Source: Bifidobacterium longum subsp. longum JCM 1217
GTDB taxonomy: Bacteria > Actinomycetota > Actinomycetes > Actinomycetales > Bifidobacteriaceae
Direction of reading: 5' to 3'
Length of the DNA stretch: 32,000 nucleotides
NCBI RefSeq assembly: GCF_000196555.1
Contig: NC_015067.1
Coordinates: 2,160,001 to 2,192,000, forward strand
Shown: positions 1-32,000 of the stretch, piece by piece
How the letters are laid out: the number at the start of each line of letters is the position of its first letter
Position numbering within the stretch: the stretch's first letter is position 1
Translations under genes and position numbers: made by a program
Notes under the pieces: model-generated
Seen by the model: only the letters and a program-made list of their open reading frames with translations
The model's database searches: none
What the model was told of the DNA's origin: nothing

Positions 1-525
1 GCCCCGTACACCTTGCCGCTGTCCCTCCACACGCGCTCCACATCCTTCTCGTAAGGGTCGGCGCGCTCGGCCTCGGGGTGTTCGAGCATCCAGTGGCAGG
101 TCGACTTGGCAACGCCCAGGATCCCGCACTGCGCCGATACCGGGCAGCGGCCGGCGTCGGACCGTATCACGCCTGCTTTCGTGCGAATACCGGCGCCGCT
201 TGTTCTGAAACATCGACCTCCATCTCCAGCTGCCTGTCGCGTTTCCGCAATTCGATCAGCTCGTTCTCCTCGGGAGTGCGGTTGTCGACCGCTTTCGTGG
301 AGCCGCTGTTACGTATCCCCTGCACCCAACGCCGCAGCGTGGAACGCGGGATGCCGTACTCCGCCCTGATCTGCGACGACGGCTTGCCGTTCCCGTTACG
401 ACTGCACGATCTGCCTCTTGAACTCCTCCTCGTAATGACGGGGACGATTCGGATCGGCCATGATGATCAACTCCTTCGTTGTCATGTCCCGCATGAACCA
501 GTCCAATACATTGTAGCCAATCCAG
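1..525 (-). mobile_element. IS3-family insertion sequence, 5' portion (continues past the left window edge)
   Basis: Minus-strand translation gives an OrfA-like product: MADPNRPRHYEEEFKRQIVQS(stop), then NGNGKPSSQIRAEYGIPRSTLRRWVQGI...ELRKRDRQLEMEVDV..AAPVFARK. A second frame gives an OrfB-like start, CPVSAQCGILGVAKSTCHWML..DPYEKDVERVWRDSGKVYG, running off position 1. An HTH OrfA with an overlapping OrfB is the IS3-family layout. The right boundary (about 490-545) is approximate. Confidence 0.7.
167..485 (-). pseudogene. IS3-family transposase OrfA, disrupted by a frameshift/stop at 396-398
   Basis: The ORF from ATG 485 (or 461) hits TAA at 398-396 right after EEFKRQIVQS. The homologous sequence continues in the next frame from 397 to TGA at 169-167. 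Confidence 0.65.
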
Positions 526-544
526 TGCCGCGCCGGCCGGTGGC

Positions 545-1023
545 GAGTGGGAGGCCGACGGCGTCATCGGCGTGGGATGTAGCCCGCACACCGAGGTCGA
601 AAGGCGCACGCGTTTCCTTATGGCGCGCATCGTGCCCGACAAGACCGCCCGCGAAAGCATCGGAGCGCGGTTCCTCATGTTCTCCGCGCTGCCGGCTGGG
701 GCCGGGACCGGCGTCACGCACGACGACGGCACCGAGTCCGCCCGCCACGCGGAACTGCGCGAACGGCTCGGCATGGCCACCTACTTCGCCGACCCGTACT
801 CGTCGTACCGGCGCGGCGGCAACGAGAACCGCAACGGCGCGATCCACCGCCACCTGCCCAAACGCACGCGCATCGACCCGTCCATGACCGACGAGATACA
901 GGCCATCGTGGACAGATCAACAACCGTCCCATGCGCGTGCTCGGCTACCGCACCCCGGCCGAGGCATTCGCCGACGAACTGCTACCATTAACCAAACAAC
1001 AAGGATGTTGCACTTCTAAATAG
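545..1023 (+). pseudogene. IS30-family transposase, C-terminal DDE half only, frameshifted
   Basis: Translation reads GEWEADGVIG..VERRTRFLMARIVPDKTA..THDDGTESARH..YFADPYSSYRRGGNENRNGAIHRHLPKRTRID..IQAIVD. The frame then shifts near 914 to INNRPMRVLGYRTPAEAFADELL, with a stop at 1021-1023. There is no N-terminal HTH half. The terminal sequence GTTGCACTTCTAAATAG (1007-1023) resembles the inverted repeats of the second IS30 copy. Confidence 0.7.
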
Positions 1024-1059
1024 ACAACGGGGGGGCGAAACCCCGCAAGCCGACGAGGA

Positions 1060-2031
1060 CTAGGATTTCGCGCTCACCACCGGTGAGGCACCACTCCGGG
1101 CTTCGCGCTCATTTTCAAATGAGGCACCTCGGGCATTCTTCTGTTTCAAGATAATCTTGTCGTCGGACACATCCTTAAGGTGCTTGCCGTACGGGCTCTT
1201 GCCGTACTTCTCGGCGGCCTCAAGCAGCTGCTCGCGGGTAATCCAGCCGTTCTCATAGGCGATTTCCTCGGCCACGGCGATGGGCAGGCCCTGCGCGCGC
1301 TGCACGGTGCGCACGAACTCGCCCGCCTCGTACAGGGAGTCCATCGTGCCCGTGTCCAGCCACGCGTAGCCGCGGCCCAACGTGCGCACGTTCAACGCGC
1401 CCGCCTCCAGGTACATCTTGTTCAGGTCGGTGATCTCCAACTCGCCTCGCGCGGACGGTTTCACCTGCTTGGCGAACTCCACCACGCGCTCGTCATAAAA
1501 GTACAGGCCCGTCACCGCGTAGTTCGACTTCGGACGCTTGGGTTTCTCCTCGATGGACACGGCCTTCTTGTCCGCGTCGAACTCGACCACGCCGTAACGC
1601 TCCGGATCGTCCACGTAGTAGCCGAACACGGACGCGCCCTCACCGTTCTCCGCCTTCGCCTTCGCCTTGCGCAACGTGGCGCCCAGACCGTTGCCGTAGA
1701 AGATGTTGTCGCCCAGCACGAGCGCACACGGCTCACCCGCGATGAACTCCTCGCCCAACAGGAACGCCTGCGCCAGACCATCCGGGGACGGCTGCACCAC
1801 ATAGGAGAATTTCACGCCATACTGGCTGCCGTCGCCAAGCAGTCGCTCGAAGTTCGGCAGGTCCTTCGGCGTGGAGATGATAAGGATGTCACGGATGCCG
1901 GCCATCATGAGCACGCTCAGCGGATAGTAGATCATCGGCTTGTCGTACACCGGAAGCAGCTGCTTCGATGTCACCGTCGTCAACGGATACAGCCTCGTAC
2001 CCGAGCCACCGGCGAGAATGATACCTTTCAT
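1060..2031 (-). CDS. rmlA: Glucose-1-phosphate thymidylyltransferase
   Basis: The 323-aa product starts [35 protein letters not shown], a canonical RmlA N-terminus. It is co-oriented with rmlCD and rmlB. Confidence 0.93.
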
Positions 2032-2187
2032 AAGGACCTGCTTTCTTCACAGTCGTAATCAGCTCACACCAGCTTAGCCAAGACAGTGGCGAAACAGAAA
2101 ACCGCGCAGGTCATTCTGCGCGGTTTTCACACTGACATCAGGCCGTCGGAATGGGCTGACAGACCTTTCCGGTTTGTCCTATCTGTC

Positions 2188-3642
2188 CTACTTGCCGAGT
2201 TCCTTGTTCACGTATGCTTCGAGGGTTTCCTCCCAGTCGGCGGGCGTGTAGCCGGCGGCCTTGATCTTGGACAGGTCGAGCGCGGAATGCTCGGGACGCG
2301 GGCTGACCGGCGCCTTCGCGTTCGCGAAGTACTCGGCCGTGCTGATCGGCTTGACCTTCTCCCCGTTGCCGTTCGTCAGTTCGAACACGCGGGACGCGAT
2401 CTGCGCCCAGTTCCTCACCGCGCCGGAACCGGTCAAGTTGTACGTACCGTACGGGGCATGCGAGTCCAGCAGGTGGAAGATCGCCTCGGCCATGTCCTTC
2501 GTGAACGTGAGGCGCCCGTACTGGTCGTCCACCACCGTCACCTGCTCCAGCTGGTCGTCCGGGTTCGCGACACGGTCCGACAGCATCATCATCGTCTTCA
2601 CGAAGTTGCGGCCCTCGCCGATCACCCAGCTGGAACGCAGGATGTAGTGCTCCGGCGCGTTCGCCACCGCGATGTCGCCCGCAGCCTTCGTCTGCCCGTA
2701 CACGCCCAACGGCGCGAACGCCTCATCCTCCGAATGCAGGTCCGCGGTGCCGTCGAACACGTAGTCGGAGCTCACATGCACCAGCGTGATGTGATGGTCC
2801 TTCGCGACCCTCGCGAGCAGGGCCGGGCCCTGCGCGTTCGCCTTCCACGCCACCGGACGGCCCTCCGCGGTCTCCGCCCTGTCCACGGCCGTGTACGCGC
2901 CCGCGTTGATGATCGTGCCGTACAGGCTCCAATCGTACTTGTCGTACGCGGTCGGATCGGAGAAGTCGAACTCGTCGATGTCCGTGTACTCGAAACCACG
3001 CAGACCATGCGCCTCCGCGTACGCGCGGACCGCACGGCCCAACTGGCCGTTGCAGCCCGTCACCAGCGTGCGCTTCGGCTCCATCGGCTTCGCATCCCTG
3101 AGCATCGGATGATGCAGGTCCGCCTCGGAGCGTTCGGACTCCTCCAACGGGATCGGCCACTCGATGCCCAGCTCCGGGTCCGCGAGGTTCACGAACGTGT
3201 ACGTCTTCTTCTGTTCCAGCGACCAATGCGCGTTCACCAGATACGTGTACACGGTCCCGTCCTGCAAGGCCTGGAAGCTGTTGCCCACGCCGCGAGGCAC
3301 GTAGATCGCCTTGGACGGGTCCAAACGGGTCGTGTACACCTGGCCGAAGCTCTCGCCCGGGCGCAGGTCCACCCACGCGCCGAAGATCTCACCCGCCGCG
3401 ATCGAGATGTACTTGTCCCACGGCTCCGCATGGATGCCGCGCGTCACGCCCTTCGTCGCGTTGAAGCTGATGTTGTTCTGCACCGGACCGAAATCCGGCA
3501 GGCCCAACGCGGTCATCTTCGCCCGCTGCCAGTTCTCCTTGAACCAGCCACGATTGTCACCATGTACCGGCAGGTCGAACACCAACAGGCCCGGGATGTT
3601 CGTCTCCTCGACCTTCAAGTCCTTCTCGAATTCGAACGACAT
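2188..3642 (-). CDS. rmlCD: Bifunctional dTDP-4-dehydrorhamnose 3,5-epimerase / dTDP-4-dehydrorhamnose reductase (RmlC-RmlD fusion)
   Basis: The 484-aa product has an N-terminal cupin epimerase part (PGLLVFDLPVHGDNRGWFKENW..RGIHAEPWDKY). The C-terminal part is a Rossmann reductase (TLVTGCNGQLG..HVSSDYVFDG..YGQTKAAG). Confidence 0.9.
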   Translation of the reverse strand: MSFEFEKDLKVEETNIPGLLVFDLPVHGDNRGWFKENWQRAKMTALGLPDFGPVQNNISFNATKGVTRGIHAEPWDKYISIAAGEIFGAWVDLRPGESFGQVYTTRLDPSKAIYVPRGVGNSFQALQDGTVYTYLVNAHWSLEQKKTYTFVNLADPELGIEWPIPLEESERSEADLHHPMLRDAKPMEPKRTLVTGCNGQLGRAVRAYAEAHGLRGFEYTDIDEFDFSDPTAYDKYDWSLYGTIINAGAYTAVDRAETAEGRPVAWKANAQGPALLARVAKDHHITLVHVSSDYVFDGTADLHSEDEAFAPLGVYGQTKAAGDIAVANAPEHYILRSSWVIGEGRNFVKTMMMLSDRVANPDDQLEQVTVVDDQYGRLTFTKDMAEAIFHLLDSHAPYGTYNLTGSGAVRNWAQIASRVFELTNGNGEKVKPISTAEYFANAKAPVSPRPEHSALDLSKIKAAGYTPADWEETLEAYVNKELGK

Positions 3643-3649
3643 ACGTTCC

Positions 3650-4576
3650 CTACTTTCTATCTTCAGAATCGTTTTGCCACGTTGCTATGCAGCGTGCAGG
3701 ATTAAGCGTTTTCAAGGCCTCCCCTTTATCGGGGAAAGCCCAATTCGGGCATTCGGGGCCCAAGGCATCGAGGATGAAGAACATGTCGTATCTCAGTTTC
3801 GCGAACTCGACCCGCAGAAGGTTCTCATCATGACCGATACGGTTGCGGATGGTACGAACCGATTTGAGGCGGTCCACCAGTTCCTTGCGCAGCCTGTCCT
3901 CAAACGGGTCGCCGTCGTTGCCGGGAAGCCTTCCCTTCGGCATACGACGCAGTTCCGACGCCCATGCATCCGCGATGTTGGGGAACGCGCCCATGAGGAC
4001 ATGGGCGAGTTCAGGGTCCTTGCCGGAACGGGACAACATGCCATCCCACGTGCCCAACGTCAATTGGGAGAACACGTCGTCGCGGGTGATCGCATCCCCG
4101 TGCCTTGGATGCGTCTGGTCGGAACGCCAATGCCGTTGCTTGCGCAATGCCGTGTTCCGGGCCTCCGCGATATAGTCGCGCTCGGGGCTGTTGATCAAAG
4201 CCCGTATCCTCCCGATCGGATCGCTTTTGCCGGCTTCAAGCCAGTCCGGGATGCCCGTTATCTGCTGCCCGGACACCCATTCGCAAAGCCGGTAATCGAT
4301 TGCATTTCTGACGAATATCTCGATATAGCCGATATAACCGATTGTGATGGCGGATGCCTCCACGTTCCAGCGGTACAGCCTCACCGCCAGATCAACCAGC
4401 CGTTCCCGATCGACCGTATCCACATGCCGTCTTGCATAATCGAGATACACCTGGAACCGCGCGTCAGCAAGAAAACGACTCGCCATCACGGCATTGTCCG
4501 CTTGCTTTTTCACATTCATATGTGTATCTTTCATAGTGCTATAGGGGCCACACCTTCGAGGTGTGGCCATTTTCAT
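3650..4576 (-). CDS. Abi_2 (AbiD/AbiF-like) HEPN-type putative abortive-infection protein inserted in the rml operon
   Basis: The 308-aa ORF contains YRWNVEASAITIGYIGYIEIFVRNAI, DDVFSQLTLGTWDGML and a C-terminal LKSVRTIRNRIGHDENLL (Rx4H motif). A more likely start is ATG 4534 or 4519, because 4546-4568 forms a strong hairpin. Its stop lies 7 nt before the rmlCD ATG. The family call is from memory of the Abi_2 pattern and has not been searched. Confidence 0.6.
   Translation of the reverse strand: MKMATPRRCGPYSTMKDTHMNVKKQADNAVMASRFLADARFQVYLDYARRHVDTVDRERLVDLAVRLYRWNVEASAITIGYIGYIEIFVRNAIDYRLCEWVSGQQITGIPDWLEAGKSDPIGRIRALINSPERDYIAEARNTALRKQRHWRSDQTHPRHGDAITRDDVFSQLTLGTWDGMLSRSGKDPELAHVLMGAFPNIADAWASELRRMPKGRLPGNDGDPFEDRLRKELVDRLKSVRTIRNRIGHDENLLRVEFAKLRYDMFFILDALGPECPNWAFPDKGEALKTLNPARCIATWQNDSEDRK
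4546..4568 (-). other. Intercistronic stem-loop between rmlB and the Abi-like ORF
   Basis: GGCCACACC TTCGA GGTGTGGCC forms a 9-bp perfect GC-rich stem with a 5-nt loop, 16 nt downstream of the rmlB stop. Confidence 0.5.
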
Positions 4577-4583
4577 ATTCCGC

Positions 4584-5654
<1,071 letters not shown>

Positions 5655-6542
5655 CTAGATAGAAGTGCAACGCCTGTCTACGGTTGGAAGTGTTCAGGTT
5701 CATAACCGAAGAGAAAGCGTTGCACTCATCATGAAAGCTTATTCCCACCTGTCGGCACAGGAATATGTCCGGATCGACGAGTTGAGGAACCGTGACGGGC
5801 TCGGGGTCCGTCAAATCGCCCTGAGGATCGGCCACGACAAGTCCGCCGTCAGCCACGAATGCCTCTACCAGTGGATCCACGTGAAACCGCAGAAGGCATT
5901 GGACCTCAGGCGGTACCTGCCGCGGGGCAAACGACATCGCACGCGGGCGAAGGGACGCCGGTCGAAGGGGCCGCGCATCGGGATGCGCGTGCCGATCACC
6001 GAACGTCCCAAACGCGTGGGCTCGCGCCGCGAGTTCGGCCATTATGAGTCCGACACGGTCGTCGGCGCGTCCCCGTCGAGACGGTGCGTCGACACGCAGG
6101 TCGAACGCAAGAGCCGCCGCCTGTTCGCCAGGTTCATCGACGACAAGAGCGCGCTGGCCACCGCGCGCCGAATACGACATCCACAAGGACATCCCCGCGC
6201 CGGCGAGGATCGACCGGACCTGGGACAACGGCACCGAATCCTCCTGCCACCTGCTCGTGGACGAGGCGCTGGGCATGCTCACCTATCTCGCGGACCCGTA
6301 CTCCTCCCACCAGCGCGGGTCGAACGAGAACCGCAACGGGCGCATCCCCGCTACCTGCCCAAGAGGACCGGCTTCGACGACCTCACGGACGCGGACCTGC
6401 AGGCCATCGTCCAGGAGATCAACGACACCCCCATGAAGGTCCTGGCTGAGAAACGCCCAACGAGGTTTGGTACCGCGAACTCGGCAAGGTAATGTCGAGG
6501 GCAAGCCACCCAAGGACGAGCGTTGCACTTACAAATTGAATC
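5655..6542 (+). mobile_element. Decayed IS30-family element with recognisable terminal inverted repeats
   Basis: The left end is CTAGATAGAAGTGCAACGCC (5655-5674). The right end is GCGTTGCACTTACAAATTGAATC (6520-6542). Together they share an inverted AAGTGCAACGC core that also appears at the end of the first IS30 fragment (1007-1023). Confidence 0.7.
5731..6492 (+). pseudogene. IS30-family transposase with an internal deletion and at least two frameshifts
   Basis: The HTH start MKAYSHLSAQEYVRIDELRNRDGLGVRQIALRIGHDKSAVSHE jumps directly to LYQWI...GHYESDTVVG..VERKSRRLF. The frame then shifts (about 6160) to RIDRTWDNGTESS..YLADPYSSHQRGSNENRNG. It shifts back (about 6345) to RYLPKRTGFDDLTDADLQAIVQEINDTPMKVL. 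Confidence 0.7.
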
Positions 6543-6572
6543 TGGGGACACTTGCGCCGCAGGAATCCATGT

Positions 6573-8969
6573 TTACCGCTTCGCTCCAGTGACTGAGTCA
6601 AAGTAGTACAACCTTCCATTGATGTATTGAGTACCATACAGCATCTTCCCATCGGCACCGTAGTACACCGTCTTACCGCCATTCGAGTTCAGACGCTGCC
6701 AGCCGGACTTCCGCGCACCAGTCACCGGATCCAAGTAGTACCAAGCGCCATCAATATGCTGCTCGCCATACAGCATAACGCCCAATCCCTGCTGGTAATA
6801 CACCCACTTGCCGCCGCTCGATGACAAATACTTCCAGCCGTATACCACTTGCCCATTCGACGAAGACGAATCGTCATCAAAGAAATACCAATGTCCTCTC
6901 ACCTGCGACTCACCATGCACCATTGCTCCGTTCGCACCATAGTAAACCCATTTGCCGCCGCTAGGCTCGTTCGTGATCTTTGTGCGTCGCCAACCCGATA
7001 AACGCGCCCCCGTCATCGAATCCAAGAAATACTGCTTCCCGTCGATAGTTTTCTCGCCGTACTGCATCTTCCCATCGGCACCGTAGTACACCGTCTTACC
7101 GCCATTCGAGTTCAGACGCTGCCAGCCCTGCTTGCGAGCGCCGGTCACCGGATTCAGGTAATACCAAGCACCATTAATCTTCTGCTCGCCATACAGCATG
7201 TACGGCGCATAATACACGTTCCTGTCATCCGGCAAAACGACCCAGCCGGTCATCCTCGCTCCGCTATCGGGATTCAGGTAATACCATTTACCAGCAATGT
7301 TTTGTTCGCCGTACAGCATTGCACCGTCCGAACCATAGTAGACCCACTTATTCGCACCGACTTTGAGATATACCCAACCCGTTGCGCGCGCGCCTGTACC
7401 CGGATTCAGGTAATACCATTTACCGCCAATTTGCTGCTCTCCGTACAGCATATGCCCATCGGAAAGATCGTAATACACCCACTTGCCGCCGCTCGACGAA
7501 AGCCGCTGCCAACCGGTAGCCTTTTTGCCGGTTGCAGTATCGACGTAGTACCACTTTCCGTCCTTTTCCACCTCAACATATTGCGTTACAGGGGTCTTAT
7601 TACCGAACGCGTTCATATCCACGCGGCCGGAAATGCCGCTGATGGAGCCGCCGCTCGTGTACTGCCAGCCGCGGTCGTTGGTGGGGAACGCGGTGTACTG
7701 CATGGTGGAGCCATACTGCGCCACCCAGCGGGTCTTGCCGTGGATGTTGCCGCTGTTGAGCGCACTGTTCAGGTAGCTTGTGTACGAGTAGACGCTCAGA
7801 TTGTTGTAACCGGCCGCCTGCAGTTTGCCGTACCAGGAGTTGACGATGCCGTCGTACACGCTCGGACTCGTCGGGCTCCTATGCCCCGTGTACGTCCAGT
7901 TCTCTAGATCGTAGAACACCGGGTAGCTCAGGTCGCCCGGGTTCACGCCCGCCTGGCGCAGCAGGTTCACCACGTCCGCGCCCTCGGACGCACCGTCGGC
8001 CGCACTTTCCGCATACGAGAAGACGTACACGCCGAACGGGATGCCGAGACGCTTGCATTCGCTGATGTTGCGCTTCGCCTGCGCGTCGAAACCATTGCCC
8101 CAGCCGTAGCTCAGACGGATGATCGCGCCCTCGACGCCCGCGTTCTTCACCGCCTGCCAGTCAATCGTGTTCTGCCACACGGACACGTCGATCACGCCCT
8201 TCGCCTGCTGGGCGAACAGGTTGTTGCGCGCGTCGAAGAACGCCTGCGTACCGTTGTACGTGCCCCAGTGCGCACCGTACTCATTGTTCTGCAACGCGGC
8301 GAGCTTCACCGACGCGTTGGTCGCGCGCGTCTTCGAGGAGACCGCGTTCACGTCACCGCCGTTCGCAGCGACCTTCTCCTTCACATCCGCGGCACTCACC
8401 GGAATGAACGACTCACCATCCGTCTTCGCCAACGGATCGGGCTGCTTGCTCTCCGTGCCCACGATCTTCGGATCGGTGACCGTCTCGCCCGTCTTGATGT
8501 CCTTCAACTCGCCTTCCGGCGTAGCCGCATATTGCTCGGACACCACCGTCGCGTCATCGGAGATCTCGGCGGACACCTTGTCCGGCAGCTCGGCATCCGG
8601 ATTGTCCGGCATCGCGTCGGCAGCCGTCTCATCGGCGACCATCACACCGTTCGCGACCGGACGCGTCGCGGAAGTCGCGGACCGCGCCTGCGAGCGCGCG
8701 TCGGATGAGGTTCCGTCCGAGGCGGCCGCGGAGGCCGTCACGGAGGCCGCGGACCGGACGCCGGACGCGTCCGCGTCGGCGTTCACATCCGCGAGCGCGC
8801 TGGCCGGAGTGACGCACACCGCGCCCAACATCGCCATCGCCGCGACGGACGCCATCGCCGCAGTCACACCGCGCACCGCGCCGGATGCCGTTGCACGCGC
8901 ACGCAACGCACGCAGCATGCCCGTCGCACCCTTCGCATCCGCGCCGTCGAACCGCTTCTTTTCCACCAT
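6573..8969 (-). CDS. Secreted GH25-family muramidase (lysozyme) with C-terminal cell-wall-binding repeats
   Basis: Start 8969 is preferred because AAGGAG lies 6 nt upstream; the ORF track start is 9065. A signal peptide ends ..PASALA. After an Ala/Ser/Asp-rich linker comes the GH25-like core GVIDVSVWQNTIDWQAVKNAGVEGAIIRLSYGWG..GIPFGVYVFSY. About 340 aa of GW/YY repeats follow. Confidence 0.8.
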   Translation of the reverse strand: MVEKKRFDGADAKGATGMLRALRARATASGAVRGVTAAMASVAAMAMLGAVCVTPASALADVNADADASGVRSAASVTASAAASDGTSSDARSQARSATSATRPVANGVMVADETAADAMPDNPDAELPDKVSAEISDDATVVSEQYAATPEGELKDIKTGETVTDPKIVGTESKQPDPLAKTDGESFIPVSAADVKEKVAANGGDVNAVSSKTRATNASVKLAALQNNEYGAHWGTYNGTQAFFDARNNLFAQQAKGVIDVSVWQNTIDWQAVKNAGVEGAIIRLSYGWGNGFDAQAKRNISECKRLGIPFGVYVFSYAESAADGASEGADVVNLLRQAGVNPGDLSYPVFYDLENWTYTGHRSPTSPSVYDGIVNSWYGKLQAAGYNNLSVYSYTSYLNSALNSGNIHGKTRWVAQYGSTMQYTAFPTNDRGWQYTSGGSISGISGRVDMNAFGNKTPVTQYVEVEKDGKWYYVDTATGKKATGWQRLSSSGGKWVYYDLSDGHMLYGEQQIGGKWYYLNPGTGARATGWVYLKVGANKWVYYGSDGAMLYGEQNIAGKWYYLNPDSGARMTGWVVLPDDRNVYYAPYMLYGEQKINGAWYYLNPVTGARKQGWQRLNSNGGKTVYYGADGKMQYGEKTIDGKQYFLDSMTGARLSGWRRTKITNEPSGGKWVYYGANGAMVHGESQVRGHWYFFDDDSSSSNGQVVYGWKYLSSSGGKWVYYQQGLGVMLYGEQHIDGAWYYLDPVTGARKSGWQRLNSNGGKTVYYGADGKMLYGTQYINGRLYYFDSVTGAKR
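6576..7575 (-). repeat. 15 tandem ~20-23-aa GW..(W/T)VYY..G.MLYGE / G.WYYL...TGAR..GW wall-binding repeats (CW_binding_1-like), including a 64-bp perfect DNA duplication
   Basis: I counted the repeats in the translation. The DNA stretch 6641-6704 is identical to 7064-7127. Confidence 0.75.
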
Positions 8970-9148
8970 GCGTAACTCCTTGACGCACCCATCCCGCGCA
9001 CCCGCACACCGCCACGCGTTCCGATGGTCGACCGGACTCTCACACGCGGGAACAGGCAGGCGCAAACAGGCGCAATCACAACGTTTTCAACCGTGCTCCA
9101 GTCTAATGAGCAAGGCGGATAAGACAGACGGAGCGAAGCGGGCAAAAT

Positions 9149-9162
9149 CGGCGGAGCTCCGC
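9149..9162 (-). terminator. Possible terminator hairpin downstream of the AlbA_2-type gene
   Basis: GGCGGAGCTCCGCC is a perfect palindrome, followed on the minus strand by GATTTTG. The stem is short, so support is weak. Confidence 0.3.
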
Positions 9163-9187
9163 CATACATTCCGGCGACGGCATCATC

Positions 9188-10906
9188 CTATCTTTTGAGA
9201 AGATACTTCCTGTTTCTACTGCGCGGCGGCGCAGTGGCGAGAACGAGTCCACGTTTAACGAGCCGGCTCAACGCCTTACGCGTCGTAGGAAGGCCCCTCC
9301 CCGAGCGACGGCCGATTTCGTGGACATCAAGTGGCTTATCCGCCGACAATACGGACAGTATCGCGGATTCCGATGCCGTAAGACCCTTACGGCCCCCACT
9401 CGGCTCCTCACCATCGACCTTCTCCGCTAGTGCGTACCGATCAGGGCCGATTTCATCGGCCAGCCTCGCTTGGACCAATCTATGCAAAATCACCCTGATG
9501 TCGTCGGAATCCAGATACAGCGCGACATGCAACTGCGGAACCGTCATATCGCCATGCCTCTTCAACAAGAGCAACGCCATACGTTCATGACGAGTCAAGG
9601 GGACGCCCACATGATCAAGCCAGTCACGGTTCTCCTGCTGCTCCACGCCGTAGCGTCCAAGAACGACCGTGAACCGATCGGGAGTTGCGCGGAACACAGG
9701 TTCCCCCAGTGCACGGGATTTCATCTCGCGAATCACCAGAGGGATGCCGGAGCCACCGCCTTCCACGGTCACATCATTCGCATCGTCATACGGTATCTGA
9801 TGAAGCAGCTGCATCAACGTCGCATTGCGGCAGCATGACACGCCGCTGCCGATCGTGGCCAGCGTGACCCCACCCCATAATCCGCCAGGATTCGACACCT
9901 CCACCCGATCGGGGTAGATGTCCACGGTCACGGATTCTCCGAGGAATTGCGCATCATATTCCCTGTGAACCACGGCATTGGCGACGACCTCGCGCAGCAC
10001 CTCCTTTGGAATCTCGCTATCGGTACGGGCTCCGACCCCCACGACGAACGTGGGAGCCCGCAGGTTTTTGGCGATGGCCTCCACCGCCTGTTCGATTGCC
10101 TCCGGCATATTGCCGTCGCATTGCACACGATCCACGAAACGCGGACCCTCAACCGCCGATTTCTCGACACCCGGATGTGCGACGACGTCAATGATCAGCT
10201 TGGGATAGTACTGCTGCGGGTACTGTCCGGCGGCCAACAGTCCCGCAAGACGCACCTCTCCAACCTTGTTCACCATATTCAATCTGGTCATGCGCTCAAG
10301 ACGAGTATCAGTCCCGCGCAACGCCTTGGAATTACGATGCTCGGCAAGCACCCTGTCCACCGCCTCGGCATTCAGATCGGAGACGTCGGCTTCAGGGACA
10401 ACCATACGATCCGCGGAACTGGGCGTCAGGGCATGGGTCATTTCGAACACTTCGGTTGGCGACAATCTCAAATCCTTGTCGTCCATACGGCGGTACCCAC
10501 CGGTTTGCGGCCCTCTCGCCGTAAGATAGCAGGGTTTGTGCTGAATGCCGTTTTCATGGATGTCGATGACCAGGAACGACAAGCCGTTCTGCTCGCATCG
10601 GGAAACGTCATACTCCGGAGGATTCGTCAACCGTGCTCCTTGCGGATTGCCATCTCCCATACCATCCATGAACTGCGATGCAATATGGTTGGCGTCGAAT
10701 CCCGGAACAGGCGAGAAATCCCCGTCCTCGCTGATTCCCAACAACAGCACGCCGCCCTTGGTGTTGGCGAACGCGCTCACACTCTCCCACACGCTGGTGC
10801 CGATGGTCCGCGCACAGGATTTCGCCTCGAAACGGGCGTCATCGTTGCCTTGGACACGTAGATGTTCCAGCACCTCGGCGATATCGTCATTCGTCCACAT
10901 CATCAT
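9188..10906 (-). CDS. AlbA_2 (Schlafen-like, 'divergent AAA') / HATPase_c_4 / winged-helix putative DNA-binding protein
   Basis: The N-terminus RFEAKSCARTIGTSVWESVSAFANTKGGVLLLGISEDGDFSPVPGF matches the AlbA_2 pattern. The centre, REVVANAVVHREYD..VTVDIYPDRVEVSNPGGLWGG, matches the RecG-C-terminal-like HATPase_c_4 pattern. Two C-terminal wHTH-like segments follow. The SD AAGGGGG abuts the first of three ATGs, so the real start is probably 10900. Confidence 0.7.
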   Translation of the reverse strand: MMMWTNDDIAEVLEHLRVQGNDDARFEAKSCARTIGTSVWESVSAFANTKGGVLLLGISEDGDFSPVPGFDANHIASQFMDGMGDGNPQGARLTNPPEYDVSRCEQNGLSFLVIDIHENGIQHKPCYLTARGPQTGGYRRMDDKDLRLSPTEVFEMTHALTPSSADRMVVPEADVSDLNAEAVDRVLAEHRNSKALRGTDTRLERMTRLNMVNKVGEVRLAGLLAAGQYPQQYYPKLIIDVVAHPGVEKSAVEGPRFVDRVQCDGNMPEAIEQAVEAIAKNLRAPTFVVGVGARTDSEIPKEVLREVVANAVVHREYDAQFLGESVTVDIYPDRVEVSNPGGLWGGVTLATIGSGVSCCRNATLMQLLHQIPYDDANDVTVEGGGSGIPLVIREMKSRALGEPVFRATPDRFTVVLGRYGVEQQENRDWLDHVGVPLTRHERMALLLLKRHGDMTVPQLHVALYLDSDDIRVILHRLVQARLADEIGPDRYALAEKVDGEEPSGGRKGLTASESAILSVLSADKPLDVHEIGRRSGRGLPTTRKALSRLVKRGLVLATAPPRSRNRKYLLKR

Positions 10907-11023
10907 CCCCCTTGATCAGCTTATTTGTCTTACTTGTTGCGACCACATGGATCCAAGCAGTCGCCTCCAATCGACCCCAAACCCACGTCTGAAATCTCAT
11001 GATAACGTGAAGATAAATACTCT

Positions 11024-11064
11024 GTCATGAGCTTATCATGATTGCATCATGATAAGCTCATGAC
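11024..11064. promoter_or_regulatory. 41-bp perfect palindrome in the AT-rich divergent intergenic region (candidate operator)
   Basis: The sequence is GTCATGAGCTTATCATGAT tgc ATCATGATAAGCTCATGAC, with 19-bp arms and a 3-nt centre. A further TCATGATAA copy lies at 10997-11005. A 60-nt stretch around it counted 35% GC. Confidence 0.5.
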
Positions 11065-11273
11065 ATCAAGAACCGGTTTATGACAAGCGACACGAATACG
11101 CATGCCGAACAGCAACAGGAACCTGAACGCAAGCATCAACATGTAAATATCGAAATTGACCGAACCGAGAAAATCACGCACGACATTACGCAAACAGCTA
11201 AACTATCTATAGCACATGAGCATGGGCCGGAACCGGGATGAGACGGCTTCGAACTGAGTATGAGGATGGGAAG

Positions 11274-12302
11274 ATGATCTTCGAGACAAACACGCAGAAA
11301 GCGGGCATCACGAGCGCCGGTGGCGATGGTTCCGGCGAGCGCGCCGACCGCCGCGACCAGCCGGTCGTGTATTTTGTGCTTCCCTGCTACAACGAGGCGG
11401 AAGGGCTCGTGCACACGGCCGACGTGCTGGCCGCCAAAGTCGCACATCTTACCGAAACCGGACGGATCAGCAAACAAAGCCGCATCCTGTTCGTCGACGA
11501 CGGTTCCAAAGACGACACCTGGAGCATCATCCGCAATCTGCACGAACGCGACGCACACTTGTTCGGCGGCGTAAAGCTCTCCCACAACCGTGGCCATCAG
11601 AACGCGCTCCTCGCCGGGCTCATGACCGCGCGCGCCTACGGCTGTGACGCCGCCATCTCCATGGACGCCGACCTGCAGGACGATGTGAACGCGGTCGACG
11701 AGTTCATCGACGGATTCTGCAACGGCAACGAGATTGTCTACGGAGTGCGTTCCGCACGCAAGAAGGACACATGGTTCAAGCGCACCACCGCCGAAGCCTT
11801 CTACAAGGTGTTCGAGTGGATGGGTGCCGAGACGGTACCCGATCACGCCGATTACCGTCTCATGAGCCGCGAGACGCTCGACGCGCTCAGCGAATACCAC
11901 GAAGTCAACCTGTTCCTGCGTGGCATCGTGCCCACACTCGGCTACCAGACCAGCAAAGTCTACTACGAGCGCGGCGAACGCGAGGCGGGCGAATCCAAAT
12001 ACCCGTTGAAGAAGATGATCGCCTTCGCGATTCAGGGCATCACCTCGTTCTCCACGAAGCCGCTGAGCTTCGTCACCGGCGCCGGACTGCTGTCTATCCT
12101 GGTAGCGATTGGCATGTTCGTGTACGTGCTCGTCTCGCTCGGGTTCGGCCACGCCATCGCCGGCTGGGGGTCCATGATGATCTCCATCTGGCTCATCGGC
12201 GGACTCATCATGCTCTCCCTCGGCATCGTCGGCGAATACGTCGGCAAGATTTATATGGAATCCAAACATCGCCCCCGTTACCGCATCGAAACCACGCTGT
12301 AG
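11274..12302 (+). CDS. GT2-family polyprenyl-phosphate glycosyltransferase (GtrB/CsbB-like) with two C-terminal TM helices
   Basis: Motifs include VYFVLPCYNEAEG, FVDDGSKDDT, SMDADLQDD and YRLMSR, followed by hydrophobic segments LLSILVAIGMFVYVLV and MMISIWLIGGLIMLSLGIVGEY. Start 11274 has GAGGA 7 nt upstream; an alternative ATG is at 11238. Confidence 0.85.
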   Translation: MIFETNTQKAGITSAGGDGSGERADRRDQPVVYFVLPCYNEAEGLVHTADVLAAKVAHLTETGRISKQSRILFVDDGSKDDTWSIIRNLHERDAHLFGGVKLSHNRGHQNALLAGLMTARAYGCDAAISMDADLQDDVNAVDEFIDGFCNGNEIVYGVRSARKKDTWFKRTTAEAFYKVFEWMGAETVPDHADYRLMSRETLDALSEYHEVNLFLRGIVPTLGYQTSKVYYERGEREAGESKYPLKKMIAFAIQGITSFSTKPLSFVTGAGLLSILVAIGMFVYVLVSLGFGHAIAGWGSMMISIWLIGGLIMLSLGIVGEYVGKIYMESKHRPRYRIETTL

Positions 12303-12339
12303 GAGGGACCGGCGGCCAGCGTGACGGCCCCTCCTACAG
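12297..12339 (+). terminator. Stem-loop overlapping the GT2 stop codon (possible terminator/attenuator)
   Basis: CTGTAGGAGGG (12297-12307) pairs perfectly with CCCTCCTACAG (12329-12339). No clear T-tract follows. Confidence 0.3.
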
Positions 12340-12406
12340 TGCTTGGATTGTATCTATTTTGTCCTCATCATACGAGTCAACGCGTATAGCAATGCCCCTT
12401 GCTTGA

Positions 12407-13210
12407 GGCGAAAATGAGACCGTCGCCGTTCTCCTGCCTTGTTATAACGAAGAGGTGACCATCGGCAAGGTGGTGCGCGACTTCCGTGCGGCGCTGCCCG
12501 ACGCGGCCATCTACGTGTACGACAACAACTCCACCGACCGCACGGCCGAAATCGCCGCCGCGCCCGACATAGTCGCCAAGGTGCTCGAAGGCTATGACAT
12601 GGTGATCGGCGACCGCCTCTCATCCACTTATTTCCAAGAGAACAAGCGCCCGTTCCACAACTTCGGCAACCGACTTGTGCGCGGCTCCATCAACCACCTG
12701 TTCCGCGCGCACGTCACCGACATCATGACCGGATACCGCGCGTTCAGCTTCACCTTCGTCAAAACCTACCCCGTGCTCTCGCGCGGCTTCGAGGTCGAGA
12801 CCGAGATGACCATCCACTCGCTGAACAACAACCTGCGACTCTACGAGATGCCAATCCAGTACCGTGACCGCCCCGAAGGCTCAGTGTCCAAGCTGGACAC
12901 CGTAGGTGACGGCATCAAGGTCATGAGCACCATCTTCCGCATGATCCGCGAATACAAGCCCCTTCCCTTCTTCGGAGGGTTGGGCCTGATCATTGGCATC
13001 GTCGGCATCGTGCTGTGCGGCACAGTTACCTTCGAATTCGCCAAAACCGGCGTGGTCACGCACTTCCCCACGCTGATCGGCGCGGTGATGCTGGTCATCA
13101 CGGGGCTTCTGTTCATCATCGCCGGTATTATCCTGGATGTCATGGCCAAGAATGACCGCAAGACCTTCGTCATTGACACCAACAAAATCGCATACAACAA
13201 GAGGCACTGA
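12407..13210 (+). pseudogene. Decayed GT2 paralog lacking a start codon and the DxD region
   Basis: The in-frame sequence after TGA 12404-12406 reads GENETVAVLLPCYNEEVTIGKV, with no ATG/GTG/TTG before the PCYNEE motif. There are only 20 residues between DNNSTD and MVIGDR, against 73 in the neighbouring intact GT2. The DxD-containing segment is therefore missing. The C-terminal TM helices are retained. Confidence 0.65.
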
Positions 13211-13222
13211 CAGCGACGTACT

Positions 13223-13261
13223 AAAAGATGGGGCGCAACCGTGAGTCGCACCCCATCTTTT
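13223..13261. terminator. Rho-independent terminator, potentially bidirectional
   Basis: AAAAGATGGGG (13223-13233) pairs with CCCCATCTTTT (13251-13261). The hairpin is flanked by an A-tract on the left and a T-tract on the right. It lies 13 nt after the GT2 pseudogene stop. Confidence 0.6.
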
Positions 13262-14163
13262 AGTGTCAGCCCAAACCGCAAAATATGAAGGTGGGCAAAT
13301 CATTTACCTGGTATCTGCCATGCTTTCTTGAACGTCAACAATGACACCCCCACTCATCTTCAGCTGGTTCGACCACACACTCAATACGCGCACCAACCTC
13401 AAGCGCATAATCGGTATCCGTCCACATACGACAAGCCGATTGAATCGATATACCGTTCTCCCTCCCCTACCATTAAGCATCCTTTCGGAGTCCCTCATTA
13501 TCCTTTTCCAGCCACAGGTACCACAAATCTCTCATACCTTGGATAAGCAAGGATATTTCCCCTCTGATTTGGCACGCATCAAAATGCCTTTCCAGTGGGA
13601 GGATTCGCGCATGCTGTACGGGCTACAGATGATTGACATGGCTCTTTTCATGTGTGGACGTGCGAGCGGCATCGATAGCGCCAAGAAATTAAATGACGGA
13701 GACAAAGCCGTGCTAAAAATCGTTGATGTTATTCGCCCTCCATCATAAATGTGGACACGGGTTCAAGGCTTCTCATCAGATGAAGTCATGCTCATCAAAC
13801 CTACTTACGCAACATCCAACGCCGGGCATTAGTACCGTTGCTGGAATAGAGCTGAACGTTGGCACCATTAATGGTGGAACCGTTCTCCAAATCATACGTC
13901 TAGGACCCTTCCAGAACTGCCTTCAAATATCGCTCAATCACCACCAACACCTCATATATATAGTGGGACATATGTCTGATGCTTCCGATGCCTCTGATGC
14001 TGTTTCTACTCCTTCGACCGTGTTCTCACGAGTGGCGGCGAGCGCTGCGTGGAAGCGGCTGAACCGTTTGATGCCGGCCTTGGCATGTCGAAATTCACGT
14101 TCACCCCGCTTCTGCTGCTGGGATTCCTGGCTTTGATACCGTGGCATAGCGCCGTATCCGAAT

Positions 14164-15342
14164 CTACAGCCGTACCTTCCGCAGCAGACGCTGCACGGGC
14201 TTAAGCACCACGGTATCGGCTATCACCGCGAATACCAGCGCCGCCAGCAACGTAGCGCCAAACATCAGCACACTGATACCCGCATACGACCATCCGTTCG
14301 TCGGCGTGGGCATCCTCGGGCCAATCAGCACCTTGGACAGCGGCGAGTGCACCAAGTAAATCGTGTAGGAATATCCGGCAAGCCAAATAATCGCCTTACG
14401 CAACCGTGCTGACGTAATGTGCACGTCGTAGCGGAAAAACAGGAACACCGTCATCACCACTATCGCAAAGGCAACCGTAAGCGTGCGGCCGACCTGAACC
14501 TGCTGACCGGTGAACAGATGCGGCGTGGCGACGGTCCAGGCCAAGGCGAATGGTGCCAACGCATACAAACCATACCGTGCGCGTGCGGAAGGTGGGTAGT
14601 ATTCCAGCACAAAGCCCAGCAGATAGTAAACCAGCAGTCCACGCCATGGGAATGACTGCAAGAACACCAGCGGATATCCGGCAAGATTACAGATTTGTTC
14701 GGCAGCGGCCACGGCGGCGGCCAGCCCGACCAGCAACCAGGCGCCCGATCGGCCTATCGTACGCATCATCGCGGCCAGGAACGGCGTTGCCAGCACGAAA
14801 CCGGCGAGCATGAACACGAACCAATAGACGGAATCGTCATACCCGGAGAACAGATCGAACAACGTTCCAGACACAGCGCCGCCAACCGAACGATGATCAA
14901 TCACCAGGTAGGCGACGAATCCCATGCCACCCGCATACAGCAGATACGGCACAATCAGCGAGACAAAGCGTTTGTAGTAGTAGCGCGCGTACGGCGCGAG
15001 GCTGCTGGGATCGGCTTGGCCCGCACCGCCGCCTGCCCGGGCATCAGAGCCAGAGCCCGGCAGACGGCCCGCTGAGTGGGTGCTCACCGGCCGGTCGGCA
15101 TCGAATGTCAGGTTGAACCGGCCCGATACCATAATGAACAGCGGATTGCAGACCATGAACAGCGCGAACAGCACGGATCGCGTCACTTCCGCGCTGCCGG
15201 CGAGGGTCATCTTGACGGGCATGTAGTTGTTGATCACGTGGACGCCGATGACCAGGCACATCGCCACCACGCGCAGCAGATCGTAGTTCACGTCGCGCGG
15301 CTTGCCGGCGACGCCGGAAACGGAATCGGGCATGGTCATCAC
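14164..15342 (-). CDS. Membrane acyltransferase, family 3 (O-acyltransferase of surface glycans)
   Basis: The 392-aa polytopic protein starts ..NYDLLRVVAMCLVIGVHV, typical of Acyl_transf_3. It has about 10 hydrophobic segments. Confidence 0.8.
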   Translation of the reverse strand: MMTMPDSVSGVAGKPRDVNYDLLRVVAMCLVIGVHVINNYMPVKMTLAGSAEVTRSVLFALFMVCNPLFIMVSGRFNLTFDADRPVSTHSAGRLPGSGSDARAGGGAGQADPSSLAPYARYYYKRFVSLIVPYLLYAGGMGFVAYLVIDHRSVGGAVSGTLFDLFSGYDDSVYWFVFMLAGFVLATPFLAAMMRTIGRSGAWLLVGLAAAVAAAEQICNLAGYPLVFLQSFPWRGLLVYYLLGFVLEYYPPSARARYGLYALAPFALAWTVATPHLFTGQQVQVGRTLTVAFAIVVMTVFLFFRYDVHITSARLRKAIIWLAGYSYTIYLVHSPLSKVLIGPRMPTPTNGWSYAGISVLMFGATLLAALVFAVIADTVVLKPVQRLLRKVRL

Positions 15343-17594
15343 ATGGATCCCGCCAGGGACTTCAGATCGACCGGGCAGCTGATCTGACTCTTCAACTTGT
15401 CCAAGGCGTCCAGGCCGGCCGAGGGATCGGAGGACGCGTCCTTATGCGCGTCGTTCTTGCCGCCGTCCGCGCCGCCGTTCGCGCCATCGGCACCGTTCGC
15501 ACCATCGGCGCCGTTCGTATCGGCCGGGCACTCATCGGTCACATTACCGTTGGAGCCCGTCTCGACGCCATCCGCATTCACCACCGGCGTGGTTACCACG
15601 TTCAGTGGATGTGTGGCATCGCTGCTGACCCGAACGGTATAAGCAATCGTCAATTCTTTTCCGGGCTCGATCCACTGCTGGTTGAACATAATGTACTGAC
15701 GGTCATACAGGCTCGCGGTGTTGGTACCCCATGAATCTATATCAGCCTGCACAGCGGTGATCTCGCCACCGTACGGAGCGGTAAGCACCACGCGGTACAA
15801 CATGCCGCCGAGCACTGGATTCTCCGAGCCGCCATTAACGAAATCAGGCAACGATTCGGCCTTAGCCTTAGTCAGCGTGTTCTTCATGGTGAAGGTGACC
15901 GTGTATTCGTCACCGAGCTGATCTTCCGTAAACTGACCCAGATGCGTGTTACGCACGGCTGTCGTGATGCGCTTATCCAGCACGCCAGAATACAGGGCGT
16001 TCTGGCTGGCTGAGGCGTCGCCGCAGGTTTTTGTGACCGTGGTGGAGGTCTTCAGATACCAATCCTGCTTGCCTTGCTGCAGCTCCGAAAGATAGATGCC
16101 GGCTTCGGGCACCTGACTGTCAGCAGACAACTCGCCACTGGCCTTATCGTCGATAAGTCCGGTGGCAATCAGCGCCTCCTGCTCATCCGGATCAGCCATC
16201 CATAGCTTGAAATGACCGCTAGCGCTGGTATCTCTAATTGCCTTCAACAGCGGGGATGCGGTAGAGGCATTCGCGTTGCCAAGCACATGGTTCATAATTG
16301 CTTGAGCCGCTTCGGAAACGAAGTTGTTCTGCTGCTCGAAGTCCGGGTAATCCGTGTACAGGTCTGAAGCGAAGAACGGCACCGTGGTGGTGCTATCCAG
16401 CACTCGGCCGTCCGAAAGTTTGACCTCGCCTGTGGCTCCCAGCAATGCCTGGAGAAATACGGGATCGAGTGACAATACACCCGCTACGTTCTCGTCTTCG
16501 TTGCCTTTCTGATACAGCCACATGTATTTGTTCATCTGTGCCACACGCTGGAATTCGGGGTCGATGGTCGTGGTGGCCGGGTACTGGTCAAAAGTGCCAC
16601 CAAATACCTGGCGCTCCTTCAGCACCGTATCATCCATTGGCTCCTCAGGAATGTCCCAACCAGAAGTGGTGGCGAAATCACCGATGGTAATCGTGCCCTT
16701 ATCTGCCGTGATTGCGGCGATGGTGCCTACCATGCCGCCCGCCGAACGTAGCTCGGCCGGGTTCTGCACCATCACCAAATACGTGCGCTTGCCGTCCTCG
16801 CCAAGCAGTTGCGGTAGCAAGTTAATGAGGCCATCGTATTCGCCGATCATCGAATCCACGGTCTTGAGCGCAGCCTTTTCGGTTTCGAGCACGGTGGCCA
16901 CCTTGGCGACGCTCGGAGTCGGCACCTTGTTGAGCTTGGTGAGCTGCTGCGAGATATCCTTATGCGCCTGCTTGACGATATCCGGCATATCCATCAGGGC
17001 GCTGACGTCCACCGAGCCATTCTTCAGGGAGAAGCCCTGCAATCGTTTGGACAGGTTCAGCAGATCAGTGAACGGACCGTTGACCAGCGTATCCACGGAA
17101 GCCAGCATTTCGCGGGCGGCGGTGATGTCGCTTCCGAATCGCGAATGGTCGCGGAAGAAGTCCCACTGTGGGCCGTTCAGCTCCGCATTGAGATCATTGG
17201 TGGCATTGACCAGCTCTTGGGAGATGTCCGACAGACTCTTATCGCTGCCACAGCCAAGTGCCGAATTGGCCAGACTTTCGGCGGATGTCAGCACGCGCTG
17301 CGCATCCGTGGCCATTCTCGAGACGGATGCCGCGTAGAGCGTGCCCACACAGGTGACGCTGGCCAGCAACGTCAGCAGCAGTACAACCACCACTCGCGCC
17401 CATATCGGCGTACGGCTGATCAGCGAACGGCCGTTACCACCCACGTGCTGGGGAGTCTTCAGGTTTACGGGACCCGTCTGCTGATTCACAGCGCTATTCG
17501 TAGATGCGGAGCGATTGAATTTTCCGTTACCGGCATGACGTCTTCTCCTACGCCCCACAGCCTTATGGCTCGAATGCCCTGAAGTGAATCGCAT
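15339..17594 (-). CDS. DUF4012-domain envelope protein (N-terminal TM anchor)
   Basis: The 751-aa product has a basic N-terminus followed by the TM segment VVVVLLLTLLASVTCV. The core motif is KRTYLVMVQNPAELRSAGGMVGTIAAITADKGTITIGDF. Its stop overlaps the acyltransferase start (ATGA at 15339-15342). Confidence 0.75.
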   Translation of the reverse strand: MRFTSGHSSHKAVGRRRRRHAGNGKFNRSASTNSAVNQQTGPVNLKTPQHVGGNGRSLISRTPIWARVVVVLLLTLLASVTCVGTLYAASVSRMATDAQRVLTSAESLANSALGCGSDKSLSDISQELVNATNDLNAELNGPQWDFFRDHSRFGSDITAAREMLASVDTLVNGPFTDLLNLSKRLQGFSLKNGSVDVSALMDMPDIVKQAHKDISQQLTKLNKVPTPSVAKVATVLETEKAALKTVDSMIGEYDGLINLLPQLLGEDGKRTYLVMVQNPAELRSAGGMVGTIAAITADKGTITIGDFATTSGWDIPEEPMDDTVLKERQVFGGTFDQYPATTTIDPEFQRVAQMNKYMWLYQKGNEDENVAGVLSLDPVFLQALLGATGEVKLSDGRVLDSTTTVPFFASDLYTDYPDFEQQNNFVSEAAQAIMNHVLGNANASTASPLLKAIRDTSASGHFKLWMADPDEQEALIATGLIDDKASGELSADSQVPEAGIYLSELQQGKQDWYLKTSTTVTKTCGDASASQNALYSGVLDKRITTAVRNTHLGQFTEDQLGDEYTVTFTMKNTLTKAKAESLPDFVNGGSENPVLGGMLYRVVLTAPYGGEITAVQADIDSWGTNTASLYDRQYIMFNQQWIEPGKELTIAYTVRVSSDATHPLNVVTTPVVNADGVETGSNGNVTDECPADTNGADGANGADGANGGADGGKNDAHKDASSDPSAGLDALDKLKSQISCPVDLKSLAGSM
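15471..15524 (-). repeat. Short in-frame tandem repeat (18-nt unit) encoding NGADGA NGADGA NGGADGG
   Basis: GCCGATGG(T/C)GCGAACGG(T/C) units are read on the minus strand, near the C-terminus of the DUF4012 protein. Confidence 0.6.
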
Positions 17595-17935
17595 ACTTAC
17601 CCTGCCCGAAAATCTGCTCAGCTCATACTCTTATCCAGCGGCGCGAGGCCACGCTTCCGGATGCCGGACTCCGGGCAAATCCGGAATCGCAGACATGCCG
17701 GAGCACACGTGACGCCACGCATATCTCATGCCAGTGTACCGATGCCACCGAAATAGACCGAGGATTTATCCCATACTGGGTGCAAATCCCCGCATGACCA
17801 CCACATCGCTGTCAGAATGTTCTCAGACTTCATTGAGGGGTATAACAGTATTGCGCAAGAAAACGGTCACTAAACGCAACAATAGTTAGAGCCGTATTGA
17901 TTTGTTCGGCTTAGGAGAACGGGAGAGGTAATTAC

Positions 17936-19342
17936 ATGTTCGTCCTCAGCAACGCCTGGCGGGCCCTGACACGTTCTAAAGGACGTACGGCCCTGACCGC
18001 GTTCATCACCTTGGCGGTCACCTTCGGCACAGTCGCCGGACTGGCCATCATTCAAGAAGATACCAACGCACACACCACCGCGTACGATCAGCAGAAGGCC
18101 ACGTTGGCCATTCGCCCGACTGCGGCTACGTGGAAGAAGGTCTCCGCTACGGACTCGGCTTCCACCAAGCATTACATGACGTGGACCTCATACACCGAAT
18201 ACGCCACGCTCGTCCAGTCGGCCACCAACTCGTTGAACTTCACGGTTACCGAAACCGTGCCGGCCCGCGTGAGCGGTGATTTGAAGGCCCTGGACGGCGG
18301 ATCGCTGGGCTCGGCCTCCGATGACGAGACCGGCGGCCAGCTCATTTGGCGAGCCTTCTGGACCAAGGATTCCGCCAAGGCCAGCGACCTCGGCACCTTC
18401 GAAATCGTGGACGGCAAGGACCTGAGCTACAACAACCAGTCCTCCAACCCGAACACCACCGGCGCACTGGTCTCTGAAGCGTTTGCCTCCGCCAACAACC
18501 TGAAGGTGGGCGATACGCTCGAGGTGGCGGCCGCCTCGGACGCCAAGACCACGGCCAAACTCAAGGTGCGCGGCATCTACAAGTACACATCCGAATCCGC
18601 CGTCGCCAATCCGGTGACGGCCGCCCGCAACCGCGAGAACGCGATCTTCACCAACTATCAGACCTTCGCCAAGGCCGGACTCGACCCACAGTCCACCGAC
18701 AAGACCGTCTCCGGCTGGGCAGTCCCGGATCTGGACGTGGTGTTCGACGCCGGTGATTCCGCTACATACAAGTCCTTGGTATCCACCCTCAAGAAGTCCA
18801 AGCTGCCCGCCAAGGGTTACGAGTTCTCTTCCCCCTCGCTGGAATCCTACAACGCTTCTCTGGAGCCGCTGGATACGCTATCCTCGCGCGCGAAGACCGG
18901 CACCATTGTGTTGGTTGCCGTGGGCGGCGTGCTGTTGCTCATCCTCGTGCTGTCGGGCGTGTGGGCGTCCAAGCGTGACGACGAGATCGGCATGGCACTG
19001 GTGTCCGGCGTCACTCGCGGGCGTTTGGGATGGCAGTTCATGCTGGAAGTGTTCATCGTCACCCTGCCCTTCTACGTGATTGGTCTGGTCGGAGGCGCGT
19101 TCGCCGCCAAGCCGATCGGACCTGCTCTGGCATCCGGCCATGCCATCCCGGTGACATCGGACCTGATTTGGACCATGGTCTGGTATGGACTGGGTTCAAT
19201 CCTGATCCTGGCGATTCTTGCCGCCCTGCGCCTTGCGTTCTTCAGCGCGAACAAACTGTTCGCCGCCGATGGCGACTGGGGCACCGTGAGCGAGACCAAC
19301 AAGACGACCACCACAACCGACGATGCGGAGGCACAGGCATGA
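17936..19342 (+). CDS. FtsX/MacB-type ABC transporter permease with a large extracytoplasmic domain
   Basis: The N-terminus is MFVLSNAWRALTRSKGRTALTAFITLAVTFG. A roughly 270-aa soluble domain follows, then three C-terminal TM helices (..IVLVAVGGVLLLILVL.., ..FMLEVFIVTLPFYVIGLVGG.., ..MVWYGLGSILILAILAAL..). The SD GGAGAACGGGAGAGG lies upstream. Confidence 0.8.
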   Translation: MFVLSNAWRALTRSKGRTALTAFITLAVTFGTVAGLAIIQEDTNAHTTAYDQQKATLAIRPTAATWKKVSATDSASTKHYMTWTSYTEYATLVQSATNSLNFTVTETVPARVSGDLKALDGGSLGSASDDETGGQLIWRAFWTKDSAKASDLGTFEIVDGKDLSYNNQSSNPNTTGALVSEAFASANNLKVGDTLEVAAASDAKTTAKLKVRGIYKYTSESAVANPVTAARNRENAIFTNYQTFAKAGLDPQSTDKTVSGWAVPDLDVVFDAGDSATYKSLVSTLKKSKLPAKGYEFSSPSLESYNASLEPLDTLSSRAKTGTIVLVAVGGVLLLILVLSGVWASKRDDEIGMALVSGVTRGRLGWQFMLEVFIVTLPFYVIGLVGGAFAAKPIGPALASGHAIPVTSDLIWTMVWYGLGSILILAILAALRLAFFSANKLFAADGDWGTVSETNKTTTTTDDAEAQA

Positions 19343-20460
19343 GCGACAGGAACAACGATCAGGAACTCGAGAAGACCACTGACGCAACGGCTGACGAAGT
19401 GACTTCTGAGACTGAGACGAACGACACCATTGAATCCGTTCCAGCTGACTCCGTGCAGTTCAGCGTGACCTTCGATGACGTTGATGACGAAGGCACTGTT
19501 GACGATGGTATTTACAGCGCACTGGCATCTGCCGAAACCGGAGAAACCGACGAGACCAGCGAGGCCGAAGCAGACGCCATCGCTTCGGTCAACGCATCCG
19601 CCGAAGTGACCGAGCGCAATGCCGCCCGCGTCAACGAAACACTCCGACTGGCCAAAACCGATCACAAAGACGCATTGGCCGAGCATGCGGAGCCTCAGGG
19701 CAAAGCGTCCGAACCCACCATGACGCTGGCCTCGCGTATCGATCGCGTGTTGGTGGGCGGCGGTTCCGACGACATTCTGCTCAAGACCTACCCGACCTTT
19801 GCCCTGAACAAGGTGACGGTCGCCGGCCCCAAGGGCAAGGTCAACATCCTCGATGGCGCGAATTTCTTCTGCTATTCCGGACACGCATACGCGCTGCTGA
19901 TCAGCGACGACCCCGATTCGGGCATCACCGCCGACGCCAAACGTCGCGCGCTGATGGGCGTGATGAGCGGTTTGGCCACGCCGGCGTCTGGCACGGTGAT
20001 GAACAAGAGCGCCAACATTGTTGAGCTCGAGCCCGTGGAACTGCGCGGCCACCGTCTGGGCATCGTACCGCAGCTGCACGCCGTGCAGCCGAAGCTCGAC
20101 GCCGAACAAAACGTGCTGTACGCCATGAATGCGTCCAACCGCAACTTCCTGAAGCCCAAGCCGGTGATCGCCCGCGAACTGCTGGCCAAGGTCGGCTTCT
20201 CTGAGGCCACCAGCGGCGTGGCTGTCGGCACATTGCCTTTGGTGCAGCAGCGTTTGGTGGCCATCGCCCGTGCAATCAGCACCGAGGCCGAGGTGCTGAT
20301 CCTCGACGAGCCGACACGAGGGCTGAACGCGGATGACGAGGTGACCGTGTTCGCCGCGCTGGCCAAGCTGGCGCACACCGGTGACCCGAAGCACTGCGTT
20401 ATCGTGCTCACTGCGTCGCGCGAGATCGCCGAAGCAGCCGACACACTCTTCGAAATCTGA
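19339..20460 (+). CDS. ABC-type ATPase homolog with degenerate catalytic motifs and an acidic ~150-aa N-terminal extension
   Basis: Its ATG overlaps the permease stop (ATGA at 19339-19342). Walker A reads GITADAKR instead of GxxxxGK[ST]. The signature reads LPLVQ instead of LSGGQ, and the H-loop reads LTAS with no His. Walker B (VLILDEPT) and the Q-loop (LGIVPQ) are retained. Confidence 0.75.
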   Translation: MSDRNNDQELEKTTDATADEVTSETETNDTIESVPADSVQFSVTFDDVDDEGTVDDGIYSALASAETGETDETSEAEADAIASVNASAEVTERNAARVNETLRLAKTDHKDALAEHAEPQGKASEPTMTLASRIDRVLVGGGSDDILLKTYPTFALNKVTVAGPKGKVNILDGANFFCYSGHAYALLISDDPDSGITADAKRRALMGVMSGLATPASGTVMNKSANIVELEPVELRGHRLGIVPQLHAVQPKLDAEQNVLYAMNASNRNFLKPKPVIARELLAKVGFSEATSGVAVGTLPLVQQRLVAIARAISTEAEVLILDEPTRGLNADDEVTVFAALAKLAHTGDPKHCVIVLTASREIAEAADTLFEI

Positions 20461-20477
20461 TGTTCAGACCATAGAGC

Positions 20478-20514
20478 CCCCTGTGATTCGTATTGCCGAA
20501 TCGCAGGGGTTTTT
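20478..20514 (+). terminator. Rho-independent terminator
   Basis: CCCCTGTGATTCG, a loop TATTGC, then CGAATCGCAGGGG form a 13-bp stem with one G-U pair, followed by TTTTT. Confidence 0.7.
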
Positions 20515-20583
20515 CAATGCTGCGGCTCATTGCCGCGCTAATCTGAGGATAAATCTGACCGTACGAGGCGAAACCTGATAATT

Positions 20584-21288
20584 ATGACCGGATATATTCC
20601 CACACTGGAGCAGATCGACGAGTTGCACCGCAAAATCGCGCCGTCCAAGGCGGCGTACGAGCTGGTGCACACGCATTGCGTGATTGTAGCGACCATCGGC
20701 TGCCAGATCGTGCGCCGGCAGAACGCGCTGTTCACGCGCCGCTGCACATTACCGAAGGACGCGGAGGTACCGCCCACCGCAGGCGTCACCGGCGGCCATG
20801 TGCCGCCGCGTCTGCTCGACGAGCATTTGGTACTCATCGGCGGACTGCTGCATGACATCGGCACCTACCGCGTGTTCAAGCATGACGGCTCTGACGGCGA
20901 ACCGCTCAAATTCAGCAAGAAACGCTACATTCTGCACGGTCTTAAGGGCTACGAGTATCTGCTCGACGAGGGCGTGGACGAGTCCATCGCCCAGTTCTGC
21001 CGCAACCATACCGGCGTGGGACTTACGCGCGAGGATGTGGTGCGCCAGGAGCTGCCGTTGCCACCAGCCGACTATGTGCCGATGAATCTCGAGCAGGAAG
21101 TGGTGATGTACGCCGACAAGTTCCATAGCAAGTCAGTGCCGCCGAAGTTCCTGCAGGTCGAGGCGTATACGGCCCGAGCCGAGCGATTTGGCGGAGAGAA
21201 CAAACAGCGATGGCTGGATCTGGTAGCCAAGTATGGCGTGCCGGATATTCCGGCGTTGGCGGAGAAGTATGGGATGCGGATGATTTGA
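20584..21288 (+). CDS. HD-domain metal-dependent phosphohydrolase
   Basis: The 234-aa product has H..HD..H..D landmarks: VHTHC, GGLLHDIGTY, YILHGLKG, CRNHTGVG and MYADKFH. Confidence 0.8.
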   Translation: MTGYIPTLEQIDELHRKIAPSKAAYELVHTHCVIVATIGCQIVRRQNALFTRRCTLPKDAEVPPTAGVTGGHVPPRLLDEHLVLIGGLLHDIGTYRVFKHDGSDGEPLKFSKKRYILHGLKGYEYLLDEGVDESIAQFCRNHTGVGLTREDVVRQELPLPPADYVPMNLEQEVVMYADKFHSKSVPPKFLQVEAYTARAERFGGENKQRWLDLVAKYGVPDIPALAEKYGMRMI

Positions 21289-21310
21289 GGCTCTAGGGGT
21301 CTCCCCCCAA

Positions 21311-21350
21311 GTCAGCCTGTCGGCTGACAGCCCCCTCGTCAGAGGGGGCT
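21311..21350. terminator. Two adjacent hairpins between convergent genes (possible terminators)
   Basis: The first hairpin is GTCAGCC tgtc GGCTGAC. The second is GCCCCCTC gtca GAGGGGGC. Neither strand has a clear U-tract. Confidence 0.35.
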
Positions 21351-21362
21351 TATGAAGGTATT

Positions 21363-22223
21363 TCAGATGGAACGGAGACGGTAGGTGCCGTTGCGGTTGG
21401 AGACGATGATCATCTGGTCGTTCTCCAGCACGTTCCAGCCTTCCTGCTTGTAGCCGGAAGAGGAGACCACGACACCGGCGGAGTCGCCGTTGTCGTCGCG
21501 CAGCTCACGGTAGCGCATCACACGGTAGTCGGCGGCCTGCTCGCCACGGCCGTACTCATCGTAGATTTCCACGATGCGCGGGCTGGTCTTCTCACGACCG
21601 GCGGCGCACAGGGCGATGAGCTGGTCCTCGGACTGAATCATGCAGTTGTAGCTGGACTTCGGGTAGGCTTGGCGCAGTTCGCGCACGGCCTGGGCCACGG
21701 CCTCGTCGAGCGAGAAGCCGAAGCCGATGTATTCCAGAATCACCGCGAAGAAGATGGCGGAGTCGGAACGGCCGCCGGTGGAGAGGAACACGCTGTGGTT
21801 CACCGGGTATGAGCGGTTGGTGACGATGTTGCGGCCATTGGCGTCCGAGATATCGCCGTTGTGGATGAAGCTCAGGCCGTTCGCATAGAACGGGTGCTGG
21901 TTCTCCATGATGAGCGGCAGATTGGAACTTGCCAAGCGCAGGTGCCAGATGGCACCGCGAGACGGTTCGTCGGCCAGCGCCTCAAACGTGCTGTCATGAC
22001 GGGCCGCGATGGTCGACTTGTAGATTCGGGTGCCGGTTTCCGGGGTGGGTGCGCCACCGTCGCGCACGTGCGGTGCTTCGGCAGGATCGGAAAGCTGGGC
22101 TACACCCCAGCCATCATTGTGGATTTCAGACAGTTCACGGAAATCCTCGACATTGTCTTGCCCCAACACAGCGTTGAGACTCAGGTTGAAGCCTGCCGTC
22201 GCGTATCCCAGTAATCTGCACAT
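21363..22223 (-). CDS. Class II (Ntn-type) glutamine amidotransferase domain protein, YafJ-like
   Basis: The 286-aa product begins MCRLLGY, giving the catalytic Cys2. It also has HNDGWGVA and HPFYANGLSFIHNGDI. Confidence 0.8.
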   Translation of the reverse strand: MCRLLGYATAGFNLSLNAVLGQDNVEDFRELSEIHNDGWGVAQLSDPAEAPHVRDGGAPTPETGTRIYKSTIAARHDSTFEALADEPSRGAIWHLRLASSNLPLIMENQHPFYANGLSFIHNGDISDANGRNIVTNRSYPVNHSVFLSTGGRSDSAIFFAVILEYIGFGFSLDEAVAQAVRELRQAYPKSSYNCMIQSEDQLIALCAAGREKTSPRIVEIYDEYGRGEQAADYRVMRYRELRDDNGDSAGVVVSSSGYKQEGWNVLENDQMIIVSNRNGTYRLRSI

Positions 22224-22316
22224 GGTATTTCAACTTACCGAAACCGTGTGGCGACGTGCGGCGACCGTTATAGGCATTCTTTATAGAGCGCATCAGCGCC
22301 GCTGCAAACTGGTATG

Positions 22317-24830
22317 TTATCGCTTCTGTTTGGCGGAGCGCTGAGGCTTGGCGGCGGGTTTGCCGTTCTCGGCCTTGCCCTTATCGCCCTTATCGCCCTG
22401 CTCAGCGGGCGCATCGGCGGCAGCGGCCTCAGCGGTCTTCCGCGCCTCGGCCGATACGGCGGCATCGAGCTCCTGTACCAATCGCCCAAGCCCGGACGTG
22501 GTGTCCATCGGGTCAGGGACGGCGGCCGGGTCGGCCACTGCACGAGTCGGCGTGGGCGTCGGGATGGTCTTGGCCGTATCGGTGCGCTTCAGACGCGGTG
22601 GGCGGCGGGTGGAGACGAACAGCGGCTGCACCTCGACCAACGGGTTGTAAGGTGCCAGACCGAACCACTTAACCGGCGAGCCGGCCATGTGGCGGATTGC
22701 GTACTTGGCTTGCAACGACAGGGCACCGCGTGCGGAAACCTTGGATTCCGGCATCAGGGCCTTGTGAATCAGCACGTAACGGATGGTGCCGATGTCCGGA
22801 TCGGCGTCGACCTTGGGGTAAATCGACTTCTGCTTAGGCAGTTCGCCGGTTTTGGACAGGTCGTGCATGATCTGGTGGATGTACGCCGGGATGGACTGCG
22901 AAACCTTGAATCCCAGACGGAAGCGCACGCGGTAGATGTAGTTCGTGCCGAAGTCCTCCACCGAGTATTCACGGGTGAACGGCTCGTCGGTGGTTTCCAC
23001 GCTGACTGCCCACCAAGCACGGGCGCGCTTGGGGTGGTCGGCGAAGATGGAGAAGAAGATGTCCGTGTCGAGTCGCTTGGTCTCCGAGTCGGAGGTCAGG
23101 TACACGATGTTGTCCGCAAAATACGGGATGCGGAAATCACTGTGCAGCTTGTCGAGCGCGGGTAGGAAGTCGTTGGGCCGCATGTGACGGCGTTGCGCAC
23201 GTTCGAGCTTGGTGCCCTCATTCCACGTGTACATGACGAACAGAATCGCGGCGGTCAGCAACATGGTGAACCAACCACCATGCAGGAATTTGGCCATAGA
23301 CGCGATGAAGAACATAGCCTGAATCGCCAAGAACAGCACGGTGAACACGATGGCACCGACCCGCTTGCCGGAATGCCATAGGTGGACGCCGAGCAACACG
23401 GTGGTGGTGATCATCGTAATGGTCAACGCCAGTCCATATGCGGCAGAGATGTGTTCCGAATCCTTGAAGATGGCGAGTACGGCCAGCGTGGAGATGCACA
23501 GCACGCCGTTGACCACCGGAATGTACAGCTGGCCACGCGTGCGGGCCGGGTACCGCACCTGCAGATGAGGCATCCAATTGAGGCGGGTGGCTTCGGAGAC
23601 CATGGTGAACGCGCCGGTAATCAGGGCCTGGGAAGCGATCACGCCGGCCGAAACAGACAGAATCACGGCCAGATAACGTACGTTCGGAGACATCATCTGG
23701 AAGAACGGGTTGAGTGACTCCATCGCAGTGTATTGCGGGTTATCGCTATTGGCCAGCATCCACGCGCCTTGGCCGAAGTAGTTGAGCACCAGCGCAACCT
23801 TGATGAATGGCCAAGTGAAGTAGATGTTGCCGCGCCCCACGTGGCCCATGTCGGAGTACAGCGCCTCGGCACCGGTGGTCGAGAGGAACACGGTGCCCAT
23901 AAGGGCGATGCCGGCAGCATTGTTCGGGCTGAACAGGAATTTGATGCCGTACACCGGGTTCAGGGCCTCGAACACAGACCAGTCGTTAGAGAGATTCGTG
24001 ACGCCCACGATGGCGAGGAAGCCGAACCAGACCAGCACCATCGAGCCGAATACTTTGCCGATGCTTTCGGTGCCGCGCGACTGCACGGAGAAGAGAATCA
24101 CGATGATCACGACGGTGATCATCAGGGTCAGGCTTGGGTTTTCGTCGAACAACCCTTCCAATGGCGGCAGGGTCTGCAAGCCTTCGACTGCGGAACTGAT
24201 GGAAACCGCCGGGGTAAGTACCGAATCCGCGAGGAATGCCGCGCCGCCGAGCATGGCGGGAATCGCGAGCCATGCGCCGTACTTGCGAATCAACGAGTAC
24301 AGTGCGAAGATGCCGCCTTCGCCATTGTTGTCGATGCGCATGGCGATGAGCACATATTTGACGGTAGTGATCAGCGTAATCGACCAGAAGACCAGCGACA
24401 GCATGCCGAGCACGGCCTCTCGGTCTACGCTGCCAAGCCCTCCCTGACCGGCAAGGAAGGTCTGCGCGGTGTACAAGGGCGAGGTGCCGATGTCGCCGTA
24501 CACCACGCCGAGCGCCACGATTGCCATGCCCCAGGTGACCTTGTCTGGGCTGGATTGCAGGCGGGCCCACCATCGACCGAGGCCGCCTTTCGACCATGCG
24601 CTGGCGATTTTCTCGGCTTCTTTGGTTTCAGCTTCCCTCTGCTTGGCGAGTGCCTCGCGCTCCTCCTTGGTGAGAGTGCGGCGGGACACCTTGGGAGCGT
24701 TGGTAAAGGTGTCGGCCCTCAGCAGTGCTTCTTCTTCCTGTCGGGCCTTGGCTTTGGCGGCACCAGACTGGGCTTTCTGGGCCTTTGAGGCTTTTTGGGC
24801 ACGTGCGGTCCTTTGGTTCGACTCAGCCAT
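22317..24830 (-). CDS. kup: KUP/HAK/KT potassium uptake transporter with long basic N- and C-terminal tails
   Basis: The 837-aa product has VALGVVYGDIGTSPLYT and a polytopic core. The SD GGAGG lies 9 nt upstream of ATG 24830. Confidence 0.92.
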   Translation of the reverse strand: MAESNQRTARAQKASKAQKAQSGAAKAKARQEEEALLRADTFTNAPKVSRRTLTKEEREALAKQREAETKEAEKIASAWSKGGLGRWWARLQSSPDKVTWGMAIVALGVVYGDIGTSPLYTAQTFLAGQGGLGSVDREAVLGMLSLVFWSITLITTVKYVLIAMRIDNNGEGGIFALYSLIRKYGAWLAIPAMLGGAAFLADSVLTPAVSISSAVEGLQTLPPLEGLFDENPSLTLMITVVIIVILFSVQSRGTESIGKVFGSMVLVWFGFLAIVGVTNLSNDWSVFEALNPVYGIKFLFSPNNAAGIALMGTVFLSTTGAEALYSDMGHVGRGNIYFTWPFIKVALVLNYFGQGAWMLANSDNPQYTAMESLNPFFQMMSPNVRYLAVILSVSAGVIASQALITGAFTMVSEATRLNWMPHLQVRYPARTRGQLYIPVVNGVLCISTLAVLAIFKDSEHISAAYGLALTITMITTTVLLGVHLWHSGKRVGAIVFTVLFLAIQAMFFIASMAKFLHGGWFTMLLTAAILFVMYTWNEGTKLERAQRRHMRPNDFLPALDKLHSDFRIPYFADNIVYLTSDSETKRLDTDIFFSIFADHPKRARAWWAVSVETTDEPFTREYSVEDFGTNYIYRVRFRLGFKVSQSIPAYIHQIMHDLSKTGELPKQKSIYPKVDADPDIGTIRYVLIHKALMPESKVSARGALSLQAKYAIRHMAGSPVKWFGLAPYNPLVEVQPLFVSTRRPPRLKRTDTAKTIPTPTPTRAVADPAAVPDPMDTTSGLGRLVQELDAAVSAEARKTAEAAAADAPAEQGDKGDKGKAENGKPAAKPQRSAKQKR

Positions 24831-24886
24831 ACGTTCAGTCCTCCATTGAGGTGGAGATCATCCCCCTCGCTTATGTCAAACACATC

Positions 24887-24915
24887 ATGATAGACCTCGT
24901 TCACAATTCTGACAA
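24887..24915 (-). promoter_or_regulatory. Candidate sigma-70-type promoter for kup
   Basis: On the minus strand, TTGTCA (24915-24910) is followed by a 17-nt spacer and TATCAT (24892-24887). This is pattern matching only. Confidence 0.3.
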
Positions 24916-24972
24916 ATTTTACAAGTCAACACATCGTCTCTACACGCGCCGCGACGGCCGCACACCCGGCCC

Positions 24973-25932
24973 TCACAGTCCGTATACGGCGCGGGCGGTA
25001 TCGCGGGTGCCGCGCGCCACATCCGCGATGGGCAAGTCGAGCGTATCGGCCATGGCCCGCAAGGTGTAGGGAATCATGTACGGCGCGTTGGTGCGGCCAC
25101 GATACGGCATGGGCGTCAGATACGGCGCGTCGGTTTCGACCATCGCATGGTCCAGCCCCACAATCCGTAGCGATTCGCGGATACCGTCATTGCCTTTGTA
25201 GCTCACGGTGCCGGAGAAGCTCAGATACCAGCCATGTTCGCGCGCGATCTCGGCCATCTCACGGTCGCCGGAATACGAGTGGAATACGGTGCGTTCGGGC
25301 GCGCCGTCGGCCAGCAGGGTTTCGATGACCTCGCGATGGGAGTCGCGGTCGTGAATCTGCATGGGCAGGCCCAGTTCCTTGGCCAGGGCAATATGCGCGC
25401 GGAAAGCCTCGCGCTGCAGTTCCTTGGCACCTTCGCCGGTGCGGAAGAGGTCCATGCCGGTCTCGCCGATAGCCACCACTTGCTCGGGGTATGTGGTGGC
25501 GAGGCGATGTACTTCGGCGAGCGCGTCCTCGAAAGACGTGTCATGGTAAGGCTTGTATTTGAGGGGCAGACCATCCGGCCCCGGCACACCGCGATGCCCG
25601 TGGAGCACGGACTCATTGGGGTGTATTGCGAGCGCCGCGTGCACATTACCCGGATGATCGAGGGCCATCTGGACGGCGGTCATCAGGTGCGGCAGCTCGC
25701 AACCGCAGTCGATAATACCCCCAATGCCGACAGATTGCGCCTGCGCCAGCAATTGGTCGACGTCGTACACCGGGACTTCGGGCTGTCCCTTCTCCTGCGC
25801 CTCATGGCTCATAGCGCGCGCGAAAGGGATTACGGAGGCCACGTGAGTGTGGTTGTCGATGGTCTGGGCATCGTCCGGCAATGCTTCAGGTGCCGGAGCC
25901 CAGCTACGGTCGCGATGGTGGTGCTTGCTCAT
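24973..25932 (-). CDS. TatD-family metal-dependent hydrolase/DNase
   Basis: The 319-aa product has IDNHTHV near the N-terminus, plus ..AIGETGMDL.., ..PMQIHDRDSH.., ..VFHSYSGD.. and ..MVETDAPYLTP. Confidence 0.88.
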   Translation of the reverse strand: MSKHHHRDRSWAPAPEALPDDAQTIDNHTHVASVIPFARAMSHEAQEKGQPEVPVYDVDQLLAQAQSVGIGGIIDCGCELPHLMTAVQMALDHPGNVHAALAIHPNESVLHGHRGVPGPDGLPLKYKPYHDTSFEDALAEVHRLATTYPEQVVAIGETGMDLFRTGEGAKELQREAFRAHIALAKELGLPMQIHDRDSHREVIETLLADGAPERTVFHSYSGDREMAEIAREHGWYLSFSGTVSYKGNDGIRESLRIVGLDHAMVETDAPYLTPMPYRGRTNAPYMIPYTLRAMADTLDLPIADVARGTRDTARAVYGL

Positions 25933-25933
25933 G

Positions 25934-25967
25934 GTTTCTCAGTGTAGGCTGTTTCTCAGTGTAGGCT
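25934..25967. repeat. Perfect 17-bp tandem duplication immediately 5' of the tatD-like start codon
   Basis: GTTTCTCAGTGTAGGCT occurs twice (25934-25950 and 25951-25967). The ATG is at 25932-25930 on the minus strand. Confidence 0.9.
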
Positions 25968-26065
25968 ACCGCCAGCAACGCTCGTAAGGCAGTCCGGTAA
26001 GACGTTCGACTACACGACGGGTATCGTCGGTCACGCCCGCCTGAACTTGCCGTTTCTTGCCACGA

Positions 26066-26091
26066 GCGCAACATTCCCGGGAGAGTAGCGC
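26066..26091. repeat. 26-nt quasi-palindromic motif, copy 1 of 3
   Basis: GCGCAACATTCCCGGGAGAGTAGCGC has a TCCCGGGA centre and GCGC ends. It is nested inside a 7-bp outer stem, CTTGCCG (26046-26052) with CGGCAAG (26094-26100). Confidence 0.5.
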
Positions 26092-26126
26092 AACCGGCAA
26101 GCGAGACGGTCGCCATCCTGCCGCCT

Positions 26127-26210
26127 TTTTCTGCATCATCAGCCCATTTTCTGCCTCATTTTGATAAAATATGATGCAGAAAAGTTCGTATGATGCAGAA
26201 AATGAGGCAG
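26127..26210. promoter_or_regulatory. Array of five copies of a 13-bp motif (ATGATGCAGAAAA and its complement) spanning the fic promoter and RBS
   Basis: The copies are TTTTCTGCATCAT (26127-39), TTTTCTGCCTCAT (26147-59), ATGATGCAGAAAA (26171-83 and 26190-202) and a partial ATGAGGCAG (26202-10). An extended -10, TGaTAAAAT, lies at 26162-26170. The fic ATG is at 26212. Confidence 0.5.
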
Positions 26211-26211
26211 T

Positions 26212-27282
26212 ATGAGATCATTTGACTACATCGAATCAGGTAAGACGTTGCTCACCCCGCACACCACGAGTTTGCTTGCCGCTATTCACGAGGCAAAAGG
26301 GCGTCAAAGCATACAGACAACGATCAGACCGGATATATTGGGGACGCTGGTTGCCGTCGCGCGCATCCAAAGCACAGATGCCTCAAACCGCATCGAAGGT
26401 ATTTCTACCAGCGATAGCAGGCTCAACGATCTCGTCTCGGAGAAAGTCACACCGCGCAATCGCAATGAAGAAGAAATTGCCGGTTACCGTGACGCGCTAT
26501 CGGTTATTCACGAAAGCCACGACTATATTCCGATTACCCCGAACGTCATTCTTCAACTGCACCGCGACCTCTTCCGACACACACCACTGACCTTTGCGGG
26601 GCATTTCAAGGACAGTGACAACGTCATCATCGAACGAGATGCACACGGGACCAGCACCGTGCGATTCGCCCCACCGTCCGCACTTGTCACACCGGAACTG
26701 ATCGAACGCGCGTGTTCCGCCTACACGCAAGCAATCCGAGATGGACATACCGATCCATTGCTTGCCATCGCCATGTTCATTCTCGATTTCACCTGCATAC
26801 ATCCGTTCAATGACGGCAACGGCCGCATGAGTCGGCTACTCACGCTCCTGATGTTGTACCGCAATGGCTATATGGTCGGCAAATACATCAGTATCGAACA
26901 CCTTATCGAGCAAAGTAAACGCACTTATTATGAGGCGATGACCGCAAGCACCCAAGGATGGGACGACAACGCCAATGATTATGCGCCATTCACGAACTAC
27001 CTGCTTGGCATCATACTGTCCGCGTGCAAGGAATTCGACGAACGCATCAATCTCGCGGCAGGCGGCAGAGCGCAGGGAGCACCGCGAGTAGCCACCAAGG
27101 GAACGCGGATTGAAGCACTGCTTGATCAATCCCTAGTGCCACTCTCCAAGGCCGATATTCTCGCTCGCATGCCCGATACCAGCACCACCACCATTGAGCG
27201 CACGCTGAAATCACTGTTGGACTCCGGTACGATCATCAAAATCGGTGCTGGTCGCAGCACCCGCTATGTGAAACGCCGCTAA
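26212..27282 (+). CDS. Fic-family protein (class II, N-terminal inhibitory helix) with C-terminal winged-helix domain
   Basis: The canonical Fic motif HPFNDGNGRMSR is present. The N-terminal SNRIEG matches the [ST]xxxE[GN] inhibitory motif. The C-terminal segment is LSKADILARMPDTSTTTIERTLKSLLDSGTIIKIGAGRSTRY. Confidence 0.9.
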   Translation: MRSFDYIESGKTLLTPHTTSLLAAIHEAKGRQSIQTTIRPDILGTLVAVARIQSTDASNRIEGISTSDSRLNDLVSEKVTPRNRNEEEIAGYRDALSVIHESHDYIPITPNVILQLHRDLFRHTPLTFAGHFKDSDNVIIERDAHGTSTVRFAPPSALVTPELIERACSAYTQAIRDGHTDPLLAIAMFILDFTCIHPFNDGNGRMSRLLTLLMLYRNGYMVGKYISIEHLIEQSKRTYYEAMTASTQGWDDNANDYAPFTNYLLGIILSACKEFDERINLAAGGRAQGAPRVATKGTRIEALLDQSLVPLSKADILARMPDTSTTTIERTLKSLLDSGTIIKIGAGRSTRYVKRR

Positions 27283-27307
27283 ACGCATCCTTGTGCGCAA
27301 CATCTCG

Positions 27308-29116
27308 TCACTCTTCCGGCGCTCCGCTGGCCACGCGAATCATCGCGTACTGGGACTCGTAGAGGCGGTAGTACGCGCCCTTGGCGGCGAGCAGCTGCGC
27401 GTGCGAGCCGTGCTCGACGATCTGGCCGTGATCGATGTAGAAGATCTCGTCCGCGTTCTCGATCGTCGACAGGCGGTGCGCGATGATGAAGCTCGTGCGC
27501 CCCTTGAGCAGATGCTGCAGGCCGGCCTGCAGCGCCTCCTCGGTGCGCGTGTCGATGTTGCTCGTCGCCTCGTCCAGGATCAGGATACGCGGGTCGGCGA
27601 GCAGCACGCGCGCGAAGGCGATGAGCTGGCGCTGGCCGGCCGACAGGGTCGATCCGCGCTCCTCCACCACCGTGTCGTACCCGTCGGGCAGTTCCATGAT
27701 GAACTCGTGCGCGTGCACGGCCTTCGCCGCCGCCTCGATTTCCTCGTCGGTGGCGTCGAGCTTGCCGTAGCGGATGTTCTCGCGCACGTTGCCGGAGAAG
27801 ATGAAGGTGTCCTGCAGCATCACGCCCATCTGCCGGCGCAGCGATGCGAGCGTCACGTCGCGCACGTCGTAGCCGTCGATCGTCACCGAGCCCTCGGACA
27901 CGTCGTAGAAGCGCGACAGCAGGTTGATGATCGTCGTCTTGCCGGCGCCCGTCGGGCCGACCAGCGCGATTGTGCGCCCCGGTTCGACGTGGAAGTCCAC
28001 GAGGTTGAGGATGTTGCGGCCGTCCTTCTCGTAGCGGAACACCACGTCGTTGAAGTCGACGCGCCCGCGGATCTGCGGCAGGTCCGCCGCGTCGGGCTTG
28101 TTGCGGATCTCCGGCGTGACGTCGAGCGTCTCGAAGATGCGCTCGAGGTACGCCGAGCAGGTGATGAGCTGGTTGTAGAAGTTGCCGATGTTGATCACCG
28201 GATTCCAGAAGTTGTTCGCGTAGCCGACGAACGCGATGAGCACGCCGGTGGTCACGTTCACGCCCCCGAAGCCCATCACGCCGACGAAGTAGATGAACGA
28301 GATGGTCATCACGGAGATGGTCTGCACGCCCGGCCACATGAGGAACTGGATGTGCACGGCGTGCATCCACGCGGAACGCACCTCGCCCTGCTGTTCCTGG
28401 AAGGTCCTGAACTGGGCCTGCTCCTGTGCGAAGGTCTGCGTGGTCTTCACGCCGGCGATCGACTCGTGGATGTAGGCGTTCAGGTTGCTCTGCTTGTTGG
28501 AGAGCTTCTGGAAGGCGCGCCGCTGGAAGATCTGCAGCACGCGCACCCAGATGATGAGCACCGGGAACAGGATCAGGCTCCACAGGGCCAGCTGCCAGTC
28601 GATCACGAACATCACGATCAGCGTGATCACGAAGGTGAACACGTCGGAGATCACGTTGATCAGACCGGAGCTCAGCGTGTCCGAAAGCGTGTTCACATAG
28701 TTGACCACGCGGATCAGGATCTTGCCGTGCGGGCGCGAATCGAAGTAGCTGAAGGGCAGCGTCTGGATATGCGTGAAGATATCGCGGCGCATGTCCTTGA
28801 GCATGAGCTGGCCGACGCGCGTGATCGCCACCGTGCGGTAGCGCAGCCCGAACTCGTACAGCACGATCAGCGCGGCGAGGATCACGGCGAGGATGCCGAG
28901 CTTGCCGAGGTCCTTGTTCGGGATCGCCTCGTCGATCATGATCTTGGTCAGGTACGGCACGGCGACGACGATGCAGCTCATCGAGATGACGACGACGAGA
29001 ATGCGCGCCACCTGTGCCATATACGGTTTGAGATATTTGCCGACGCGCAGGATGTCCCGGAAGTTGATCTGCTCCTCGAGTTCCTCATCCTCGCGGTATG
29101 TATTGCGTTGTGCCAT
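27308..29116 (-). CDS. ABC exporter half-transporter (TMD-NBD), consensus-site subunit of a heterodimer
   Basis: The 602-aa product has six N-terminal TM segments. Its NBD motifs are Walker A GPTGAGKTT, Walker B ILILDEATS, H-loop IAHR and a non-canonical signature LSAGQ. Confidence 0.9.
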   Translation of the reverse strand: MAQRNTYREDEELEEQINFRDILRVGKYLKPYMAQVARILVVVISMSCIVVAVPYLTKIMIDEAIPNKDLGKLGILAVILAALIVLYEFGLRYRTVAITRVGQLMLKDMRRDIFTHIQTLPFSYFDSRPHGKILIRVVNYVNTLSDTLSSGLINVISDVFTFVITLIVMFVIDWQLALWSLILFPVLIIWVRVLQIFQRRAFQKLSNKQSNLNAYIHESIAGVKTTQTFAQEQAQFRTFQEQQGEVRSAWMHAVHIQFLMWPGVQTISVMTISFIYFVGVMGFGGVNVTTGVLIAFVGYANNFWNPVINIGNFYNQLITCSAYLERIFETLDVTPEIRNKPDAADLPQIRGRVDFNDVVFRYEKDGRNILNLVDFHVEPGRTIALVGPTGAGKTTIINLLSRFYDVSEGSVTIDGYDVRDVTLASLRRQMGVMLQDTFIFSGNVRENIRYGKLDATDEEIEAAAKAVHAHEFIMELPDGYDTVVEERGSTLSAGQRQLIAFARVLLADPRILILDEATSNIDTRTEEALQAGLQHLLKGRTSFIIAHRLSTIENADEIFYIDHGQIVEHGSHAQLLAAKGAYYRLYESQYAMIRVASGAPEE

Positions 29117-29126
29117 AAGTCCTCTT

Positions 29127-31037
29127 CTAAAAACCTTGTGCGACGCCGGACTGGAGTCCGAGCTGCTTGTGGTAGATGTCCCAGTAGCGGCCGTGTGCGG
29201 CCACGAGTTCGGCGTGGGTGCCGCGTTCGACGATACGTCCGTGCTCGAGCACCAGAATCAGGTCGGAATCCTTGACCGACGAGATGCGGTGGGCGATGGC
29301 GACGATGGTCTTGCCGCCGTCCATCTCCTTGAGGTGCTTCTGGATCTCCGCCTCGGTCTCCATATCGACGGCCGAGGTCGTATCGTCCATAATCAGGATC
29401 GACGGATTGTCCGCGAGCGCGCGGGCCAGCGACAGGCGCTGCTTCTGCCCGCCGGACAGGCCCACGCCGCGTTCGCCCACGACGGTGTCATAACCCTGTG
29501 GCATCGACCTGATGAAATTGTCCGCGCCGGCGATCTGGGCCATTTTCTGGATATATCGGTCGTCGCTATCACCGCTGGCACCAAAACCGATGTTGCCGCC
29601 GATGGTGTCGGAGAACAGGAAGGTATCCTGCGCCACGATGCACACCTGCGAGCGCAAGGTGGCCAGCGGCCAGTCGCGTGCGTCGATGCCGTCGATGAGC
29701 ACATGGCCAACGGTCGGGTCGTAGAAGCGGGAGATGAGGCTGACGAGCGTGGACTTGCCCGCGCCGGTTTCGCCGAGGATGCCGAGCTTGGAGCCGGCGG
29801 GCACGGTGAAGTCGAGGTCCTTGAGGATCGGGGTCTCCGGGTCGTCCGGGAAGGCGAAGCTGACGTGGTCGAAGCGGATGTCGCCCTTGATGTGCAGCGG
29901 GCAGGACTTGCGTTCGGTGGACTGCTGGGCACCGGATGTTCCGGAAGCCACGGGCGCTCCGGTAGCCCCGGTAGCCTCATCATCGTGCTTGACTTGCTCG
30001 ACGATCGTGACCGCCTGCTTGACGGTTTCGACCGCGTCGGGCTTCTCCACGATGCGCGGCTGTTCGGTGAGCAGCTTGCGGATTTTGATGCAGCTGGCGT
30101 TGAATCGCTGCCAGTCGTTGATCAGCCAGCCGGACTGGCGCACCGGGCCGTCGATCATCCACAGGAAGGAGTTGAAACTCACCAGATTGCCGAGGGTCAT
30201 GTAGCCCTTGATGACCAGAAAGCCGCCGAGGCCGAGGGTGATGAGCTGCAGCGAGAAGCCGAGGCCGTCCAGCCACGGCATGTACTTGCGCGAGTTGTAG
30301 GCCAAGGCCATGTTGCACTGCATGTAATCGTCGTTGTGCTCGTCGAACTTTTCGGTCTCGTACGGTTCGCGCACGAATGCCTTGACCACACGGTTGCCCT
30401 CGATGTTCTCTTCGACCATGGAGTTGAGGGAGGCCAGCGAGTTGCGGATGGCGAAGAACAGCGGGTGGGCGTGCGTGGACAGGCCGCGCGTGAGCACAAA
30501 AATGAACGGCGTGACGCAGGCCAGGACGAGCGCGAGTCGCCAATCGATGGCGAACATCACGCACAGGGCGCCCACGAACATGACCACGCAGTCGGCAATC
30601 TGATAGCTCACCCAACTCAGGCAGTGGCGGATCGCGTCGGTGTCGGAGGTCAGGCGGCTCATGATGTCGCCGGTGCGTGTGTGGTTGAAATACGTGAAGT
30701 CGAGCTCGTGCAGCTTCTCGTATTCGTCGGAGACGAGGCGGTAGACCGAGTTCTGGCCGAAACGCTCCATCCACATCTGGTAGCCGTATCGCGCGCCCAC
30801 GCGGATGATGGTCATGAGGATCATCAGTCCACACAGACGTGGCAGTTCGTCGGCATGTCCGCCGACGATGACGCGGTCCACGATGATACCGGACAGAATC
30901 GGAATGGTCAGGGCCATCGTGTTATTTGCGATGAACAGTAGAAGCGCGCCTACCACGCGGGGCAGGTCTGGTTTGCAGTATGGCAGCACCCATTTGAGAT
31001 TGCTTGCGCTGGTATTGATTCCCGGATCGACGTACAT
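29127..31037 (-). CDS. ABC exporter half-transporter (TMD-NBD), degenerate-site subunit of a heterodimer
   Basis: The 636-aa product has Walker A GETGAGKST and signature LSGGQ. Walker B reads ILIMDDTTS, with Asp in place of the catalytic Glu. Only 10 nt separate it from the downstream partner. Confidence 0.9.
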   Translation of the reverse strand: MYVDPGINTSASNLKWVLPYCKPDLPRVVGALLLFIANNTMALTIPILSGIIVDRVIVGGHADELPRLCGLMILMTIIRVGARYGYQMWMERFGQNSVYRLVSDEYEKLHELDFTYFNHTRTGDIMSRLTSDTDAIRHCLSWVSYQIADCVVMFVGALCVMFAIDWRLALVLACVTPFIFVLTRGLSTHAHPLFFAIRNSLASLNSMVEENIEGNRVVKAFVREPYETEKFDEHNDDYMQCNMALAYNSRKYMPWLDGLGFSLQLITLGLGGFLVIKGYMTLGNLVSFNSFLWMIDGPVRQSGWLINDWQRFNASCIKIRKLLTEQPRIVEKPDAVETVKQAVTIVEQVKHDDEATGATGAPVASGTSGAQQSTERKSCPLHIKGDIRFDHVSFAFPDDPETPILKDLDFTVPAGSKLGILGETGAGKSTLVSLISRFYDPTVGHVLIDGIDARDWPLATLRSQVCIVAQDTFLFSDTIGGNIGFGASGDSDDRYIQKMAQIAGADNFIRSMPQGYDTVVGERGVGLSGGQKQRLSLARALADNPSILIMDDTTSAVDMETEAEIQKHLKEMDGGKTIVAIAHRISSVKDSDLILVLEHGRIVERGTHAELVAAHGRYWDIYHKQLGLQSGVAQGF

Positions 31038-31046
31038 GTGAGGAGA

Positions 31047-31172
31047 TCACCGTTTCTTGGGGATTGTTTGCTTGTGGTATGGTGCGGCATGCTCCTGCGC
31101 CGCACGCGGCAATCGCTGCCGCCGCGATTCACGATCAGCCGTGCTTCGCACTGCGCCTGTCATTGGCCGCAT
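31047..31172 (-). CDS. Candidate 41-codon upstream ORF / leader peptide of the ABC exporter operon
   Basis: The SD AAGGAGAG (31188-31181) lies 8 nt before ATG 31172. The product is MRPMTGAVRSTADRESRRQRLPRAAQEHAAPYHKQTIPKKR. Its TGA (31049-31047) is 9 nt before the exporter ATG, which itself has no obvious SD. I translated it by hand because it is below the ORF-track cutoff. Confidence 0.3.
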   Translation of the reverse strand: MRPMTGAVRSTADRESRRQRLPRAAQEHAAPYHKQTIPKKR

Positions 31173-31308
31173 GACCGAAGCTCTCCTTCATCGGTCGAAG
31201 CACGTTCGACTTTCGCAAACGCGTACTAGTCTAGACGGCCTGCGTCTAATCGCAACGGCCCGCAACTCTGCGTGTTCCCCGCATTAGCGGCGATACGCGG
31301 CTCTCTAA

Positions 31309-31334
31309 GCGCAACATTCCCCGGAATGCGTCGC
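31309..31334. repeat. 26-nt quasi-palindromic motif, copy 2 of 3
   Basis: GCGCAACATTCCCCGGAATGCGTCGC shares its first 14 nt with copy 1. Confidence 0.5.
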
Positions 31335-31359
31335 TGCACACCTCCGAACAGGTCCAATT

Positions 31360-31386
31360 CGCAACGCATTCCCGGGAAAGTGGCGC
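31360..31386. repeat. Quasi-palindromic motif, copy 3 of 3 (inverted partner of copy 2)
   Basis: CGCAACGCATTCCCGGGAAAGTGGCGC has a perfect 10-bp TTCCCGGGAA centre. Its reverse complement matches 31309-31331 at 20 of 23 positions. Confidence 0.5.
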
Positions 31387-31490
31387 ATGTCATATCACGC
31401 TCAAACAACCCAGCATAGTGAGTGGTTCATTCACGTTTTACGTATTGTGCGACGGAATCGGCATCTCCCGCAACACGTGAGATATGCAAA

Positions 31491-31527
31491 AGTGCCGCAC
31501 GCTGAATGGTGATCAGCGTGCGGCACT
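31491..31527 (-). terminator. Rho-independent terminator for the partial minus-strand gene at the right edge
   Basis: AGTGCCGCACGCTGA and TCAGCGTGCGGCACT form a 15-bp perfect stem with a 7-nt loop. TTTTG follows on the minus strand. Confidence 0.6.
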
Positions 31528-31788
31528 GCGCGAAACGCGTGAAATCCGCAGAACGCACGAAACTCACGAAACAGATAAAACGTACAAAACGCAAGCAAGG
31601 CGAAGCAACGAACAGACAGAGACAGTCCACCTACAGGTCAGAACGCCAGCGAACGCACGTAGGAACCAACTTGCGGGCGGAACAGCTACCGGGGATTGTT
31701 CGTTTGCGATGTTCGCATTCATGGCAGGTTTCTCCATACGATTCGGGCGGTCGGTTCAGGAGGTTGGTTGGCGGAGGCAGGTTCGGTT

Positions 31789-32000
31789 TCAGCGTCGGTC
31801 CAGGGCCACCCAGAGCACGCCGTGCGGCGGAATCGTGCCGGTGATGACGCGGTCGGCACCCACGCCTTCAAGACGCACGTCGGCGGGCTCGCCCGGCGCG
31901 TCGGCATACAGATCGGCGAGTGTCCAATCGTCATTGCGGGCGTCAAGCCCCACGATGGATTGGAGCTGGATGTTGCGGCCGATCTCGTATGTGTCGCTGC
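31789..32000 (-). CDS. 3' end of an unidentified gene (partial, continues past the right edge)
   Basis: The open minus-strand frame reads ..SDTYEIGRNIQLQSIVGLDARNDDWTLADLYADAPGEPADVRLEGVGADRVITGTIPPHGVLWVALDRR, with a stop at 31791-31789. GC-rich third positions suggest real coding. The ending is reminiscent of glycosidase C-terminal beta-sandwich tails, but that resemblance is weak. Confidence 0.55.
   Translation of the reverse strand, partial: SDTYEIGRNIQLQSIVGLDARNDDWTLADLYADAPGEPADVRLEGVGADRVITGTIPPHGVLWVALDRR

Follow-up and report, generated by a model that had tools for sequence, protein, structure and literature searches.

The 32,000-nucleotide stretch of Bifidobacterium longum subsp. 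longum DNA analysed here, referred to below as the window, carries within its dTDP-rhamnose biosynthesis genes an open reading frame with landmarks of an abortive-infection protein. This raises the question of what kind of protein the gene encodes, how it could be expressed from inside a biosynthetic operon, and whether it serves the operon or defence. The flanking genes are readily assigned. Upstream lies rmlB (4584..5618, minus strand), whose identical sequence is on record as B. longum dTDP-glucose 4,6-dehydratase (Pfam GDP_Man_Dehyd, 5e-76; Epimerase, 6e-63), and downstream a fused rmlCD (2188..3642, minus strand), whose product is named dTDP-4-dehydrorhamnose 3,5-epimerase/reductase in the same species (dTDP_sugar_isom, 2e-37; RmlD_sub_bind, 7e-64). 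The last gene of the block is rmlA (1060..2031, minus strand), encoding glucose-1-phosphate thymidylyltransferase (NTP_transferase, 3e-78), and a terminator-like hairpin just past it (1027..1046, minus strand; consensus scan only) probably marks the end of the operon. The genes rmlB through rmlA have been grouped as putative operon eps4 (PMC5412050), and remnants of IS30 type flank the rml block in the window (window ORFs; PMC5412050, Table 1).

The maximal open reading frame between rmlB and rmlCD, on the same strand, comprises 308 codons (3650-4576, minus strand), as the sequence-only reading of this DNA had stated. Its 3' junction (3643..3652, minus strand) is tight and reads exactly as described there, with the stop codon TAG (3650-3652) followed by the 7 nt ggaacgt (3643-3649) and the ATG of rmlCD (3640-3642), so that the spacing falls within the 3-30 nt found in other Abi-bearing loci. 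The RBS-like purine run of rmlCD overlaps the end of the Abi coding sequence. Scans of the segments between the Abi gene and its rml neighbours detected neither a sense terminator with a U-tract nor a sigma70-like sense promoter.

The 5' end requires revision. The true start is most likely the ATG at 4519, corresponding to M20 of the maximal frame, rather than the codon at 4576, and the probable coding sequence, BLLJ_1803, thus spans 3650..4519 on the minus strand and encodes 289 amino acids. Aligned homologues start at M20, downstream of an AAGGAUAGCAyAUG-type site, and RefSeq and GenBank both annotate the 289-aa form (BAJ67468.1). In the AlphaFold2 model residues 1-26 are disordered. A conserved hairpin (4546-4568) overlaps codons 1-19, whose equivalent stretch in one homologous locus, L012, contains in-frame stops. 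With the start at 4519, the spacer between rmlB and BLLJ_1803 would be about 64 nt and not 7 nt. The 57 nt between 4576 and 4519 form a conserved hairpin element, which was overlooked when the whole of 3650-4576 was taken as coding. A weak RBS-like sequence, GAAAGA (4527..4532, minus strand), can be read 7 nt upstream of the ATG at 4519; homologues have AAGGA at this place, and the junctions of L012, L104, L010 and L127 read AAGGAU(A/G)GC(A/G)(C/U)AUG. The literature lists BL105A_0425 at 1272 bp (PMC5412050), in disagreement with the 870/927-bp gene found here.

The lower GC content noted in the sequence-only reading is borne out by full-length counts, by which the reading frame has 56.3%, rmlB 61.5% and rmlCD 64.5%; the third-position values (GC3) are 0.67 against 0.88 and 0.91. 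Across Abi-bearing loci GC3 is 0.45-0.70 in the gene and 0.74-0.95 in its flanks. The dN/dS ratio of the Abi gene, 0.09-0.12, is similar to that of rmlB and indicates purifying selection; between allele groups dS is saturated and the ratio is not computable. Because the gene has about 36 homologue clusters, such low dN/dS values and a confidently predicted fold (pLDDT 85), BLLJ_1803 is more than a chance reading frame: it is a real, selectively maintained gene.

As judged by profiles and predicted fold, BLLJ_1803 belongs to the Abi_2 (AbiD/F-like) HEPN family as a diverged actinobacterial representative. The earlier assignment to this family holds at the level of the family and not for the query alone, which scores 17.1 bits with Pfam Abi_2 (PF07751; E 0.007), below the gathering cutoff of 25.6 bits. 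The same model matches 14 of 22 close homologues (best 2.4e-6) and 21 of 37 distant homologues found by profile (best 8e-10), among which P0041 exceeds the cutoff with 26.7 bits. Precomputed PF07751 matches are recorded for several homologues, and HEPN_RiboL-PSP and HEPN_Swt1 are also matched among them. In PADLOC, which has no curated threshold for PD-T4-5, this model (PDLC04038) matches the query at 1.4e-6 and 25.8 bits with partial coverage (model positions 37-202 of 309) and homologues at up to 2e-11, while AbiD matches the query at 1e-4. A family profile search returned 3092 relatives, and those located on plasmids carry the annotations "Abi family" or "Swt1 family HEPN". In the PDB, Foldseek gave a single meaningful match, at the head of its list: PbAbiF of an AbiF-ncRNA structure (8vz6_A), a moderate one with probability 1.00, E 0.065, TM 0.42-0.44 and rmsd 7.3 Å; the following matches have probabilities of at most 0.14. 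Of the comparisons proposed with the sequence-only reading, the Pfam search left the query below threshold and the structural search gave a moderate match to AbiF.

Other searches define the distance of the protein from known groups. The query found no match in NCBIfam and nothing in a PDB sequence search, and PDB searches with profiles of the family alignments A1 (22 sequences) and A2 (37 distant sequences) gave non-significant matches only (8vz6, E 0.31; Csm6 HEPN, E 0.09). Among PHROGs there was just a weak match (0.015) to "abortive infection resistance" over 29 residues. No phage relatives were found in IMG/VR by family alignment scan or in INPHARED by tblastn, and the BFVD viral fold library gave no match. 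Similarity to sugar-nucleotide or glycan enzymes was absent from the Pfam, NCBIfam, PDB and fold searches, in agreement with what had been claimed from the letters.

The three peptide motifs quoted in the sequence-only reading, including LTLGTWDGML, are present in the reading frame, and the C-terminal HEPN-type Rx4H motif proposed there corresponds to R244-N-R-I-G-H249 in the 308-aa numbering (3830..3847, minus strand). The pattern RNRxxH is invariant in both A1 and A2. The spacing of R244 and H249 equals that of R202 and H207 in AbiFCd of Clostridioides difficile, a pair needed for toxicity (PMC12373285), and in the non-significant profile match to Csm6 mentioned above the motif aligns with LRNKVAH, the HEPN motif of that protein. 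The family has a further invariant group of polar residues, represented by R90-N91 (4304..4309, minus strand) in the conserved block E86-x3-R90-N91 (EIFVRNAID); the columns E86, R90 and N91 are invariant in A1, and E63, R67 (N68) in A2.

The region preceding the gene contains a conserved leader (4530..4580, minus strand), consisting of an A-run (4570-4573), a 10-bp stem with a 3-nt loop (4546-4568) and a 3' flank, CCCUAUAGCAC, extending to about 4536. The covariance model R1 scores the leader of the window at 70.4 bits (E 1.4e-11), and its fold has a z-score of -4.05. On the sense strand, 95% of the stem cells are paired and 3 of the 10 pairs are compensatory. Across 835 kb, R1 matched only Abi-bearing junctions, a deletion scar in B. 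amazonense and a relative outside rml, L133. An A-run with a hairpin of analogous kind occurs at L127, L130, L132 and pCG4; the perfect leader hairpin is missing in three of nine sampled relatives. The leader is, from these alignments, a covarying element that travels with the Abi gene, even outside rml. Its interpretation as a generic stem-loop following rmlB was rejected: the stem-loops that follow rmlB at Abi-less junctions are unrelated in sequence and lack R1 matches, and beyond rml the element still accompanies the gene. At gathering score no Rfam family was detected in the whole window, and the abiF motif (RF03085) was not detected at E<=10 in 3400-5000.

Systems of the AbiD/F type consist of a protein and an upstream ncRNA, with the upstream region conserved better than the gene (PMC13064643; PMC12373285). 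BLLJ_1803 resembles the AbiD/AbiD1/AbiF group (PbAbiF-AbiFr, 8vz6; AbiFCd-RCd22) in its all-helical HEPN architecture, its length of about 250-300 aa and its Rx4H motif, in its moderate fold match and the Abi_2 matches across its family, in having immediately upstream a conserved structured element better conserved than the protein, and in having no neighbouring protein antitoxin. The AbiFCd gene, too, lies squeezed between a pair of genes linked in function, those for holin and endolysin (PMC12373285). Unlike these systems, BLLJ_1803 lies below the Pfam threshold, and its similarity to 8vz6 is non-significant at the sequence level; its locus lacks the RF03085 motif; and its leader has one hairpin with a U-tract on the opposite strand, whereas RCd22 has two motifs and a sense terminator. 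The hosts of AbiD/F are Bacillota, Bacteroidota and Pseudomonadota, while that of BLLJ_1803 belongs to the Actinomycetota, and BLLJ_1803 has no space for its own promoter, because it is embedded in a biosynthetic operon. The likeness to AbiD/AbiF extends to a conserved, covarying upstream hairpin that travels with the gene, but not to the canonical abiF RNA motif. Among defence HMMs the best match is PD-T4-5, a single-gene system of E. coli directed against T4, over about 185 residues of the core, but scores are low and organism and context differ. ToxIN and AbiQ are comparable in logic, combining an RNase toxin, a cis-encoded structured upstream RNA and abortive infection (PMC13064643), features that on the BLLJ_1803 side are predicted. 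Their toxin fold is, however, unrelated, as ToxN and AbiQ are not HEPN proteins, and their antitoxins are made up of tandem repeats with a sense terminator downstream, while BLLJ_1803 has no repeats.

We consider, with a probability of about 0.6, that BLLJ_1803 and its own cis leader constitute a compact Abi_2/HEPN RNase-type toxin or abortive-infection module in the rmlB|rmlCD junction, with output kept low by the leader, possible neutralization by RNA, and read-through from the rml promoter. The module would be arranged in the order A-run, 10-bp GC hairpin, short spacer, RBS and reading frame. Members of the AbiD/F-like HEPN family would act as single-protein effectors, toxins of RNase type or abortive-infection proteins. 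Since there is no room for a promoter of its own, the module would depend for its transcription on read-through from the rml promoter, and the leader hairpin together with the weak RBS could hold the output of a potentially toxic protein low. The leader RNA may in addition bind and neutralize the HEPN dimer, like AbiFr and RCd22, as in type III toxin-antitoxin systems. When phage attack or some other signal triggers it, the protein would cleave RNA through its Rx4H site and arrest the cell. RNase activity, toxicity, the RNA-antitoxin role, co-transcription and defence are properties that we infer for BLLJ_1803.

The strand on which the leader acts bears on a rather unlikely alternative, according to which the protein is the same Abi_2/HEPN effector, working as a single-gene system like PD-T4-5, and the hairpin serves as an intrinsic terminator directed against the operon. 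Its task would be to terminate a very short antisense RNA that begins over the Abi RBS/start region, or else to shield the upstream genes from antisense transcription originating in the AT-richer cassette. On the plus strand the hairpin is followed by AUUUUCAUAU, has the shape of an intrinsic terminator and is terminator-like in the scan; 5-7 U stand directly past the stem on the antisense strand at every locus, and the sense side has no U-tract. On the antisense strand 4 of 10 pairs of the stem are compensatory, and pairing is 100%, including two G.U pairs that arise from one-sided variants and are A.C mismatches in the sense strand. The antisense U-tract and these variants therefore favour a role on the opposite strand, although the informative wobble cases are just two, both on metagenome contigs. 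Also in favour of this alternative, the best PADLOC match, PD-T4-5, is listed as a single-gene system. In the window, as in L003, L004, L107 and L118, antisense promoter-like hexamers precede the stem by 8-16 nt (up to 10/12 matches), but they were not found at that threshold in L002, L012, L104 and L010, and the single site in the window compares with 1.1 expected in shuffled sequences. The predicted antisense RNA would be about 35 nt long, essentially the terminator alone, and the conserved 3' flank on the sense strand is left unexplained.

The alternatives that dispense with defence are best judged from the distribution of the gene. All approximately 45 Bifidobacterium homologues with flanks are located at the rmlB|rmlCD junction, which is empty in most Bifidobacterium species; the same rml operon without the Abi gene is found in most bifidobacteria and in all Collinsella. 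The cassette is common to at least eight bifidobacterial lineages with 50-99% identity, and an island of about 1 kb is 98-100% identical within flanks of 78-97% identity, forming a mosaic. In B. amazonense the Abi reading frame is gone and the leader is kept, leaving a deletion scar, and in B. jacchi the slot holds a Schlafen-like gene (Schlafen/AlbA_2-HATPase_c_4) instead. The Schlafen-like protein of the window (9188-10906) was considered as a counterpart of this B. jacchi cargo and rejected, as BLASTP found no significant similarity and the two have just a common domain architecture. Leader-bearing relatives, close and distant, also occur away from rml: within an AAA_14/DUF4143-GmrSD defence island, next to PAP2/gltX, and on plasmids. 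The island location and the PADLOC matches lend indirect support to a role in defence. Actinobacterial plasmid relatives, which are common, adjoin recombinases and IS elements.

Comparison of these loci indicates that the cassette is old, occupies a recurrent slot, and has been repeatedly lost and exchanged within mosaic flanks. The one-off horizontal insertion suggested in the sequence-only reading is replaced by this history, although the low GC content on which it was based is real. Presence at the junction is patchy, the GC3 of 0.45-0.70 is not that of the flanks, and glycan-enzyme homology is absent, the opposite of the universal gene of native composition and glycan-modifying homology that had been named as the contrary case. 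The gene was previously labelled "Abi-like"; no description seems to exist of its fixed slot, its leader element or its mosaic spread.

A role in the service of the operon, as a domesticated HEPN RNase or RNA-binding protein either processing or stabilizing the rmlB-rmlCD-rmlA mRNA at the hairpin or tuning rhamnose and EPS output, would fit the strictly fixed position in the rml operon of those bifidobacterial loci, purifying selection on a par with the neighbours and the tight spacing to rmlCD. The unrelated stem-loops after rmlB in Abi-less species would make the junction a site of RNA structure in any case. It is nevertheless very improbable, as most bifidobacteria and all Collinsella run the operon without the gene, B. 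amazonense has lost it, an unrelated Schlafen-type gene occupies the slot in B. jacchi, relatives with the leader live outside rml, and atypical GC3 with a mosaic island is typical of accessory cargo. A cassette that is purely selfish and maintained by addiction (toxin-antitoxin), or one that stabilizes the recombination-prone eps/rml locus, in either case without an anti-phage role, is suggested by the plasmid relatives beside recombinases and IS elements, by the IS30-type remnants around the rml block and by the loss of the toxin-side frame with retention of the leader in B. amazonense, the order expected of such a pair, but is very improbable given that long-term purifying selection, deeply diverged alleles and allele exchange resemble the dynamics of defence genes, that experimentally tested Abi_2 family members protect against phage (PMC13064643), and that addiction and defence are compatible with each other.

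The preferred reading, a toxin or abortive-infection module with its own leader, can be extended, tentatively, to a promoterless AbiD/F-like toxin-RNA "junction cassette" resident in one gap of the dTDP-rhamnose operon. Because such a module borrows the transcription of the operon, its toxin potential would be tied to the synthesis of wall or EPS rhamnose, likely a phage-receptor pathway. The cassette would move by recombination in rmlB and rmlCD, whose highly conserved sequences could act as homology arms for loss, for replacement, as by the Schlafen-like gene of B. jacchi, and for transfer between species. The leader, absent from Rfam, would then define either an additional class of RNA partners of AbiF type, new to science, or an element of antisense control. 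Patchy presence at one exact junction, alternative cargo in B. jacchi, low GC and an identical allele in divergent flanks are shared with the cargo of defence islands and hotspots. In contrast to these, the slot is an intercistronic gap in the operon of one pathway and not a site between independent core genes, and no integrase or mobile-element gene is tied to the BLLJ_1803 cassette.

B. longum is a major commensal of the human gut and a probiotic, whose phage-defence repertoire and EPS-locus dynamics are poorly characterized. If active, BLLJ_1803 would be a toxin or defence gene with expression wired to a surface-glycan operon, and operon-internal junctions would be slots for defence cargo that are missed by hotspot searches of the intergenic regions between core genes. 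The pairing of AbiF with the AbiFr ncRNA is considered ancestral to that of Cas13 with crRNA, and the leader hairpin would be its actinobacterial counterpart. In practical terms, a toxin module could be disturbed inadvertently when rml/eps genes of B. longum are engineered or deleted.

The rhamnose operon of Bifidobacterium longum subsp. longum JCM 1217 comprises rmlB (4584-5618, minus strand), the fused rmlCD (2188-3642, minus) and rmlA (1060-2031, minus), all assigned unambiguously by Pfam. BLLJ_1803, located between rmlB and rmlCD, has a maximal reading frame of 308 codons (3650-4576, minus), the stop codon of which is followed by 7 nt and the rmlCD ATG, as the sequence-only reading had noted. 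The three peptide landmarks quoted in that reading are all present in the ORF, and its observation of a lower GC content holds over the full genes: 56.3% (GC3 0.67) for the ORF versus 61.5% (0.88) for rmlB and 64.5% (0.91) for rmlCD. The protein is deposited for JCM 1217 as a 289-aa "hypothetical protein", and an exact-sequence look-up returned other records of 308 aa named "Abi-like protein" or "Ycg4K".

The 308 codons stand as the maximal frame but not as the coding sequence, which most likely starts at ATG 4519 (M20). This is indicated by the start of homologues at this position, after an AAGGAUAGCAyAUG-type site, by in-frame stops in the corresponding upstream stretch of B. imperatoris, by the disorder of residues 1-26 in the AF2 model, and by the overlap of codons 1-19 with a conserved hairpin. 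With this start, the spacer between rmlB and the Abi gene is about 64 nt, not 7 nt. The searched literature mentions the gene solely in the eps table of B. longum 105-A, as a "hypothetical gene" without a name. The entry between rmlB and rmlC(D) in that strain, BL105A_0425, is listed with 1272 bp (PMC5412050, Table 1), which does not fit the 870/927-bp gene described here; this is the size of the IS30 transposase in the same table, possibly reflecting a table error or a different cargo.

BLLJ_1803 itself scores 17.1 bits against Pfam Abi_2, below the cutoff of 25.6, and has weak PADLOC matches to PD-T4-5 (1.4e-6) and AbiD (1e-4). The proposed Abi_2 membership was therefore sub-threshold for the query but recovered at the family level, with Abi_2 matched by 14 of 22 close homologues and by 21 of 37 sampled distant relatives (best 8e-10), a few of the latter matching HEPN_RiboL-PSP or HEPN_Swt1; PD-T4-5 scores among homologues reach 2e-11. 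A profile of the Bifidobacterium clade retrieved 3092 proteins, including 738 with E ≤ 1e-10, and relatives on Corynebacterium and Rhodococcus plasmids are annotated as "Abi family protein" and "Swt1 family HEPN". AF2 yields a confident, all-helical model (pLDDT 85, pTM 0.80). Its sole meaningful PDB fold neighbour is 8vz6, the AbiF dimer with its ncRNA (probability 1.00, TM 0.42-0.44), further matches having probabilities of at most 0.14; sequence-profile similarity to the solved AbiF was not significant. The Rx4H HEPN-type motif recognized earlier, R244-N-R-I-G-H249, is invariant in both the close and the distant alignment, and its spacing is that of R202/H207, required for the toxicity of AbiFCd (PMC12373285). 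In agreement with the sequence-only reading, Pfam, NCBIfam, PDB and fold searches revealed no similarity to sugar-nucleotide or glycan enzymes. At the family level the profile-based Abi_2 assignment is solid, and the profile matches, fold neighbour, invariant motif and lack of glycan-enzyme similarity together identify BLLJ_1803 as a predicted diverged actinobacterial branch of the Abi_2/HEPN family.

At every Abi-bearing locus, the region from the rmlB stop to the Abi start contains AUGAAAAY, a 10-bp GC stem with a 3-nt loop, and then CCCUAUAGCAC. In an alignment of 12 sequences, 95% of cells pair, compared with 38-50% when slid, and three of the ten stem pairs show double-sided compensatory changes, a fourth being contributed by B. 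amazonense. A covariance model, R1, run against 835 kb of rml loci, matches only Abi-bearing junctions and a B. amazonense scar. Stem-loops also follow rmlB at Abi-less junctions, with sequences unrelated to the Abi leader; several Abi-less species (junctions L007, L008, L009 and L011) have in common a different, conserved one right after rmlB, GAGGGAGAGAG...CUCUCUCCCUC followed by A/UUCAUG, which hints at a distinct intercistronic RNA element in operons of the "empty" type. The gene for a close relative of the Abi protein lies outside rml, with PAP2 and gltX as its neighbours (P0038, L133:4001-5362, GCA_012932425.1), and the leader element is present 23 nt before its ATG, showing additional compensatory changes (R1 24 bits, E 0.004). 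The C-terminus of this protein is extended by a domain of about 170 aa for which no Pfam match is on record. More distant relatives, found in a defence island (AAA_14/DUF4143, GmrSD), beside P-type ATPases and on C. glutamicum pCG4, possess an A-rich tract and a strong perfect hairpin 50-59 nt upstream, the perfect hairpin being absent in three of nine sampled relatives; blocks GATATAAAAAACGG and AAGGATAGCACATGG are common to one of them and B. imperatoris. Since the element tracks the Abi gene, also outside rml, and the Abi-less stem-loops are unrelated, the hairpin belongs to the Abi module rather than to rmlB.

The characterised AbiD/F systems, AbiF, AbiD1, PbAbiF-AbiFr and AbiFCd-RCd22, are type III toxin-antitoxins: the HEPN site is bound and blocked by an ncRNA that is encoded upstream and carries abiF motifs, and conservation is higher in the upstream region than in the gene (PMC13064643; PMC12373285; PMC12737573). 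The architecture of BLLJ_1803 with its upstream hairpin parallels these systems, but their defining abiF motif fails here: the Rfam model had no match in the window, and none even at E ≤ 10 around the Abi locus. The orientation of the leader is also ambiguous, and two models are kept. The element may act as a sense leader RNA, either an attenuator or an antitoxin. Alternatively, it may be an antisense-facing terminator or specify a short antisense RNA, because the sense strand has the conserved A-run on the 5' side of the stem, so that the antisense strand looks like a classic intrinsic terminator, in which 5-7 of the first 8 nt after the stem are U at all loci. Two single-sided stem variants, A.C in sense and G.U in antisense, also favour the antisense model; promoter-like antisense hexamers adjoin the stem in some loci but are missing in others.

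Universal conservation at the junction, named earlier, together with native composition and homology to a glycan-modifying enzyme, as an argument against the Abi reading, was not seen. Among 80 rmlCD loci, scanned with one genome per species, the Abi gene occupies the junction only in a minority: this set gave B. imperatoris and one MAG, and other look-ups added B. platyrrhinorum, B. goeldii, B. callimiconis and B. longum. In all Collinsella/Coriobacteriia and in most Bifidobacterium species the junction spans 7-175 nt. Searching metagenomes with the family alignment yielded 40 further loci, and every bifidobacterial copy with enough flank sits between rmlB and rmlCD. In B. amazonense the Abi ORF is deleted, and a scar with the hairpin, RBS and ATG is left (L010:356-566); the hairpin has a U-A compensatory pair, and a long perfect inverted repeat, gaagtggcctggttttgttccgtttc...gacggaacaaaaccaggccacttc, lies between these remains and rmlCD. 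In B. jacchi the junction contains a different gene on the same strand, encoding a 570-aa SLFN_AlbA_2 and HATPase_c_4 protein (L015:4150-5862, plus), so that the junction behaves as a cargo slot. This cargo has weak PADLOC pAgo-associated matches. A 572-aa protein of the window with SLFN_AlbA_2, HATPase_c_4 and MarR domains (9188-10906, minus), about 4.6 kb from the rml block, is alike in domain architecture, but has no significant sequence similarity and was rejected as its counterpart.

In human-gut contigs, an island of about 1 kb comprising the hairpin, the gene and the first ~100 nt of rmlCD is 98-100% identical, while the adjoining rmlB and rmlCD are 78 to 97% identical. Conversely, Abi alleles only 53% identical occur in species with 93% identical rmlB. 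The history of the cassette is thus decoupled from that of its flanks. The dN/dS of the Abi gene within the ~59% allele group (0.09-0.12) is the same as that of rmlB (0.12-0.13); between allele groups its dS is saturated, and that of the flanking rmlB is ~0.55. GC3 of the Abi gene is far lower in every species (0.45-0.70 versus 0.74-0.95 in the flanks). The cassette is an old one that has been lost repeatedly and also exchanged, recombination within the conserved rml arms being the presumed route.

Several other features surround the locus. Broken IS30-like transposase remnants, one with an HTH_38 match, lie on both sides of the rml block (5665-6492 and about 78-991, both plus), in overlapping frames with ...ADPYSS.RG.NENRNG... 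peptides; in strain 105-A, IS30/integrase genes are directly upstream of rmlB (PMC5412050). The product of "rmlCD" has 484 aa in the window and about 360 aa in several other loci (L001:8935-10023, L002:8882-9973, L004:8874-9956). In L001, L087 and L099, sequence between about +1950 and +2500 nt, counted from the Abi start, cannot be aligned with the window (10-25% identity), and some strains seem to have a replaced or truncated RmlD part. Adjoining the eps/rml region is a gene for an 830-aa secreted protein with a GH25 muramidase domain and many choline-binding-type repeats (6573-9065, minus), a predicted lysin-like cell-wall hydrolase. Another toxin-type domain is found in a Fic/DOC family protein (26212-27282, plus), the gene of which adjoins two ABC exporter genes (27308-29116 and 29127-31037, both minus).

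As the Abi-like label is already in databases, the protein call alone is not new. What appears to be undescribed is the strict intercistronic slot in the rhamnose operon, its empty, scarred and alternative-cargo states, the identical island in mosaic flanks, and a covarying leader hairpin that differs from the abiF motif and also occurs with non-rml and plasmid relatives. Located on the operon strand and lacking both room and signals for a separate promoter, the module may be transcribed by read-through from the rml promoter; rmlB through rmlA were previously treated as one putative operon (PMC5412050). Its translation would be held down by a weak RBS and the leader, and the HEPN dimer, a predicted latent RNase, could arrest the cell on a phage or other trigger. 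Coupling to a phage receptor via the rhamnose operon, as first suggested, is speculation. The rml flanks may serve as homology arms for gain, loss and replacement of the cassette.
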